NCBI GenBank assembly: GCA_964291235.2
Contig: OZ219815.1
Span: forward strand, 288,001 to 352,000
DNA: 64,000 nt
Direction of reading: 5' to 3'
From: Vicinamibacteria bacterium
Lineage (GTDB): Bacteria; Acidobacteriota; Vicinamibacteria; Marinacidobacterales; Marinacidobacteraceae
Positions 1-64,000 of the stretch are shown here, in pieces. The translations under genes were made by a program, and so were the position numbers. The first letter of the stretch is position 1, and each line of letters begins with the position of its first letter. A model generated the notes under the pieces. That model saw only the letters and a list, made by a program, of their open reading frames with translations. It had not been told where the DNA came from and made no database searches.

Positions 1-1
1 C

Positions 2-1537
2 ATCGACACCGACTGGGGCTTCAACGCGATGTGGCGGGTCTCCGCTTACGGGGTCATGCACGGGATGGAGAGCGCGAATCCCGGCGGGCGCATCAAGGTG
101 AAGCCGTTCGGGGTCGCCGGGATCACCGGCGAGGGCGAGGAGCGGGCCGGCACCGCCGATCTCGGGCTCGACGCCAAGGTGGCGCTCGGATCCAACCTGA
201 ACCTGGACATGACGGTGAACACCGACTTCGCCCAGGTGGAAGCCGACGAGCAGCAGGTGAACCTGACCCGCTTCGAACTGTTCTTCCCCGAGCAGCGCGA
301 GTTCTTCCTCGAAAACGCCGGGCTCTTCCTGGTAGGCGAGGCCAACCGGCCCTTTGAACCGCCGGAGACCTTCCTCTTCTTCAGCCGCCGGATCGGGCTC
401 TCCGAGGACGGCGAGATCATCCCGATCGTCGGCGGGGCGCGCATCACCGGCAAGCTGGGGCGGACCGATGTCGGCGCCTTTCACATCCGCCAGCAGGAGT
501 TCGAGGGGGTGTCCCCGGCGACCGGGTTCTCTGCGGTGCGCCTCCGGCGGGACGTGCTGGAGCGCAGTTCGGTCGGCGTGATGGCGCTCGACCGGACCGA
601 GTCCGGCGGCGACTCCCACCGGCTGGGCGCCGGCGACTTCTCCTGGGCGCCCACCGAGGCGGTGACGATCGGCGGCTTCGCGGCCCGGAGTTCGACGGCG
701 GGCGTCGAGGGGCGCGAGTCGGCCTTCGGGCTCAACGGCCAGGTGGGGAACGACCGCTGGAACGTCTTCACGACCTACACCGACATCGGCGAGGGGTTCC
801 GGTCGGAGATGGGGTTCGTGCCGCGGACCGGGGTCCGGAAGATGCGGGTGGACGGGCTCTGGAGCCCGCGAATCAACCGCTTCGGGATCCGACAGATCTT
901 CATGGGCCCCAACTACATCCGCATCACCGAGCCCGACGGCTCGATCCAGACGCACAACGTCGGCTTCGGCCCCTTTTTCCTCTTCAACGACGGCAGCCAG
1001 TTCTTCTTCGCGTTCTCCCGGAACACCGAGGGTCTCAGCGAGTCGTTCGAACTTCGCGACGGCGTGACCATCTCCGAGGGCCAGTACTCGACGAACGACT
1101 TCATGGCGATGACCGAGACCTCGCGGAGCCGCCCGATCTCGTTCCAGATGTTCCACCTCAACAACGGGTTCTTCGACGGCCGGCTCCGGGTGTACTCGCC
1201 GGGAGTCGCCGTCCGCCCGCACCCCCGGGTGCGGCTCCAGGTGAACTACTCGCGGAGCGAGATCCGCCTCCCGCAGGAGGACGGCGAGTTCAATACGAAC
1301 CTGGTGGTGCTGCGGGGGCTGCTGGCGCTGTCGCCCGACGCCTTCGTGCGGGGGCTCCTGCAGTGGAACGACGACGACGGAAACTTCTCCGGGAACGTCC
1401 AGCTCCGCTGGAACTACCGTCCGGGAAGCGACGTTTACCTCGTCTATAACGAGCGGCGGCCGTACGGCATGGAAAGCTCGGAACCGGCGTACCGGGAGCT
1501 GCTCGCCAAGCTGACCTGGTACTGGGTGCCGGGTTAG
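2..1537 (+). CDS. DUF5916-domain outer-membrane protein (5' truncated by window edge)
   Basis: Frame open from base 2 (IDTDWGFNAM...). Contains NTDFAQVEADEQQVNLTRFELFFPEQREFFLEN and FFSRRIGL, typical of DUF5916, and a barrel-like C-terminus (RWNYRPGSDVYLVYN...KLTWYW). Confidence 0.8.
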   Translation: MDTDWGFNAMWRVSAYGVMHGMESANPGGRIKVKPFGVAGITGEGEERAGTADLGLDAKVALGSNLNLDMTVNTDFAQVEADEQQVNLTRFELFFPEQREFFLENAGLFLVGEANRPFEPPETFLFFSRRIGLSEDGEIIPIVGGARITGKLGRTDVGAFHIRQQEFEGVSPATGFSAVRLRRDVLERSSVGVMALDRTESGGDSHRLGAGDFSWAPTEAVTIGGFAARSSTAGVEGRESAFGLNGQVGNDRWNVFTTYTDIGEGFRSEMGFVPRTGVRKMRVDGLWSPRINRFGIRQIFMGPNYIRITEPDGSIQTHNVGFGPFFLFNDGSQFFFAFSRNTEGLSESFELRDGVTISEGQYSTNDFMAMTETSRSRPISFQMFHLNNGFFDGRLRVYSPGVAVRPHPRVRLQVNYSRSEIRLPQEDGEFNTNLVVLRGLLALSPDAFVRGLLQWNDDDGNFSGNVQLRWNYRPGSDVYLVYNERRPYGMESSEPAYRELLAKLTWYWVPG

Positions 1538-1569
1538 CTCCCTCCCCGGCAACGCCGAAGGGGCAGGCC

Positions 1570-2298
1570 ATGAAGCGACTGACCGACTACCGGGTTCTGA
1601 CCTTCGACTGCTACGGGACGCTGATCGACTGGGAAACCGGAATCTGGGAGGCCCTGCAGCCCCTGATCGGACTGAACGGCGCGGCCCTCAAGCGGGCCGA
1701 AGCGCTTGGCGCTTTCGCCCGCTTCGAAGGACATCACGAGCGCGCCACCCCCGAACTCCGCTACCCGGAACTCCTCCGGCGCGTGCACCGGGATCTCGCC
1801 GCGAGCTTCGGCCTCAGGACGGACCGCGAACTCGACCGGGTCTTCGGGGCCTCGGTCCACCGCTGGCCGGCATTTCCGGACAGCGCCGCGGCGCTCGCCG
1901 TGCTGAAACGCCACTTCCGGCTGGTCATCCTGTCGAACGTGCACCGCGTGGGCATCGCCGCCTCGGCCAGGCGGCTCGGAGTCGAGTTCGACGCCTGCTA
2001 CACCGCCGAGGACATCGGCTCCTACAAGCCGTCGGACGCGAATTTCGAGTACCTGCTCGTTCACCTGAAGACGGACTTCGGGCTCGAGCGGAGGCACGTG
2101 CTCCACACCGCGCAGAGCCTCCACCACGACCACGTCCCGGCGAACCGGTTCGGGCTGGCGAGCGCCTGGATCGACCGCCAGCGGCTCTCCGAGGGCGGGG
2201 ACTGGGGCGCCACGGCCCACGTCGCGACGATGCCCAAGCTCGACTTCACGTTTTTCACGCTGGGCGAGATGGCGGACGCGGTCGCCGCGGAGATTTAG
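1570..2298 (+). CDS. HAD-superfamily hydrolase, haloacid dehalogenase type II-like
   Basis: Motif I LTFDCYGTLIDWE, ILSNV, SYKP and HTAQSLHHDHVPA. Confidence 0.88.
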   Translation: MKRLTDYRVLTFDCYGTLIDWETGIWEALQPLIGLNGAALKRAEALGAFARFEGHHERATPELRYPELLRRVHRDLAASFGLRTDRELDRVFGASVHRWPAFPDSAAALAVLKRHFRLVILSNVHRVGIAASARRLGVEFDACYTAEDIGSYKPSDANFEYLLVHLKTDFGLERRHVLHTAQSLHHDHVPANRFGLASAWIDRQRLSEGGDWGATAHVATMPKLDFTFFTLGEMADAVAAEI

Positions 2299-2408
2299 CC
2301 GGGATTTCTCATACCTCATGGCCCAAGATGCCGCGCGGATCACGTCAACCTGTTGATGATGTCGGGAGAAACGCGTCAGGCGCGGACCCCGACCGGACGG
2401 ACAGCGTG

Positions 2409-2589
2409 CAGGCACGGGAACGCCGACCTCCAGGTCGGCACAGCGGCGCGTAGCGCCGCGGGCGGTTCTTCGCCGCTCGCGCTCGCGGGGTCCTCTCCGA
2501 GAGAGGGAGCCATCCCGGCCAGCCAGGTCCGTCCCGCCGCCCGCCTACGGCGGGCTGTGCCGGCCTGGAGGCCGGCGTTCCCGTGCCTG
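2409..2589. repeat. REPIN-like element: two inverted 36-bp REP copies (2409-2444 and 2554-2589)
   Basis: caggcacgggaacgccgacctccaggtcggcacagc and its reverse complement, differing at 2 compensatory positions. Each copy holds an 8-bp hairpin. Lies between convergent genes. Confidence 0.85.
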
Positions 2590-2699
2590 TCCGACATCAA
2601 GGCTGGTCGGGTTCCCGCCGAGAGGAGAACCATCCCGCATCGATCTCTGCGCCGGAAGTATGAGAAATCCGGGCTAGGAAACACCCGGCCTCACCGGAG

Positions 2700-3566
2700 T
2701 CAGCCCAGCGCCACCCGGTCCACCACCAGCACCAGGATGAGCGCCGGCACGTAGGCAATCGATGCTCTCAGCACCCGGCGCGCGTCGGGGACCCCGCGGC
2801 TCCAGGCGAACTCGGCGGCCGCGGTCATGAACCAGATCGCGAGCGCGGCGGCGCCGACGAAGTAGAGCCAACCCGTAAGCGACAGCGCGGCCGGCCAGAG
2901 GCTCAGCGCTGCGAGCAGCACGGTGAAGAACAGCGTCTGGCGCACGGTCGAGCGGCCCGAGGGGTCCACCGCCGGGAGCATCACGAAACCCCCCTTCCCG
3001 TAGTCGTCGCGGTACATCCAGGCGAGCGGCAGGAAGTGCGCCATCTGCCAGGCGACGAGGATGGAGAACATCGCGATGCCGCCCCAGCCGACGGACCCGG
3101 TAGCCGCGGACCAGCCGCAGAGCGCGGGCAAGGCGCCCGGGACGGTACCGATCAGGGTGTTCCAGTGCGTCCGGCGCTTCAGGGGCGTGTACACGAACAG
3201 GTAGAGCAGGACCGTGAGCAGCGTCAGCCCGCCGGTCAGGAGGTTCAAGAATCCGCCCAGCAACCCGGTTCCGGCCACCGCCAGCCCGATCCCGCTGGCG
3301 AGCGCGGCCGCCGGCGAGAGGCGTCCGGACGGCAGCGGACGCCCCCGCGTCCGGCGCATGCCGGCGTCGTGATCCCGCTCGACCCAGTGGTTCAGGGCGC
3401 CCGCGCCGCCGCTCGCGAGCGTGACGCCGGCGAGCAGAAGGAGCAGCCGGCCCCAGTCGAACAGCTCCGCGGGCGCCAGCAGGAACCCTCCTGCCGACGA
3501 GAGCGCGACGACCAGCGCGATCTCGGGCTTGGTGAGTTCGAGATAGGGGGTAAGCGTGCGCGTCAA
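2700..3566 (-). CDS. ctaB: Protoheme IX farnesyltransferase (heme o synthase)
   Basis: YLELTKP, ALNHWVERDHDAGMRRTRGRPLPSG, YTPLKRRTHWNTLIG, YRDDY; UbiA family, multiple TM helices; TTG start. Confidence 0.92.
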   Translation of the reverse strand: MTRTLTPYLELTKPEIALVVALSSAGGFLLAPAELFDWGRLLLLLAGVTLASGGAGALNHWVERDHDAGMRRTRGRPLPSGRLSPAAALASGIGLAVAGTGLLGGFLNLLTGGLTLLTVLLYLFVYTPLKRRTHWNTLIGTVPGALPALCGWSAATGSVGWGGIAMFSILVAWQMAHFLPLAWMYRDDYGKGGFVMLPAVDPSGRSTVRQTLFFTVLLAALSLWPAALSLTGWLYFVGAAALAIWFMTAAAEFAWSRGVPDARRVLRASIAYVPALILVLVVDRVALG

Positions 3567-3569
3567 GGT

Positions 3570-4499
3570 TCAGCCTGCCGCGGCGGGTCTGCGGCCCCAG
3601 CGGTGGGTGGCGAGCACGGCGAGCACCGCACCGGCCATCAGGAAAGCGCCGACCACCGCGTGCGAGGTGTTCACCACCGCCTGCAGGTTGCTCGGCTGCA
3701 GCATCCCGGCGTCGTCCAGGGTCACGAAGTACGCGGTCAGCCCGAGAATCAGTTGCACGTCCACCAGGCCGGCGAGGACCCAGGCCCCCCGGTAGAGCAC
3801 GCGCGCATCCCGATGCTCGCTCCAGACCCGGAGCAGAAAAGCCGCGACCACGGCGGCGACCAGGACCGCCCCGGCGATGTGGAGGCCGACCAGCAGGGGA
3901 TGGATGCCGGTGCCCGGGTGGCGAAGCAGCGCGCCGAGGATGATCTGGAACCAGACGGCGCCGGGGACGGCCAGCGCGAGCCGCCAGAGCCGGACGTCCC
4001 GGTTTTCAGCCGTCCCCCCGGCGCCCTGCCACCAGTGCGAGGTGAATACCGCCATCGCCACGATCAGGCCGAGGAAGAGTTGCGCGGTCGCGGCGTGGAT
4101 CACCGCCAGGTCGAGCGACAGCCACACCACCCGAAGCCCGCCCAGCAGGCCCTGGAAGGACACCAGGGCCAGCGCGCCGACCGCGAGCCAGCGCAGCCAG
4201 CGCCGGGACTCGGCGAACCAGGTCCACACCGCGAGCACCGTGGTCAGCAGTCCGACCAGCATCCCGAGGAGCCGGTGGCCGTGCTCCGCGAGGAGCGGCG
4301 TGATCCGCCACCACCCCGGCCAGGGGTTGAAGGGGTCGTAGGAGTCGTAGGACGAGGGCCAGTCGGGAACGGCCAGACCGGCCTCGATGCTGGTGACGAA
4401 CGCGCCCCACCCCATGAGCACGAGCGTGGCCAGGGCGGTCAGGACGGTGAAGCGGCGCCGCCACCGCATGTGGGCTGACCCGTCCGAAGTTCTCACCAT
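3570..4499 (-). CDS. ctaA: COX15/CtaA family heme A synthase
   Basis: GAFVTSIEAGLAVPDWP, EHGHRLLG, QGLLGGLRV, conserved His residues; directly upstream of ctaB. Confidence 0.88.
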   Translation of the reverse strand: MVRTSDGSAHMRWRRRFTVLTALATLVLMGWGAFVTSIEAGLAVPDWPSSYDSYDPFNPWPGWWRITPLLAEHGHRLLGMLVGLLTTVLAVWTWFAESRRWLRWLAVGALALVSFQGLLGGLRVVWLSLDLAVIHAATAQLFLGLIVAMAVFTSHWWQGAGGTAENRDVRLWRLALAVPGAVWFQIILGALLRHPGTGIHPLLVGLHIAGAVLVAAVVAAFLLRVWSEHRDARVLYRGAWVLAGLVDVQLILGLTAYFVTLDDAGMLQPSNLQAVVNTSHAVVGAFLMAGAVLAVLATHRWGRRPAAAG

Positions 4500-4568
4500 T
4501 TGGAGGCCGCCGAACGATAGCGGGGACGGCGCTCGGCGCCGAGCCTCCGAATCAGAAAGCTCTGCGTC

Positions 4569-5063
4569 TCAACCCCGCCGCCGGTAGAACGCGATCAGGT
4601 CCTGGCTCCGGGGGGGCTCGGCGCCGAGCTGGCGCAGCATCGTCGTCACCTGCCCCCGGTGGAAGCTCCCGTGGTTCACGATCTGTTGCAGCATGTGCGA
4701 GAAGACCGAGCCGGTCGGCCGCCCGCGATGGACGTAGTCGATCACCCGGTCCACGCCATCCGCTCCGAGCCCTCCCAGGAACGCCCGCACCCGCCGCTCT
4801 TCCTCGCTCCAGCGCGCACGAACGTCCTCCACCGTCTCGAAATCGTCGGCGGTCAGTTGCCCGTCCGGGGTGGTTCCCTCCCAGCGCGAACACCAGAACC
4901 ATTCAGCGAACACCAGGTGCACGAGCGTGTCGCGGATGGAGCCGAAGCTGTTCCCGAGATCCCGGCGGAACTCCTCGGGAGTGAGCCGTTCGACCGCGTC
5001 CAGCGCGCGGTCACGCGCCCAGTAGTGATAGTCGAGGAGGGTGGTCAGGTCTTCGTGCGTCAT
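4569..5063 (-). CDS. DinB family protein
   Basis: SFGSIRDTLVHLVFAE and NHGSFHRGQVTTMLRQLG metal-binding His motifs. Confidence 0.88.
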   Translation of the reverse strand: MTHEDLTTLLDYHYWARDRALDAVERLTPEEFRRDLGNSFGSIRDTLVHLVFAEWFWCSRWEGTTPDGQLTADDFETVEDVRARWSEEERRVRAFLGGLGADGVDRVIDYVHRGRPTGSVFSHMLQQIVNHGSFHRGQVTTMLRQLGAEPPRSQDLIAFYRRRG

Positions 5064-5122
5064 GCCGCCAGCGTACCGCCGGCCGAACTCCGGCCCGATC
5101 GACTCCGATACCGTAGGGGGCC

Positions 5123-5725
5123 GTGACCTGGGCCCAGCTCCTCGCCTTCAATGTCACCCTGCTCGTCGCGATGGCGACCCCCGGTCCGGCGCTGCTCGTC
5201 GCGGTCCAGACGAACCTGAGCACGGGGCGCCGCGGCGGGATCGCGGTGGGCGCCGGCCTCGGCCTGGTGGCCGCGACCTGGACGCTGATGGCCCTGATCG
5301 GGTTCGCGGCGATCTTCGAGCTGTTTCCGGCCGTGTACGTGGGGGCGAAGACCGCGGGCGCCGTGTACCTCCTCTACCTCGCCTACCGGATGTGGCGGGA
5401 CGCCTCCACCCCGGTCGGCACGTTGCCCGAGCCGGCGCGCCGCGCGTTCCGGCACGGCCTCCTCATCAATCTCTTCAACCCGAAAGCAGTCCTCTTCGCG
5501 GCGGCGGTTCTGATCGCGATCTTCCCGGGCGGCCTGAGCCTCGGAAACAGTGTGGCGATCGCGCTGAACCACCTCCTGATCGAACTCTCGTTCTACACGG
5601 CGCTCGCCGTGTGTCTCAACACCGAGGCGGTCACCGGCCGCTACCTCCGCGCCCGGACCTGGATCGACCGGGGCGCGGCGGCGGTGCTCGGCGCGCTGGG
5701 ACTGCGGATCCTGCTCAGCCGCTGA
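5123..5725 (+). CDS. LysE/RhtB family translocator
   Basis: TPGP, GAVYLLYLAY, FRHGLLINLFNPKAVLF; about 6 TM helices; GTG start. Confidence 0.9.
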   Translation: MTWAQLLAFNVTLLVAMATPGPALLVAVQTNLSTGRRGGIAVGAGLGLVAATWTLMALIGFAAIFELFPAVYVGAKTAGAVYLLYLAYRMWRDASTPVGTLPEPARRAFRHGLLINLFNPKAVLFAAAVLIAIFPGGLSLGNSVAIALNHLLIELSFYTALAVCLNTEAVTGRYLRARTWIDRGAAAVLGALGLRILLSR

Positions 5726-5737
5726 CGCCGGGCCACC

Positions 5738-6520
5738 ATGAGCTCATTCCCGACCCGCTACGGGAGGTGGGCGGTGGTGGCGGGCGCTTCGGAGGGACTC
5801 GGCGAGGCCTTCGCCGCGGCGCTCGCCGAACGGGGCATGAACGTGGTGATGGTGGCGCGCCGCGGCCGCATCCTGGAGGCGATCGGAGAGCGGCTCGCCG
5901 CCGAGCACGGGGTCGAGGTCCGCAGCCTGGAACTCGATCTTTCCGACCCGGGGTTCCCGGAGACCCTGAAGGACGCCACCCGCGACCTCGACCTCGGGGT
6001 GCTCGTCTATAACGCCGCCTTCGTGCCGATGGGCCCGTTCCTCGACCACGACGAAACCGCCATCGAGCAAGCGGTGGACGTCAACGTCCGCGGGCCGCTG
6101 CGGCTGGTGCGGGCGCTCGCGCCGGTGCTCAAGGAGCGCGGCCGGGGCGCGGTCGTGCTCATGTCCTCGCTGTCCGGCCTGCAGGGGTCGCCCCGCATCT
6201 CCTTGTACGCGGCCACCAAGGCGTTCAACACGATCTTCGCCGAGGGCCTCTGGTACGAGCTGGCGCCCTACGGAATCGAGGTAGCCGCCTGCGTCTCCGG
6301 CGCGGTCCCCACTCCCGGCTACCTGGAGCGCTTCAAGCGCGAGGCGCCCGGCATGCTGTCGGCCGACGAGGCCGTCCGCCAGACCCTCGACCGGCTCGGC
6401 AAGGGGCCGCGCATCGTCCCGGGGCGGTTCAACCGGTTCGCACACCAGCTCGTGAGGCGCCTCCTGCCCCGCCGGACGGCGATCCGCCTCCTCGCGAAGA
6501 GCACGACGCACGTGGGATGA
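5738..6520 (+). CDS. Classical SDR oxidoreductase (17beta-HSD/ketoacyl reductase-like)
   Basis: AGASEGLG Rossmann motif, VYNAA, YAATK catalytic motif; ATGA overlap with next gene. Confidence 0.88.
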   Translation: MSSFPTRYGRWAVVAGASEGLGEAFAAALAERGMNVVMVARRGRILEAIGERLAAEHGVEVRSLELDLSDPGFPETLKDATRDLDLGVLVYNAAFVPMGPFLDHDETAIEQAVDVNVRGPLRLVRALAPVLKERGRGAVVLMSSLSGLQGSPRISLYAATKAFNTIFAEGLWYELAPYGIEVAACVSGAVPTPGYLERFKREAPGMLSADEAVRQTLDRLGKGPRIVPGRFNRFAHQLVRRLLPRRTAIRLLAKSTTHVG

Positions 6521-7599
6521 CCGATCTGCTGGTCGGGTTCTTCGCGCCCTGGGCGGTGTTCGCCGGGATCTTCGCGCTGCACCTCGTGCTGCCGGCGCGC
6601 CGGGTGCCGGGCTACGTGCGGGATGAACGGACGGGCGAATTCCTGCGCTATCGCCTCAACGGCCCGCGGGTGTTCCTGGTCACCGTGGGCGCGTGGTTCG
6701 CCGCCGGGGCGAACGGCGTCATGCCCTGGGACTGGCTCTGGCAGCACCGCTGGTCCGGCGCGGCGGGCGCGATGACCCTGGGCCTCGTGGTTTCCGCCGC
6801 CGTGGTGCTGACCGCGCCCGGAGGCACGGGCGCCCTGCTCCGGGAGCTCTACCTCGGACGCCGGGTCAACCCGCAGCCGTTCGGCGGCCGCGCCGACGCC
6901 AAGATGTTCCTCTACCTGGCGGGCGCCGTGCTGCTGGAGCTGAACCTCCTCTCCTTCGCCGCCCACCATGTCCTCAGTTATCCGGACGACCCGTCTCCGG
7001 GAATCGTGCTCTACGTCGCGCTGTTCACGTGGTTCGTCGGCGACTACCTCGTCTTCGAGCGCGTCCACCTCTATACCTACGACCTCTTCGCGGAGCGGGT
7101 GGGGTTCAAGCTCGTGTGGGGCTGCCTTTGCTGGTATCCGTACTTCTATGGCGTGGGACTGTGGTCGGTGGCGGATCTCCCGAACCCGGAGGCGCCGAGC
7201 TGGCTGCTGGCCCTTGCCGCCGCCCTCTTCTTCGCCGGCTGGACGCTGTCCCGGGGCGCGAACCTCCAGAAGTTCCACTTCAAGCGGGACCCCGCGAGGA
7301 GTTTTCTCGGAATCCGGCCGCGGACTCTCGGGGAGGGCGAACGCCGCCTGCTCGTCAGCGGCTTCTGGGGCGTGTCACGTCATGTCAATTACTCGGGTGA
7401 AATCCTCATGGCGGTCGGCCTGGCGCTCGCGCTGGGACGGCCGGGGATGCTCGGGCCGTGGCTCTATCCGCTCTACTACCTAGCGCTCCTCGTCCCGCGG
7501 GAGCGCGACGACGACCGGCGCTGCGCGGCCAAGTACGGTTCGCTCTGGGAGCGGTACCGGAAGGAGGTGCCCTGGCGCATCGCGCCACGGATCTATTGA
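6517..7599 (+). CDS. ERG4/ERG24 family sterol reductase (Delta14/Delta7/Delta24 reductase-like)
   Basis: YRLNG, ERVGFKLVWG, GANLQKFHFK, LLVSGFWGVSRHVNYSGEILMA and RERDDDRRCAAKYG..WERYRKEVPWRIAPRIY match sterol reductase signatures; polytopic membrane protein. Confidence 0.85.
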   Translation: MTDLLVGFFAPWAVFAGIFALHLVLPARRVPGYVRDERTGEFLRYRLNGPRVFLVTVGAWFAAGANGVMPWDWLWQHRWSGAAGAMTLGLVVSAAVVLTAPGGTGALLRELYLGRRVNPQPFGGRADAKMFLYLAGAVLLELNLLSFAAHHVLSYPDDPSPGIVLYVALFTWFVGDYLVFERVHLYTYDLFAERVGFKLVWGCLCWYPYFYGVGLWSVADLPNPEAPSWLLALAAALFFAGWTLSRGANLQKFHFKRDPARSFLGIRPRTLGEGERRLLVSGFWGVSRHVNYSGEILMAVGLALALGRPGMLGPWLYPLYYLALLVPRERDDDRRCAAKYGSLWERYRKEVPWRIAPRIY

Positions 7600-7608
7600 G
7601 GAGGGTCG

Positions 7609-8805
7609 ATGAGAAAACTCGCAATCGGACTGCTGGGGCTCTTCCGGCGAGCGTCCCTGCTGATGCTCCGGCTGCGGGGGAAGACACCGGCGGACGCCGC
7701 CGCCGAGCGGGTGGTCACTGGCCGGGCGTGGGACGAGTTCTGCGACACGTTGAAGGCCGCCGGGGCGGCGCTCCACTACCCCGGCGCTCCCCGGAATGCG
7801 TTCGACCAGGCGGAGGGCTACCGCTATCTGAGCCGGCTGACCCGCGCCGGGCTCATGGCGTTCGTAGAGCACGCCGACCCGCGGGCGCCGGTGCTCCACC
7901 GGGTGGCAAACGAGACGGTCAAGCTGGGCAGCGACAACCCCGACAACCACTACCAGACGGCCGCCATCCGCGGCGATTGGGACTACCGGATCTCGGGCCG
8001 GCGGAACACCGTCCGGTATCTCGGCTTCGGCACCCAGGCGGGGCACTACGGACAGGGTGGCGGGCTGCCGCCGACGGGCTACGTCGAGGCCAGCGAACTC
8101 GAGATCGGCGCCGACGGCCGCTTCGAGCTGGTCGTCAGCAGCCGGCCCCACGAGGGGAACTGGCTCCCCATGACCCCGGAGACCCGGACGCTGATCGTCC
8201 GTCAGACGTTCCTCGACCGCGAGACCGAAACCCCGGCCGACCTGCGCATCGAGCGGATCGGGTGCCCGGACGACGAAAGGCGCCCCGGTCCCCTGACTCC
8301 CGAAAAGCTCGACGAGGGCCTGAAGTCCGCCGGCACCCTGGTGGCGGGCGCCGCGATGCTCTTCGCGAAGTGGGCCCGCGGCTTCCAGAAGCACACGAAC
8401 ACCCTGCCCCGGTTCGATCCGGAGGTTTCCCTCAAGGCGGGCGGCGACCCGAACATCGCGTATTTCCACAGTCACTGGGCGCTCGCCGCGGACGAAGCGC
8501 TGGTGATCGAGACGACGCCGCCCGCGTGCGAACACTGGAACTTCCAGGTGAACAACTACTGGATGGAGTCGCTGGACTACCGCCACCACCGGGTCCACAC
8601 CAACAAGCACCTCGCGCACGCCGAGGGGGACGGCTCGGTGCGCCTCGTTGTCGCCCACGAGGATCCCGGGCTCCCGAACTGGCTGGAGACCGCCGGCCAC
8701 ACCTCGGGCACCATGTGCTTTCGCTGGATCCGGGCGGACGAACACCCCGAGCCGCGGACCCGGGTGGTGAAGCTGGCGGAGCTACGCGCGGAATCCGGGC
8801 CGTGA
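7609..8805 (+). CDS. DUF1214-domain protein (sulfotransferase-associated type)
   Basis: AEGYRYLSRL, KLGSDNPDNHY, LIVRQTFLDR, WNFQVNNYWMESLDYR, DPGLPNWLETAGH; GAGGAGG RBS. Confidence 0.8.
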   Translation: MRKLAIGLLGLFRRASLLMLRLRGKTPADAAAERVVTGRAWDEFCDTLKAAGAALHYPGAPRNAFDQAEGYRYLSRLTRAGLMAFVEHADPRAPVLHRVANETVKLGSDNPDNHYQTAAIRGDWDYRISGRRNTVRYLGFGTQAGHYGQGGGLPPTGYVEASELEIGADGRFELVVSSRPHEGNWLPMTPETRTLIVRQTFLDRETETPADLRIERIGCPDDERRPGPLTPEKLDEGLKSAGTLVAGAAMLFAKWARGFQKHTNTLPRFDPEVSLKAGGDPNIAYFHSHWALAADEALVIETTPPACEHWNFQVNNYWMESLDYRHHRVHTNKHLAHAEGDGSVRLVVAHEDPGLPNWLETAGHTSGTMCFRWIRADEHPEPRTRVVKLAELRAESGP

Positions 8806-10079
8806 CCCCGCGCGAGACCTCGACCGACTACGCCCGGCCCTACCGCCCGCGGTCCGTCGCGCTCCTCAACCGGGCGGGACGGCTGGCGCGGCGGTTCGGC
8901 CTCGGCGGCGCCCTGAACGTGGACCGGATGATCGCCGCGGCGCGACGGAAGACCGGGCTGTCCGACTTCGGCGACGAGTGGTTCCTCGCGCCCCTCCGCG
9001 TCCTCGTCGATTCCATCAACCGGGAGGCGCGGCTGACGCCGATGGGCGCCCTGATCCAGCGTTCCCGGCTGGTGTCGGCCCTGGCCATCCGGCTGCGCGC
9101 CGAGCGCCTCCTGCGGGAACACCCGGAGATCCGCGATCTGGACCTCGGCAGGGTCATCGTGATCGCCGGGCTCCAGCGCACCGGCACGACCCTGCTGCAC
9201 CGGCTGATCGCCGCCGATCCCGGAGTACGCGCCCTCCGGTCCTGGGAAGCGCTGAGCCCCGTGCCGCTCCCCGGCGAAAGGCCCGGCGATCCCCGGCGCC
9301 GGGTCCGGGGGGCGAAGCTGGCGGCGCGGGCGATCCGGTTCCTGGCGCCGGACTTTCTCGCCGTCCATCCGGTCGAACCCGACGCAACGGAAGAAGACGT
9401 GCTGTTGCTCGACGTGTCCTTCATGAGCCAGTCGCCGGAGGCCACGATGCACGTGCCGGCGTACTCCCGCTGGCTCGAAGCCCAGGATCACACCAGGGCC
9501 TACGCATACCTGGCCACCCTGCTCCGGATCCTGCACTGGCAGCATCCGGGCCGGTACTGGGTGCTGAAGACGCCCCATCACCTGGAACATCTCGATGTCC
9601 TGCTGGACGCCTTCCCAAACGTGTGCGTCGTCCAGACGCATCGCGATCCGAAGGAATCCGTGCCGTCGTTCTGGAGTATGGTGGCCCACGCCAGAGGGAT
9701 GCTGAGCGACCAGGTGGACGCGCGTGAGGTCGCTGCGCACTGGCTGCGCAAGACGCGCCGGATGCTGGAGCGCTCCACGGACGTGCGAAAAGCGAGACCG
9801 GACGGGGCGTTCGTGGACGCCTCCTACCGCGACCTGGTCGGGGATCCGCTCGGCGAGCTGCGCCGGGTGTACGAGGCGGCGGGCGCCACCTTCACCGACG
9901 AGGCCGAGGCTGCCGCGAAGGCCGCCCTGGCGCAGAACGTGAAGAACCGCTACGGCCGGCACATCTACTCGGCGGCGAGCTTCGGTTTCGACGGCCGGGC
10001 CCTCGACGAGCACTTCGGCTTCTACCGGCGGGCGTACGACGTTCCCGACGCGGCGGGCGCCGGGAAGGGCAACCCGTAG
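8802..10079 (+). CDS. PAPS-dependent sulfotransferase (Sulfotransfer_3 type)
   Basis: 5'-PSB loop IAGLQRTGTTLLHRL, WVLKTPHHL, 3'-PB VQTHRDP..S. GTG start overlaps the upstream stop (GTGA at 8802-8805); the 7458 ORF start is a shadow extension. Confidence 0.88.
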   Translation: MTPRETSTDYARPYRPRSVALLNRAGRLARRFGLGGALNVDRMIAAARRKTGLSDFGDEWFLAPLRVLVDSINREARLTPMGALIQRSRLVSALAIRLRAERLLREHPEIRDLDLGRVIVIAGLQRTGTTLLHRLIAADPGVRALRSWEALSPVPLPGERPGDPRRRVRGAKLAARAIRFLAPDFLAVHPVEPDATEEDVLLLDVSFMSQSPEATMHVPAYSRWLEAQDHTRAYAYLATLLRILHWQHPGRYWVLKTPHHLEHLDVLLDAFPNVCVVQTHRDPKESVPSFWSMVAHARGMLSDQVDAREVAAHWLRKTRRMLERSTDVRKARPDGAFVDASYRDLVGDPLGELRRVYEAAGATFTDEAEAAAKAALAQNVKNRYGRHIYSAASFGFDGRALDEHFGFYRRAYDVPDAAGAGKGNP

Positions 10080-10081
10080 CG

Positions 10082-11116
10082 ATGCGCAGGATCATCAAGG
10101 CGGTATCCGGCGCGATCGGCGACCGCTACTCGCAAAGGCCAACGCTCGACCCGGTCCCGGAAAGCGTCCGGATCGACAGCAAGATCTGCCTGGTGACCGG
10201 CGCCAACAGCGGGCTCGGCAAGGCGGTGGCGGTGGACCTCGCGCGGCGCGGCGGCCGCGTCCTGATGGCCTGCCGCGGCGGCCATCCCGAAGCGGGCGAG
10301 GAGGTCCGGCGGCGCTCCGGCGCCGACTCGGTGGAGATGCTCAAGGTGGATCTAGCCGATCTGGGGTCCGTGCAAGCGCTCGCCGACCGGCTCCGGGACG
10401 CTCCCGGGCGGGTGGACATCGTGGTGCTGAACGCCGGAGTGATGCCGCGCACCGCGCGCCGGTCGGCCCAGGGCTACGAGTTGATGTTCGCAGTGCACTT
10501 CGTGGCGAATCGCCTGCTGATCGACCGGCTGCTCGCGGACGGAACGATCCGGCCGTCCGGGGATCCCGGCGAAACGCCCCGGATCGTGTTCGTGGCGTCC
10601 GAGCAGCATCGCGCGGCCCGCCCGATCGACTTCGACGCCTTCGGCGCGTTCACCGACTACGGCCTGACCGACGGCCTCTACTACTACGGGCTGAGCAAGC
10701 TGCACCTCGTCACCTACGCGAAGGAGCTCTCGCGCCGCCTGAATCCCGGCTCCGGGGTCCGGGTCGCGGTCCATTCCCTCTGCCCGGGGGCGGTCAACTC
10801 CAACCTCGCCCGCGAAGCGCCGGCGTTCCTGAAGCCGCTGCTGTTCCCGGTCATGCGCCTCGCGTTCGCCTCACCCGAGAAGGCGGCGGCGCCGGTCACC
10901 TACGCGTGCTGCGCGGAGGACACCGGCCGGCGCAGCGGGCTCTACCTGCACCTCATGCAGGAGAAAGATCCGTCCCCGCACGCGATGGACGAGGCCGCCG
11001 GCGCCCGGCTCTGGGAAGCGAGTGCCGCGCTGCTGGCAAAACACGCGCCAGCAGGCGAAGTCTCGGCGCTCCGGCGTTTGCGCGCTTCGGCTCGGCCGCT
11101 TGGCAATGACAGCTAG
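10082..11116 (+). CDS. SDR oxidoreductase, retinol dehydrogenase/WWOX-like
   Basis: VTGANSGLG, DLADLGSV, LNAGVM, YGLSK, HSLCPGAVNSNL. Confidence 0.88.
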   Translation: MRRIIKAVSGAIGDRYSQRPTLDPVPESVRIDSKICLVTGANSGLGKAVAVDLARRGGRVLMACRGGHPEAGEEVRRRSGADSVEMLKVDLADLGSVQALADRLRDAPGRVDIVVLNAGVMPRTARRSAQGYELMFAVHFVANRLLIDRLLADGTIRPSGDPGETPRIVFVASEQHRAARPIDFDAFGAFTDYGLTDGLYYYGLSKLHLVTYAKELSRRLNPGSGVRVAVHSLCPGAVNSNLAREAPAFLKPLLFPVMRLAFASPEKAAAPVTYACCAEDTGRRSGLYLHLMQEKDPSPHAMDEAAGARLWEASAALLAKHAPAGEVSALRRLRASARPLGNDS

Positions 11117-12336
11117 CGATACCCCGCAGGCCCGCCACGCGCCGGGCACACCTCCAAAGCGCCGATGTCGTGTTGGTGCACCTGCGCCGCCCATGCGGTG
11201 AACGCTGCGGTCCCGGGCAAACAAAGCGGGTTGTTCGCAAGGGTAAGGACTTCCAGTCGGACGAGCCCTACAAAGCTCTCGGGGACGACTCCTGACAGTC
11301 TGTTGTTGTCGAGGGACAGGATCGTCAGACTCGCGAGGTTACCGAGTTCGGGCGGGATGGCTCCCGACAACCCGTTGGAATGGAGCGACAGAATCGTGAG
11401 GCTGGCGAGGTCGCCGAGTTCAGGCGGGATGCCTCCCGACAGGTCGTTGGCGCCCAGATCCAGCCACGTCAGGCTGGCGAGACCGCCGAGTTCGGGCGGG
11501 ATGCCTCCCGACAGGCCGTTGGTGTGGAGCGACAGAGTCGTAAGGCTGGCAAGGTCGTCGAGTTCGGGTGGGATAGCTCCCGACAGGTCGTTGGCGGCCA
11601 GATCCAGCCACGTCAGGCTGGCGAGACCGCCGAGTTCGGGCGGGATGCCTCCCGACAGGCCGTTGGTGTGGAGCGACAGAGTCGTAAGGCTGGCAAGGTC
11701 GCCGAGTTCGGGTGGGATAGCTCCCGACAGGTCGTTGGCGCCCAGATCCAGCCCCGTCAGGCTGGCGAGACCGCCGAGTTCGGCCGGGATGGCTCCCGAC
11801 AGGCCGTTGCTGTGGAGCGACAGAGTCGTGAGGCTGGCAAGGTCGCCGAGTTCGGGTGGGATAGCTCCCGACAGGCCGTTGGCGTCGAGCAACAGGTATG
11901 TCAGGTTGGCGAGCGCGCCGAGCTCGGCGGGAATCGAGCCGGACAGATCGTTGAGGGTTAGGTCCAGGTGTGTCAGGCTGGCGAGCGCGCCTAGTTCGGG
12001 CGGAATCGAATCCGAAAGGTTGTTGTCCGCGAGAAGCAACTCGGTGACCCTTCCAGAGCTGTCGGTCTTCACCCCGAACCACTCCGACAGCGGGGCGTCG
12101 GTCAGCCAACCGCCGCTCCTGGTCCAGTTGGGCCCTCCGGTTGCCTCGTAAAGCGCCACCAGCAGCACGTCGTCGGCAACCTCGGGGACGGTCACCGGGG
12201 GGGCAGTCCCCACAGGCGTCGTTGGGGCCGGCCCCAGCGGTTCGTTGGTTCCGCCGCCGCATCCGCAAGCCCACAGGGCCACAGTCAGCAAGATCGCGGC
12301 CCGGTTCCAGGCTACGCAGCACTGCAATGAGAACAT
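11113..12336 (-). CDS. Secreted/lipoprotein leucine-rich repeat protein with plant-type 24-aa LRRs
   Basis: Signal with Cys (LWACGCGGG), Pro/Thr linker, N-cap LVALYEATGGPNW..W.GV, about 12 repeats of LxxLxLxxNxLSGxIPxELGxLxS; purine-rich RBS. Confidence 0.92.
   Translation of the reverse strand: MFSLQCCVAWNRAAILLTVALWACGCGGGTNEPLGPAPTTPVGTAPPVTVPEVADDVLLVALYEATGGPNWTRSGGWLTDAPLSEWFGVKTDSSGRVTELLLADNNLSDSIPPELGALASLTHLDLTLNDLSGSIPAELGALANLTYLLLDANGLSGAIPPELGDLASLTTLSLHSNGLSGAIPAELGGLASLTGLDLGANDLSGAIPPELGDLASLTTLSLHTNGLSGGIPPELGGLASLTWLDLAANDLSGAIPPELDDLASLTTLSLHTNGLSGGIPPELGGLASLTWLDLGANDLSGGIPPELGDLASLTILSLHSNGLSGAIPPELGNLASLTILSLDNNRLSGVVPESFVGLVRLEVLTLANNPLCLPGTAAFTAWAAQVHQHDIGALEVCPARGGPAGYR
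11330..12050. repeat. Intragenic 72-bp tandem repeats with a 144-bp higher-order period (LRR coding)
   Basis: Alternating units encoding LTTLSLH(S/T)NGLSG and LT(W/G)LDL(G/A)ANDLSG are nearly identical at DNA level. Confidence 0.9.
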
Positions 12337-12585
12337 GGGTTGTCTCCTCTCGTCCTGGCACGCATCTCCCTCTCACGAACCATCGTGGGAAACCAAGGCT
12401 CAAGGGTAGCCCAAGAGCAGACACAAGCGGGAACCAAGACATACCCGTTCTTGGGTTTGAGTAGAGGCTTCGGGGCCCGGCCCCGGCGGTGGCGGAAGGT
12501 TCGAGCCCGCACCCGTCGGCGGTGAGGGAAGATTCGCACTCGCGGCCCGTGAGAGCCTTGCCGGGCAGCCGGCCGCGTACTCACC

Positions 12586-13035
12586 GTGTTCCACTATCTG
12601 GTCGCTTCGAACCCGGTGGAGATCGATGCCCCCATCGAACGGGTGTGGGACATCCTCGTGGACTTCGAGCGCTACGGGGAGTGGAATCCCTTCACGACCC
12701 AGGTGGACGCGAGCCTCGAAATCGGCTCGCCAGTCATGCTGCACGTCAGGCTCGGGCGCCTGAAGCGGAAACAGCCCGAGCGGATCGAAACCGTCGAGCC
12801 GCCGCATCTCCTGGCCTGGGGCGTGACGATGGGCGCGCGCTTCCTGCTCGTCGCCCGCCGGGAGCAGCGGCTCGAAGCGCTGGGCGCAGCTCGCTGCCGC
12901 TACTCCACCACCGACGCCACGAGCGGGCTCCTGACCCCGCTGGTGGCCCTGCTCTTCGGCCGTCTCATCCGCCAGGGCTTCAACAACATGGCCGCAGCCC
13001 TCAAATCCCGCGCCGAAACTCGTAACCGCCAATAG
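12586..13035 (+). CDS. SRPBCC (START/polyketide cyclase-like) ligand-binding protein
   Basis: VEIDAPIERVWDILVDFERYGEWNPF...GFNNMAAALKSRAE. Confidence 0.88.
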   Translation: MFHYLVASNPVEIDAPIERVWDILVDFERYGEWNPFTTQVDASLEIGSPVMLHVRLGRLKRKQPERIETVEPPHLLAWGVTMGARFLLVARREQRLEALGAARCRYSTTDATSGLLTPLVALLFGRLIRQGFNNMAAALKSRAETRNRQ

Positions 13036-13110
13036 CCCACACGGCGCATGGGCCAGGGAGCGCCGGCCTCTGAGCTTGCCCCAGTTTCTCGGACCAGTGG
13101 GAGCGCCGGT

Positions 13111-13959
13111 TCATGGCGGCCCCCGGAGTTGTTGTTCGAAGTCTACGGGTGACAGGTAGCCGAGGGCGGAGTGCCGCCGATAAGGGTTGTACCAAGCCTC
13201 GATGAACTCGAAGACGGCTTCGCCGGCAGCTTTGGGGTTGGGGAACTGGGTCCGGTCGAGCACCTCGCACTCCAGGGTGGCGAAGAAGGACTCCGCCATC
13301 GCGTTGTCGTAGCAGTCCCCCACCGAACCCATGGAAGGCCGGACCCCGGTGGCCCGGCAGCGGCGCCCGAACGCCACCGAGGTGTATTGGCACCCCTGGT
13401 CCGAGTGGTGGATCACTCCCTGGGGCCGCCGCTGCTCGAGCGCCATGTCCAAGGCTTTCAGGACCAGGGTGGCCCGCGCATGCAGCGCCATCGCCCAGCC
13501 CACCACCCGCCGGCTGCAGGCGTCCACAACCACCGCCAGGTGCAACATTCGCGTCAGCGTCGGGATGTAGGTGATGTCGGCCACCCAGAGCTGGTCCAGA
13601 GCCGTGGCCTCGAAGTTCCGGTCCACCAGGTCCGGCGCCGGCCGCGCCTCGCCGCCCCGGATCGTGGTGCGGACGCGGCGTCGGCGGCTCACCCCACAGA
13701 TCCCCAACGCCCGCATCAGCCGCGCAACCCGCTTCCGGCTCGTCCGGTTCCCCCGCGCTGCCAACTCCGCCCGGATCCGCGGCGCCCCGTAGGTGCCTCG
13801 ACTCGCCGCATGCGCCGCCGCGATCTCCACCTTCAGGCGCTCGTCCGCCTGAACCCGTGCACTGGCCCCGCGGCCACGCCAGGCGTAGTACCCACTGCGG
13901 GACACTCCCAGCAGGCGCCCCATCTCCCGTACGCTCATCACGGCCTGGCTCGCATCCAT
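13111..13959 (-). CDS. IS3 transposase OrfB (DDE integrase core)
   Basis: TYGAPRI, WVADITYI, HHSDQGCQYTS, CYDNAMAESFFATLE, YNPYRRHSALGYLSP. Confidence 0.95.
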   Translation of the reverse strand: MDASQAVMSVREMGRLLGVSRSGYYAWRGRGASARVQADERLKVEIAAAHAASRGTYGAPRIRAELAARGNRTSRKRVARLMRALGICGVSRRRRVRTTIRGGEARPAPDLVDRNFEATALDQLWVADITYIPTLTRMLHLAVVVDACSRRVVGWAMALHARATLVLKALDMALEQRRPQGVIHHSDQGCQYTSVAFGRRCRATGVRPSMGSVGDCYDNAMAESFFATLECEVLDRTQFPNPKAAGEAVFEFIEAWYNPYRRHSALGYLSPVDFEQQLRGPP

Positions 13960-14261
13960 CAGTCGGTACCTCCCGACGATGTCTCCCGCGCGAACCAGGC
14001 CGCCGCTTTTTTTAAGAACGCGTTCTCCCGCTGCAGCCGCCGGTTCTCACGTTCCAGCCGCTTCAACTCCTCCCGCTCCTCCGTCGTCCAGCCGTCGCCC
14101 CCGCGGCCCTCCGCCGCATCCGCGTCCATCACCCAACGCCGGATCGCTCGCGGACTCGCCTCATACTCCTCCGCGACTTCCTCCGCGCTACGTCCCGCGC
14201 GAACCAGCGCAACCACCCGCTTCCGATACTCCGCCGTATATCGGCGTCCAGGACTGCCCAT
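13959..14261 (-). CDS. IS3 transposase OrfA (HTH plus leucine zipper)
   Basis: RRYTAEYRKRVVALV...ELKRLERENRRLQRENAFLKKAAAWF; GGAGGT RBS before ATG at 14261; TGATG overlap with orfB. Confidence 0.92.
   Translation of the reverse strand: MGSPGRRYTAEYRKRVVALVRAGRSAEEVAEEYEASPRAIRRWVMDADAAEGRGGDGWTTEEREELKRLERENRRLQRENAFLKKAAAWFARETSSGGTD
14006..14013 (-). other. Programmed -1 frameshift motif AAAAAAAG producing OrfAB
   Basis: Minus strand reads TTA AAA AAA GCG; the -1 frame stays open into the orfB ATG at 13959. Confidence 0.85.
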
Positions 14262-14549
14262 CTCAGACCTCCTTTGTGCCACCGGCACTATGAGTGGTCC
14301 GTTTTCCCGGGGCAACTCCACTCCAGGCCGGCACAGCCCGCCGCAGGCGGGCGGCGGGACAGACCCCCAGCAGCCTTGATGTCGCAAAGGCAAGGGAGCC
14401 CCCACCGGGAGAACTGGGCCGGCCTCCAGTTCGGCACAGCAGGGCGGGAGGCCGTAAACCGAACAGGAAAAGTCGCATTACGATTTGTAATTCTCGGCAA
14501 CTTACGGTCCAATCCCTAGAGCAGAAATGCGGCACCAATGGTGATTTGA

Positions 14550-15656
14550 TTGGGAACGATTCTGAAGTTGCGGGGCCAAAGCTCGAGACGACGCCCCGCG
14601 TCAGGGCTCGCAAGACCCTCCCCGATCAGGAACGGCCTCTTGGTGGCGGCCCTTTGCTTCGGCACGTTCTGGTCCGCGGCCGCGCCAGGGAGTGGAGTCC
14701 AGCTCCCGCCCCGGGTCCTGTTGGACCAGCTTCTGCTGCGGATCGATCGGCTGGTCGAGGCCGACGACCTCGACGCCGCGGTGCAGACAATGGAGGAGGC
14801 GCTCGCCCTCGCGGCGGAACACGAACTGGAGTTGCCCCCGGACTTCCGTTTCGAGCAGGCCCGGGTGGCGTTCGCGGTGGGGCTACTGGGGGCGGCGAAG
14901 GAATCGGTCACCGGGTACCTGGCGGTTGTGAGCCGCGAGGCGGAGTCGTACGTCGATGCCGTGGAGCTGCTGGAAGACGTGGACCGGATCCTGGAGCGCC
15001 GCGATGCGCCGGAGTGCTCGGCCCTGCCGGAGGGTCCGGCATGCTGGATGGAACTCACCAGCCATCCCGGTTGTTACGTCTGGAATCCCGCCCCGCAGGC
15101 TACGGAGACCGCGACGTGGACGGGCGAGTGCTCGGCTGGTTTCGCACAGCGCTCCGGGACGGTGATCTGGACGTATCGGGATGGCGAGCAAGAAGAGGAA
15201 GGAAACCTCCGATACGGCCGGTCGCATGGCGAGTGCCTGATCCGGGACACGGCGGGTTGGGTTTCCGAGGGGCGGTACCGGTTCGGGAAGCGACACGGAG
15301 CTTGGATCGAGAGAACCGCGGACGGAGATGTCCTGGAAGGGCCGTATGTGGATGGCGAGAGGAACGGGCGCTGGGTCGTGAGCTTTGCGGACGAAAGGGG
15401 GATCCAAGCAGGACCGTACATGGACGGGAGGCAGCACGGCCAATGGGTCCTGAAGTTCACGGACAACAGGGGAATCCAGGAAGGACCGTATCTGGACGGG
15501 AAGATGCACGGCCACTGGGTCCTGCGGTTTCCGGATGACGTGGTCGAGAGCGGGACAGTAGTGAACGGAGAGAAGCACGGCCGCTGGCGAATGGTTTTTC
15601 CCGACGGCGAAGTGACCTACTTCGAGTACGTGCACGGGGTCCGTCAGGAACCCTGA
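14550..15656 (+). CDS. Secreted MORN-like repeat protein, paralog 1 (helical N-domain, Cys module, 23-aa repeats); start uncertain
   Basis: QLPP..DQLLLR helical domain; C..P.G..CWMEL..PGC.VWN...WTGECS.G module; repeats EGPY.DG..HG.W. Confidence 0.75.
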   Translation: MGTILKLRGQSSRRRPASGLARPSPIRNGLLVAALCFGTFWSAAAPGSGVQLPPRVLLDQLLLRIDRLVEADDLDAAVQTMEEALALAAEHELELPPDFRFEQARVAFAVGLLGAAKESVTGYLAVVSREAESYVDAVELLEDVDRILERRDAPECSALPEGPACWMELTSHPGCYVWNPAPQATETATWTGECSAGFAQRSGTVIWTYRDGEQEEEGNLRYGRSHGECLIRDTAGWVSEGRYRFGKRHGAWIERTADGDVLEGPYVDGERNGRWVVSFADERGIQAGPYMDGRQHGQWVLKFTDNRGIQEGPYLDGKMHGHWVLRFPDDVVESGTVVNGEKHGRWRMVFPDGEVTYFEYVHGVRQEP

Positions 15657-15685
15657 CCGCCGACGGAAACGCGCGTCGCGACACG

Positions 15686-16804
15686 ATGGTGAGCACCGCC
15701 GCTCGGCCCGACGCGAACACCGAGCCGCCCCCGATCGAGCCCGACATTCGGGTCGGCTTCGTCCTGTTGCCGCAGTTCACCATGCTGTCCTTCGCGGGGT
15801 TCCTGGACGTGCTCCGCCACGCGTCCTATCCGGCGGACCGCGCCGGCCGGACCCATTGCGCGTGGGAGATCGTCGCGCCGACGCTGGAGCCGGTGCTGGC
15901 GAACGGCGGCGTCGCGGTGACTCCGCAGTCGCTGCTCGGGGATCCGACCCGTTTCGATTGCGTCGTCGTCGTGGGCGGTCCGTTGCCGTCGTCGCGGCGG
16001 CACCCTCCCGAGACCCTCGCGTTCCTCCGGCGGGCGGACGAGGCGGGACTGCTCATCGCGGGACTCTGCACCGGGTGTTTCGCGCTGGCGGCGGCGGGCC
16101 TGCTGGACCACTGCCGCTGTTCCGTGCACTTCCGCCACGCCGAGGAGTTCAGGGCCCGGTTCCCGCGGGCGGAGGTCGCCGTCCACGAGGTCTATGCGTT
16201 CGACCACAACATCGCCACCTGCCCCGGCGGGACCGCATCGATCGATCTTGCGGTGGACATCGTCTCCCGCTTCAGCAGCCGGACGCGGGCGACGAAGGGC
16301 CTCGCCGATCTCCTCGTGGACGAGCACCGCTCCGCGTTCCATGCCCCGGACCAGCCCTTCCGCGACCTCGAATCCTGCGGCGACAAACGCGTGGAGGCGG
16401 CTATCCGGCTGATGCGCCAGGACCTGCCAGGACATTCCTCCGTCAGGGACATCGCCCACGCCCTGCACCTGACCGTGGGCCAGCTCAACCGCGCCTTCAA
16501 GGCCCATACCGAACTCACTCCGACGGAGGTGTTTCGCGCGATGCGCCTGCAGCATGCGCGCTGGCAGCTGTTCAACTCCAGCCACTCGGTGGGCCAGATC
16601 GCCTTCGATTGCGGATTCTCGGACGGCCCGCACTTCATCCGGTGGTTCCGGCGCGTCTATGGCCAGACGCCGCATGCGGCGCGCAAGGAACGCGCTGCGG
16701 TCCGCGAGCAGGACGAAGGGTTGCGCGGCGATGCGCAGGCGTTCCGCCGGAGGGCGCCTCGCCAAACGAAGCGGGTGCGGGGCGCACCGGGCGGCGGGGC
16801 ATGA
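15686..16804 (+). CDS. GlxA-family transcriptional regulator (DJ-1/PfpI plus AraC HTH)
   Basis: GFVLLPQFTMLSFAGFLDVLRHA, GLCTGCFALAAAGLL, IAFDCGFSDGPHFIRWFRRVYGQTP. Confidence 0.9.
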   Translation: MVSTAARPDANTEPPPIEPDIRVGFVLLPQFTMLSFAGFLDVLRHASYPADRAGRTHCAWEIVAPTLEPVLANGGVAVTPQSLLGDPTRFDCVVVVGGPLPSSRRHPPETLAFLRRADEAGLLIAGLCTGCFALAAAGLLDHCRCSVHFRHAEEFRARFPRAEVAVHEVYAFDHNIATCPGGTASIDLAVDIVSRFSSRTRATKGLADLLVDEHRSAFHAPDQPFRDLESCGDKRVEAAIRLMRQDLPGHSSVRDIAHALHLTVGQLNRAFKAHTELTPTEVFRAMRLQHARWQLFNSSHSVGQIAFDCGFSDGPHFIRWFRRVYGQTPHAARKERAAVREQDEGLRGDAQAFRRRAPRQTKRVRGAPGGGA

Positions 16805-16832
16805 CCGCTACGCCGCCGGGAGGAAAGTCGCG

Positions 16833-17989
16833 ATGACCAACGGTGCGCGTGGCGCGCTATTGATTGCACTCCTGGGGAGCGGCCCGGTTAGCGGCACCCA
16901 ACTCCCGCCCGAGATACCGGCCGATCAACTGTTGCTGCGCGCCGAACGGCTGATGGAGGGGGAGGAGCCCGAAGAGGCCCTCGAAGCCCTTGAAGAGATC
17001 CTGACCCTGCAAGCGGAGCACGGCATCGAACTCCCGCCGGAGTTCCACTTCCGACGCGCCCAGGCGACGTTCGCCGCCGGGACGCTGGAGCCCGCCCGGG
17101 AATCCGTCATCGACTACCTGACGGCCGCCGGGAGGGATGGCGAGTTCTACGAGGCCGCCTTGGTGCTATTGGAGGATGTGGAGCGGATCCTGGAACGGCG
17201 GGACGCGCCGGACTGCACGGGACAGCCGGCGGGGACCGAGTGCTGGATGGAACTTGCGAACCAGCCGGGGTGTCACGTCGGGAACGAGGGACTTCAACTC
17301 GAGGCCGTAGCCGAGTGGACCGGCGCTTGTTCTTCGGGCTTTGCCACTGGCCCAGGAACGCTGACGTGGGAGTGGCCACCCGACAACCGCCAAAAGCAGC
17401 AAGGCACGATGCGGCTGGGAAGACCGGAGGGATCGTGGGTTGAGAGGTTTCCGAACGGCGTTGTCGCCGAAGGCCCATACGAGGACGGGGAGGAAAGCGG
17501 ACGCTGGGTCATTAGGGAACCCGATGGGGGCGTTGACGAAGGTCCGTATGTCAACGGTGCGAGGAACGGTCAGTGGTTCGAGAGGTTCGCGAACGGGACT
17601 TTCGCGAAGGGGGCCTACGTGGACGGCAGACGGAACGGCCATGGGTCTGGACATATCCGGACGGGCAGGTCGAGAGCGGCCCATACATGGACGGCGAGCA
17701 GCACGGCCGCTGGGCGATCGAACCGCCGGAAGGCGGCAGACTGGAGGGCCCGTACGTGGACGGTGAAAGAACCGGACACTGGGTCGAGACGTTCCCGAAC
17801 GGGAGTGTCGCAGAAGGGCCTTACGTGGACGGCAAGCGGCAAGGGGATTGGATCTGGCGCTTCCCGAGCGGGCAGGTCGAGGAAGGACCGTACGTGGCTG
17901 ACGAGCAGCACGGCCGGTGGGTGGTACATCCTCCGGACGGCGACACGTACTACGTCACGTTCGTGAGGGGCGTACGTCAGGAGCGATAG
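16833..17989 (+). pseudogene. MORN-like repeat protein, paralog 2, frameshifted near 17641
   Basis: ATG at 16833 with GGGAGG RBS. Repeat consensus GGC CAC TGG GTC reads GGC CA TGG GTC at 17637-17647; the repeats continue in the 17573..17989 frame to FVRGVRQER. Confidence 0.8.
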
Positions 17990-18325
17990 CCCCGCCGACT
18001 TCACCTACCCCACTCACGTAATCCCACCGCCAGACACGACAGAAAGTGTTCGGCGGCGACGTCCGGACCCGGAGTGATCCTTGTGGGCGGCCGCTCTGCG
18101 ACACAGTCTGATTGAACGCAGGAGACAAACAACTGAACTTACGTAACTCCGTCGATTCCCGTGCCGAATCCCGGAGAGAATGTTCTCCTGGACAGTCTGA
18201 TCGCTATCGGTCGAACCACATGGACCCGCGAGCCCCTTGCCTAACGTGGCGTGGAATTCCCCGCCTTTCGCGGCGGTGGCCCGTTCCGGGGAGTGTCGCT
18301 GGCGGCAGCAGCACAGAGGAACGTC

Positions 18326-18913
18326 ATGGACGGTAACCTAGTGGAGGTGATCGAAGCCCTGGTTGGGTTGACGGGATCCGCAATCTGGGCGAAGACGCGG
18401 AAGAAGCGGGCGATGCAAGCCTTCACACTGGGTATCGCACTCACGGCTTTGTTTGTCGCTGTTTCAAGCTTTAGCTACCGGTCAGACCGTCCCGTGGAGC
18501 CGCCAGACAAGCCGGGGGTGTCGGAGAACAATGTCGGCGATGACGAGGAGCGACAGCCACCGACCGAGGACGGCACTCCGTTCCAAGTCTTTACTGAAAC
18601 CATAACCGCGCACACCGACGATCGCGGGCATCTAGAAACCGGCTGGTCCACGGAACAGGTGTTCACTATGCCCAGTGTGCCTGACCGCGCGGAATTCTTT
18701 CCGTTGGAGCAGCCGACCTGTCCGCGCTCGTCTGTTCCCGTCCTTGCTTGGCGAGAAATCGTCGTGAGTCATCCGAGTCTTGATGTCTTGTACTCCGCGG
18801 ATGTTCGGCTGGAAGGGAGAATTCTCGAAATCGGGCTACGAGCACGAGAAGGTAGGCGTGGATACGTTTACATCGACGTGTCGTTGCTTTGTCACAGCAC
18901 ACAAGACCCGTAG
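18326..18913 (+). CDS. Hypothetical membrane-anchored protein
   Basis: GAGGA RBS before ATG at 18326; hydrophobic segment AFTLGIALTALFVAV, acidic Pro-rich linker, two-Cys C-domain; more A/T-rich codons than flanks. Confidence 0.55.
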   Translation: MDGNLVEVIEALVGLTGSAIWAKTRKKRAMQAFTLGIALTALFVAVSSFSYRSDRPVEPPDKPGVSENNVGDDEERQPPTEDGTPFQVFTETITAHTDDRGHLETGWSTEQVFTMPSVPDRAEFFPLEQPTCPRSSVPVLAWREIVVSHPSLDVLYSADVRLEGRILEIGLRAREGRRGYVYIDVSLLCHSTQDP

Positions 18914-19285
18914 GGAAGCCGACGAAAGGTCTTCGTGCTCTCCGTCGGTCCATAGACAATCCAGTTTCCTACTGGAACCAGTGCGTTGCTGTGGCCACGG
19001 ACCGCGTTTCCTCCTGGGTGAAGAGTTGCTATTCGGCTGGGGCTGGGCTCCGACGAACTAACTGCTATGGATATGGCGACGGATCGCCGTATACAGGAAG
19101 ACGGGACGGCCTGTGCGGTGGGGGATTCGGCCTGCTCGCTGGACGCGACTGGTGCGCAATTCAGTCAGTCGGGCGTCTCGGTATCGGCGTCCGCTGACAT
19201 GCGCAGCGACTCCGCGACAGCGGTGGGAATCTTGCCGGACAGGCAATCGAGGGAAAGAACGACGCTCCCGTTCCACAGAATCGTA

Positions 19286-20524
19286 ATGGCAGCCGTCTTG
19301 CTGGTGCATGTGCTGGCGGCAGATGTGCGTGGGCAACGCCTTCTCGAGATCGACGGTGTTGAGCTGCACGGGGAGGCGCAGCTTCTCCAGCCGGGGGGCG
19401 GCACGTGCAACGTGTTGGAATCGGATACGAGCTACGACAGGAGGAAGGAGAACGATGGTGCGCCGATGGACATCTGGCGCCTCGATTTCACGGTTCGGAA
19501 CCGCTCGGGGCGGTGGCTCGATCACCTGATCGCGCGATTTCAAATCGCGTCGGAGTGGCCGGAGTGCACCAACTGGGACGTTCCGGACTCAGGCGAACTC
19601 CTAGTGCGGTATTCCACGATCATTGAGTGGGCCGGTTCGATCGGCTTCATCCAGGAGAGCGGCCGCAATGTCGTGTCTCCGGGTCAGAGCCTGACCGACA
19701 CGACGTTGTTGATTGTCCTGCGCGGAGACCCGGAGCCGCGGTTCTCGACCTGGTCCGTGGATTTCAACTTTGCCATCAACCCACCGCCAGCAGGCACGGC
19801 GGCAAGTAATCCCGACCGGCCGCCGGGATGGCGGCTACCGGTGGCGGCGACGGCGGATCGGGAAATCCGGCTCGACGGGCCGGATTGCAGGAAACAGCCA
19901 GCAGGTGCCCAATGCTGGACGGAACTGGCGAACCAGCCCAGCTGTTACGTGTGGAACGAACACCGTCAGCCGCCGGAGACGGCCACCTGGACTGGAGAGT
20001 GTTCCGCCGGCCTAGCCGAGGGCCAGGGGAGATTGACCTGGGAATGGCCGCCCGACAACCGCCAGCAGCACGACGGCACGATGCGCCAGGGACGGAAGAA
20101 CGGCCACTGGGTCCAGCGGTTTGAGGACGGCGATATCGGTGCTGGGCCGTACTTGAACGGCGAGCGGAATGGCCACTGGATTTGGAGATACCCGGACGGT
20201 GGTAGCGCCGAAGGACCGAACGTGAATGGCGAGCGGAACGGCCACTGGGTCCAGCGGTTTGCGGACGGCAGCACGGCCGAAGGGCCGTATATGAACGGGA
20301 AGCGGAACGGCCACTGGGTCCAGCGGTTTGCGGACGGCGATATCGGTGCTGGGCCGTATATGAACGGGAAGCGGAACGGCTACTGGGTCTGGAGATTTCC
20401 GAGCGGCCAAGTTGAGGAAGGGCCATACGTGGCCGATGAACAACACGGCGAGTGGGTCGTCCGTCCCCCGAATGGAGACACGTTCACGCTGGTGTTCGTT
20501 AGGGGGGTGCGCCAAGAGCCGTAG
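19286..20524 (+). CDS. Secreted MORN-like repeat protein, paralog 3 (different N-domain); start uncertain (19067-19286)
   Basis: Signal-like MAAVLLVHVLAADVRGQ, distinct Cys-containing N-domain, same Cys module, about 6 repeats of 23 aa (GPY.NG.RNGHWVQRF.DG). Confidence 0.75.
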   Translation: MAAVLLVHVLAADVRGQRLLEIDGVELHGEAQLLQPGGGTCNVLESDTSYDRRKENDGAPMDIWRLDFTVRNRSGRWLDHLIARFQIASEWPECTNWDVPDSGELLVRYSTIIEWAGSIGFIQESGRNVVSPGQSLTDTTLLIVLRGDPEPRFSTWSVDFNFAINPPPAGTAASNPDRPPGWRLPVAATADREIRLDGPDCRKQPAGAQCWTELANQPSCYVWNEHRQPPETATWTGECSAGLAEGQGRLTWEWPPDNRQQHDGTMRQGRKNGHWVQRFEDGDIGAGPYLNGERNGHWIWRYPDGGSAEGPNVNGERNGHWVQRFADGSTAEGPYMNGKRNGHWVQRFADGDIGAGPYMNGKRNGYWVWRFPSGQVEEGPYVADEQHGEWVVRPPNGDTFTLVFVRGVRQEP

Positions 20525-20820
20525 CGCACAGCTCACGGCGGAATCGAGTCTTTTGGATTCTCCCTGTGTAGGAAGTGCGCAACCTAGACAACGAGAGGAA
20601 CGCGTGGTGGCGCGTTACGCTTCATTAGAAGCAAACAACGGTCCTGTTCGGAATCCGATGGAACACTATCTTGGCGGTCCGCAGGGGAGCGAAACGCGCA
20701 TCGCTAATCCTCATCGCGGCGGTGCCGCCGCTCAAGTCGGCGAAGGGCACAAGGGCGTTTCGCCGTCGCCGTTGGGATGGGTGCTGTGAGGCGGACGAAG
20801 TTCGTGCGTTTCGCGGCTTG

Positions 20821-20853
20821 CGGCCGCGATGCCGGCCGGAGGCCGGCGCTCCT
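20821..20853 (-). repeat. REP copy
   Basis: Reverse complement reads aggagcgccggcctccggccggcatcgcggccg; between convergent genes. Confidence 0.8.
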
Positions 20854-20861
20854 GGCCCTTC

Positions 20862-23426
20862 CTAGTTGGAGCCCCCGCCGCCGGAGGCCTCCGACAGGAA
20901 GCCCTGGTAGATCCGGCGGGCTTCGTCGAACTGGGCGAAGACGTGCTCCCGCTCCTTCTCGGAGCGCCATCCCGGCCACTCCTCGGCCATCGCCCGCAGC
21001 TTGTCGATCCACTGGATGGAGTACTCGGCCGAGGCGCGGTTCCGGACCGGCTGCCCGGCCACCGTCACCCACACCGGGTTCGTGAACCCGAGCGCGAAGT
21101 TCGCATCGAGCGGGAAGCGCTCCTCGTTCCTGCCTTCGACCCGCAGGTGGAACCAGCCGCTCCCGCTGACCGGGTAGGACTTCGCCAGATCGAGTTCGAG
21201 GCGGTCGCCGGTGAACGGGATCTCCTCGACGACCTCGCCGTTGAAGACGACGTAGGCCTTGTCGAGCGGCGTGATGCTTCGCACCCTGCCCTGGAGTTCG
21301 ACCGTGCCGCTCGCGGCGAGTTCCACTTCCTCGCCCGGGATGCGGCCGTTCACGGTCAGCTCGACGAGCGGCCCGGTGCTGACGAACGCGTTGCCGTTCC
21401 GGAGCCCCTCGAGCCACGCCTCCATCGTCAGACCCTTGCCGCCCGTATAGACGTAGGTGCGCACCGACCCGACGAGCTTGCTCCTGTGGAGGTTGCTGAT
21501 CGAGTCTTCGCCGCCGACCGCGGTGGTCCGCAGTCCGTTGTTCAGCGTCGCGTACCAGGGGTGAAAGCCCGCGCGATGCGCCTGCGACCACTCCACCGCG
21601 TCGGTCGTCTGGAGCGCGGCGTCCACCATGTAGCCCTTGCCGCCGCCGAGGCTCCCCTCGAGCGGGTCGGCGTCACCGCCGAACGCGTGCACATAGCCGA
21701 CGGTGGCGCCCTGCGCCCTCGCCTTCCGGAACATGTCGGTATTGCTGGGATAGAGACTCTCGATGGCGGTGCCCTCATAGCCCGTCGTGTAGGGCGAGAT
21801 GAGGTGGTCCCTCAGGCCGAACATGAAGACGTGCCCGTAGAACGGCGGCCGGTACTCCTGCCCGACGACGAGCACGCGGTCCTTCGTGGACAGCGGATGC
21901 GCTCCCCCGCCCGGAACGAAGAACTGGTAGTCGAGAATCCGGTTGTCCTTGTTGGCGACCTGTTCGAGGACGATGTCCTGGTCTTCGGCCTCCGACATCA
22001 TCATCAGGTTCTCCAGCGTGTTGTGCAGGTTCCCGGCGTAGTTCATATGCACGTGGGTCGAGCCGCTGTACCAGCCCTTGGCGGCCATGTCGGTCATCGG
22101 CCGCAGTTCGACCGTCAATTGCGTCACTTCGCCGGCCTCGATCTCGACTTCCTCCCGCACCGGCCAGAACTCGAAACCCTTGACGATGTCCATCGTCAGC
22201 GCGCCGGCGGGCACTTCCACCCGGAACTCGCCCGGGTGATGGAACATCGGATCGTGCATGCCGCTGGTGCGCGCATACTCGTCCGCGGGGGCGTAGAACT
22301 TGCCGTCCGACGCCGTCAGGTGCACCCGCGAGCCGGTCACTTCACCCGAGCCCGCCGCCGTGGTGCGGACCGTGAGCACGCCCATGGGGCGCTTCCAGCG
22401 CCGGTCCGTGATGTGGACGGTGAGCTGCTTGCCGCCGTAGGTCTCGAGCAGCGCCAGTTGGGGAAGCCCTTCCCGGTTCGAGATATAGGCGATCCACTCC
22501 CCGTCCGGCGAAAAGCGGGGGTGGAAGGCGTCGTGGTCCAGGAAGGTCATCTTGTAGGGCTCGCCGCCGATCGTCGGCTGCACGTAGAGGTTGCTGAACT
22601 GATCCGCCGATCCGCCCGTGGACGAATAGATGAATCGCTTGCCGTCCAGGGAAACGTCCGGCCGGGTCCGGTAGAGCGTCTGCTCGGCAAGAACCGTCGT
22701 CGCCTGCAGGAGTCCGTCTTCCTCGGCCGGAATCCGCAGCACGTTCCCCGAGCCGAGCGGCACCCCCCGGTTGGAGATGACCAGTAGCTCACCGCTTCCC
22801 GGAAGCCAGGTCGGGGTGATCGCCATGTCCCAGGGACCGAAGTAGAGCCGGTTGTTGCCGTAGTTGTTGTCCTTGGTGATGGGGACCTCGTCTCCCGCCC
22901 ACGCCCCGTTCTCGATCGCGCGCACGTACACGTTGAAGTTGCCGCTCGGCTTCGTGGACACGTAGGCGAGCCGGCTGCCGTCCGGGGAGAACACCGGGTC
23001 CACGTAGATCTGATCGTCGTCGGTGAGGGCGTGGGTTTCACCCGTCTCGAGGTTCAGGACCTCGAGCTGAATCGTCGTCCCCCCGTCGTCGGCCGTGTAG
23101 ACCATCCACTTCCCGTCGGGGGAGATGTCGGGCAGCGAGTGGTACTTGTCGCTATAGGTCAGTTCCCAGGCCTGTCCCGTGTGCGGATCGACATTCCAGA
23201 TCGACCCGCTCATCGCCACCGCGATCCACGTCCCGTCGGGCGACCAGTCCGGCGCCCAGGGCGTCGAACTCGGCGCCGGCGGGAAATAGAAGTTGTGCAT
23301 GTAGTTCCCGCCCTGCCCGGCCGCGGGATACGTGCTTCCCCGTGGCGGTTGCGCCAGCGCGGTGCAGGCAAAGGCCACCGCGACGGCGAGTACCAAGAAA
23401 ACTCGCCGGTTACAGATTCGAACCAT
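20862..23426 (-). CDS. Secreted TolB/PD40 beta-propeller fused to CehA/McbA-type PHP-like metallohydrolase
   Basis: Signal MVRICNRRVFLVLAVAVAFACTALAQ with GGAGG RBS; several SPDG propeller repeats; WYSGSTHVHM, GQEY..GH, GYVH, AVGGED metal motifs. Confidence 0.8.
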   Translation of the reverse strand: MVRICNRRVFLVLAVAVAFACTALAQPPRGSTYPAAGQGGNYMHNFYFPPAPSSTPWAPDWSPDGTWIAVAMSGSIWNVDPHTGQAWELTYSDKYHSLPDISPDGKWMVYTADDGGTTIQLEVLNLETGETHALTDDDQIYVDPVFSPDGSRLAYVSTKPSGNFNVYVRAIENGAWAGDEVPITKDNNYGNNRLYFGPWDMAITPTWLPGSGELLVISNRGVPLGSGNVLRIPAEEDGLLQATTVLAEQTLYRTRPDVSLDGKRFIYSSTGGSADQFSNLYVQPTIGGEPYKMTFLDHDAFHPRFSPDGEWIAYISNREGLPQLALLETYGGKQLTVHITDRRWKRPMGVLTVRTTAAGSGEVTGSRVHLTASDGKFYAPADEYARTSGMHDPMFHHPGEFRVEVPAGALTMDIVKGFEFWPVREEVEIEAGEVTQLTVELRPMTDMAAKGWYSGSTHVHMNYAGNLHNTLENLMMMSEAEDQDIVLEQVANKDNRILDYQFFVPGGGAHPLSTKDRVLVVGQEYRPPFYGHVFMFGLRDHLISPYTTGYEGTAIESLYPSNTDMFRKARAQGATVGYVHAFGGDADPLEGSLGGGKGYMVDAALQTTDAVEWSQAHRAGFHPWYATLNNGLRTTAVGGEDSISNLHRSKLVGSVRTYVYTGGKGLTMEAWLEGLRNGNAFVSTGPLVELTVNGRIPGEEVELAASGTVELQGRVRSITPLDKAYVVFNGEVVEEIPFTGDRLELDLAKSYPVSGSGWFHLRVEGRNEERFPLDANFALGFTNPVWVTVAGQPVRNRASAEYSIQWIDKLRAMAEEWPGWRSEKEREHVFAQFDEARRIYQGFLSEASGGGGSN

Positions 23427-23446
23427 CGGGGGCCCCTCCACTGGTG

Positions 23447-25528
23447 TCAGTGCGAAACGCCGGATCCGAGCTCGGCGAGGCTCTTTTGAATGTCGGGCTG
23501 CTCGGGATCGATCGCGACGGAGCGTTCGAACGCTTCGCGCGCTCTTGCCTTGTCTCCCAACCGAAAGTAAGCGTCGCCCAGCGCGTTGAGTATGCCGGGC
23601 TGCGGCGGCCGGAGCGAAACGGCCTTTTCGAGATGGGAGACCGCGGCGGTCAGGTTTCCCTTCAGGTAGAAGCCGAGACCGAGGCCGACGACCACCTCGT
23701 AGCGGTCGGCATGCTCGTACTGGAGGGGCAGGAGGAGACCCAGGGCCGATTCGGTCTTTCCCGAGCGCAGGTAGGAAGCGGCGAGCTTCCATTGCGCCTG
23801 CGGGACTTCCGGATCCCCTTCCGAGACCGCGCTCTCGAAGAGGCGCTCCGCTTCGGCGAAGTTCTCCATCGCCCAGTGCTGGTCGCCGAGCACGACCGCC
23901 AGCAGGGCGCGCTTGCCCGCGTCGAAGCTCCGGCGGGCAAAGAGCCCGGGCCGGGGAATGGAGGCCCGCGGCGAGATCGAGAACGGCGCCGTCTTTTCGG
24001 CCAGCACGCTCCCTTGCGCGTCCAGGAGCCGCACCCGGAGCTCATACCGATCGGCGACCGCGCCTTCCAGGCTGAACCGCTCCTCGAGGAAGGCCGGCTC
24101 CGTCCCGACGATGTCGCGCGTGCGTTCCGCCACCACCTCCTCCCCGCGGAGCAGGGCGAAGTGCAGGTCGTGCGACGGGTCGGCGGAGAGCAACTGGAGT
24201 GCCGCGTGCAGGTTTTCGCTGCTGGCGAAGACGCCGCCGACTGCCGGGTGGATCCGCGCCGCGCCAGCCTGGAACGTCTTGAACGCGGCGGCGCCGTCCT
24301 CCGGCATCGCCTCCGTTCGGAAACCGACCAGCAGGTCGCTCAGCGCCGGCTGGCCGCCCGAGAAGTCGCTGACGCGGACCGAGTGCTCCGCCACCGTGTA
24401 CTGGCTGGATACCCGATTACGAAGGATGAGCATCACCTCGTAGTCGCCCGGCGCCAGCGGGACCCCGTCCTGGTAGGCGAACGTCGAGCCCCGGATCGCG
24501 TTCCGCTGGGTCGTCCTCAACTGGACGAAGGCTTCCTTGTCGTCCGCGAGAACCAGGCGGCCGTGCGGGTCCCGGACCTCCAGACTGGCGTCGAGCGTCG
24601 TGAACGAACGCGACCCGTCGCCGTTCGTGTCCATCGGGAGGTTCTCCAGGTCGAGCTCGACGCTGAAATGGAGATAGGCGGTGCGATCCGGACCGGCGAG
24701 CACCGCGAAGGCGCCCTCGCTGGGCACGAAGTTGAACGAGTACTCCGACGAAACCCGGCTGCCGTAGCGCTCCCAGGCGTCGAGATAGTCGGTGCGGATC
24801 GCGTACCTCGGCGACGCCTCGATGCGCGCGATGGCAGCCTGGGACCCGAGACCGACGGTGCCTCCCATGATGTCCACCGGCTCCGACGCGTCCACCGCGA
24901 GCGCGGCCCGCGCCAGCTCCGGCGAAATCCGCAGGAGCTGCTCCATGTTCCGCTCGGGGAACGAGCGCGTCGAGCCGCGAATCAGGTCGCCCGGCACGTC
25001 GGCGCCCGGGATGAACAGCCGGTACTGCGTCGCATCCAGTCTCTTGAAGAACAGCAGATAGAAAAAGGACGGCGTGTTCCTTCCCGGGTCGCCGTTATAG
25101 AACCAGAGCTGGCTCGTGTAGAGATTGTTGTAGTTGTCGAACGTCTCGATGCTCCGGGGCGGCCCCAGGATGATGTGCATCCGGCCCCGGTCGGTCTTCC
25201 AGCCGGGCGCGAAGGCTTCGCCCCGGAGCTCGCGGCTCGCGTACTCGAATCGGCGGTAGTGCTCCTCCCGGAACTCGTTGGCGGGCGTGCCCGGGACCGG
25301 GTCGCGTTTCCGCCAGAACGCTTCGATGAACCGGTCCCGCTCGTCCACGGTGCCCAGCGACAAGAAGACATCCGTTTCGCGCTCGGTGATGAGGTAGGTC
25401 ACCTCTTCCTCCAGCCACCGGCGGTGTTCGGGAGTGAGATCCTGCGCCGGAGCACCGCGCGATACCGCAACCGCCGACAGCAGCAGGGCGAGCGCCAAGT
25501 GGCGCATCGGCACGGATCTCGTCGGCAT
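23447..25528 (-). CDS. GWxTD-domain protein with C-terminal TPRs (alternative start 25507)
   Basis: RRWLEEEVTYLIT, FIEAFWRKRDP, PGWKTDRGRMHIILGPP; TPR-like LGDAYFRLGDKARAREAFERSVAIDP. Confidence 0.88.
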   Translation of the reverse strand: MPTRSVPMRHLALALLLSAVAVSRGAPAQDLTPEHRRWLEEEVTYLITERETDVFLSLGTVDERDRFIEAFWRKRDPVPGTPANEFREEHYRRFEYASRELRGEAFAPGWKTDRGRMHIILGPPRSIETFDNYNNLYTSQLWFYNGDPGRNTPSFFYLLFFKRLDATQYRLFIPGADVPGDLIRGSTRSFPERNMEQLLRISPELARAALAVDASEPVDIMGGTVGLGSQAAIARIEASPRYAIRTDYLDAWERYGSRVSSEYSFNFVPSEGAFAVLAGPDRTAYLHFSVELDLENLPMDTNGDGSRSFTTLDASLEVRDPHGRLVLADDKEAFVQLRTTQRNAIRGSTFAYQDGVPLAPGDYEVMLILRNRVSSQYTVAEHSVRVSDFSGGQPALSDLLVGFRTEAMPEDGAAAFKTFQAGAARIHPAVGGVFASSENLHAALQLLSADPSHDLHFALLRGEEVVAERTRDIVGTEPAFLEERFSLEGAVADRYELRVRLLDAQGSVLAEKTAPFSISPRASIPRPGLFARRSFDAGKRALLAVVLGDQHWAMENFAEAERLFESAVSEGDPEVPQAQWKLAASYLRSGKTESALGLLLPLQYEHADRYEVVVGLGLGFYLKGNLTAAVSHLEKAVSLRPPQPGILNALGDAYFRLGDKARAREAFERSVAIDPEQPDIQKSLAELGSGVSH

Positions 25529-25649
25529 TCCCCGTCTGCAAACTAGCAGACCCCGGACGAAAGCCGCAAAGAGGACGGATTGGGAGCCCTATCGCACAGT
25601 GCGGACAAATCCCGCGTAACTCATTGAAATAGCGTCTTTTATTTGCCAT

Positions 25650-25678
25650 TTGACATCCGTCCCGGAAGCGCCTACCGT
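25650..25678 (+). promoter_or_regulatory. Sigma70-like promoter of the TonB-dependent receptor
   Basis: TTGACA (25650-25655), 17-bp spacer, TACCGT (25673-25678), with an A/T-rich upstream tract. Confidence 0.6.
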
Positions 25679-25725
25679 TGCGGTTTGCCTTTGAATCCAG
25701 TCACGATGTCAGGAAGGAAAATCCC

Positions 25726-28680
25726 ATGCAAAATCTGATTCGGCGTGCATCGGTGCTCGCCTTAGGGGGCGCTTTGACGGGCGCTTTGTTGCTTCCCGTC
25801 GCCGCCCTTGCGCAGGAATCCGCGACGCTCTCCGGGACGGTGGAAGACACCTCCGGGGGCGCTCTCCCCGGCGTGACCGTCACGGTCGTGGACAACAACA
25901 CCGGGCGGCAGAGCGTGGCGGTGACCGATGCCTCCGGTTCGTTCCGGGCGGCCGCGCTGCCGCCGGGGGCGTACCGGGTCGAAGCGACGCTCAGCGGCTT
26001 CGCCAACATGGTCGTTCCGGAGATCGAACTGCTGGTCGGCCAAAACGCCGACATCACGATCCAGATGGCGCTCGCCGGCGTCGAAGAGACGATCACCGTC
26101 ACCGCCGAGGCGCCGCTCGTGGACCTGGTGTCTTCGGAAGTGGCGGGCAACGTGGATCGCCGCATGATGGACGACCTGCCGGTGCAGGGCCGCAACTGGA
26201 TGGAGCTCGCGCTGCTCGTCAAGGGCATCACCGCGAACGACACCAACAACAATCGTCCCGGCATCACGCGCGACGAGAGTTTCCAACTCAATCTGGACGG
26301 CCAGCAGATCACCCAGCAGGTGGCGAGTTCCGGCTTCGGTCAGCCCAAGTTCAGCCGTGAGGCCATCGCCGAGTTCCAGATCGTCACCAGTCAATTCGAC
26401 GTGACGCAGGGCCGCTCCTCCGGAGGCCAGGTGAACGCCATCACCCGCTCGGGCACCAACAATTTCACCGGCAGCGTGTACGGATACTTCCGTGACGACC
26501 GCTTCAACGCCGAGGATCACATCGCCGAAGAAGTGCTCCCGTTCGAGAACCAGCAAATAGGTGGTGTCTTCGGTGGCCCCATCGTCGCCGACAAGGTCCA
26601 CTACTTCGTCTCTTACGAGTACGAGGGGCAGCCGGGCAGCGTTTTCGTCCAGCCGGCCCGCCTCCCGAACCAGGAGTGGGTGTTCGAGACGCCGGAAACG
26701 CAGAACAGCTTCACCGCGCGCGTTGACCACACCGCCTCCGACAAGGACCAGTTGTCCTACCGGGTTTCCTACTGGGACTTCGCAACCGACTTCTCCCTGT
26801 CGAGTTCAGCGCATCCCTCGAACGCCCGGGCGCGCACGCAGGATTCAACGAACGTGCTCGCCACCTGGAGTCATCTGTGGAGCACGGAGGTCTTTACCGA
26901 GCTGAAGCTCGGCTACAACGGCTTCGAGTGGACGAACAAGCTGGCCGATACGGCGATCGGCGGCTGTGACCAGACCTTCGGCCAGCCGCAGCAGGATCAG
27001 TCCAGTTGTCAACCGAACTACGTCTTTCCGGGGATCACGTTCGGCGGGCCGCGGAACTTCCCGCAGTTGTTCACTCAGGATGTGTTCTCCGCCCGTTTCC
27101 AGTTGAACTGGGACAAGACGGAACACGACGTGAAGCTCGGCGCCGAGTTCCTGAGCTGGAAGGACGGCGGCGAGTGGCACCTGCTCGAGCGGGGCGAGTT
27201 CATCTTCAACGAGCGTCCCGCCGACCTCGAACGCCGCTTCCCCATCGAGTGCGCCACCAACCCGAGCTGCTGGGACGTGAGCGGGCTCGACCACACGGTC
27301 GCCCGCTTCAGCCAGAACGTCGGTAACTGGATCATCGATATCCCCCGGCCGACCTGGGCCGCCTGGCTGGCCGACACCTGGCGGGTCAACGACAACCTGG
27401 TCGTGAACTTCGGCGTCCGCTACGACCTGGACTGGGGCGCCTTGGCGCCCCCGGGCAACGACATCATGACGCCGTTCGCCGGACCGAGCGAGGGCCGGTC
27501 AGCCGGAGACTCCCTCTACAAGTGGGACATCCGCGACACCAACAACTTCGCGCCCCGCGGCGGATTCGCCTATGACGTCGGCGGCACCGGCGATCTGGTC
27601 ATTCGCGGCGGATCGGGCATCTATCACACGATCAGTTCGTCGAACGTCACGTTCAGCCAGCAGTCCTTCAACGGCCAGCGCATCCTGGTGAACTCGTTCC
27701 CGAACGACGGGATGCCCGGCTTCTTGCAGGACCCCACCCGGGGAGTGACGCCGCAGCAGATCCTGAACGGCGAAGTGCCGGTTCCGCCGCAGGCGCCACG
27801 GACGATCGCCCACAACTTCTCCCTCCCGTACACCTGGCAGACCTCCATCGGTTTCCAGAAGCAGCTCGGCGCGGTGTGGGGATTCGAGACCGACCTGCTC
27901 CACTGGAAGGAAACCAACACTCCGCGCGCCACGGACCCGAACCAGATCTACGACCCGGTGACCGGCTACAACATTCCGGGCCGGCTGGATCCCAACTTCA
28001 CCCGGATCCGCTACATCGAGAGCACGGGCAAACAGGACTACCTGGGGCTCTCCAGCGGGCTGCGGCGCCGGTTCCGGGACAACTTCCAGATCAACGTGAC
28101 GCACACCATCATCTTCTACAAGAATGACGACACCCGCGGCTGGTTCGACTTCCCGAACAACACGTTCGATCCGGATGCCGAGTGGGCTTCTTCGCTCGAC
28201 TTTCAGGTGAACACGTTCCGTATCAACGGGATCTATCAGCTTCCCTACGACTTCTCGATCTCCGGCGCCTACTTCTACGGCTCCGGCAACCGTTTCGATA
28301 CGACCATCGGCGGCCGGCCGTACGGGAAGAGCGCGAGCCGGAATCGCCTGAACCTCGGAGATCCGATCCAGGTGAATCCGGACGTTCTGGATCGTTTCGA
28401 CGGACCCTCCACGATCGGCACCGGCCCCGGCAACGAAGCGCCGAGGAACGCGCTGCTGGGCGAGGCGCTGCACAAGGTTGACGTTCGCCTTTCGAAGGTC
28501 TTCAACTTCGGACCGGTGAGAGCCTCCGCCATCGCCGAGGTCTTCAACCTGCTCAACCACGAGAACTACGGCGCCTACAACGGGACCATCGACTCCAGCA
28601 GTTTCGGCTCTCCGCGGCAGGTCACTTCCACCGCCTACGGGCCACGGGCGGCGCAGTTCGCCTTCCGCCTGGAGTTCTAG
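25726..28680 (+). CDS. TonB-dependent receptor, Oar-like, with N-terminal carboxypeptidase-regulatory-like domain
   Basis: GTVEDTSGGALPGVTVTV, LPVQGRNW, AIAEFQIVTSQFD..GRSSGGQVNAITRSGTN, NNFAPRGGFAYD, C-terminal QFAFRLEF. Confidence 0.92.
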   Translation: MQNLIRRASVLALGGALTGALLLPVAALAQESATLSGTVEDTSGGALPGVTVTVVDNNTGRQSVAVTDASGSFRAAALPPGAYRVEATLSGFANMVVPEIELLVGQNADITIQMALAGVEETITVTAEAPLVDLVSSEVAGNVDRRMMDDLPVQGRNWMELALLVKGITANDTNNNRPGITRDESFQLNLDGQQITQQVASSGFGQPKFSREAIAEFQIVTSQFDVTQGRSSGGQVNAITRSGTNNFTGSVYGYFRDDRFNAEDHIAEEVLPFENQQIGGVFGGPIVADKVHYFVSYEYEGQPGSVFVQPARLPNQEWVFETPETQNSFTARVDHTASDKDQLSYRVSYWDFATDFSLSSSAHPSNARARTQDSTNVLATWSHLWSTEVFTELKLGYNGFEWTNKLADTAIGGCDQTFGQPQQDQSSCQPNYVFPGITFGGPRNFPQLFTQDVFSARFQLNWDKTEHDVKLGAEFLSWKDGGEWHLLERGEFIFNERPADLERRFPIECATNPSCWDVSGLDHTVARFSQNVGNWIIDIPRPTWAAWLADTWRVNDNLVVNFGVRYDLDWGALAPPGNDIMTPFAGPSEGRSAGDSLYKWDIRDTNNFAPRGGFAYDVGGTGDLVIRGGSGIYHTISSSNVTFSQQSFNGQRILVNSFPNDGMPGFLQDPTRGVTPQQILNGEVPVPPQAPRTIAHNFSLPYTWQTSIGFQKQLGAVWGFETDLLHWKETNTPRATDPNQIYDPVTGYNIPGRLDPNFTRIRYIESTGKQDYLGLSSGLRRRFRDNFQINVTHTIIFYKNDDTRGWFDFPNNTFDPDAEWASSLDFQVNTFRINGIYQLPYDFSISGAYFYGSGNRFDTTIGGRPYGKSASRNRLNLGDPIQVNPDVLDRFDGPSTIGTGPGNEAPRNALLGEALHKVDVRLSKVFNFGPVRASAIAEVFNLLNHENYGAYNGTIDSSSFGSPRQVTSTAYGPRAAQFAFRLEF

Positions 28681-28696
28681 GATCGGTTAGCCCCCA

Positions 28697-28726
28697 GGAG
28701 GCCGGCGGCCGGGTCCGCCGGTCTCC
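28697..28726 (+). terminator. GC-rich stem-loop downstream of the receptor gene (possible terminator)
   Basis: GGAGGCCGGCGG...CCGCCGGTCTCC stem with one G-U pair; no U-tract. Confidence 0.35.
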
Positions 28727-28811
28727 GGCAAGGAGCGCCAAGGTGCTCCCGGCGGATCGGCCACTGCGCGAAGCAGCCAAAAGTCGCCCTTACGGGCGCT
28801 GAGAAACCTAT

Positions 28812-28988
28812 AGGAGCGCCGGCCTCCGGCCGGCATCGCCGAGCAAAGCGAGGCGAAACTCCCCGACTTGGTCGGCCTCGACGGCACCAACCCAAGCGGG
28901 GACAGCGCATCGCCGTACGAGCAGGAATCCCCACCGGGAGACGTGGGCCGGCCTCCGGCCGCGATGCCGGCCAGAGGCCGGCGCTCCT
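28812..28988. repeat. REPIN-like element: inverted REP copies at 28812-28839 and 28961-28988
   Basis: aggagcgccggcctccggccggcatcgc and its reverse complement with 1 mismatch; internal block ccccaccgggaga..tgggccggcctcc is shared with 14399-14427. Confidence 0.85.
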
Positions 28989-29333
28989 GCCAACCGGAGT
29001 GCCGCGTCGCCCTTTACTAGCCCTAGGCGACATCCGACTTTGGTGCGCCGACGCCGAAGACTCAAACCGCCCCCCGTTCTACGGCCCGAACCCGCCATCC
29101 GGTTCGCGAGCATGACGGACTCGGGTCTTCAAGACGACTACTGACGCCGAATTTAACAGCTCGGCAGTCACTTGGTATATTCGGCGCCATCCAATCGTGA
29201 TAACTCCGCGATACGCATTTCTCTTGGAGTGCCTTGCGGTCCTTCATCGACCGGAGTCTGCTTGAGGGCGGCAAATCCGTCTAACGGATGGTCCGGAGTT
29301 CGGAATGGCTGTTGGGAAAGGCTCGGCCACACT

Positions 29334-31061
29334 ATGGATGCAGGCGCCCTGACGAGGAGCCTCGCGCCGCTTGTCGGGGCCGCGGTTCTCGGTCTCGTGT
29401 TGGCGACGTGCGGAGGAGCCACGCCGACTACGCTGCCAGCGACTCCGACTACACCGTCAGCGCCCACGGTCGCCTCGCTCGAGGTGAGCGGGACAGGCGT
29501 GCTGACCTCTATCGGCGAGACGACGCAGTTCATGGTGACCGCCACACTGTCCGACGGCTCGACGCACCCCGTAGAAGCCGCGGAGATCCACTGGGAGTCC
29601 TCCGATCCGGCGGTGGCCACCGTGTCGGACGGCCTCACAATCGGCGTGGGAGGGGGGAATGCGACGCTCACCGCGACCTATGAAGGGCAGGCCGCCGAGA
29701 TCCCGGTCTCCGTTCGTATTTCCCTGCGGACCGAGCGCACCGTGCGCGTCATCTATGCATCGCCGGCGGACCGACAGTTCCGCGCCGATTACAGCGAGGT
29801 GATCACGCACGCGATCGTGGACCTCCAGTCGTGGTACCGCCGTCAGACCGGAGGACTAACGTTTGAACTCTTCGAAGCCACACCCGAGTGGTGCCAGATG
29901 CCGGGAGATCACGACTACTACAAACAGGGCGACTCGTGGAAGAAGATCGTGGAGGGCGTACAGCACTGCGCCCCTGTGAGCCGCGACGGAGAGGAGCACA
30001 CCTGGCTCCTCTATGCGGACGTGAAGGAGGAATGCGACAAACCGTTCCCCGCCGGACGTACCTTGGGAAAGGGCGCACCCGGCCTCACAATCCTTCACAA
30101 GGAAGACTTGGAGGGGCTGAATGCGCTGGGCGCTCAGACGGTTACAACCGTTGGCTGCAACGGGACGTTCGTCGAGACTCCAGACCGCTGGATCGGTGGC
30201 GCAGGACACGAGCTGGGCCACGCGCTATGGCTTCCCCATCCGCCGGGGTTCGACGACGGTCTCCCGTCGGCTGACGGCGCGGCGCTCATGGGCGTCGGCT
30301 TTACGACCTATCCGGACACCTATCTGCGCTTCGACGAAAAGGAAGTGCTGTTTCGCAATCCGTTCATCAAAGCGGAGGAGACACCAACGAACGAGTCTGG
30401 CGCGAGGCGCCTTACCTCGCCAGTCCAAGGGACCGTGCTGAGCCCGAGCGGCGTCCCCATAGAAGGGATTCAGGTCTCGCTGCTAACCGACGGGTTCTGG
30501 AACTGGAGCGAGACGGCGAGCGACGGAAGCTTCGAGATTGGCGTTTCCGAGGGAACGTCCGGCCCCTTCGCGCTGTCTGTCCATGCCGGGAAAACGGCGG
30601 ACTGCACCTGGTTGGGCTACTACGGTCCTGACGGTCTGACCTCACTGCGCCATCGCGCCAGCCCCGTCTTCGCCGATCAGACCGGAGTCGAGATCCGGCT
30701 TCCCTCGACGCCGCATGAGTTGTGCGGAAGAGACAGGGTGCTGACGGGAACGGTGTTCGGGCCGGACGGGCGGCCCGTCGCCGGGACCGAGATTCGGATC
30801 GGGGCGTACTGTTGTTTCTGGCCGTTGGGCCGCGACGGCAGTTTCGAGATTCCGGTTCGTTGGCCCTCGGGGTTCGGTGGACTCACAGCTGAAATCGTCA
30901 GGATCAGACTCGATCGTTGCGGAAACGAAGACGTGGGCTACTACGGCTTGGGCGGATGGACCGACCGGCGGGAGGACGCTCTGTTTGTCGAGGTTGGTGC
31001 TGTCGGGAGCGCCATTGAAATCAACCTTCCGGCCAATCCGCAGGCACTGTGCCGGCCATGA
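29334..31061 (+). CDS. Probable lipoprotein: Ig-like (Big_2) domain, zinc metalloprotease domain and carboxypeptidase-regulatory-like repeats
   Basis: LVLATCGG lipobox-like, WESSDPAVATVSDG, HELGHALWLPH with ALMG Met-turn, two GTV..P.G.P..G modules. Confidence 0.72.
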   Translation: MDAGALTRSLAPLVGAAVLGLVLATCGGATPTTLPATPTTPSAPTVASLEVSGTGVLTSIGETTQFMVTATLSDGSTHPVEAAEIHWESSDPAVATVSDGLTIGVGGGNATLTATYEGQAAEIPVSVRISLRTERTVRVIYASPADRQFRADYSEVITHAIVDLQSWYRRQTGGLTFELFEATPEWCQMPGDHDYYKQGDSWKKIVEGVQHCAPVSRDGEEHTWLLYADVKEECDKPFPAGRTLGKGAPGLTILHKEDLEGLNALGAQTVTTVGCNGTFVETPDRWIGGAGHELGHALWLPHPPGFDDGLPSADGAALMGVGFTTYPDTYLRFDEKEVLFRNPFIKAEETPTNESGARRLTSPVQGTVLSPSGVPIEGIQVSLLTDGFWNWSETASDGSFEIGVSEGTSGPFALSVHAGKTADCTWLGYYGPDGLTSLRHRASPVFADQTGVEIRLPSTPHELCGRDRVLTGTVFGPDGRPVAGTEIRIGAYCCFWPLGRDGSFEIPVRWPSGFGGLTAEIVRIRLDRCGNEDVGYYGLGGWTDRREDALFVEVGAVGSAIEINLPANPQALCRP

Positions 31062-31115
31062 GCGACGGGTGGACCCACCCGAGAGAAGGCGGAACACGTT
31101 GAGGCCCTACGAGGA

Positions 31116-32249
31116 ATGCAGGCCGGCGGCGCGGGGCGTGGTCCGCCGGTCTCCGGCCAGGATGGTGGTGCGGACGGCTTGGACGGCCGGCCGGTTCGCG
31201 CGGTAGCGGCCTTCAGACAGGGGCCAGCAAGACGACTGGCCCTACCATTCCTCGCCGTCTTGCCAACCAACCCGGCACCGTCGCCGACCCAGCCGTTCCA
31301 GACCTCGGAATACCTCCCGATCGGCGGGATCGAGCAGTGGGTCTCGACCCGGGGCAGCGACCCCGGCAATCCCGTCCTGCTGATCGTTCATGGGGGGCCG
31401 GGTTACAGCAACGCCTCCGTCACCCACGCGTTTGACTCCTGGCAACAGGACTTCACGATCGTGGACTGGGACCAGCGCGGAGCGGGTCGCACCTTCATGC
31501 ACAACGGTCTCGACGGGAGCCGCCACATCAGTCTGGACCGCATCGCTCGAGATGGAGTCGAACTGGCCAGGCTCCTGAGAGAGCGGTTCGAACAGCAGCA
31601 GATCACTGTCGTGGGTCTCTCCTTCGGGTCGGTCATCGCGCTGAAGATGGTCACCCTGGATCCGTCCCGGTTCGAGGCGTACATCGGCAGCGGACAGCTC
31701 GTGAGCGGCCCCGACGGAGACGCACTGGGCTTCCGGGAAACACTGAAAGAGGCGCGTCGCACCAACAATCGGGAAGCGATGGACGCGCTGGAGGAGATCG
31801 GGCCCCCTCCCTGGCGCGACGCGCAGACCTGGTTCTTGGCCAAGAGCTGGGCCGGCCGCCTGACGAGGCCGGAAGATCCGGCGAGCAAGATTCGGCTGGA
31901 CGAGTTGCTGGAAGGCCTGCTGAAGCGGGGGTATTCGCGGGAAGAGCTGGAGGGGATCAGGCGAGGCGCGGCGCTCACCACGTATCGGTTGGCTCCGCAC
32001 ACGGCAAATTTCGACGCCCGACGATTCGCGGCCCGGGTGGAAGTCCCCGTCTACCTGTTCCAGGGCGAGAACGATCTCAACGCGGCCACCGGCCTTGCGG
32101 TCGAGTGGTTTGACGCCGTCCAGGCGCCGCGCAAGGTGCTACGCATCGTCCCGGGCGGAAGTCACGGCGCCTTCTACGCAAGTTCCGACGAGTTCCGCGC
32201 GTTCGTGCTGGAGGTGATGGATCCGAAACAGCGCACCTCCCATCCCTGA
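31116..32249 (+). CDS. Alpha/beta hydrolase, proline iminopeptidase-like; start uncertain
   Basis: IGGIEQWV, LLIVHGGPG, WDQRGAGRT, GLSFG nucleophile elbow, FQGEND, GGSH. Confidence 0.85.
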   Translation: MQAGGAGRGPPVSGQDGGADGLDGRPVRAVAAFRQGPARRLALPFLAVLPTNPAPSPTQPFQTSEYLPIGGIEQWVSTRGSDPGNPVLLIVHGGPGYSNASVTHAFDSWQQDFTIVDWDQRGAGRTFMHNGLDGSRHISLDRIARDGVELARLLRERFEQQQITVVGLSFGSVIALKMVTLDPSRFEAYIGSGQLVSGPDGDALGFRETLKEARRTNNREAMDALEEIGPPPWRDAQTWFLAKSWAGRLTRPEDPASKIRLDELLEGLLKRGYSREELEGIRRGAALTTYRLAPHTANFDARRFAARVEVPVYLFQGENDLNAATGLAVEWFDAVQAPRKVLRIVPGGSHGAFYASSDEFRAFVLEVMDPKQRTSHP

Positions 32250-32263
32250 CCCCAAGCAAGCGC

Positions 32264-32289
32264 GTAGGAGCGCCGGCCTCCGGCCGGCA
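32264..32289 (+). repeat. REP copy with 5' GTAG tetranucleotide
   Basis: GTAGgagcgccggcctccggccggca; between convergent genes. Confidence 0.8.
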
Positions 32290-32302
32290 CACCTTCCCCT
32301 TT

Positions 32303-33862
32303 CTAGTTGGCCCCCCCACCGCTCGACAGCTCCGCCGCCAGGTCGTCCAGCGCCACGGGCCAGCGCGGATGGCGGGCGGCCCTGATTTCCGCCAGCGGAC
32401 CCGCCACGACGGTCACGAAGGCCTCCGGGTCCAGGTATTCCTGGGCGACCCTCTTGACGTCGGCGGCCGTGACGGCCTGGACGGCCTCGCGCCAGCCCAT
32501 GAGGCGGTCCGTACCGCCGTGGCGCGCGTGCTCCACCGCAAAGGTCTGACTGGCGCTGGTCGCGATTTCGAGCGACCGCCGCCAGACCGCCCCGAGCAAC
32601 CAGCCCCGGGCGCGGGTCACCTCGGCGCCGGTCACCGGCTCCACCGGATCGTGCATCCGCTGCAGCTCATCCAGGCTGTAGCGGACGAGGGGCCCCACCG
32701 CCTCCGGACGTCCGCCGGTGCGCACGAGCAGGAGGCCGGTCCCGGACGCCGTCTCCGGGACCTCGAAGTCGTCCCGGTTGGCGAGGCCGCGCATCTCGCG
32801 GGCGACGATGTTCAGCCGTTCGGCGAGGATGAACTTGAGGACGGCCAGCGCGGCACGGTCCGATTCGGGGACGGCGCCGACCGCGCGGCCGATGGCGATC
32901 CAGCCTTCGAGGCTCGGGACGTCCACAGCGTGGAAGCGGGTCGATGTCTCGCCGGGGGCAATCACGACGGGCGCCGGCGCCGGCTCCCTGCTCGGCTCCC
33001 AACCACCGGTCGCTGATTCCAGCGCCTCCTCCACCTCCTGGCGCGACACGTCGCCCCCGACCCCGAACACCACGCGGTCGGCCACGAAGCTTCTTCCGGC
33101 GAGCGCCCGCACCGCGGCGAGCGAGACCGTCGTCCCCGGCTCCGGCGGCGCCAGCGGGTACCCACCCAGCCGGCGCTCCAGCTCGACCTTGGGGCGGTAG
33201 CCGTCGCCGTCGATACCCGCCATCGGCATGCGGTAGCCGGGGCCCGCCCGGTACTCGCGGACGGTCGTCGCGTCGAGGTCCGGATCCCGGACGAGTTCCA
33301 CCAGCAGCGCCAACCCCTCGCGCCAATCCTCGGGCAGCACGTTCAGGGCAAGATGCGTGACGTCGAGGGTCTCCACGACGCTCAGCGACGTGCCCAGCTC
33401 GGCGAGCCGCAGCGAGAGCGGACGGACGGCCTCCGCGGCGCCCCGCGTCGTCAGCAGATGGGTCAGGAGCGCCGAAGCGCCGGCTTCGCCTTCGGCCTCG
33501 TGGAGCCGACCGAGCGGCAGCGCGGCCGTGATGCGCACCAGCGGATCATCGGGTGCGGGCACGATGTAGGCCCGGACGCCGGCCGAGGTCTCGAGCAGGG
33601 CTTGACCCGGATCCGGCGGGGTGAACGCCGCTGGTCCGCCCGCGAGTTCACTCGGGTCCGGCCAGTCGTGCTCGAAAACGGACCGCGAGCGGCCGGGGAG
33701 GGTGTCCTCGGCGCCGCATCCACCGAGGGCGCGCAAACCAGCCAAGGCGAGCACCGTCGCGATCACCACGACCCGGGCAATCCACCTCTTGGAGCGCAGC
33801 GAAGGGTCCGAACGCATCCGATTCGCCCGCTCCAGGCGCGCGGCGAGCGTCTCGGCTTTCAT
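32303..33862 (-). CDS. M16 peptidase family non-catalytic subunit
   Basis: M16-like sequence lacking HxxEH; C-terminal VQAVTAADVKRVAQEYL; ATGA overlap with the upstream M16 gene. Confidence 0.78.
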   Translation of the reverse strand: MKAETLAARLERANRMRSDPSLRSKRWIARVVVIATVLALAGLRALGGCGAEDTLPGRSRSVFEHDWPDPSELAGGPAAFTPPDPGQALLETSAGVRAYIVPAPDDPLVRITAALPLGRLHEAEGEAGASALLTHLLTTRGAAEAVRPLSLRLAELGTSLSVVETLDVTHLALNVLPEDWREGLALLVELVRDPDLDATTVREYRAGPGYRMPMAGIDGDGYRPKVELERRLGGYPLAPPEPGTTVSLAAVRALAGRSFVADRVVFGVGGDVSRQEVEEALESATGGWEPSREPAPAPVVIAPGETSTRFHAVDVPSLEGWIAIGRAVGAVPESDRAALAVLKFILAERLNIVAREMRGLANRDDFEVPETASGTGLLLVRTGGRPEAVGPLVRYSLDELQRMHDPVEPVTGAEVTRARGWLLGAVWRRSLEIATSASQTFAVEHARHGGTDRLMGWREAVQAVTAADVKRVAQEYLDPEAFVTVVAGPLAEIRAARHPRWPVALDDLAAELSSGGGAN

Positions 33863-35466
33863 CGTTCGTCGCCCCGCAGCTTGGACCAGGCGAACTCGAG
33901 CCAGCTCGGCCCGCTTCCCTCCGGCGGTTCCGACCGCGCGACCGCGATCACCCGGTTGGAAGGCACGAAGTAGGCCGCCGCGACCCGCTGCACGTCCGCC
34001 GCCGTCGCCGCGTCCCGCGCCTCGATCAGGTCGGGCAGCACGCTCCAGTGGTTCATCGCGAAGTGGTGGCCGACCAGGAAGGCAAGCTCCTGGGTGTTGT
34101 CGAGGAATTCCGCCCACTCGACGCGGAGGCGCTTCTTCGCCCGCGCGAGCGCCGCGGCGTCGATGCGGCCCTCCCGGAGATCTCCCGCTGCATCCAGCAA
34201 CGCCCCCTCGACGCCCCCTAGATCGCCGTCGCGTCCCGCGTGCGCCACCAGGTTGAACGCCCCCGGCGACCCGAAGCGGAAGGTGTGGATGACCCGGAAA
34301 TCGGCGGTGACCGAAGCCGAAAGACCACGCGCCGCCACCGCCTGCCCGGCCATCCCGTGCGGCCCGCCGAGCAGCGCGGCGATGAGGTCGAACACCGGCC
34401 GGTCGGGGTGGCCCATCCCGGGGATGCGGTAGCGCAGGTGGACCTGCGGCGAGAGCGGCTCCGTCCAGTCGAGGCGAACGGACCCGCTGGGCACCGGCTC
34501 GGCCTCGACATCGAGATCGAGCGGGGGTTCGGGCCCACGGGGCAGCACTCCGAAATACCGCTCCGCGAGCGGCACGACCTCATCCAGCGTCACGTCGCCG
34601 ACCAGCACCAGCGCCGCGTTGTTCGGCACGAAGTAGTCGTCGTAGATCTGGTACATCGCGTCCCTGGTGAAGTTCCCGAAGTCGCGCACGTGCCCGCCGT
34701 CCGGGACGTAGATCGGGTGCACCTGGGCCGTCACGCCGTCGATCGCCTCGTTGAAGCGAGTCTGCGGATTGCCCTTGCCCCCGAGGATCTGCTCCAGCAC
34801 GGTGAAGCGCTGCGCCTCCCAGCCCCTCAGGACCGCGTTGACCAGGCGATCGGCCTCCAGCCGGAAGAAGAGTTCCAGGTGCTCCTTCGGGAGCGCCATG
34901 TTCATCTCCATGTAGTCCTGCTCGGTGCTGGCCGGCACCGGGTCCGTGTGGCGCACGTAGCCGCCGTGCTGCATGTACCACTTGTAAGAGGTCCAGAAGT
35001 CCCGGTACTCGTCGTCCCGGTCCTCGAGCTCGTAGAGCCGCTGCCGGAGCGCCTCGATCTCGGGCGTGACCGGCCAACCCAGCTCGTCGTAGAAGACGGC
35101 GCGCTCCCGAAGCTCGTTGCGCTCGCGATTCCGCATCGCGATGAGCTCCTGCTCGGTGTCGTGGATCTCCTGCAGGATGGGCCGCTCGGCGGCCAGATCG
35201 CTGGTCCCGACCGTAGTGGTCCCCTGATGGATGACGTGCTCGAGAAAGTGCGTGATCCCGTGCTGTCCTACCGGCTCCGCCATGGAGCCGACCCGCACCC
35301 ACAGATTCGCGGCCACCCGGGGCCGGCGGTGGTCTTCGACCAGCAGGATGGTGAAGCCGTTGTCGAGGACGTGCTCCTGGATCTCGAGCGGCCCGGAGGC
35401 GATTTGGGCGGACGCCGGCGCGCCCGCCAGGGCGCTGGCCAGGATAGAGAAGAACAGGGTTCTCAT
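33859..35466 (-). CDS. Secreted M16B (insulinase/pitrilysin) family protein
   Basis: Signal MRTLFFSILASALAGAPASAQ; LDNGFTILLVED; VGSMAE..GITHFLEH (HxxEH). Confidence 0.88.
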   Translation of the reverse strand: MRTLFFSILASALAGAPASAQIASGPLEIQEHVLDNGFTILLVEDHRRPRVAANLWVRVGSMAEPVGQHGITHFLEHVIHQGTTTVGTSDLAAERPILQEIHDTEQELIAMRNRERNELRERAVFYDELGWPVTPEIEALRQRLYELEDRDDEYRDFWTSYKWYMQHGGYVRHTDPVPASTEQDYMEMNMALPKEHLELFFRLEADRLVNAVLRGWEAQRFTVLEQILGGKGNPQTRFNEAIDGVTAQVHPIYVPDGGHVRDFGNFTRDAMYQIYDDYFVPNNAALVLVGDVTLDEVVPLAERYFGVLPRGPEPPLDLDVEAEPVPSGSVRLDWTEPLSPQVHLRYRIPGMGHPDRPVFDLIAALLGGPHGMAGQAVAARGLSASVTADFRVIHTFRFGSPGAFNLVAHAGRDGDLGGVEGALLDAAGDLREGRIDAAALARAKKRLRVEWAEFLDNTQELAFLVGHHFAMNHWSVLPDLIEARDAATAADVQRVAAAYFVPSNRVIAVARSEPPEGSGPSWLEFAWSKLRGDER

Positions 35467-37066
35467 TGACCTTCCTCGTAGCTCCGCTCCGGCGCGCGGC
35501 ACTCCGGCCACTCTTCGCCCTCCGGCAGCGCGCGCCGGTCCCGCGGCACGCCGTCGGTTCCGGATCCTCGGACGCCAGGTAGGCGAACATCGCGGTCATC
35601 ACCGCGTCGTCGCGGAGATCCTCGAACACGATCTTGTCGAAGCTGTCACGGTTGGTGTGCCAGGTGTAGGCGCTCGTATCCCAGCGGTTCTCGATCGGGG
35701 GATCGTCCAGCCCGGCCCCCACGTGGAAGCTGAACGCCGGCACCCCGGCGCAGAGGAAGGACGCGTGGTCCGTCCCGCCGGCTTCGGGCATGCCCGGAAT
35801 CTCCAGGGTGACGAGGTCGGACAGCTCGCCCGGGATCTTCGCGAGCCACTCCCCGAAGCGTCCGCCGGCCGCGGCGAACCCCTGCATGGGGATGAAGGTG
35901 ACCGGTCCCGTCCCATGGTCGATGTTGAACACGGTGTGGGTGGCGTCCAGGATCTCGGGGTGGTCCTCGACAAAGGCGCGCGACCCGTTCAGGCCCTGCT
36001 CCTCGCCGTTCCAGAGCGCGCCGAGGATCGTGCGGCGAGGGTTCGGGACCGCCGCCTTCAGAATGCGCATCGCCTCCATGATGGCGACCGCGCCGGTGCC
36101 GTTGTCGAGCGCCCCGGTCGAACCGTCCCAGGAGTCGTAGTGGCCGCCGAGGATCACGAACTCCTCGGGGTCCGCGGTGCCCGGGATCTTCGCGAAGGCG
36201 TTGAAGACGGACACCTCACCGAGGAATTCGGCCCTGGCGTCCACCCGCAGCACCGGCTCCTGGCCGTTCTCGGCCAGCCGATAGACCAGTCCGTACGCCT
36301 CGCAACTCAGGTCGAGGACCGGGGTCTGCTCCATGTTGGTGCCGAAGATCTTGTTCACGCCCCAGCCTTCGGACCACTGCGAGCGGATAATCCCGGCGGC
36401 CCCGGCGGCGTCCAGTGATTCCGGCAGGTCCCGCCTCTCGATGCCGGCACTCTCATAGCGGTCGCCCCAATTTTCGATCAGGGCTTCCCGCTCCCTGGCC
36501 AAGCGGGTGAGCGTCTCGGGCCGGGCGAACCACTCCAGGTTGTCCCGCGGGCGGCAGCTCGCCACCGGCGGCGAGATCAGCACGAACTTACCGCGCGCCT
36601 CCGGAAGCCACGCCTCGAACTCCTCGGAGCTCTCCGCGTCCGCGAGGATCACCACGCTCGCCTCGACCGGCCCGTCGGTGGCCGGGCTCCAGGCAGCCGC
36701 CATACCCTCGAGCGTGCGCACCCGCGGCGCAACGAGATCGATGTGGCTGATCCCCCGCTCCCAGCCCCGCCAGGTGCCGTACTGCTCCTTGTACGCCTCG
36801 ATGCCCCACTCCCCGAACGTCTCCACCGCCCAGTCGTTGGCGGCGGCCATGCCGGGCGAGCCGGTGAGACGCGGCCCGATCACGTCCATCATCACCTGGC
36901 CAAGCTCTCCCACCCGGGAGCGCTCGACGCCCTCCTCCCAGATCGCCCGGATCACCGGATCGTCATCCGGAAAGGACGGGCCGGCCGGCTCCTCTTCCTG
37001 ACCCGCCGCTGGGGCGGCAAGGAAGGTGAGCGAACCGGCCAGAACGAATCGCACCGTGCGCCGCAT
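35463..37066 (-). pseudogene. Secreted M28 (carboxypeptidase Q-like) peptidase with a frameshift near 35550
   Basis: IGPRLTGSPG, GGHYDSWD, GALDNGTG, WNGEEQGLNGS, GTDH, WHT..D. A likely native tail VPRDRRALPEGEEWPECRAPERSYEEGQ* lies in another frame and ends with an ATGA overlap on the M16 start. Confidence 0.75.
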
Positions 37067-37094
37067 TGCAAACCCCCGTCCGCGCCGAACCTTA

Positions 37095-37328
37095 TACGCC
37101 GTTTGGAGTCCCGCCTCGCTGAAGACCGCGGCCGAGGGCTATGCGAGGCGAGATGGCGTTTCGCGCAATCAGTTCATCGCCATGGCGCTCGCGGAGAAGA
37201 TCGGTGCGCAAGGTGCGGCGACGTTCTTCGCGGAACGGGCGCGCGGGGGCGCGGCGGCGGCAGCAATCGCCTTCCTCCGCTCGGCACCGGATGTCCCTCC
37301 CGAGGATGAGGACGGCTTGGCTCCGTAG
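37095..37328 (+). pseudogene. HicB-like/RHH antitoxin remnant without a clear start codon
   Basis: SLKTAAEGYARRDGVSRNQFIAMALAEKIGA...FFAERA...APDVPP; 5' end degenerate; no toxin adjacent. Confidence 0.6.
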
Positions 37329-37384
37329 CCACTCATTGCAATCCGCCGACCGTCGCCGTACTTTCTCCGACTGACCCCATCCCC

Positions 37385-38149
37385 ATGCGTCTCGCCGGCA
37401 AACGCGCTCTCGTCACCGGCGGTTCGCGCAGCATCGGCCGGGCCATCGCGCTCGGGCTCGCCCGCGAGGGAGCGGACGTGGCGGTGGGCTACCGGAAAAG
37501 CCCCGAGGACGCCGGGAGCGCTATGCGCGAGATCGAGGCGCTGGGGCGCCGGGCCTGCGCCGTCCAGGGTTCCACCGACTCCGCAGCGGACGTCGAGCGC
37601 TTCGTCGCCGAGGCCCACGACGCCCTGGGCGGACTCGACATCCTGGTGAACAACGCCGGGGTCCTGAAGCGCACGCCGCTCCTCGAGATCACCGAGGAGG
37701 AGTGGGACGCGATCCTGGACGTGAACCTGAAGGGCTACTTCCTGGTCGCGCAGGCGGTGGCGCGCCGCATGGTCGAGGACGGGACACCGGGCGCGATCGT
37801 CAACGTGTCCTCCGCCGGACAGGCGGTTGCGGCCCCGAACCTGACGCACTACTGCGTATCGAAGGCCGGGGTCGAGATGCTCACCAAGCAACTGGCGCTC
37901 GAGCTGGCGTCCCACAAGATCCGGGTAAACGCCATCGCGCCGGGGTTGATCGAGACCGACATGAACCGGACCGACATCGCCCAGGAAGACTTCCGCACGC
38001 GCCGGCTCGCCCGCATCCCGCTCCGGGAGATCGGCGAGCCGGACGATCTGGTGGGGTCCGTGGTGTACCTCGCGTCGAACGACGAGGCGCGCCTCGTCAC
38101 CGGCGCCACCCTCTTCATCGACGCCGGCCAGACCATCTGGGGCGCCTGA
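37385..38149 (+). CDS. Classical SDR oxidoreductase (FabG/glucose 1-dehydrogenase-like)
   Basis: VTGGSRSIG, LVNNAG, YCVSK, IRVNAIAPG, VTGATLFIDAG. Confidence 0.9.
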   Translation: MRLAGKRALVTGGSRSIGRAIALGLAREGADVAVGYRKSPEDAGSAMREIEALGRRACAVQGSTDSAADVERFVAEAHDALGGLDILVNNAGVLKRTPLLEITEEEWDAILDVNLKGYFLVAQAVARRMVEDGTPGAIVNVSSAGQAVAAPNLTHYCVSKAGVEMLTKQLALELASHKIRVNAIAPGLIETDMNRTDIAQEDFRTRRLARIPLREIGEPDDLVGSVVYLASNDEARLVTGATLFIDAGQTIWGA

Positions 38150-38163
38150 TCGCCGGAAACCGC

Positions 38164-38322
38164 GTGAACCGACGCATTCAGATCCGCAATGTCCCGCCAG
38201 CGACCCACCGGGCCCTGAAGGCACGCGCCGCCGCCCAAGGATTCACTATGTCGTCCTATCTGCTCCGGATGGTGACCGAAGCGGCGGCGCCCCGCCTTCC
38301 CATTGACGTCGGGCGCGTCTGA
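38164..38322 (+). CDS. Small FitA-like ribbon-helix-helix antitoxin/regulator (orphan)
   Basis: GTG start; IQIRNVPPATHRALKARAAAQGFTMSSYLL. Confidence 0.65.
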   Translation: MNRRIQIRNVPPATHRALKARAAAQGFTMSSYLLRMVTEAAAPRLPIDVGRV

Positions 38323-38347
38323 GGCAAGGACCCATCCGCCGCGGTTC

Positions 38348-39427
38348 GTGAACGCCTTCACGCGGCCGGCTCGGCGCAGTCTGGCGCTGGCAGCAACAGT
38401 CCTGTTGTCGTCGTGCGGGTATCCCGGGTCCGGCAACTCCGGCGCGCCCACCTGGACGGCCCGTTTCTCCCACGTGCTCTCGACCGGCTCGGAGTTCCAC
38501 CTGATGGCGGAGCGCTTCCGGGACCTCATGGACGAGCGCACCGGCGGGCGATTCCGGGTGGCCATCTATCCGTCGGCGCAACTCGGCGGCGAGCGCGTGG
38601 CCTTCGAGCAGATCCAGGCGGGCGCGGTGCAGGTGGCCATCACGGGCACCCCGGTGCTCTCGGGCTGGGTTCCCGAGACCCAGGTGTTCGATCTCCCGTT
38701 CCTGTTCGAGACCCGGGACCACGGACTCTCGGTGATGAACGGCCCCGTCGGGGACTGGTGGCGCGATCTCCTCCTCGAGCGCACCGGGGTCCGCTCGCTC
38801 GGCTTCCTCGACTACGGGTTCCGCCACGTGTACAACCGGCGGCGGCCGGTCGCGGCGCCCGGGGACCTCGCCGGCCTCAAGCTCCGGGTGCTGCAGAACG
38901 CGACGTATCTCGCGGCGTATTCGGCGCTCGGGGTCCAGGCGACGCCGATGAACTACGGCGAGGTCTATTCGGCGCTCCAGCAGGGCGTGATCGACGGCGG
39001 GGAGGCGAACGCCATCGGTTTCGCGAGCAGCCGGCTCTACGAAGTGGCCCGCTTCTACAGCTTCACCTCCATCACCTACAACCCGATCACCCTGCTGGTG
39101 AACGAGCCGTTCTATCGGGCGCTTCCTCCGGACGTCCGGGAGACCGTGGACCGCTCCGCGGCGGACGCGCTCGCCTACCAGAGCGAGGTCGCGCGCCGGA
39201 TGGAGGCGGAGGCGCTCGCCGAGATGCGCGCGGCCGGGGTGGAGATCGTCCGCCCGAACCTCGCGCCCTTCGTCCCGGCGGTCCGGCCATCCGTCTGGGA
39301 CGAGCTGGCCGACCGGCTGCCGGACGGCGAGGCGCTGATCGCGCGGCTGGTGGCGGAAGGAGCGCCCGCCTCCAGGCCCCAATCACCCCCACCGCGCCCA
39401 TCCAACCGGGGACGACGCAACGAATGA
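38348..39427 (+). CDS. dctP: TRAP transporter substrate-binding protein; start uncertain
   Basis: IYPSAQLGGE, FDLPFLF, GFRHV, DLAGLKLRV, TPMNYGEVYSALQQGVIDGGE; LLSSC lipobox. Confidence 0.9.
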   Translation: MNAFTRPARRSLALAATVLLSSCGYPGSGNSGAPTWTARFSHVLSTGSEFHLMAERFRDLMDERTGGRFRVAIYPSAQLGGERVAFEQIQAGAVQVAITGTPVLSGWVPETQVFDLPFLFETRDHGLSVMNGPVGDWWRDLLLERTGVRSLGFLDYGFRHVYNRRRPVAAPGDLAGLKLRVLQNATYLAAYSALGVQATPMNYGEVYSALQQGVIDGGEANAIGFASSRLYEVARFYSFTSITYNPITLLVNEPFYRALPPDVRETVDRSAADALAYQSEVARRMEAEALAEMRAAGVEIVRPNLAPFVPAVRPSVWDELADRLPDGEALIARLVAEGAPASRPQSPPPRPSNRGRRNE

Positions 39428-39888
39428 AGCGGTTGAACCGGACCCTCGTCGCCCTCGAGACCTGGGCCGCGGGCGCGCTCGTGATCGCCGTCTGCGCCGT
39501 CGTCCTCCTCCAGGTGCTGATGCGCTACCTCTTCGCCGAGCCGAATCCGTGGAGCGAGGAGGTCTCGCGCTTCGCCTTCATCTGGGTGTCGCTGCTCGGC
39601 GCCTCGCTGGCGGTGGAGCACCGAGCCCACTTCGGCTTCGACCAGGTCACGAAGAAGCTCGCCCCGCGCCCGCGCCGGGTGGCGGAGACATTCGCGCAGG
39701 CGGTGGTGGCGTTGTTCGCCCTCGTCCTCATCGGCACCGGGATCGCCCTCATGGACCTCACCCTGGGTGAGCGCTCGCCGGCGCTGAACCTGCCGATCGC
39801 GCTCGTCTATGCCGCGGCGCCGGTGTCCGGGCTGCTGATGGTCATCCACCTGCTGGCGCGGCGGGGCGGCGACCGGGAAACCGGCTGA
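39424..39888 (+). CDS. dctQ: TRAP transporter small permease
   Basis: QVLMRYLF..PWSEEVSRFAFIW..LGAS; 4 TM helices; ATGA overlap. Confidence 0.9.
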   Translation: MKRLNRTLVALETWAAGALVIAVCAVVLLQVLMRYLFAEPNPWSEEVSRFAFIWVSLLGASLAVEHRAHFGFDQVTKKLAPRPRRVAETFAQAVVALFALVLIGTGIALMDLTLGERSPALNLPIALVYAAAPVSGLLMVIHLLARRGGDRETG

Positions 39889-41162
39889 TGGGCGGCCTCC
39901 TCATCGGCGCCTTCGGGGCCCTCGTGGTCGCCGCGGTGCCCATCGGCTTCGCGCTCGCCAGCGCCGCCGTGCTCGCCATCGTGGCGGCAGACCTCCCGCT
40001 CGTCATCATCCCGCAGCAGATCGTCGCGGGAATGGACTCCTTCCCGATGCTCGCGGTGCCGCTCTTCATCCTGGCCGGCTTCCTCATGGACGTCGGGGGG
40101 ATCAGCCGCCGCCTGGTGACGCTCGCCCGGTCGCTGGTGGGACACCTTCCCGGCGGGCTCGGGCAGGTGGTCATCCTGGCCGAGATGTTCTTCTCGGGAG
40201 TTTCGGGCTCCACCTCCGCGGATGCGGCCGCCATCGGGGGCATCATGGTGCCTCAGCTCACCGCGAACGGATACAGCCGGGAGCGCTCCACCGCGATCGT
40301 CTCGGCGGCATGCGGGATGGGGATCCTGATTCCGCCGGCCATCGTGATGGTCATCTACGGCGTCATCGGCGGCGTCTCCATCGGCGCCCTGTTCGTCGCT
40401 TCCATCGCCCCGGCGCTCCTCATCGCCGCGGGCCTGATGATCCAGATCGGCTGGCAGGCGCGGCAGCAGGGATGGCCGGCCGGCGAGCGCGCCTCCTTCG
40501 CCGACGTCCGCCGGGCGGGGATCGACGCCCTGCTCCCCCTCTTCATGATCGTGGTCATCCTGGGCGGGATCCGCTTCGGCCTCTTCACGCCCACCGAGGC
40601 CGCGGCGGTCGCGGTCGCCTACGCGCTGCTCCTGGCGGGGCCGGTGTACCGGTCCCTCACGGCCAAGGACCTCTGGAGCAAGGTCGTGCAGACCGCCGTG
40701 GTGTCCGGAATGGTGCTCTTCGTGGTCGGCGCGGCGCGCCTGCTGGGCTGGGTCCTCGCCATAGAGGAAGTGCCCCAGGCGCTCGCGTCCTCGGTGGTGG
40801 GGCTCGGAGGCGGCGCGGCCGGCTTCCTGATCCTCACGATCCTGGTCTTCCTCCCCCTCGGGGCCATTCTCGAGGGGGTGCCCGCAGTGGTCATGCTGAC
40901 CCCGATCCTGCTACCCATCGCCCGGCAGCTCGGGATCGACCCGGTGCACTACGGCGCCGTCATCGTGGCGACCCAGGGGATCTCGGTGTTCCTGCCGCCC
41001 GTCGGGGTGAGCCTGCTGGTGGCCTGCTCCGTCGGAGGGGTCGAACCCGCGAAGGTGGCCCGCCCGCTCTGGCCCTACCTGGCGCTCATGCTGGCGCTGA
41101 CGCTGGTGATCGCCTTCCTGCCGGGCGTGGTGCTCTTCCTCCCCAACCTGCTCGGGTACTGA
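39888..41162 (+). CDS. dctM: TRAP transporter large permease
   Basis: SFPMLAVPLFILAG, FSGVSGSTSADAAAIG, ILIPP, FTPTEAAAVAV, GIDPVHYG. Confidence 0.93.
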   Translation: MGGLLIGAFGALVVAAVPIGFALASAAVLAIVAADLPLVIIPQQIVAGMDSFPMLAVPLFILAGFLMDVGGISRRLVTLARSLVGHLPGGLGQVVILAEMFFSGVSGSTSADAAAIGGIMVPQLTANGYSRERSTAIVSAACGMGILIPPAIVMVIYGVIGGVSIGALFVASIAPALLIAAGLMIQIGWQARQQGWPAGERASFADVRRAGIDALLPLFMIVVILGGIRFGLFTPTEAAAVAVAYALLLAGPVYRSLTAKDLWSKVVQTAVVSGMVLFVVGAARLLGWVLAIEEVPQALASSVVGLGGGAAGFLILTILVFLPLGAILEGVPAVVMLTPILLPIARQLGIDPVHYGAVIVATQGISVFLPPVGVSLLVACSVGGVEPAKVARPLWPYLALMLALTLVIAFLPGVVLFLPNLLGY

Positions 41163-41229
41163 GGACGTCCGCCCGTCCGGGCCCGTTTGGCGTCAGCCAC
41201 ACCTGCCGGTCGGGCGGGGAACCGATGCG

Positions 41230-42633
41230 TCAGGTCTGCCGGGTCCGGTTCTCGCCTTCCTGCCGTCTCCAGAGCGCGTAGGTGGCGCTCGGTGTGCCTC
41301 CGTCCTGTCGCCGGGAGCCCTGCACGTTGAAGAACAGCACCCGGCCGTCCGGGCTGAAGCACGAGCCCGCGAACTCGCGACTTCCACCCCGGACGAGGTT
41401 CACGATCGCTCCCTTCCGGTCGAGCTCCCGGATGTACTGGTCGCCGCTCCCGTCTTCGCACAACAACAACCCGCCGTGCGGGCTCAACACGATGTTGTCG
41501 GGGCTGTCCAGGATGTCCGGCGAGGGCGACTCGAAGACCAGCCTCAACTCCCCTGCCTCGGCCGAAGTGGGCAGGTAGTGGAACACCTGTCCCGCACCCG
41601 CGTCTCCTCCGCTCGTGGACACGAAGTAGATGCCGTCGTCCCCGGGGAAAGCGCCTTCGAGCCGCACGAATCGCGCCGCGCCCGCCGCGAAACCCTGACC
41701 GGAGACGTCCTGGTCGGGATCGGCGATGTCAACCCAGTGCACGGGCCACACGGCTCCCTGCTTCTGGCCCTGGCTGGTCACGTACTGCGGCTTTTCCGTC
41801 ACCGCGATCATCTGAAGTCTGCCGCCGGCGGAGAGCACTCCGGGAGTGTCGGGGATGAAGCGATAGAAGCCCGCTTCGTTGTCCCACCTGTCCTCGGTCT
41901 GGTAAACGATCCCCGTCGCCGGATCCACCGCTACCGCCTCGTGTACGAAGCGTCCCATGGCGCGCAGCGGAACGGGGTCCACCGGACCCGTCGCGTGCAC
42001 CGGGACCTCGAAGACGTACCCGTGGGGTTTCTCGAAGCCTGACTCCGGCCCGTAGAGGGTCTCCTCGCACGACAGCCAGCTGCCCCATGGGGTGGGACCG
42101 CCGGCGCAGTTGACGATCGTGCCCGCGAGCGAGACGAACTCGTCGACGAGTTCAACGGCCAGCTCCCCGTCTTCCACCGAAATCCGGACCTCCAGCGACG
42201 TGGTCCCGCCGCTCGCCCGGCCGTCATAGTGGGGATCCCCGGCGGGGATTCCCACGTCCGCGGAGTCGCCCATCTCGTGGTTGCGGATCAGGCGGACGTT
42301 GCCGCCCGGCAGCGGAAAGGCGGCCATGCCGTCGAACGCGTTGGGAACGACCAGACCGTCTCTGACGGAGGACGCCAGCCCTCCCGAACTGAGGCGGATG
42401 CAGCGGAAGAGTTCGGGAATCTCGAGTTCGGGGCAGTCCGGACTTCTGACCAGGTCGCCGTACAGCCCGTTGAACGGACTGTCGGAAGGCTCGTCCGGGA
42501 CGAGAGGCAGCGCCCGAGAGCTCGGAGACGCGTTCCTCGTACACGCGACCAGCCCCGCCAGGGACGGCGTAACGAGCGCGGTTCCGCTGGCGGAAGCGAG
42601 CTTCTTCAGGAACGTGCGGCGCGCGACGGGCAT
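41230..42633 (-). CDS. phoX: PhoX-family (DUF839) alkaline phosphatase, Tat-exported
   Basis: Tat leader ARRTFLKK; DGMAAF, LIRNHE, NCAGGPTPWGSWLSCEE, MGRFVHEA, DSPDNI, LCEDG, EFAGSCFSPDG. Confidence 0.85.
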   Translation of the reverse strand: MPVARRTFLKKLASASGTALVTPSLAGLVACTRNASPSSRALPLVPDEPSDSPFNGLYGDLVRSPDCPELEIPELFRCIRLSSGGLASSVRDGLVVPNAFDGMAAFPLPGGNVRLIRNHEMGDSADVGIPAGDPHYDGRASGGTTSLEVRISVEDGELAVELVDEFVSLAGTIVNCAGGPTPWGSWLSCEETLYGPESGFEKPHGYVFEVPVHATGPVDPVPLRAMGRFVHEAVAVDPATGIVYQTEDRWDNEAGFYRFIPDTPGVLSAGGRLQMIAVTEKPQYVTSQGQKQGAVWPVHWVDIADPDQDVSGQGFAAGAARFVRLEGAFPGDDGIYFVSTSGGDAGAGQVFHYLPTSAEAGELRLVFESPSPDILDSPDNIVLSPHGGLLLCEDGSGDQYIRELDRKGAIVNLVRGGSREFAGSCFSPDGRVLFFNVQGSRRQDGGTPSATYALWRRQEGENRTRQT

Positions 42634-42837
42634 GAACGATTCCCCCTTCATCCGGCTCAGCACAGTCAATTGGTACCGACATTCTCCACACAACGATCCG
42701 AGGATCGCGTTCCTGCCGGACCTGGCGGCCGGTGGCGAGATCCTCGCGCCCCACTTCTCGGCGCTCGCGGGGGGTTCGCCATAGGCTGCTAGTACTGTCC
42801 CGCCGGGCGGGCTCGACCACCGAGGAGGGCGAAGCGC

Positions 42838-44220
42838 ATGGTGACGGACCTGTTCCTCGATTTCGCCCTGATTTCCGGCCTGCTGGTGGTCGCGCACCTC
42901 CTCCGGACGTGGGTGAACTTCTTCCAGACCGTGTTCCTGCCCACCCCGATCCTGGCCGGGCTGCTCGGGCTCGCCGCGGGACCCGAGGGTCTGGACCTCC
43001 TCCCGTTCGCGCGGGACGCGGCCGGCGCACCGGTGATGACGCGGTATCCGGGCGAGCTGGTCGTGGTGCTCTTCGCCACCCTCTTCATGGGCTGGCGTCC
43101 GCAGGCGCCGCGTTTCCGGGAGATGCTGCGGGACGCGGGAGACACGTTCTTCTACAACCTCTCGGCCTGGATCGGCCAGTTCGGTCTCGCGCTCCTGTTC
43201 GCGGGCGCGATCCTCATCCCGCTCTTCGAGGGGGTGGGCGGGCCCTTCGCCCTGATGCTTCCCGCCGGTTTCGTCGGCGGCCACGGCACCGCCACCGCGG
43301 TCGGATCCATCCTCGCCGACCAGGGAATCCCCGACGCCATCCCGGTCGGATACACCTTCGCCACCATCGGACTCCTGGCGGCCGTGTTCGGCGGCGTCGC
43401 CGCGATCAACCTGGCGACCCGGGCGGGCTGGACCCGCCTCGTCTCCAGTCCGCATGAGCTTCCCGAAGACCAGCGGCGGGGCCTGATCGCCCCCGAAAAC
43501 GCGCGGGACGCCGTGAAGGAGACCGTCAGCCCGCTCGCCCTCGACACCCTTTCCTGGCATTTCGGACTTGTCCTGCTCGCCTACGGGGCCGCCCACGCCG
43601 CCAGTTGGATGCTCCGCTCGGCGGGAGGCTTCTTCACCGCCCTGCCCATGTTCGCGCTCGCCGTCATCGCCGGCGCGCTGATCCAGACCCTGCTCAACCG
43701 GCTGGGCGTGGGCCGGAACGTGGACCGGGGGACGATGGCGCGCATCGGATCGTCGGTCTCCGATTTTCTGGTGGCCTTCGGGATCGCGTCCATACCGCTC
43801 TCGACGGTGGCGGCGTACGCGGCGCCCATCCTCGTGATGTCGGCCTTCGGCTTCGCCCACGCGGCTCTCATCACCTGGTGGATCGCCCGCCGGACGTTTC
43901 ACAACTATTGGTTCGAGCGAGGCCTCTTCACCTTCGGGTACACGACCGGGGTGGTGGCGATGGGGATCGCGCTCCTCCGCGTGGTGGACCCCCACGGGAA
44001 ATCCGCCACGCTCGACGACTACGGCGTGGCGTACCTCCCCATCGCGGTGGTCGAGATCGCGATCCTCTCCACGCTCCCGCTGTGGATCGCCACCGGCGCC
44101 GTCTGGCTGCCGGGCCTGCTGCTGACGGCATTCGCTGCCGCGCTGCTGCTGATCTCCTGGAAGACGATCGGGTTCTTCCCGTCCGATCCAAGGACCCGCC
44201 GGACCGGAGAACCCGGGTAG
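42838..44220 (+). CDS. Sodium:glutamate symporter (GltS-like) family protein
   Basis: FLPTPILAG, GFVGGHGTA, FATIGLL, FGYTTG..A.GIALLRVVDP; about 12 TM helices. Confidence 0.82.
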   Translation: MVTDLFLDFALISGLLVVAHLLRTWVNFFQTVFLPTPILAGLLGLAAGPEGLDLLPFARDAAGAPVMTRYPGELVVVLFATLFMGWRPQAPRFREMLRDAGDTFFYNLSAWIGQFGLALLFAGAILIPLFEGVGGPFALMLPAGFVGGHGTATAVGSILADQGIPDAIPVGYTFATIGLLAAVFGGVAAINLATRAGWTRLVSSPHELPEDQRRGLIAPENARDAVKETVSPLALDTLSWHFGLVLLAYGAAHAASWMLRSAGGFFTALPMFALAVIAGALIQTLLNRLGVGRNVDRGTMARIGSSVSDFLVAFGIASIPLSTVAAYAAPILVMSAFGFAHAALITWWIARRTFHNYWFERGLFTFGYTTGVVAMGIALLRVVDPHGKSATLDDYGVAYLPIAVVEIAILSTLPLWIATGAVWLPGLLLTAFAAALLLISWKTIGFFPSDPRTRRTGEPG

Positions 44221-44264
44221 GCAGTTGGGCACCGCTCGGCTCTTGGTCCTGTCTTCGCCTCAGC

Positions 44265-44291
44265 TATGATTCCGGCAACGTTTCCGGCAAC
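44265..44291 (+). promoter_or_regulatory. Promoter/operator of the TA operon: TATGAT -10 box and two ttccggcaac direct repeats
   Basis: TATGAT at 44265-44270; ttccggcaac at 44270-44279 and 44282-44291, directly before the ATG. Confidence 0.5.
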
Positions 44292-44612
44292 ATGCCCAAC
44301 GACTCCAGCGATCGCACCTCCACCTCGCGCGTCCAACGTCATCGCCTCCGGGCTTCGGCGCGCGGGACCACCCGAGTCGAGGTTTCAATTCCTCTGCAGG
44401 ATGCCCCACTCCTGCGATCCGTTGCCAGGACGCTCCGTGAGGATGAGCGCGGTGCGTCCCGTCTGCGGCGGCTGCTGGAATCCGAGATCGTGCACGCTCC
44501 GGCGGCGACCGGTGCCGAACTTGTGGACTTCCTGCTCGGTTCGCCACTCCGCGAAGTGGAACTTGAACTCAGTCGGGACCGCTCTTCGGGACGGCCGGTC
44601 GATTTCGAGTGA
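44292..44612 (+). CDS. Putative antitoxin of the PIN toxin
   Basis: Small gene with GTGA overlap on vapC; RVQRHRLR...RVEVSIP N-terminus; acidic C-terminus LVDFLLGSPL..ELELSRDRSSGRPVDFE. Confidence 0.7.
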   Translation: MPNDSSDRTSTSRVQRHRLRASARGTTRVEVSIPLQDAPLLRSVARTLREDERGASRLRRLLESEIVHAPAATGAELVDFLLGSPLREVELELSRDRSSGRPVDFE

Positions 44613-45058
44613 ACGGGTTCCTCCTGGACACGAACGTCATCAGCGAGACGGTTCGGCCCCGGCCCGAGCCGCGGGTCCTGAACTGGTTTCGCGAGCGGAC
44701 GCCTCGGGACCTCTTCCTTTCCGCCGTCACGCTTGGCGAGTTGGTCCGGGGAGCCCGGAGGCTGGATGACCCGGCCCGATCCCTGCGCTACCGGCAGTGG
44801 ATCACTCAGGACCTGACTCGTCAGTTCGACGGACGAATCCTGGCGTTCGACGATCGGGCCGCCGCCATCTGGGGCGAAATCATGGCTGCCGGCGATCAGG
44901 CCGGATACCCGCGGCCCGCCCTCGACGCCCAGATCGCGGCGATTGCCCGACGCTACGACCTGACCTTGGCTACCCGGAATACGAGGGATTTCCGGAATAT
45001 GCATCTCCCGTTGGTGAATCCCTGGCGGGACGGAACCGCGCAAACAGTCAGTACTTGA
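44609..45058 (+). CDS. vapC: VapC/PIN-domain toxin
   Basis: FLLDTNVISE, SAVTLGEL..G, DAQIAAIA, LATRNTRDF. Confidence 0.93.
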   Translation: MNGFLLDTNVISETVRPRPEPRVLNWFRERTPRDLFLSAVTLGELVRGARRLDDPARSLRYRQWITQDLTRQFDGRILAFDDRAAAIWGEIMAAGDQAGYPRPALDAQIAAIARRYDLTLATRNTRDFRNMHLPLVNPWRDGTAQTVST

Positions 45059-45788
45059 TGTCGGTCCGCCCGACCGTCATCCCGATGTTGCCGACCCGGC
45101 GGCCCATCGTGTAGTGCTCGCCGCTCCCAGCGGTCATCCCGAAGAAGTCCACGTCGGGCACGATCAGGCGGCCGCCGCCGTCGACGGCGCCTTCGACGGC
45201 GGTCGTCGCCACCACCTCCGCGACGAAGAGCTTCCGCACCGGCGGCACCTCGAGCGAGCCGATGACCCGGCACTCGCAGTGGATGGGCGACTCCTCCACG
45301 GTGGGCGCATCGACCACGCTCGCCGCGCCTCGGGTCAGACCGGAGAGCTCGAACTTGTCGGCCACGCGGCTGGAGTTCATGTCCACCGTGTCGAACGCTT
45401 CCATCATGGAGGCGACCGGGACGTTCAGCACGAACTCGTCGTGGAGTTCCAGCAGTTCCCTCGCCTGGTGCTCGAAGCCGGCGCTCACTCCGACCTGGGG
45501 CGGGTCGCCGTTCACGACGAAGGTCCAGAGCACCGAGATCTCGTCCGGGTCGCCGGGCCGGCCATTCACGGTGAGCAGGATCGCCGGGCAGGGCGGGATC
45601 ATCGGACCCGGCGCCGCCAGCGGGCGGCGAGGGCCGGTGAGCGGCGCCGGAGTCGTTTGGCTCTCGTCCGGGGGCGGCGCGGATCCCTCCGCCGACGTCC
45701 GCCCGCCCGGCGTGCATCCCCAGACCGCGGCGACCGCGGCCGCGACCGAGCCCCTCTCCAGAAACCGTCTTCGGGACCAACTGTCCAT
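45048..45788 (-). CDS. Flavin reductase-like (split-barrel) protein with Tat lipoprotein signal
   Basis: MDSWSRRRFLERG...AAVWGC; EFVLNVP, DKFELSGLT, APTVEESPIHCECRV, LFVAEVV. Confidence 0.8.
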   Translation of the reverse strand: MDSWSRRRFLERGSVAAAVAAVWGCTPGGRTSAEGSAPPPDESQTTPAPLTGPRRPLAAPGPMIPPCPAILLTVNGRPGDPDEISVLWTFVVNGDPPQVGVSAGFEHQARELLELHDEFVLNVPVASMMEAFDTVDMNSSRVADKFELSGLTRGAASVVDAPTVEESPIHCECRVIGSLEVPPVRKLFVAEVVATTAVEGAVDGGGRLIVPDVDFFGMTAGSGEHYTMGRRVGNIGMTVGRTDIKY

Positions 45789-45978
45789 GACGGCACCGGA
45801 CGATACCGCACGTTTCGCACATCGGCCCCCATCCGCGGGGTGCCCTTTCTGCCGCTTCAATGACGCCATTCCTGACGTTGGACGATCGAGCAGTCGGACC
45901 CCGAGGCGGCGTGGCCGCCATCCTCGTCGCCCACGTTGACGCCGACGGTGCGATGATCCGTGCCCGCGGGAGAACGTC

Positions 45979-47313
45979 ATGAAAGCCATCAGCGACAAAC
46001 CCTTGACCCCGTCCGCGAGAGCGGTCTCCGTTCTCCTGATCGGAGCGATCCTCACGGCCCTCGCCGGCTCGTGCGCGCCGCCACCGCCCCCGGACACCTC
46101 ACCCGGACTCGACCCGGAGCGGCTCGCCCGGCTCGACGTCGCCCTCGAGAGTTACGTCGAGGCCGGAACCCTGCCCGGTGCGGTGGCGCTCGTGGCCCAC
46201 CGGGGCGAAATCGCGTACCACAAGGCCTTCGGCTACCGCGACCGGGAAGCGGATGACCCGCTCGAAACCGACGACATCTTCCGGATCGCGTCCCAGTCCA
46301 AGGCGGTCGTGAGCGTGGCCATCATGATGCTGCAGGACGAGGGACGGCTCCTGATCTCGGATCCGGTCGGCCGCCATCTCCCGGAGTACCTGGAGACCAC
46401 CGTGGCGACCGCCAACCCCGACGGGACCTACGAGGTCGTGCCGGCGCGAGCGCCCGTCACCATCCGCCACCTGCTGACGCAAACCGCGGGGATTACCTAC
46501 GGCGGGGGGACGGCCGCCGCGGAATGGGCGGAAGCCGAGATCACCGGCTGGTACTTCGCGCACCGGGACGAGCCGATCCGGGAAACGGTGCGGCGCATGG
46601 CGTCCCTTCCCTTCGAAGCGCACCCCGGTGACTACTGGGTCTATGGCTACGCGACGGACATCCTGGGGGCGGTCGTCGAGGTCGCCTCGGGGATCCCGCT
46701 CGACGAGTTCCTTGAGACGCGGATCTTCGAGCCGCTGGGGATGACGGACACCCACTTCTATCTGCCGCCCGAAAAACGCGACCGCCTGACCGTCGTGTAC
46801 TCGGCCGGGGCTGACGGCCTCAACCGCGCCCCCGATCCCGGCGGCATGGTGGGACAGGGGGCCTACGTGGACGGCCCGCGGATGAGCTTTTCGGGGGGCG
46901 CCGGCCTCCTGTCCACCGCCTCCGACTATGGGCGGTTCCTCCAGATGCTGCTGAACGGCGGCAAGCTCGGCGACGCGCACATCCTGTCGCCGAAGAGCGT
47001 CGAACTCATGACCTTGGACCACCTCGGCGGAATGCTCGTCCGGGACCTGAACGATGCCAGCGCCGTCTTCGGCGCCGAACGGGGCGTCGGGTTCGGGCTC
47101 GGGTTTCGGGTGGTGGAAGACGTGGGCGCGCACGGCGCGCCCGGCTCGGAGGGCGTTTACGGGTGGGGCGGGGCCTATCACTCGAGCTACTGGGTGGACC
47201 CGAAGGAGGAGCTGGTGGTCGTGTACCTCGCTCAACTGATCCCCGCCGGCAACCTCGACGACCACGCCAAGTTCCGGGCGCTCGTTTACCAGGCGATCGA
47301 TACCGCCAACTGA
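45979..47313 (+). CDS. Serine hydrolase, class C beta-lactamase/D-peptidase-like, probable lipoprotein
   Basis: FRIASQSK (SxxK), [30 protein letters not shown]; LAGSC lipobox. Confidence 0.9.
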
Positions 47314-47326
47314 CCGGGGCCCCCTC

Positions 47327-48748
47327 CTACGAGCCGCTGCGCGGGGCTCCGAGGATCAGCGTGTCCAGCTCGGCTTCGGGGATCGCCGCGTACTCCCGGG
47401 CGCGCCGGAAGTAGAAGAGCGCGCCGAGCGCGATCCAGCCGGCCAGGGCGATCCACGACGGCAACGCCATGAACCCGGGCATCCCGGGAACGCATAGGAG
47501 GATCAGGAAGCCGGCGGACAGAATCGCGCCGAGCACCGCCTCCAGCCGCGCCCACCGGCGACGCGCCACCGTGAACGCCGCGAGGCAGGTGTAGAGGAAA
47601 CCGCAGGCGGTACCGACCGCGGCCATGTCCACCACCCAGACGATGACCTCCCGTCCGAACCAGGGTGCGAGCAGCGAAACCGTCCCGGTGAACAGCAAGG
47701 CGTTCCGGGGCGTGCCGCGAGCACGGTCGATGGCCCCGAACCAGGGCGGCAGCAGCCGGGCCCGCCCCATGCTGAAGAGAAGGCGGCTGCTCGCCATGAA
47801 GAAGCCGTTGATCCCGGTGAAGATCGCCAGCACGACGGCGACGCTCAGAACGGCCACTCCTACCCCACCAAGGCTCGCCCGCACCGCGGCGCCGGTCGCC
47901 CAGACCGGCTCGCCGGCCACCAGCTCGCGCCACGGCAGGACCACCCCCGTGGCCAGCACCACCACCACGTACATCCCGGCGCCGGCCAGGATTGCCGCCG
48001 CCATCAGCCGGAACGCCTTCCGGGCCGGAAACGCGAACTCCTCGGCGGCCTGCGGCAGGGTGTCGAAGCCGACGTAGAGCCACGGCGAGATCGCGAGCAT
48101 CGCCAGGACGCCGGCCCAGGCGGACCTCTCAGGCGCGAACCAGGGCTGCCAGTTGGCCGCGCTGGCACTGGATCCGGTAAGCGCGCCGATGCCCACCAGG
48201 GCCACCGCCGCCACCAGGAGGCCGGTCATCACCACCTGGGTCCTCCCCACCCCCTGCACGCCCCGGGAGTGCAGGTACCCGACGAGCACGACCGCGAACG
48301 TCGCGAGGCCGACTTCCCCGGCGAACACCTCGAATCCGGCGACGGTGTAGAGGTAGCCCCGGGCGAACAGTTCCGGCGCGAGGAACTTGCCGAGAATGGC
48401 GAGCGCCGTCGCGTTGAGCGGCACGATGCTCAGATAGCCGAGGGTGAGAAACCAGCCGCAGACCACCGCATGGCGCCGGCCGGCGGCCCGGTAGGCATAC
48501 GCGAACTCCGCCCCCGCCACCGGAAAGGTACGGACCATGAGGCCGTAGCTGCGGGCGATCACGATCATCGCCACCGCGCCGAGCGCGATCCCCAGCGCCG
48601 CGCCGAGCGGCCCGGCGGTCCCCAGGAAGTCGCCCGCGAGGATGAAACAGCCGAAGCCGATCACGCAGCCGAGCGCCAGCGACGCGACCTGAAGCGGCGC
48701 GAGCACCGGCTTGAGTCGCGAACGCTCGCTCAGGGAGGTGTCAGGCAA
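47327..48748 (-). CDS. APC family amino acid permease
   Basis: LGCVIGFGCF, FPVAGAEFAY, WLYVGFD...EE, SRLLFSMGR..LLP, GTP.NA. Confidence 0.9.
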   Translation of the reverse strand: MPDTSLSERSRLKPVLAPLQVASLALGCVIGFGCFILAGDFLGTAGPLGAALGIALGAVAMIVIARSYGLMVRTFPVAGAEFAYAYRAAGRRHAVVCGWFLTLGYLSIVPLNATALAILGKFLAPELFARGYLYTVAGFEVFAGEVGLATFAVVLVGYLHSRGVQGVGRTQVVMTGLLVAAVALVGIGALTGSSASAANWQPWFAPERSAWAGVLAMLAISPWLYVGFDTLPQAAEEFAFPARKAFRLMAAAILAGAGMYVVVVLATGVVLPWRELVAGEPVWATGAAVRASLGGVGVAVLSVAVVLAIFTGINGFFMASSRLLFSMGRARLLPPWFGAIDRARGTPRNALLFTGTVSLLAPWFGREVIVWVVDMAAVGTACGFLYTCLAAFTVARRRWARLEAVLGAILSAGFLILLCVPGMPGFMALPSWIALAGWIALGALFYFRRAREYAAIPEAELDTLILGAPRSGS

Positions 48749-48875
48749 GAGTCACGTCCACCAGGCATGGGTCCGGTCGGGCGGATTATCGCGGTGCCGG
48801 GTTTCGGGGCATTCATCGTTCCCTCAGGCCGTGATGCACTGGTTGGTCCATCCGGAACTCCGTAGAGTTGCCCTC

Positions 48876-50078
48876 ATGAGAGTCTCCCGACGCATCGCGC
48901 TGCGATCGGTGCTGGCGCCCCTGGCGCTGGGGTGGGCCCCGGCCGCCCGGGCGGGGACCCAGACCGCAGCCCGCCATTCCAGCTTCGACCCCTGGATCGA
49001 GATCCGGCCCGACCACGTCCGGCACAACCTCCGGGAGGTCAGCCGGCTCGTGGAAGGCCGGCCCATCCTGGCGGTGATCAAGAACAACGCCTACGGCATG
49101 GGCCTCCTCAACATGGCCCGGATTCTGGAAACGGAGGCCGGGGTGAGCGGCATGGCGGTCGTGAAGCTGAGCGAGGCGCTCGCACTGCGCGACGGCGGCA
49201 TTACCAAGCCGGTCCTCCTGATGGGACCTTTCGATCAGGACGATCTGGAGGCGGCGGTGATGCGGGACGTCATGCCGATGGTTTACAAGCCGGTGGGCGA
49301 CACGCTGGACCGGCTGGCGGCCCGGAGGCAGGCAGCGGTCCCGGTACAGGTGTGCGTGGACACCGGGATGGGCCGGGTCGGCGTTTCCTACCGGGAGGCG
49401 GCTGAACTGATCGCCGATCTCGCCGGCAGGGAGGGAGTGGGCCTCGTCGGGACGATGACCACGCTCAACGAAGACGCGGAGTTCGAAAAGCTGCAGCTGG
49501 AGCGATTCCGGGACGTCGAAGCGACCCTCGCCGCCAGCGGGATCGCGATCGGCCAGCGGCATGCGGCTTCGAGCTTCGGCCTGTTCGACAATCCGGCGGC
49601 GTTTCTGGACGTGGTGCGGCCCGGCATGGCGCTCTTTGGTCAGTACTCGCTGCCGAGGTTCCGCGGAATGGACCGGCTCGACCTGCGGCCCACCATGAGC
49701 CTGAAAGCCCGGGTGGCGCTCGTGAAGCAGCTACGGGAGGGCGACCCCGCCGGCTACGAGGCGGCGTACCGGGCGGACCGGGACGTCTGGATCGCGACCG
49801 TCCCCGCGGGACACGTGGACGGCGTGCCCCGGGTGGCGGCAAACGGTGGCTGGGTGAAGATTCGCGGAACGCGCTACCCCATCATCGCCAGCGTGTCCGC
49901 GAGCCACACCATCGTCGAGATCGGACCGGACAAGACCGTGAACGAGGGCGATGTCGCGACCTACTTCGACTGGGAGGACGGCTCCCGGCCGGAGGACGCC
50001 GCCGGCGCGTCCGGCGCCTCGGTGTACGACTTGGTCATGCACCTCAACCCGACGCTCCCGCGGCGACTGGTCGCGTAA
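48876..50078 (+). CDS. alr: Alanine racemase family protein with signal peptide
   Basis: PLP Lys motif AVIKNNAYGMG, VDTGMGRVG, VRPGMALFG, AGY (second catalytic Tyr); leader MRVSRRIALRSVLAPLALGWAPAARA. Confidence 0.82.
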   Translation: MRVSRRIALRSVLAPLALGWAPAARAGTQTAARHSSFDPWIEIRPDHVRHNLREVSRLVEGRPILAVIKNNAYGMGLLNMARILETEAGVSGMAVVKLSEALALRDGGITKPVLLMGPFDQDDLEAAVMRDVMPMVYKPVGDTLDRLAARRQAAVPVQVCVDTGMGRVGVSYREAAELIADLAGREGVGLVGTMTTLNEDAEFEKLQLERFRDVEATLAASGIAIGQRHAASSFGLFDNPAAFLDVVRPGMALFGQYSLPRFRGMDRLDLRPTMSLKARVALVKQLREGDPAGYEAAYRADRDVWIATVPAGHVDGVPRVAANGGWVKIRGTRYPIIASVSASHTIVEIGPDKTVNEGDVATYFDWEDGSRPEDAAGASGASVYDLVMHLNPTLPRRLVA

Positions 50079-50099
50079 GCGCGGTGCCCGGCCGCGCGG

Positions 50100-50375
50100 C
50101 TACTTCACCCGCGGTCGCTCGGCGGCCCGCTGGGCCTGCACGTACGTTTCGAGCACGCGGTTGATCCGGGTCTGGTAGCCCTTGCCCGGACGCTTGAACC
50201 ACTGAAGCACCGAGCGACGGACCCGGAGTGAAATCTGCTCGGTACGGTCCGGCTCGACCAATGTCGCATCTCGCCAGAAGCTCTCTTCGAGTTCGGGAAT
50301 CTCGCTGAAGTCGATGTCCTCGTCCTTCAGCGTCCGAATCTGATCAGGTTCAAGTGGTTTGTCGAAGGTGCTCAT
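50100..50375 (-). CDS. brnA: BrnA antitoxin (DUF4415)
   Basis: DIDFSEIPEL, ISLRV...VLQWFK..GKGYQTRINRVL. Confidence 0.9.
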   Translation of the reverse strand: MSTFDKPLEPDQIRTLKDEDIDFSEIPELEESFWRDATLVEPDRTEQISLRVRRSVLQWFKRPGKGYQTRINRVLETYVQAQRAAERPRVK

Positions 50376-50634
50376 GCCAGGCCTGCCTTTCTTTCCGGGA
50401 CGCTGGACGGGCGGAAATCAGCCGGGTTCGACTCTCGCGCCCGGTATGGGCGACCACGACCACCGCCATGCCGTCCACCTCTCCAACACTGATGTAGCGA
50501 TCCTCCCCGTAGTTCCGGCGCGTGTCGGATCGAGTGAGATGCGGCCCCTCGAAGATCCGCTGGGCGATCTCGAAGCTCACGCCGTGTTTTGAGATGTTGG
50601 CGCGATTCTTCGTGTCGTCCCATTCGAACTGCAT
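50350..50634 (-). CDS. brnT: BrnT toxin (DUF497)
   Basis: FEWDDTKNRANISKHGVSFE, YGEDR, RLISAR.A..KER. Confidence 0.92.
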   Translation of the reverse strand: MQFEWDDTKNRANISKHGVSFEIAQRIFEGPHLTRSDTRRNYGEDRYISVGEVDGMAVVVVAHTGRESRTRLISARPASRKERQAWHEHLRQTT

Positions 50635-50640
50635 CAGGAA

Positions 50641-50666
50641 CGTATATGCAAGTCGTATTTATAACA
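50641..50666 (-). promoter_or_regulatory. brnTA promoter/operator
   Basis: Minus strand TGnTATAAA extended -10; imperfect repeats cgtatatgc and cgtatttat just upstream of the ATG. Confidence 0.45.
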
Positions 50667-50823
50667 CGCTCCGGCAACACGACTTCCGTAACGAGTCGGG
50701 CGCGTCGGGCAACAAGACTGCGCTCCGGACGCCAGGGCGGTAGGACAGGGCAGCAAACGGCACGCGGCATCCATTTCCCGGCGCAGGCAGGGAGGCCACT
50801 CCCCTGCTAATCTCCCCCTCCCC

Positions 50824-51276
50824 ATGCAAAGACGCGAGGCGCTCAGGGCGACGCTCTTCCTGATCGCGGCCCCCGCCGTCACGAGAGCCGCCGAAGAAGG
50901 CCGCGAGGTCACCGTCTCCGGACGGGCCGTCTGCCTGAAGGGCGGCGAACCCGGACCGGTCGCGGACTGCTCCTTCGGAGAGGAATTCGGGATCGAGTCC
51001 CCCGACGGCACGATCCACCGGCTGGATCCCACCGACATCCGGGTCGAGATCCTCACCGACGAACGGGTGAACATGCATCCGGTCGAGGTCGCCCTCTGGC
51101 AGGAAGACGGCCTCGGAAAAATCATCCGCCTGCACACGATCCAGGACGGCGAGGCCATCGAGCCCTACTACTTCTGCTTCACCTGCAACATCACCTCGCA
51201 CATTCCGGGCCCCTGCTGGTGCTGCCAGCAGGAATTCGAGTTCAAGGAACGCCCCGCCCGGCCCTCGACGGACTAG
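50824..51276 (+). CDS. Exported Cys-rich hypothetical protein (CxxC...CxCC)
   Basis: Leader MQRREALRATLFLIAAPAVTRA; C-terminal YYFCFTCNITSHIPGPCWCCQQEF. Confidence 0.72.
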   Translation: MQRREALRATLFLIAAPAVTRAAEEGREVTVSGRAVCLKGGEPGPVADCSFGEEFGIESPDGTIHRLDPTDIRVEILTDERVNMHPVEVALWQEDGLGKIIRLHTIQDGEAIEPYYFCFTCNITSHIPGPCWCCQQEFEFKERPARPSTD

Positions 51277-51401
51277 GAACCGGCGGTTCCGCGGGCCGGG
51301 CTCGCGGTCCCTGAGCGAACCGGATTCCGGGAAGATGCCTTCGCCTCGCGGAGAGACTCTGCGCGGCATGATTCCATGCCGTCCCGCGCTAGGTTTCTCC
51401 C

Positions 51402-52820
51402 GTGCCCCTCGTCCTGTTTGCCCTCCTGTTCTTGAGCGTACCGGGGGCCGCGGCGGCGCAGGGCGACCGGCCCAGCGCAACCGAACTCGGCTGGCTCGAG
51501 TCCTTCCTGATGACCGCCGAAGAGCGCCGGGCCTCCATCGAGGCGCTGACGCACGGCGACCGGGAGGCGTTTCGGCGACTGTTCTGGATGCGGCGCGATC
51601 CGGATCCGTCCACTCCCCAGAACGAGACCCTCGATCTCTATCTGGCGCGGGTGCGGCTGGCCGATTCCAACTTCTCGGAGGACGGCGGTTTCGGCGGGGG
51701 TGACCGGGCCCGGGTTTTCGTGCTGCTCGGCATGCCCGTGCAGGTCTTGCCTCAACCGGCTACCGAAACAACCCCGGAAGGACTCCTCTGGGTCTTCCCG
51801 CCCGACCCGAAAAACGGTATTCCGGACACCCTCGAGGCCCTCTATCAGCGCGACGACGAAGGCCAGCTCTGGCTGGAGAACCGCACCGCTGTGGATGAGA
51901 GCCTCGAGGAAATGCGGCGGCGTCTCATCACGCGGCCCGAGATCGGCTTCGAGCGCGACGAGGATGGCCGGCTGATCATTCCGAACCTGCCAGCCGGGGG
52001 TTCCGAGCGCGCCCGCCGAGTGCTCGCCGGCCTCGAGGCCGGCGCCGAGGAAAGGGGCGCGTTTGCCTTCCGGGTGACCCCCGCCTTCTTCCGCCGGGAC
52101 GATCGGGCGACCTACGTGGCCCTGCTGCTCGAAACGCCCGCCGACGCGCTCGCTCCCGGGACCGACGGCCAATTGGCCGCCTCCGTCTTCGCCAAGACCG
52201 CATCCGCCGAGGAGGAAGGCCCCGGCGCCGCAACGTACCGGCTCGAGACCACCCACATCGAGATTCAGTCCGCGGAAGGCCCGGTCCGCTTCGAGGCCTC
52301 GCTGGTGCTGCCGCCGGGCTCGCACCGCCTGCTCCTCGGCGTCGTGGACGAGCAATCGGACGCCTTCGCCACGGCAGCGGTCGAGATCGAGGCGCCTGCC
52401 TTCCCCCAGACCGAACCGGGGTTTTCCTCGGTCGTCCTCTACGGCGACACCACGATGCAGGAGTACAGCGGCACGGTCCCCGGACGAGCGTTCCAGTTCG
52501 GACGGACCCACTTCGAACCCCGCTCCACCGCCGTGTTCCGGCAGGACGAGACGCTCGGCGCCTTCTACTTCTTCTATCCGGGCGAACGGGTGGAAGACGG
52601 GGAGCTACCGGAGATCGTGGCCGAATACACCCTCAGCCGGGAAGGACGGGACACCGGGTTCGTCCGACCCGAAGCACTCCCGACGAGCACCCGGCAGGCG
52701 GCGGCCAACGCGGAGATCGAACTACGGGATTTCGCGCCAGGCCGCTACGAACTCGGGATTCGGGTCCTCTACGGGGACCAGGTCTTCGAGACGCAGAAGG
52801 CGTTCACGCTGGTCCGCTGA
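51402..52820 (+). CDS. Divergent GWxTD-domain protein
   Basis: Signal peptide; FLMTAEER, FRRLFWMRRDPDPSTPQNE, R...AD..F, GFGGGDRARVFVLLGMP. Confidence 0.75.
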   Translation: MPLVLFALLFLSVPGAAAAQGDRPSATELGWLESFLMTAEERRASIEALTHGDREAFRRLFWMRRDPDPSTPQNETLDLYLARVRLADSNFSEDGGFGGGDRARVFVLLGMPVQVLPQPATETTPEGLLWVFPPDPKNGIPDTLEALYQRDDEGQLWLENRTAVDESLEEMRRRLITRPEIGFERDEDGRLIIPNLPAGGSERARRVLAGLEAGAEERGAFAFRVTPAFFRRDDRATYVALLLETPADALAPGTDGQLAASVFAKTASAEEEGPGAATYRLETTHIEIQSAEGPVRFEASLVLPPGSHRLLLGVVDEQSDAFATAAVEIEAPAFPQTEPGFSSVVLYGDTTMQEYSGTVPGRAFQFGRTHFEPRSTAVFRQDETLGAFYFFYPGERVEDGELPEIVAEYTLSREGRDTGFVRPEALPTSTRQAAANAEIELRDFAPGRYELGIRVLYGDQVFETQKAFTLVR

Positions 52821-52847
52821 TCTCGCGGGTCGCGTACCCGCGAACGA

Positions 52848-54317
52848 TCAGGACTCCGTCTCGGCGGCAACCTCCACCCCGAACCGTTCCACGGCCTCGA
52901 GCGTGCTCCGGACATCTTCCCAGGTGGTCGTGTGGTTGATGATGCAGAGCCGGAGGGAGAACTTCCCGTCGGCCTGGGTGGACGAGACGATCGCATCGCC
53001 GCCCCAGAACACGCGGGCGAGCACCTTCCGGTTGATCGTCTGGAGCGATTCTTCATCGTCCGGCGCGCGGCGCGGCCGGGATCGGAAGCAGAGGATTCCG
53101 AGCAATGCGGGGTTCAGCAGCTCGAGATCGGGGCTGTTGCGAACGTGATCTTCGGCCCTCGCAGCCAATTCCATTCCGCTCGCGATTGCCTGCCGGAGCG
53201 CGGCCATTCCGAAGGTCTGGATCGTCATCCAGACCTTGAGCGCCCGGAACGAACGGCTGAGCTGCAACCCGCGGTCGGCAAAATTCGGGTGGTTCTTTCC
53301 CCAGAGGGTGTCCTGGAGCACGTCGTGGTGCAGTCCGAACGGGGTCTCCAGAGTGCCGGCGTCCTTCACCAGCAGACACCCCGCCTCGTAAGGCTGGAAG
53401 AACCACTTGTGCGCGTCGAGTCCGATGGAGTCGGCGCGCCCGATTCCGCGTAACAGAGCCTTCCCTACCTCCGTCACCGCGGCGAAACCGCCGTAGGCGG
53501 CGTCCACGTGCATCCAGATTTTTTCCCGAGCGCAGAACTCGGCGATCTCGGGGAGGGAATCGATCGTCCCGGTGCTGGCGGCGCCGGCGTTCGCACAGAT
53601 CACCAGCGGATGAAGGCCCGCGGCGCGATCCTCGCGGATGGCGTCGCGCAGGGAGTCGAGGTCGAGGCCGGTCCGTCCATCGGCCGGAAGCCGCCGAATC
53701 CGGTCCCGCCGAATGCCGATGATCATGGCGGCGCGGTCGAGCACGCTGTGGCTCTGGTTGCTCATGTACACCACGCCGCGCTCCGGATTGCCGGCCGCTT
53801 CCCGCGCCGCTACGAACGCGTTCAGGGTGGCCGCCGAGCCTCCGCTGGTGAAAAGGCCGCCGGCGGCTTCCGGATAGCCGATCCACTGCCGGAACCAGTC
53901 AATGACCACCAGCTCGAGCTGGCCGGGGCCGCTCGCCACCAGCCAGGTACAGGCATTGATGTGGTACCCGGACGCCATGAAATCGGCGAGCACCCCGGGC
54001 CACGTCGGCGAGGAGGGCACGAACGCGAAGGACCGGGGATGATCGAGCCGGGTGGCGAACGGCAGGATCTCACGCGCCGCCCGCTCGATGACAGCTTCCG
54101 CCGCCCGTCCTTCCTCCGGGGGCTCCTCGACCAACCGGTCGGCGAGCGAGGTCCGGAAATCTCCGTCCCACGCCTCGTGCTCCGGCAGGTTCTCGAGGCG
54201 TTCCACGAGCAGTTCGGCCGCCTGGCGGGCCAGGTCCAGCATGCGGTCCGGCGCCATGCGGAGCCCATCGGGCGAGGCTCCAGCGGACGCTCTACCGCTG
54301 CGCTTGGGCGGTTCCAT
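52848..54317 (-). CDS. Group II PLP-dependent decarboxylase (aromatic-L-amino-acid decarboxylase-like)
   Basis: HPRSFAFVP, FTSGGS, SH, AG..STGTID, WMHVDAAYGG, DAHKW, QLSRSFRALKVW. Confidence 0.9.
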   Translation of the reverse strand: MEPPKRSGRASAGASPDGLRMAPDRMLDLARQAAELLVERLENLPEHEAWDGDFRTSLADRLVEEPPEEGRAAEAVIERAAREILPFATRLDHPRSFAFVPSSPTWPGVLADFMASGYHINACTWLVASGPGQLELVVIDWFRQWIGYPEAAGGLFTSGGSAATLNAFVAAREAAGNPERGVVYMSNQSHSVLDRAAMIIGIRRDRIRRLPADGRTGLDLDSLRDAIREDRAAGLHPLVICANAGAASTGTIDSLPEIAEFCAREKIWMHVDAAYGGFAAVTEVGKALLRGIGRADSIGLDAHKWFFQPYEAGCLLVKDAGTLETPFGLHHDVLQDTLWGKNHPNFADRGLQLSRSFRALKVWMTIQTFGMAALRQAIASGMELAARAEDHVRNSPDLELLNPALLGILCFRSRPRRAPDDEESLQTINRKVLARVFWGGDAIVSSTQADGKFSLRLCIINHTTTWEDVRSTLEAVERFGVEVAAETES

Positions 54318-54517
54318 CCCCTCTACCTCCCAGACTTTTCATTGTCAGGGACCGAACTGTATGCGGACTCGCTCGGGCCACCAAGACAAGGGATCCAGGC
54401 GGCAGGCACCGCACCCCGCTCCCGCGGACCACTCGGTTGTCGTCGCGGCCGACGAATGCAAATGGTCGTCGTCCTCGACAGATGGCGCGCCCTGGAGCCT
54501 TGTCTCGGAGCCCCTCC

Positions 54518-55015
54518 CTACTGCACGCAGTCGGAGACGATGATCACGTCGTCGTCCTCGAGGTAGTTCACCGTGTAGGGGCACTGGCCCTGCGACTCCA
54601 TGCCCTCGTACTTGCCGGTACCGCCGACCCATTCGAAACCGCCGTCGCCGCCGCCACCGACTTCGGCGTCGCCTTCCTGCCGCCATGCGGTCGTGTACAC
54701 CTCGTCGCCGTCACCGTCCTCGAAGGTGCATTCGCTGTGGATGTCCAGTTCGGCTTCCGACCGCGAGATGAAGATGGCGCACGTCCCGTGCAGGGTGGCG
54801 CCCGCCGGAATGGCGTTGTCCTCCGGGGCGGCGGTAACCCTCAGGATCCCGTGGAGCGATCCCGCAATCACCACCTTGCCGGGATGCTGGATCGTCGTGT
54901 AGTCCCGCTGGCCAATGAGCACGAAGCTCATGGCCTCGGGCTCCTGGGAAGAAGCGGGCCCGGCTGCGGCAAAACCGAACACCAAAACCAGACATAGCCA
55001 TCGCGTAGCGGACAT
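54518..55015 (-). CDS. Secreted hypothetical beta-barrel-like protein
   Basis: Signal peptide, GGAGG RBS, CTFEDGDGD, VGGTGKYEGM, paired Cys. Confidence 0.65.
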   Translation of the reverse strand: MSATRWLCLVLVFGFAAAGPASSQEPEAMSFVLIGQRDYTTIQHPGKVVIAGSLHGILRVTAAPEDNAIPAGATLHGTCAIFISRSEAELDIHSECTFEDGDGDEVYTTAWRQEGDAEVGGGGDGGFEWVGGTGKYEGMESQGQCPYTVNYLEDDDVIIVSDCVQ

Positions 55016-55048
55016 CGAAGTACCTCCCCCTCTTAATCCGTCAGGAAC

Positions 55049-55888
55049 TCAGGAACCGAGATGTTCCCGGAAAAAGCGGACGGTGAGCGGCCAGGCCTGC
55101 GAGGACGCCGTCAGGTTGCGTCCCTCGCGCCCTTCCTGAGCGCGCAGGAACCCGTGCCCGGCACCGTCGAATATCTCTACCTGGAAGAACTTCCCGAGCT
55201 CCTCCATCCGCTCCTGCGCCGGAGCGATCGTGGCGTTCACCCGGGCGTCGTCGCCTCCGTAAAGGCCGAGCACCGGCGCTTCGACCTCGGCGAGCGCCTC
55301 GGCGTCGGGCGAGGTTCCGTAGTACACGACCGCGGCGCCGAGTTCCGCATCGCTGGTGGCGAAGGTGAAGCTCGTGCGGCCTCCCCAGCAAAAGCCCACC
55401 ACGCCGTACGCATCGCGAGCCGCCGGAAGCGCGGTCGCCCAGTCCGCCACCGCCTTCAGCCGGGCATGCACCTCGCCGGCGGCGAGCCCCCGGACCAGCG
55501 CCACCGCACCGTCCCGGTCCACCGAATCCGTCCTGCCGCCGCCGGGGCCCTTGCCGGTCAACATATCCGGAGCGATGGCGATGAAGCCCTGAGCCGCGAA
55601 CTCATCGGCCACCCCCCGAATCCAGTCGGTGAGGCCGTAGATCTCGTGGATCACCACCACGACGGGCGCGTTGTCCGACCGTTCCGGATAGACGATCCAC
55701 GACTCGACCGCATCCCCGCCCGGCCCTGGAACTGAAACCCACTCCCCGTGCCGGGGAGACGTGTTCAACCGGTCGCGGGCGGTGTCGGCGGAGCCCGGAA
55801 GCACCTGGGCGGCGGCGAGCCCGGCGGTCACGAAAGAGGCGGCAAGAAGCAGCCCAACCAGGCGCGGAGGAGAGCGGAAGCGACGCAT
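55049..55888 (-). CDS. Dienelactone hydrolase family protein, exported
   Basis: VVVIHEIYGL, GFCWGG nucleophile, YYG, D..V, AGHGF; signal ending AAAQ. Confidence 0.9.
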   Translation of the reverse strand: MRRFRSPPRLVGLLLAASFVTAGLAAAQVLPGSADTARDRLNTSPRHGEWVSVPGPGGDAVESWIVYPERSDNAPVVVVIHEIYGLTDWIRGVADEFAAQGFIAIAPDMLTGKGPGGGRTDSVDRDGAVALVRGLAAGEVHARLKAVADWATALPAARDAYGVVGFCWGGRTSFTFATSDAELGAAVVYYGTSPDAEALAEVEAPVLGLYGGDDARVNATIAPAQERMEELGKFFQVEIFDGAGHGFLRAQEGREGRNLTASSQAWPLTVRFFREHLGS

Positions 55889-55933
55889 TCGCCGAGTATA
55901 GTCCTGCCCAATCGAGCCGATCCGAACGTCCGA

Positions 55934-56668
55934 ATGAGCAGCGAAACGCCCGGAAACCTCCCGGGCTCCACGAGCAACGGACCGTCTTCGCGCCGCGGCC
56001 TCCTGGCTGCGCTCGCCGGGCTGGGACTCGTGGTGTCGCTCTGGGCGGTCTTCTTCTACGCGCCCACCGAACTCACCATGGGCGACCTGCAGCGGATCTT
56101 CTACTTCCACATCGCGTCCTGGTGGCTCGCGTTCGCCGCGTTCCTGCTCGTTGCCGGCGCTAGCGTGGCCTGGCTCCGCACCCGCAACCCGCGCTACGAC
56201 ATCGCGGCGCTGGCCGCCGCCGAAATCGGGACGCTGTTCGCCACCACCGGGCTCGCCATGGGGGTTATCTGGGCCAAGCCGGCTTGGGGAATCTGGTGGA
56301 CCTGGGACGCCCGGCTGACCACCGCCTTCGTGCTGTGGCTGATCTACGTGGGCTATCTCCTGCTCCGCGGCTACGTGGACGACCCGGTCCGGCGCGCCAA
56401 CCTCGCCGCCGTCCTCGGCATCCTGGGAGGCGCGGACGTTCCCATCGTGTACTTCTCGATCCGCTGGTGGCGCACCCAGCACCCGGCGCCGGTCATCATG
56501 GGCGGGCCCGACTCGGGATTGCACCCGGACATGTGGGTGGCGCTGCTCATCTGCCTCGTCTCCTTCACGCTCCTCTTCTGGTGGCTCTTCCGGTGGCGGA
56601 CCGAAATCGAGCGGGAAGCCCGGTCAGTCGAGGCGCTGCGCCAGCGCCGTCTCGCGGAGGCATCGTGA
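55934..56668 (+). CDS. ccmC: Cytochrome c biogenesis heme transporter CcmC
   Basis: QRIFYFH, WAKPAWGIWWTWDARLT (WWD motif), SIRWWRTQHP. Confidence 0.9.
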   Translation: MSSETPGNLPGSTSNGPSSRRGLLAALAGLGLVVSLWAVFFYAPTELTMGDLQRIFYFHIASWWLAFAAFLLVAGASVAWLRTRNPRYDIAALAAAEIGTLFATTGLAMGVIWAKPAWGIWWTWDARLTTAFVLWLIYVGYLLLRGYVDDPVRRANLAAVLGILGGADVPIVYFSIRWWRTQHPAPVIMGGPDSGLHPDMWVALLICLVSFTLLFWWLFRWRTEIEREARSVEALRQRRLAEAS

Positions 56669-56808
56669 ACGAGTGGCTGGCAGCGGGCTACGCCGCCTTT
56701 TTCGTACTCCTTGCCGGGTATCTCATCCGGCTCACGCTGCTCGAACGCCGGCTCCGGCGCGAGAGACTGCGTTTGACCGCCGGCGAGCCCGCGGGCGAAG
56801 ACCGATGA
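56665..56808 (+). CDS. ccmD: CcmD-like small membrane protein
   Basis: GTGA overlap with ccmC; WLAAGYAAFFVLLAGYLIRL followed by a basic tail. Confidence 0.7.
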   Translation: MNEWLAAGYAAFFVLLAGYLIRLTLLERRLRRERLRLTAGEPAGEDR

Positions 56809-57533
56809 GCCGGCTGGCCGGCGCCGCGGCGCTGATCACCGGAGCCTCCTCGGGGATCGGACGCGGACTCGCCCGCGTCTTTCTCCAGGAGGGCGCGCGC
56901 GTGTTCCTCACCGCGCGCGGCGAGGAACGTCTGAGGGAAACCGCGGCGGAACTTGAGGACGCCCACCCCGGACGGATCGGCTTCACCGCCTCGGATGTCG
57001 GCGACCCGGACTCCGCGGGAGCCATGACCGAAGCCGCGCTCGCGCACTTCCCCGACCTTTCGGTGCTCGTGAACAACGCCTCCATCCTGGGCGTGCGGGC
57101 ACCCATCATCGAGCAGAATGCGGAGGTCTGGCAGGACACCCTGCGGATCAACACCGCGAGCCTGCTCTACGTCACCAAGCCCCTCCTGCCGCCATTCCTC
57201 AAACGCGAAACGGCCTCGATCATCAACGTCAGCTCGACCGTCGGCCGGATCGGCAAGCCCAACTGGGGGCCCTACGCGGTGTCCAAGTTCGGCCTCGAGG
57301 GTTTCACCCAGACCCTGGCCGCCGAACTGCAAGGCACCGGCGTCCGGGTGAACAGCGTCAATCCCGGGGCGACCCGAACCCCGATGCGAGCGGCCGCCTA
57401 TCCGGCGGAAGATCCCCTCACCCTGCCGACCCCCGAGCAGATCGCGGAGGTCTTCGTGTACCTCGCCTCGCCGGAGTCGGCCGGGGTCACCGGCCAGGCA
57501 CTCAACGCCCGCGATTACCTGCCGGGGAACTGA
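56805..57533 (+). CDS. SDR oxidoreductase, YciK-like
   Basis: ITGASSGIG, VNNAS, WGPYAVSK, VNPGATRTPMRAAAYPAEDP. Confidence 0.88.
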   Translation: MSRLAGAAALITGASSGIGRGLARVFLQEGARVFLTARGEERLRETAAELEDAHPGRIGFTASDVGDPDSAGAMTEAALAHFPDLSVLVNNASILGVRAPIIEQNAEVWQDTLRINTASLLYVTKPLLPPFLKRETASIINVSSTVGRIGKPNWGPYAVSKFGLEGFTQTLAAELQGTGVRVNSVNPGATRTPMRAAAYPAEDPLTLPTPEQIAEVFVYLASPESAGVTGQALNARDYLPGN

Positions 57534-57543
57534 GCGGCCCCCC

Positions 57544-58842
57544 ATGAGCAGCGAACGCTTCGGAACCCGGTTCGGGACCGCGATGACGCTCATCGGGGTC
57601 GCGGTGGGCCTCGCGAACGTGTGGCGGTTTCCCTACATGGCGGGCCAGTACGGGGGCGGGGCCTTCGTCGCCATCTACATCGCCTTCGTTCTGCTGCTCG
57701 GCGCTCCGGCGCTCATCGCCGAATGGAGTCTTGGCCGGCTGACCCGTGCCGGGCCGGGCGGCGCCTTCACCAGGATCGGGATGCCCGGGGGACGCGTCAT
57801 CGGCGGCATTCTGTTCCTCACCGTGTTCATGGCGTGCTCCTACTACACGGTGGTCGTCGCCCAGGTTCTCTTTTACGCAGCCCTCGGCGGGGTGGTGGCG
57901 GAGCCCGAAGCGTTCTACGCCCGAAACTTCAGCGGTATGACCGGGCTGAACCTCAGCCTCACCGTGCTCGTCTTCGGGGCGATGGGCCTCGTGGCGGGCT
58001 TCGGGGTGCGGCGAGGTGTCGAGCGGTTGTCGCGGATCGCGATGCCGCTCGTGGGTATCGGTCTGATCGTCGTTGCGATCCGCTCCGTAACCCTGCCGGG
58101 CGCCGCCGAGGGGGTCCGCTACCTGCTCTGGCCGGACCTCGGCAACGTGAGCGCCGAGACCTTCCTCGCGGCGCTCGGGCAGGCGTTTTTCAGCCTCTCG
58201 CTGGGCGGCACCTTCTTTCTCGCCTACGGCAGCTACCTGCCTTCGGACGCCAACCTGCGCCGGCTGTCCGGCACGACGATCTTCGGGGATTGCGGCGCCG
58301 CCATCCTGGGCGGGCTCGCGGTGCTGCCGGCGGCCTTCGCCCTCGGGGTCGAGCCCGCCTCCGGGCCGCCGCTCGTCTTCTTCACCCTGCCCCGGGTGTT
58401 CGCCGCAATGCCCGGAGGCGAGTTCTTCGGCCCGGTCTTTTTCCTCGCCCTCTTCCTGGCGGCCTTCCTTTCGGCGCTCGCCGCCCTCGAGGTGATCGTG
58501 AATTCGGCGATCCCCTGGACCGGGTGGAGCCGCCGCACCGTGGTCGCCCTCGCTGTCGCGCTCCAGATCCCGGTCGCCCTCCCCTCGATGGTGAGCGCCG
58601 ACTACCTGGGCTGGAGCGACCTGATCTGGGGTTCCACCATGCAGCCGATCGGCTCGGCGCTCACGCTGATCGGCCTCGGGTGGTTCGTCTCGCGGGGGCG
58701 GGCACTTGCTGAAGCGGGCCGAGGCTCCACCAAGCCCCTTGGAGACCTCTGGCTCTTCTGGATCCGCTGGGTCATCCCGGCGGCCATCGTGGTCGTGCTT
58801 TTCTGGGGCTGGAGCGGAACGCTCCGGGAGCTCTTCTCATGA
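57544..58842 (+). CDS. Sodium-dependent transporter, NSS/SNF family
   Basis: AVGLANVWRFPY..G..GGGAF, ALGQAFFSLSLG, YGSYL, GP.LVF.TLP. Confidence 0.92.
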   Translation: MSSERFGTRFGTAMTLIGVAVGLANVWRFPYMAGQYGGGAFVAIYIAFVLLLGAPALIAEWSLGRLTRAGPGGAFTRIGMPGGRVIGGILFLTVFMACSYYTVVVAQVLFYAALGGVVAEPEAFYARNFSGMTGLNLSLTVLVFGAMGLVAGFGVRRGVERLSRIAMPLVGIGLIVVAIRSVTLPGAAEGVRYLLWPDLGNVSAETFLAALGQAFFSLSLGGTFFLAYGSYLPSDANLRRLSGTTIFGDCGAAILGGLAVLPAAFALGVEPASGPPLVFFTLPRVFAAMPGGEFFGPVFFLALFLAAFLSALAALEVIVNSAIPWTGWSRRTVVALAVALQIPVALPSMVSADYLGWSDLIWGSTMQPIGSALTLIGLGWFVSRGRALAEAGRGSTKPLGDLWLFWIRWVIPAAIVVVLFWGWSGTLRELFS

Positions 58843-59765
58843 GCGGAGAAGGACTGCCGCTCCGTGTCCGGCACGGACAACTCCATTTTTTCGTCCGGGA
58901 ATCCCTGAAGCGGGTGCGGCTGGCGCCGGAACTCGCCTCCCACACGGCGGACGCGATGGTGGCCGCCAACCTCGCGGGCGACGACGAGGACGGGGTGGTC
59001 TGGTTGCCGGATCTGGCCCAGCGACTTTCCACCCGGCACGTGAATGCCAAACCGGACATGAAGCTCGTTGCCACCTCGGGGGGCACCGCGGTGCTCGACG
59101 GCGACAACGGGCCGGGGCCCGCGGTCGCCCGCCGCGCGATGATCGAGGCCATCAGCGGAGCCAATCGCCACGGCGTCGGGAGCACCGCGGTGCGGCGCGG
59201 CAACCGTCTTGGCTCCGCCGGACACTTCGCGGCGCTCACGCTCACCCACCAGATGGCGGGCATCGCGATGGCGGGCGATCCGCTAACCCCGGAGCCGGAC
59301 ACCTCTCCGGCCGCCACGCATCCGGTGGCGCTCGGCATCGCGGTGCCGACCGCCGAGACCGCGGCGCCCCTCGTCCTGAACCTCCGGTTCGCCGAGGGTG
59401 GAGCGGAGCGGGATCTCGCCCTCGCCCTGGCGCTCGAGTTCCTCATCAGCCTGGGAGGCGCCGCGCTCCCGGCGGAATTCACGGCGGAGCCCCGGCCCGA
59501 GCCCGTGCACGGGGGCACCGGACAGTTCTTCCTGGCCTTCCGGGTCCGCGCCTTCGCGCCCTGGGCCGGGTTCCGGAACAGCATGGTCGAGCGGCTCTCC
59601 CAACTGCGGCGGGCCCGGATCGAATTTCCCGGCCAGGAGGCCGCCGCGGTCGAGGAGGAACGCCGCACCCGAGGCATCCTCCTCGACCTGAAGACCACCG
59701 ACTCGCTCCGCAAGTTCGCCTACCAGCTCGGCATGAACGAGCTCTGGGACGGCCTCGGCAAGTAA
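58839..59765 (+). CDS. Divergent Ldh_2 (malate/L-lactate/ureidoglycolate dehydrogenase) family protein
   Basis: AVLDGDNGPGP, HGVG.TAVR, HPVALGIAVP, GQFFLAF, FPGQE....EE.R.RGI; several catalytic motifs altered. Confidence 0.7.
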   Translation: MSGEGLPLRVRHGQLHFFVRESLKRVRLAPELASHTADAMVAANLAGDDEDGVVWLPDLAQRLSTRHVNAKPDMKLVATSGGTAVLDGDNGPGPAVARRAMIEAISGANRHGVGSTAVRRGNRLGSAGHFAALTLTHQMAGIAMAGDPLTPEPDTSPAATHPVALGIAVPTAETAAPLVLNLRFAEGGAERDLALALALEFLISLGGAALPAEFTAEPRPEPVHGGTGQFFLAFRVRAFAPWAGFRNSMVERLSQLRRARIEFPGQEAAAVEEERRTRGILLDLKTTDSLRKFAYQLGMNELWDGLGK

Positions 59766-59780
59766 GGCAAGGAGCGCCCA

Positions 59781-59808
59781 GGAGCGCCGGCCAGGAGGCC
59801 GGCGCTCC
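59781..59808. repeat. REP-derived perfect hairpin between convergent genes
   Basis: ggagcgccggcc-agga-ggccggcgctcc. Confidence 0.75.
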
Positions 59809-59810
59809 GC

Positions 59811-61871
59811 TCAGCGGTGTACGAACGGGGCCTTGGCGCGGGGGCCGTTCTCCAGAAAGTTCCGCACCCCGATCCGCATGTCCTCGAGGGAGCACCCCTC
59901 GCCGAAGAGGCGGACTTCGAGGTCCAGTCCGGCGGCGAGATCGCCGGCCGCGCCCTCCCGGGCGGCCCGCTGGATGAGCGCGTCCACGGCCCGCGACAGA
60001 TGACCGAGGCCGACTTCGGGAAGTTCTTCGGGAACGGGGATCGGTCCGTCCGCGATCGGCGGTAGCGACCCGGATCCCGACGCCGCCTCGGCGACCATCT
60101 CCACCGCCCGGTCCCGGAGCCGTTCGCCGGGCACGAGTTCGCTGACGAGTCCGAGCCGGAGGGCCTCTTCCGCCGAAACCGGCCGCCCGGTCCTCAGGAT
60201 CTCCCAGGCGGCCTCCATCCCCACGAGGCGCGGCAGCCGCTGGGTCCCGCCGGCGCCGGGAATGATGCCGAGGTTCGGCTCCGGCTGCATCGCGAGCACC
60301 TTCAGGCCCTCCCGGGCGATGCGCGCGTGGCAAGCCATGGCCAACTCGTTGCCGCCCCCGACCGCCATCCCGTTCAGGGCGCAGATCACCGGCTTCCCGC
60401 ATGCGGCGATCCGGTCCAGGATCCGGTGGGAGGCGCGTGAAACCCGCTCGCCGTCCTCGGGAGACCGGACGCGGCCGAGCATCCGCACGTCGGCGCCCGA
60501 GACGAAGGCCTTCACTCCGAACCCCGTGATGACCACCCCGAGAACCCCGTCGTCCGCCACCGCTTCCTCGACCCGGGCGCCCAGTTCGCCGAACACCTCT
60601 TCATCGAGCGCTCCGAGCACCTCGGGCCGGCGGATGGTCAGGACCGCCACCGCGCCGGACCCCGCCGGAACGTCGCGGCGGCCCACCCGTGACACCGGCC
60701 GGGACGTCCACCCGGGAAGCCGGTCCGCGAAGCCGGCGGGAGCGAAGAAATCGGGCTCCCGCTCCCGGTAGGCGGCGAGGAGCTCCGAAACCCGCGCGGC
60801 CCCCAGCTTCCGCATGAGCCCAAAGGGATGCACCACCGCGAGGGCGAGGTGGCACGCCATGTCCAGATCGGGAACGGAGATGGCGCCCTCGGCGGCCGTC
60901 CAGGCGGCGAGCCCCAGATAGGCGGCCGTGATCCGCTCCTCGATGCGCTTTCGGCGCTCCTCGGGAACGCTCACCTCCTCGCCGCGCGCCGGAACGTCCC
61001 AGACCCGGCCCGTGGGCCCGGCCTCGGCCACCGCCTCGTCGAGGAGCCGCGGCACCCGAAACCACGGATGGAGGCGCTCGTGCATCGCGGCGAACCCCTC
61101 GTGCGCGATCGGATTGCCGCCGGTCAGGTTCATCGCGGTGAAGGGCCCGATCCCGAGCCGGAGCGTCCGGCGGGACACGTCGTCCACCTCCTTCGAGGTC
61201 CCGAGTCCCTCTTCGACCGCCAGCGCCGCCGCGAGGAACATCCCCTCGAAAATGGGATTCAGCGCGTGGCCGAAACGGCTCGCGACGGCCACCGGCACCT
61301 TGCCGATCTCCTCGTAGAAGCCAAGCAACCAGGGGACCAGCGGCCGCGCCGGATCGTCGGCAACGATCTCGACCACCGGATTCCGCTCCGCCGGGAAGAA
61401 GTAGTGCGCCACCGCCGCCCGCTCCGGTGCGGCGAGATCCGAGAAGATGCGGGATGGCTCGATATGGGACGAGTTCGAGAGCAGCACGGCCTCGGGACCA
61501 ACCAGTTCCTCGACCGACCGGAAGATGCGCCGCTTGATCGCCAGGTCCTCGGAAGCCGCCTCGATGACGAGATCCACCCCACCGAGGCGTCCGTAGTCGC
61601 TGGTGAACACCACCGAACTCCGCATCCGCTCGGCCTGGGCATCACGGAACGCCCCGGACTGCTGGCCCTTCTCGATCTTCTGGAACATCTTGCGGCGGCC
61701 GGCTTCGAGGGCCGCCTCCGCGATGTCGAGCACCACCGTTTCCACCCCACGGGGCGACAGGGTCTTGACCAGGTGGAGGGCGATGTCGGGTCCGATCTGA
61801 CCCGACCCGATGACGGCGGCGCGGCGGATCTCCCGTCCGCGCCAGGAAAAGCTCCCTGGCTGCATGCCCAC
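59811..61871 (-). CDS. 3-hydroxyacyl-CoA dehydrogenase/enoyl-CoA hydratase fusion (HADH N-terminal)
   Basis: VIGSGQIG, VIEAASEDL.IK, SNSS; C-terminal KAFVSGAD, GGGNELAMAC, QPEPNLGIIPGAGGTQRLPR. Confidence 0.88.
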   Translation of the reverse strand: MGMQPGSFSWRGREIRRAAVIGSGQIGPDIALHLVKTLSPRGVETVVLDIAEAALEAGRRKMFQKIEKGQQSGAFRDAQAERMRSSVVFTSDYGRLGGVDLVIEAASEDLAIKRRIFRSVEELVGPEAVLLSNSSHIEPSRIFSDLAAPERAAVAHYFFPAERNPVVEIVADDPARPLVPWLLGFYEEIGKVPVAVASRFGHALNPIFEGMFLAAALAVEEGLGTSKEVDDVSRRTLRLGIGPFTAMNLTGGNPIAHEGFAAMHERLHPWFRVPRLLDEAVAEAGPTGRVWDVPARGEEVSVPEERRKRIEERITAAYLGLAAWTAAEGAISVPDLDMACHLALAVVHPFGLMRKLGAARVSELLAAYREREPDFFAPAGFADRLPGWTSRPVSRVGRRDVPAGSGAVAVLTIRRPEVLGALDEEVFGELGARVEEAVADDGVLGVVITGFGVKAFVSGADVRMLGRVRSPEDGERVSRASHRILDRIAACGKPVICALNGMAVGGGNELAMACHARIAREGLKVLAMQPEPNLGIIPGAGGTQRLPRLVGMEAAWEILRTGRPVSAEEALRLGLVSELVPGERLRDRAVEMVAEAASGSGSLPPIADGPIPVPEELPEVGLGHLSRAVDALIQRAAREGAAGDLAAGLDLEVRLFGEGCSLEDMRIGVRNFLENGPRAKAPFVHR

Positions 61872-61874
61872 GGG

Positions 61875-63431
61875 CTAGTGGTCCTCGTCGGAAATGCGGG
61901 TCTGCCAGCGCTCGATCTGACGCGCGGCGGCGTCCCGGCCGCCCAGGCCGAAGGCCACCGCGAAGGCCACCGCAACCGCTCCCAGCACGATCCCGAACGC
62001 CAGTTCGATGATCTCGTTGGCGATTCCCATCTGGCGCAGGCCGATCGCGGTGGTGAACAGCAAGATGCCGACGCGCGCCGCCAGCGCCAGGAGCCGCGCC
62101 TGCGGAACCCGGCTGGCGCTGATCGCCCGCGCCGACAGGTTGGCGAGGAACACGCCGAATCCCAGGAAGACCACTCCGAGCAGGAACTGCCCGGCGAACT
62201 GCAGCAACCGCGTCAACAGGTCAGCCGCGTTGTCGAAACCCACCAGGCTCGCCGCCTCGATGCTCGCAAACAGCATGATGAGGGCCAGCAGCACCACCCG
62301 CACCACGTTCGAGGCCGCAAACTCGTCGGCGGTCGCGGTGCTGGTCAACCCGATCCGGGTCAGCACGTGGTCGAAGCCGGCCTCGCGCAACAGGTCGCGC
62401 GCCAGATTCGAGATGACCCGTCCCACCACGTAGGCCGTGAGCAGCAGGGCCACCGCCACCAGGAGCAACGGCAGGGCGGCAAAGACCCGGCCGAGCATCT
62501 CGCTCGCGGGCGCGGTGATCACGTCGAGGCTCAGGCGGTCGAGCCCGGTCAGGATCACCGGGAACAGCACCAGCAGGTAGGCGATCCCCCCAACCAGCGC
62601 GGACGGGGTCCTCGATCCGAGCACCCGCCGGAGGCCGAATCGTTCCGCGGCGCTATCCAGCCCGACGGCGGCGAGGAGGTTCGTCACCACCGCCTTCGCA
62701 ATCCGGGCGATGAACCAGCCGACCAGGAAAATGATGATCGCGCCGAGAACGTTGGGCAAGAACGTGATCACCTGGTTCACGATCGTCTCGATCGGAAGCA
62801 GGACACCCTCGAGATCGAGCGCCGCCAGGATCGGCGGCAGGAAGAGCAGCAGCACGATCCAGTACACGACCTCGGGGACTGCATGGGAGATCCGGCCCGG
62901 CGGCCGGTCGCTCCCTCGATCGAGACGCTCGTCCACCCCCGCCGCCTCGAGCGCCACCCGCACCGCGCGGCGAAGCACCGCCGCCAGGAACCAGGCGGCC
63001 AGGAGGAGCACAAGGGCGCGCCCCAACTGGGCCACCATTCCCATGATCCGGCCCAGGAGCGTGCCGCCGATACCGCCGACACCGGAAAAGTCCACCACCG
63101 AGGCGACGCCCGCGACGACCAGGACCAACAGGCCCCAGAAGACGATCCGGCCCGCGATCGACTCGACGTCCTCCCGCGAGGCGCGCTCCGGCCCGAGCGC
63201 CAGGCGGACGCCGCCCGCGACCCGGGCAGCAATCCGCTCCCTCAGACCCAAGCGGAAGAGAATCCGCCGGAGCAGGATGACCAACACCAGCGCGAAACCG
63301 AAGGCGGCCACCAGGACGCCCAGCGCGATCACCAGATGGCCCACCGTCGAATCAAAGATCGGGGGCATCCGGCGCAGCAGATCGGAGAGTGCGTCGAGCA
63401 TGACGGGATGGTATTCGCTGGCTGGCGTCAT
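61875..63431 (-). CDS. Mechanosensitive channel-like membrane protein with repeated TM-helix units (CmpX-like)
   Basis: Repeated units such as FLPNVLGAIIIFLVGWFIARI; C-terminal AFAVAFGLGGRDAA. Confidence 0.8.
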   Translation of the reverse strand: MTPASEYHPVMLDALSDLLRRMPPIFDSTVGHLVIALGVLVAAFGFALVLVILLRRILFRLGLRERIAARVAGGVRLALGPERASREDVESIAGRIVFWGLLVLVVAGVASVVDFSGVGGIGGTLLGRIMGMVAQLGRALVLLLAAWFLAAVLRRAVRVALEAAGVDERLDRGSDRPPGRISHAVPEVVYWIVLLLFLPPILAALDLEGVLLPIETIVNQVITFLPNVLGAIIIFLVGWFIARIAKAVVTNLLAAVGLDSAAERFGLRRVLGSRTPSALVGGIAYLLVLFPVILTGLDRLSLDVITAPASEMLGRVFAALPLLLVAVALLLTAYVVGRVISNLARDLLREAGFDHVLTRIGLTSTATADEFAASNVVRVVLLALIMLFASIEAASLVGFDNAADLLTRLLQFAGQFLLGVVFLGFGVFLANLSARAISASRVPQARLLALAARVGILLFTTAIGLRQMGIANEIIELAFGIVLGAVAVAFAVAFGLGGRDAAARQIERWQTRISDEDH

Positions 63432-63566
63432 GCCTTCCGGGCCGGGCCCGCACCACGGTCCTCACCACGGTTCGGACGCGATCCGGAGTGGTACATTCCT
63501 CCGAATTCGGGGCGCTGGCCGACATCCGGCCGAACCCCGCGTTCCCGATCAGGAGTACAAGGACCA

Positions 63567-64000
63567 ATGCGGCGCAGGCGATTTCTCAGTTCGGTAGGCG
63601 AAGCGGGCGGCGCGGCGCTGGTCACCACCCTCTTCGGGCCGGAAACGATCCGAAGCGTCGAAGCCGCAGCGCAGCGGACGACGGGACAAAGCCCCGAAGA
63701 CCTGGCCTCGGACGAGAACTACTGGAGCGAGATCCAGCAGGCGTTCAGCGTCACGCGTTCGATCATCAACCTGAACAACGGTGGGGTTTGCCCCTCACCC
63801 CGGATGGTCACCGAAGCCTTCGTCCGCTACATCTGGGAGTCGGAAGAAGCCCCCGTGTACACGATGTGGCAGATTCTCCAGCCCCGCAAGGAGAATGTGC
63901 GCCAGCGGCTCGCGGTGGTGTTCGGGTGTGATCCCGAAGAGGTCGCACTCGTCCGGAACACCTCGGAAGCGATGGAAATCCTGTTGTTGGGCCTCGATCT
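63567..64000 (+). CDS. Class V aminotransferase (isopenicillin N epimerase-like), Tat leader, 3' truncated by window edge
   Basis: Own translation, not in the ORF track: MRRRRFLSS...DENYWSEIQQAF...INLNNGGVCPSP...EEVALVRNTSEA. Confidence 0.85.
   Translation, partial: MRRRRFLSSVGEAGGAALVTTLFGPETIRSVEAAAQRTTGQSPEDLASDENYWSEIQQAFSVTRSIINLNNGGVCPSPRMVTEAFVRYIWESEEAPVYTMWQILQPRKENVRQRLAVVFGCDPEEVALVRNTSEAMEILLLGLD

Follow-up and report, generated by a model that had tools for sequence, protein, structure and literature searches.

Within a 64,000-nt stretch of the genome of a Vicinamibacteria bacterium (the window), a co-oriented gene cluster combines an ERG4/ERG24-family reductase and two short-chain dehydrogenases (SDRs) with a sulfotransferase, which raises the question of what these enzymes act on and where their substrate comes from. 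Our sequence comparisons favor, at slightly better than even odds (roughly 0.55), a cassette that would tailor and sulfate sterols of exogenous origin.

Layout and membership of the cassette

Profile matches recovered the genes named in an earlier note on this DNA where it had placed them (Table 1), and direct reading of the junctions bore out the spacing that it described. The gaps from SDR1 through the ERG24, DUF1214-like, and sulfotransferase genes to SDR2 were -4, +9, -4, and +2 nt. The SDR1 stop codon overlaps the ERG24 start codon in an ATGA (6517-6520), a GGAGG lies within the 9 nt between ERG24 and the DUF1214-like gene, the stop codon of the latter overlaps the sulfotransferase start codon in a GTGA (8802-8805), and 2 nt separate the sulfotransferase gene from SDR2. 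A 12-nt spacer lies between SDR1 and the co-oriented LysE gene, and the stop codon of the leucine-rich repeat (LRR) gene overlaps that of SDR2.

Table 1. Genes of the locus and its borders, with the supporting profile matches (cut-offs: PF01222, 27 bits; PF06742, 25 bits; Sulfotransfer_3 [PF13469], 27 bits)
Feature	Position	Strand	Evidence
LysE-family exporter	5123..5725	+	Pfam PF01810, 8.3e-29
SDR1, classical short-chain dehydrogenase (module A)	5738..6520	+	adh_short 126.8 bits, 9.9e-37
ERG4/ERG24-family membrane reductase, short form, 360 aa (module A)	6517..7599	+	PF01222 153.7 bits
DUF1214-like protein (module B)	7609..8805	+	PF06742 31.7 bits
Stf-type PAPS-dependent sulfotransferase (module B)	8802..10079	+	Sulfotransfer_3 144.1 bits
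SDR2, PRK06197/retinol-dehydrogenase-like SDR (module B)	10082..11116	+	adh_short 67 bits
LRR lipoprotein gene, convergent with the operon	11113..12336	-	NCBIfam LRR-type matches, all far below cut-off
SRPBCC (Polyketide_cyc2), small hydrophobic-ligand-binding protein, last cassette gene	12586..13035	+	PF10604 49.4 bits
IS3-type transposase bordering the cassette	13111..14405 (orfB 13111-13959, orfA 13959-14405)	-	rve, HTH_21, rve_3, HTH_Tnp_1

The operon postulated in the earlier note is conserved in other genomes. A gene-neighborhood check found the full order SDR1-ERG24-DUF1214-sulfotransferase-SDR2-SRPBCC in 8 of 47 related loci, four in Acidobacteriota and four in Gemmatimonadota, at protein identities of 66-90%, and the flanking genes differed from phylum to phylum. 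The gene arrangement is far beyond chance. Among the 28 non-myxobacterial loci, which span four phyla, 27 have SDR1 placed ahead of ERG24, and module B occurred at separate loci in four genomes (G004, G411, G412, and G413; 56-78% identity); the two-module makeup escaped the first reading of the sequence. In one cassette genome (G003), the sulfotransferase gene is missing although module A, SDR2, and SRPBCC are all present, which counts against the favored reading. In the cluster, two modules that are each mobile on their own have been fused, A (SDR1-ERG24) and B (DUF1214-like, sulfotransferase, SDR2), and the cassette is a horizontally shared operon of unrelated sponge-associated bacteria. Literature searches did not turn up any account of such a combination of genes.

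The comparison also defined the borders of the cassette. In nine relatives, SRPBCC directly follows SDR2 (60-85% identity) at a spacing of ~50-100 nt, and a homolog with 44% identity adjoins a DUF1214-sulfotransferase pair in a proteobacterial genome (L126). With a coverage threshold of 50%, none of the 47 related loci contained a counterpart of the LRR gene, which was thus missing from all nine relatives carrying SDR2 and SRPBCC, so that it reads as an insertion and SRPBCC as a true cassette member. Although the LRR gene is located between SDR2 and SRPBCC, as had been noted earlier, this minus-strand gene is not part of the pathway; its product has a lipoprotein-like N-terminus and sub-cut-off NCBIfam matches to XopAE, XopAC, and internalin-like repeats. 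At the other end, LysE was found next to SDR1 solely in six acidobacterial loci, together with a DinB and CtaA flank, and the similarity of the window to a Gemmatimonadota locus (L009) starts at ~5625. LysE is a lineage-specific flank gene outside the transferred cassette and belongs to an amino-acid exporter family, and the proposal that it exports the product is therefore not supported.

The two enzyme modules

SDR1 contains the glycine-rich cofactor motif GASEGLG and the catalytic YxxxK motif (YAATK) of classical SDRs, and its top PDB match was 5fyd/5gt9 (9e-31). Its top NCBIfam matches, mycolate reductase and 7beta-hydroxysteroid dehydrogenase (7beta-HSDH), were both far below cut-off; the score for the latter was 118.8 bits against a cut-off of 300, which speaks against the sterol reading. 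The PF01222 match of the ERG24 homolog covers model positions 76-432, and its closest solved relative is the Delta(14)-sterol reductase 4quv (2.9e-41). Two C-terminal stretches, LLxSGxWGxxRHxNYxG and REx(R/K)DDxxCxxKYGxxWxxYxxxVPWRIxPxIY, are kept relative to 4quv and presumably form the NADPH site. The protein lacks the full-length ten-helix architecture, since the match begins at model position 76 (4quv residue 74). Close relatives fall into more than 120 clusters of 67-86% identity, which share the length of 360 aa and which NCBI names only "DUF1295 domain-containing"; that this short subfamily, without the first ~75 model positions, is uncharacterized also weighs against a sterol substrate. 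A genome-wide search revealed a second ERG4/ERG24 copy, a paralog with 43% identity.

In the ERG24 gene tree, the clade comprises 24 rows from four phyla (support, 99), with the acidobacterial rows nested among Gemmatimonadota rows; within Acidobacteriota, the clade is scarce (7 of 401 genomes, 2 of 228 genera). The nearest non-sponge relatives are from myxobacterial genomes, three of five of which contain full-length triterpene cyclases; however, the myxobacterial genes are not located in sterol gene clusters.

The DUF1214-like protein of module B matched the uncharacterized structure 6ans (5.1e-120). A Foldseek search with its AF2 model (pLDDT 96.7) returned 6ans (TM 0.89/0.96), followed by 3u07, 3vb9, and 2p3y at E values of 1e-10 to 1e-11, all of them uncharacterized DUF1254/DUF1214 structures. 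Many polar and arginine positions are invariant across the family, and one of its proteins carries a fused SnoaL/NTF2-like domain. A sulfotransferase homolog adjoins the DUF1214-like gene in 27 of 36 loci (22 of 30 actinobacterial and 5 of 6 proteobacterial), which shows that proteins of the DUF1214-like family regularly accompany one class of lipid sulfotransferases.

The sulfotransferase is the only Sulfotransfer_3 protein encoded in its genome. The start codon giving 425 aa is consistent with the 417-425 aa of its relatives, and R126, T127, T129, T130, H280, and R281 are unchanged throughout a set of 36 sequences. The motifs GLQRTGTT and THRDP are present, which we take to be the phosphosulfate-binding loop and the 3'-phosphate motif, respectively. 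Its solved relatives are 2zq5 (4.8e-53) and 2z6v (8.5e-42); a search of the PDB and of the relatives found no characterized close relative. SDR2 contains the classical motifs TGANSGLG and YGLSK, matched NF004846 below cut-off (121.8 bits), and follows the sulfotransferase gene in all full cassettes and in four separate module-B loci (L084, L106, L107, and L109).

Sterol supply and the identity of the substrate

The earlier observation that the window contains neither a triterpene cyclase nor a squalene epoxidase extends to the whole genome (90% complete), in which profile searches found no match to PF13243 or PF08491. Two of the five other cassette genomes contained partial, 34-bit PF13243 matches, and none contained a full-length cyclase match. 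Homologs of Sterol_MT_C methyltransferases were present in all six of these cyclase-less cassette genomes but in none of 14 control genomes, and in the genome of the window the methyltransferase gene adjoins genes for a KshA-like Rieske oxygenase and a P450. The co-occurrence of the modules and the sterol methyltransferases may reflect a shared habitat rather than one pathway. PAPS-synthesis genes were identified on contig C2 (CysD, 1602517-1603398; CysNC, 1603422-1605209; APS kinase match, 231.6 bits), and such genes adjoin module B or the sulfotransferase gene in three relatives (G004 at L084, L101, and L102).

It is very improbable that the ERG24 gene belongs to de novo bacterial sterol biosynthesis, the printed reading of ERG24 enrichment in sponge symbionts, in favor of which clusters combining ERG24, CYP51, and LSS were reported for 115 of 537 Ircinia MAGs (Kelly 2022, PMC9531527). 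Neither CYP51 nor a cyclase lies beside the cassette, and the missing full-length cyclase match (0 of 6 cassette genomes searched) and, in the window's own genome, the missing squalene epoxidase argue against it further. De novo synthesis is already contradicted for the cassette genomes, in the case of the window's own genome on the basis of the ~90% that is assembled.

Under the favored reading of exogenous-sterol tailoring, an acidobacterium unable to make sterols would take them from the host or from neighboring microbes. The ERG24 homolog would saturate a sterol C=C bond with NADPH, and SDR1 would turn a ring hydroxyl into a ketone or back. Module B may set the hydroxyl state and transfer sulfate onto the hydroxyl from PAPS, probably supplied by the cell's own CysD and CysNC. 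The DUF1214-like protein is a candidate obligate partner of the sulfotransferase, in substrate handling or in a second chemical step, and the SRPBCC protein may hold the hydrophobic substrate or product.

A rather unlikely alternative is that the same enzymology serves a non-steroid isoprenoid lipid, such as a menaquinone-type polyprenyl (hydro)quinone, a polyprenol, a meroterpenoid, or a carotenoid alcohol; in that case an isoprene double bond would be reduced by the membrane enzyme, and the sulfate would go to either a terminal hydroxyl or one on a ring. Stf-family acceptors include the non-steroids trehalose (Stf0) and hydroxylated menaquinone (Stf3), a point against the sterol reading; sulfomenaquinone biosynthesis uses a sulfotransferase of this family, and many sulfated terpenoid quinols occur in sponges. 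Sponge hydroquinone merotriterpenoids are the subject of a published study (PMC5618424). The uncharacterized state of the solved sulfotransferase relatives and of the short ERG24 subfamily is also compatible with a non-steroid lipid. Many DUF1214-sulfotransferase pairs lie by P450s, luciferase-like monooxygenases, and acyl-CoA enzymes, and numerous pairs have no steroid genes nearby (e.g., L093, between suf and ABC-transporter genes). However, to our knowledge all characterized ERG4/ERG24 members act on sterols, and the reduction of polyprenols and enones belongs to the separate steroid-5alpha-reductase family. The sterol methyltransferase homologs in all six cassette genomes argue in the same direction, as does the mycobacterial-type counterpart described below. 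Neither a prenyltransferase nor a quinone gene is part of the cassette; UbiA (2700-3566) forms a pair with CtaA, which suggests heme O/A synthesis.

Locus L103 encodes a DUF1214-like protein (29% identity, E 1.8e-34), an SDR, and a sulfotransferase (788 bits to 2zq5, which we take to be Rv3529c/Stf1), with HsaE/F/G-like and KstD-like genes to one side of the three and KshA to the other side. This arrangement leads to a reading that we consider improbable, in which sulfation solubilizes or activates a steroid of the host so that it can be degraded or detoxified and the sulfate ester is transient, possibly processed by the DUF1214-like protein. Besides the catabolic neighbors of the counterpart and the KstR operator upstream of Rv3531c, to which binding was confirmed in the available text of Kendall 2007 (PMC1995591), this reading can draw on the KshA-like oxygenase, on the invariant polar and arginine residues of the DUF1214-like family, as expected for an enzyme or an anion-binding site, and on the SnoaL/NTF2-like fusion. 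However, ring-cleavage (hsa) genes were absent beside the cassette, both in the window and in the cassette genomes. The KshA-like gene adjoins the gene for a sterol methyltransferase, a tailoring rather than a catabolic enzyme, and a single KshA_C-type match of 96 bits in a 3.45-Mb symbiont genome is weak for full catabolism.

Taken together, the lack of a full-length cyclase match, the sterol methyltransferase homologs, the PAPS genes, and the occurrence of a distant module-B counterpart in a steroid-catabolic cluster point to a sterol substrate. The earlier proposal that host sterols are reduced and sulfated is partly supported, in that both halves of the cassette are linked to steroids, through ERG4/ERG24 membership, the sterol methyltransferases, the KshA-like oxygenase, and the mycobacterial-type unit; that the acceptor is a sterol is our inference, as are the site and bond acted on, the sequence of the steps, and what becomes of the product.

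Comparison with known systems

The mycobacterial genes Rv3531c-Rv3530c-Rv3529c, placed in the KstR cholesterol regulon in the text available from PMC6429209 and PMC1995591, resemble module B in that a DUF1214-like protein, an SDR, and an Stf-type sulfotransferase are encoded in one co-oriented unit. The DUF1214-like protein and the sulfotransferase are homologous to those of the window (29% and 34% identity, respectively), whereas the SDR is orthologous to neither SDR1 nor SDR2, which counts against the sterol reading. The unit is a distant relative without ERG24 or SRPBCC and is embedded in a catabolic cluster; unlike its surroundings, the window contains no kshA, kstD, or hsa genes. A literature search, in the partial texts that it returned, found no functional study of Rv3529c.

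Bacteroides thetaiotaomicron BT_0416 and its PAPS genes sulfate cholesterol, and the cluster BT_0411-BT_0416 likewise represents PAPS-dependent sulfation of a host sterol by a commensal or symbiont without sterol synthesis (PMC9417993, available portion). As described there, a reductase, SDRs, a DUF1214-like protein, and SRPBCC are all missing from the Bacteroides cluster. Its sulfotransferase gene is located next to the PAPS genes, whereas in the genome of the window these are on another contig.

The ERG24 homolog belongs to the same Pfam family as MaSR1 (4quv), ERG24/TM7SF2/LBR, ERG4, and DHCR7, and its C-terminal half aligns with that of MaSR1; however, its N-terminal part is ~70 residues shorter, the identity amounts to roughly one third, and it has an SDR partner instead of CYP51 and a cyclase, in genomes without sterol synthesis. 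Coxiella burnetii, which cannot make sterols, encodes Stmp1, presumably also an ERG4/ERG24-type reductase. Stmp1 (CBU1206) is a sterol-modifying protein of a host-associated bacterium and is thought to act on host sterol, according to the accessible part of PMC8787468. By that description, to which the likeness is confined, it differs in being a single gene without a sulfation module, in an intracellular pathogen rather than an extracellular sponge symbiont.

The sponge-symbiont steroid clusters, which contain DFR-like, hypothetical, ERG24, CYP51, and LSS genes and were horizontally transferred, share with the cassette the horizontal spread of steroid-type genes, including an ERG24 homolog, among sponge symbionts of many phyla. 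These clusters are biosynthetic, with a cyclase and CYP51, whereas the cassette in the window lacks both and adds sulfation (Kelly 2022, PMC9531527).

Gene organization of the cassette

The cluster is an operon in which two modules are tightly coupled, and it is shared across phyla. Six genes in the same orientation, from LysE to SDR2, occupy positions 5123 to 11116 of the window (GC content ~70%), and an SRPBCC gene follows downstream of an LRR gene on the opposite strand. The junctions were read directly: LysE and SDR1 are separated by 12 nt, SDR1 and the reductase gene (ERG24) overlap at ATGA, a 9-nt spacer containing GGAGG precedes the DUF1214-like gene, this gene and the sulfotransferase gene overlap at GTGA, and only 2 nt separate the sulfotransferase gene from SDR2. 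The assigned start of the sulfotransferase gives a protein of 425 aa, in agreement with relatives of 417-425 aa at 97-100% coverage, and the glycine-rich motif and YxxxK are kept in both SDR1 and SDR2. An earlier note on this DNA had proposed a sterol modification and sulfation operon at 5123 to 13035, and our profile matches and the junctions confirmed that the named genes are present at those positions and coupled as claimed. No promoter-like site was detected between positions 4400 and 13300, and the single terminator-like site there lies on the wrong strand; shuffled sequences gave no fewer. Upstream, the minus strand carries DinB, CtaA, and UbiA-type genes, a set that fits heme O/A synthesis.

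Features of the cassette and its surroundings (window coordinates) and of the upstream locus L125 (coordinates within that locus)
Feature	Position	Strand	Remarks
LysE	5123-5725	+	first of the six genes
SDR1	5738-6520	+	classical SDR
ERG4/ERG24-family membrane protein	6517-7599	+	PF01222, 153.7 bits (cut-off 27)
DUF1214-like protein	7609-8805	+	31.7 bits (cut-off 25)
Sulfotransfer_3 protein	8802-10079	+	144.1 bits
SDR2	10082-11116	+	PRK06197/retinol-dehydrogenase type
LRR gene	11113-12336	-	lipoprotein-like N-terminus; stop overlaps the SDR2 stop
SRPBCC	12586-13035	+	downstream of the LRR gene
IS3-type transposase	13111-14405	-	just past SRPBCC
Sterol_MT_C methyltransferase	L125:1171-2253
AcrB/HlyD/OEP efflux system (RND)	L125		beside the methyltransferase
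GPP34-P450 fusion	L125:5562-7619	-
Flavin amine-oxidase-like gene	L125
KshA-like Rieske oxygenase	L125:9130-10266	-	KshA_C, 94.8 bits

Conservation and modular composition

A search for ERG24 homologues among species-representative genomes yielded 47 loci, which were compared with the window proteins by tblastn (coverage of at least 50%, E <= 1e-10). The operon is conserved in other genomes: the complete order SDR1-ERG24-DUF1214-SULT-SDR2-SRPBCC was found in eight of the 47 loci at 66-90% identity, four from Acidobacteriota (L003, L005, L008, and L019) and four from Gemmatimonadota/Longimicrobiales (L009, L011, L018, and L043). The SDR1-ERG24 pair is more widespread, being present in 27 of the 28 non-myxobacterial loci (Acidobacteriota, Gemmatimonadota, Actinomycetota, and Pseudomonadota), with L007 as the exception. 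In the remaining 19 loci (17 Myxococcota, one Candidatus Binatia, and one Bacteroidales) the ERG24 homologue is mostly solitary, at 54-60% identity; an SDR1-like gene lies upstream of it in L023 and L039. Some of the related loci come from Candidatus Poriferisodalis and Candidatus Palauibacter, and it is the species names in these two genera that provide the link to sponges.

SRPBCC directly follows SDR2 in all eight complete loci and in L010 (Candidatus Palauibacter), which has the order SDR1-ERG24-SDR2-SRPBCC and lacks the DUF1214-like and sulfotransferase genes. Since the LRR gene was found by tblastn in none of the 47 loci, we regard it as an insertion and SRPBCC as a member of the cassette. 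LysE, DinB, and CtaA are found beside the cassette in the six acidobacterial loci and nowhere else, and the flanks in other phyla consist of unrelated housekeeping genes. Two assignments were therefore rejected, namely the LRR gene as an operon member (opposite strand, absent from relatives) and LysE as an exporter of the product (kept only together with the acidobacterial flank). Delimiting the cassette by tblastx was noisy at 70% GC, and we used only the comparison of the window with the Gemmatimonadota locus L009, which showed similarity over 5625-11065 and 12474-13080. Both the LRR lipoprotein gene, which lies inside the cassette with convergent overlapping stops, and the IS3-type transposase are absent from related loci.

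The ERG24 tree comprised 43 rows after removal of sequences with coverage below 90% (L041, L042, L044, L046, L047, and L049) and of L001, a duplicate of the window region. The window falls within a 24-row clade that spans four phyla (support 99) and stands beside a myxobacterial clade. Acidobacterial rows are nested among Gemmatimonadota rows, apart from the Thermoanaerobaculia row, which is the pattern that would be expected of transfer. When the phylum of the window was sampled evenly, the ERG24 protein was found (E <= 1e-30) in seven of 401 genomes and two of 228 genera, the source genome included.

The two modules, SDR1-ERG24 (module A) and DUF1214-SULT-SDR2 (module B), also occur apart. 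The Poriferisodalis genome G004 carries SDR1-ERG24 at L013 and module B elsewhere on the same chromosome, at L084, with identities of 70% (DUF1214-like), 56% (sulfotransferase), and 57% (SDR2). At L084 (G004:C1:222500-242400, positions 7171-15868) genes for TetR, an FA_hydroxylase-family protein, and Sulfotransfer_5 are followed by the DUF1214-like gene, the Stf sulfotransferase gene, SDR2, CysD, and CysNC; this expanded module B suggests hydroxylation and double sulfation with a dedicated PAPS supply. Five further module-A genomes were searched for module B and their loci were read. An intact triad was present at a separate locus in G411, G412, and G413 (56-78% identity), at a computed distance of ~13 kb from ERG24 in G413, while a search for the triad elsewhere in the G003 genome gave no match. 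G005 has SDR2 and a sulfotransferase gene with two in-frame stops at L108 (G005:C1:1985073-1989293), with no adjoining DUF1214-like gene. Modules A and B lie apart in G004, G411, G412, and G413, and we therefore interpret the cluster in the window as a fusion that joined both with SRPBCC. The ERG24 matches in L046, L047, and L049 are only partial, with SDR1 kept; decay of cassette genes is possible in these loci and in L108, with assembly error as the alternative.

The DUF1214-like protein and its sulfotransferase partner

With 3855 clusters (50% identity, E <= 1e-3), the DUF1214-like family is a large one; its one close solved member is the uncharacterised Burkholderia cenocepacia protein 6ans (5.1e-120). 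A Foldseek search with the AlphaFold model of the window protein (mean pLDDT 96.7, from 67 sequences) returned, besides 6ans, nothing but uncharacterised Vibrio DUF1254/DUF1214 structures (3u07, 3vb9, and 2p3y), so that the fold gives no function. Many polar residues, including several arginines, are nearly invariant in the family alignment. A natural fusion of a DUF1214-like and a SnoaL/NTF2-like domain (P0239, 539 aa) may offer a clue to the family's chemistry.

Genomic context was more informative. Among 401 evenly sampled genomes of Actinomycetota, 31 encode a DUF1214-like homologue (E <= 1e-20), and a sulfotransferase homologue lies within the 1.5-kb flanks of 22 of the 30 best-hit loci. 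In the Pseudomonadota sample a homologue was present in 5/401 genomes, and a sulfotransferase gene is adjacent in five of the six loci, once together with an SRPBCC homologue. Over both samples 27 of 36 loci show this linkage, even where sequence identity falls to 27-35%, which is strong evidence that the predicted DUF1214-like protein and the sulfotransferase form a functional couple. PAPS-synthesis genes adjoin the couple in L084, L101, and L102. The cassette sulfotransferase is the sole Sulfotransfer_3 gene of the source genome, whose contig C2 carries CysD and CysNC side by side; PAPS synthesis is possible in this genome, as the earlier note's sulfation proposal needs. In a proteobacterial locus (L126, G908:C1:3280558-3284661) the pair adjoins an SRPBCC homologue (44% identity), and the association with SRPBCC therefore reaches beyond the sponge cassette. 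We found no description of the pairing in the literature on DUF1214 and sulfotransferases.

A distant counterpart of module B was found in an actinobacterial genome (L103), in the order KstD-like; HsaE-, HsaG-, and HsaF-like; PPE; DUF1214-like; SDR; sulfotransferase; KshA. Its DUF1214-like protein (375 aa) is 29% identical to that of the window (E 1.8e-34), its KshA scores 295.9 bits to KshA_C, and its sulfotransferase scores 788 bits to PDB 2zq5, presumably Rv3529c/Stf1. The literature on 2zq5, 2z6v, and Stf1 yielded only unrelated uses of 'Stf1'. The gene order of L103 matches that of the Rv3526-Rv3537 region. The SDR of the L103 unit is an orthologue of neither SDR1 nor SDR2. Rv3529c, Rv3530c, and Rv3531c are among the cholesterol-cluster genes listed in PMC6429209, and KstR binds an operator upstream of Rv3531c according to PMC1995591. 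The literature on Rv3529c and Rv3531c yielded no description of the cassette gene set or of the DUF1214-sulfotransferase pairing. The pairing gives a working context to a large DUF family and to the solved structure 6ans, and it directs attention to an unexplained three-gene unit in the cholesterol regulon of mycobacteria; if the two proteins are obligatory partners, this would be the first functional handle on that unit.

Steroid context and comparison with known systems

The reductase clearly belongs to the ERG4/ERG24 family. Among solved structures its best match is the Delta(14)-sterol reductase 4quv (2.9e-41), with which it shares C-terminal motifs; the protein and all its close relatives lack the first ~75 model positions. 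The matches of SDR1 to steroid enzymes are weak: the second-best NCBIfam match, 7beta-hydroxysteroid-dehydrogenase-like, reaches 118.8 bits where the cut-off is 300, and the closest solved protein, 5fyd (9e-31), is presumably of the same 7beta-hydroxysteroid-dehydrogenase-like type. Outside the four-phylum clade, the nearest relatives of ERG24 are mostly from myxobacterial genomes, and full-length triterpene cyclases (243-247 bits) were found in three of five such genomes (four myxobacterial, one Bacteroidales). No full-length cyclase was detected in the six cassette genomes (the source genome, 90% complete, and G001-G005), and only 34-bit partial matches occurred in two of G001-G005. The source genome also lacks squalene epoxidase, in line with the host origin of the sterols proposed by the earlier note, and neither EBP nor FA_hydroxylase was found in it. 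De novo sterol synthesis is contradicted by the missing cyclases, and we consider it most improbable.

Sterol_MT_C methyltransferases are encoded in the source genome (one, 65 bits) and in all five other cassette genomes, and in none of 14 control genomes. The source gene lies, by contig coordinates, ~120 kb upstream of the cassette. It belongs to L125 (G000:C1:166000-185900), a second sterol-type locus in this cyclase-less genome. A second ERG4/ERG24 paralogue (G000:C2:1855679-1856770, L050:9635-10774; 379 aa, 43% identity) has an unrelated context of hydantoinase, S-Me-THD-like, AroM, and peptidase genes, and homologues at 38-40% identity are present in the six genus g147 genomes of the phylum sample.

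We propose, with a probability of roughly 0.55, that the cassette reduces and sulfates exogenous sterols. Such sterols would enter the membrane, where the ERG24-type enzyme would saturate a C=C bond with NADPH; Delta7 of 5,7-dienes, Delta14, and Delta24(28) are candidates by family precedent. SDR1 and SDR2 would interconvert hydroxyl and keto groups and may therefore set hydroxyl stereochemistry, the sulfotransferase would move sulfate from PAPS with the DUF1214-like protein, and SRPBCC would carry the hydrophobic ligand. However, the reductase subfamily is short and uncharacterised, many DUF1214-sulfotransferase pairs sit outside steroid contexts, Stf enzymes sulfate non-steroid lipids too, and the co-occurrence of the genes may stem from a common habitat. 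A non-steroid isoprenoid as the acceptor is a rather unlikely alternative to reduction and sulfation of exogenous sterols, and less probable still is a role in catabolism or detoxification, with the sulfate ester as a transient intermediate. A broader proposal is tentative: a mobile sterol-finishing operon, exchanged between sponge-symbiont phyla, might enable bacteria without sterol synthesis of their own to convert host sterols to reduced sulfated steroids, and DUF1214-like proteins might be a second component that Stf-type lipid sulfotransferases require in all bacteria.

Sponge sterols and fossil steranes serve as animal biomarkers, and it therefore matters who makes or remodels sterols. 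Sterol-type reductase, methyltransferase, and sulfation genes are apparently shared horizontally among cyclase-less symbionts of four phyla, so that bacteria may contribute to the make-up of the sponge sterol pool. As a set of genes that can be expressed, the operon offers a concrete candidate for how marine sterol sulfates originate; if the broader proposal is correct, sponge sterol sulfates and some 'sponge' sterol nuclei would have bacteria rather than the animal as a source. The cassette is highly relevant to sponge sterol biology and to the function of a large DUF family.

The literature on sponge-symbiont sterol reductases, sulfotransferases, and sterol sulfate yielded no description of the cassette gene set. 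Bacteroides BT_0416, with neighbouring PAPS genes, sulfates host cholesterol (PMC9417993), Coxiella has a sterol-modifying protein (PMC8787468), and sponge symbionts are enriched in ERG24 and carry steroid gene clusters that have spread by horizontal transfer (PMC9531527). The Coxiella protein is of the ERG4/24 type, and Coxiella is not known to make sterols. The clusters presented in PMC9531527 are, however, biosynthetic (cyclase-CYP51-ERG24) and differ from the window cassette.
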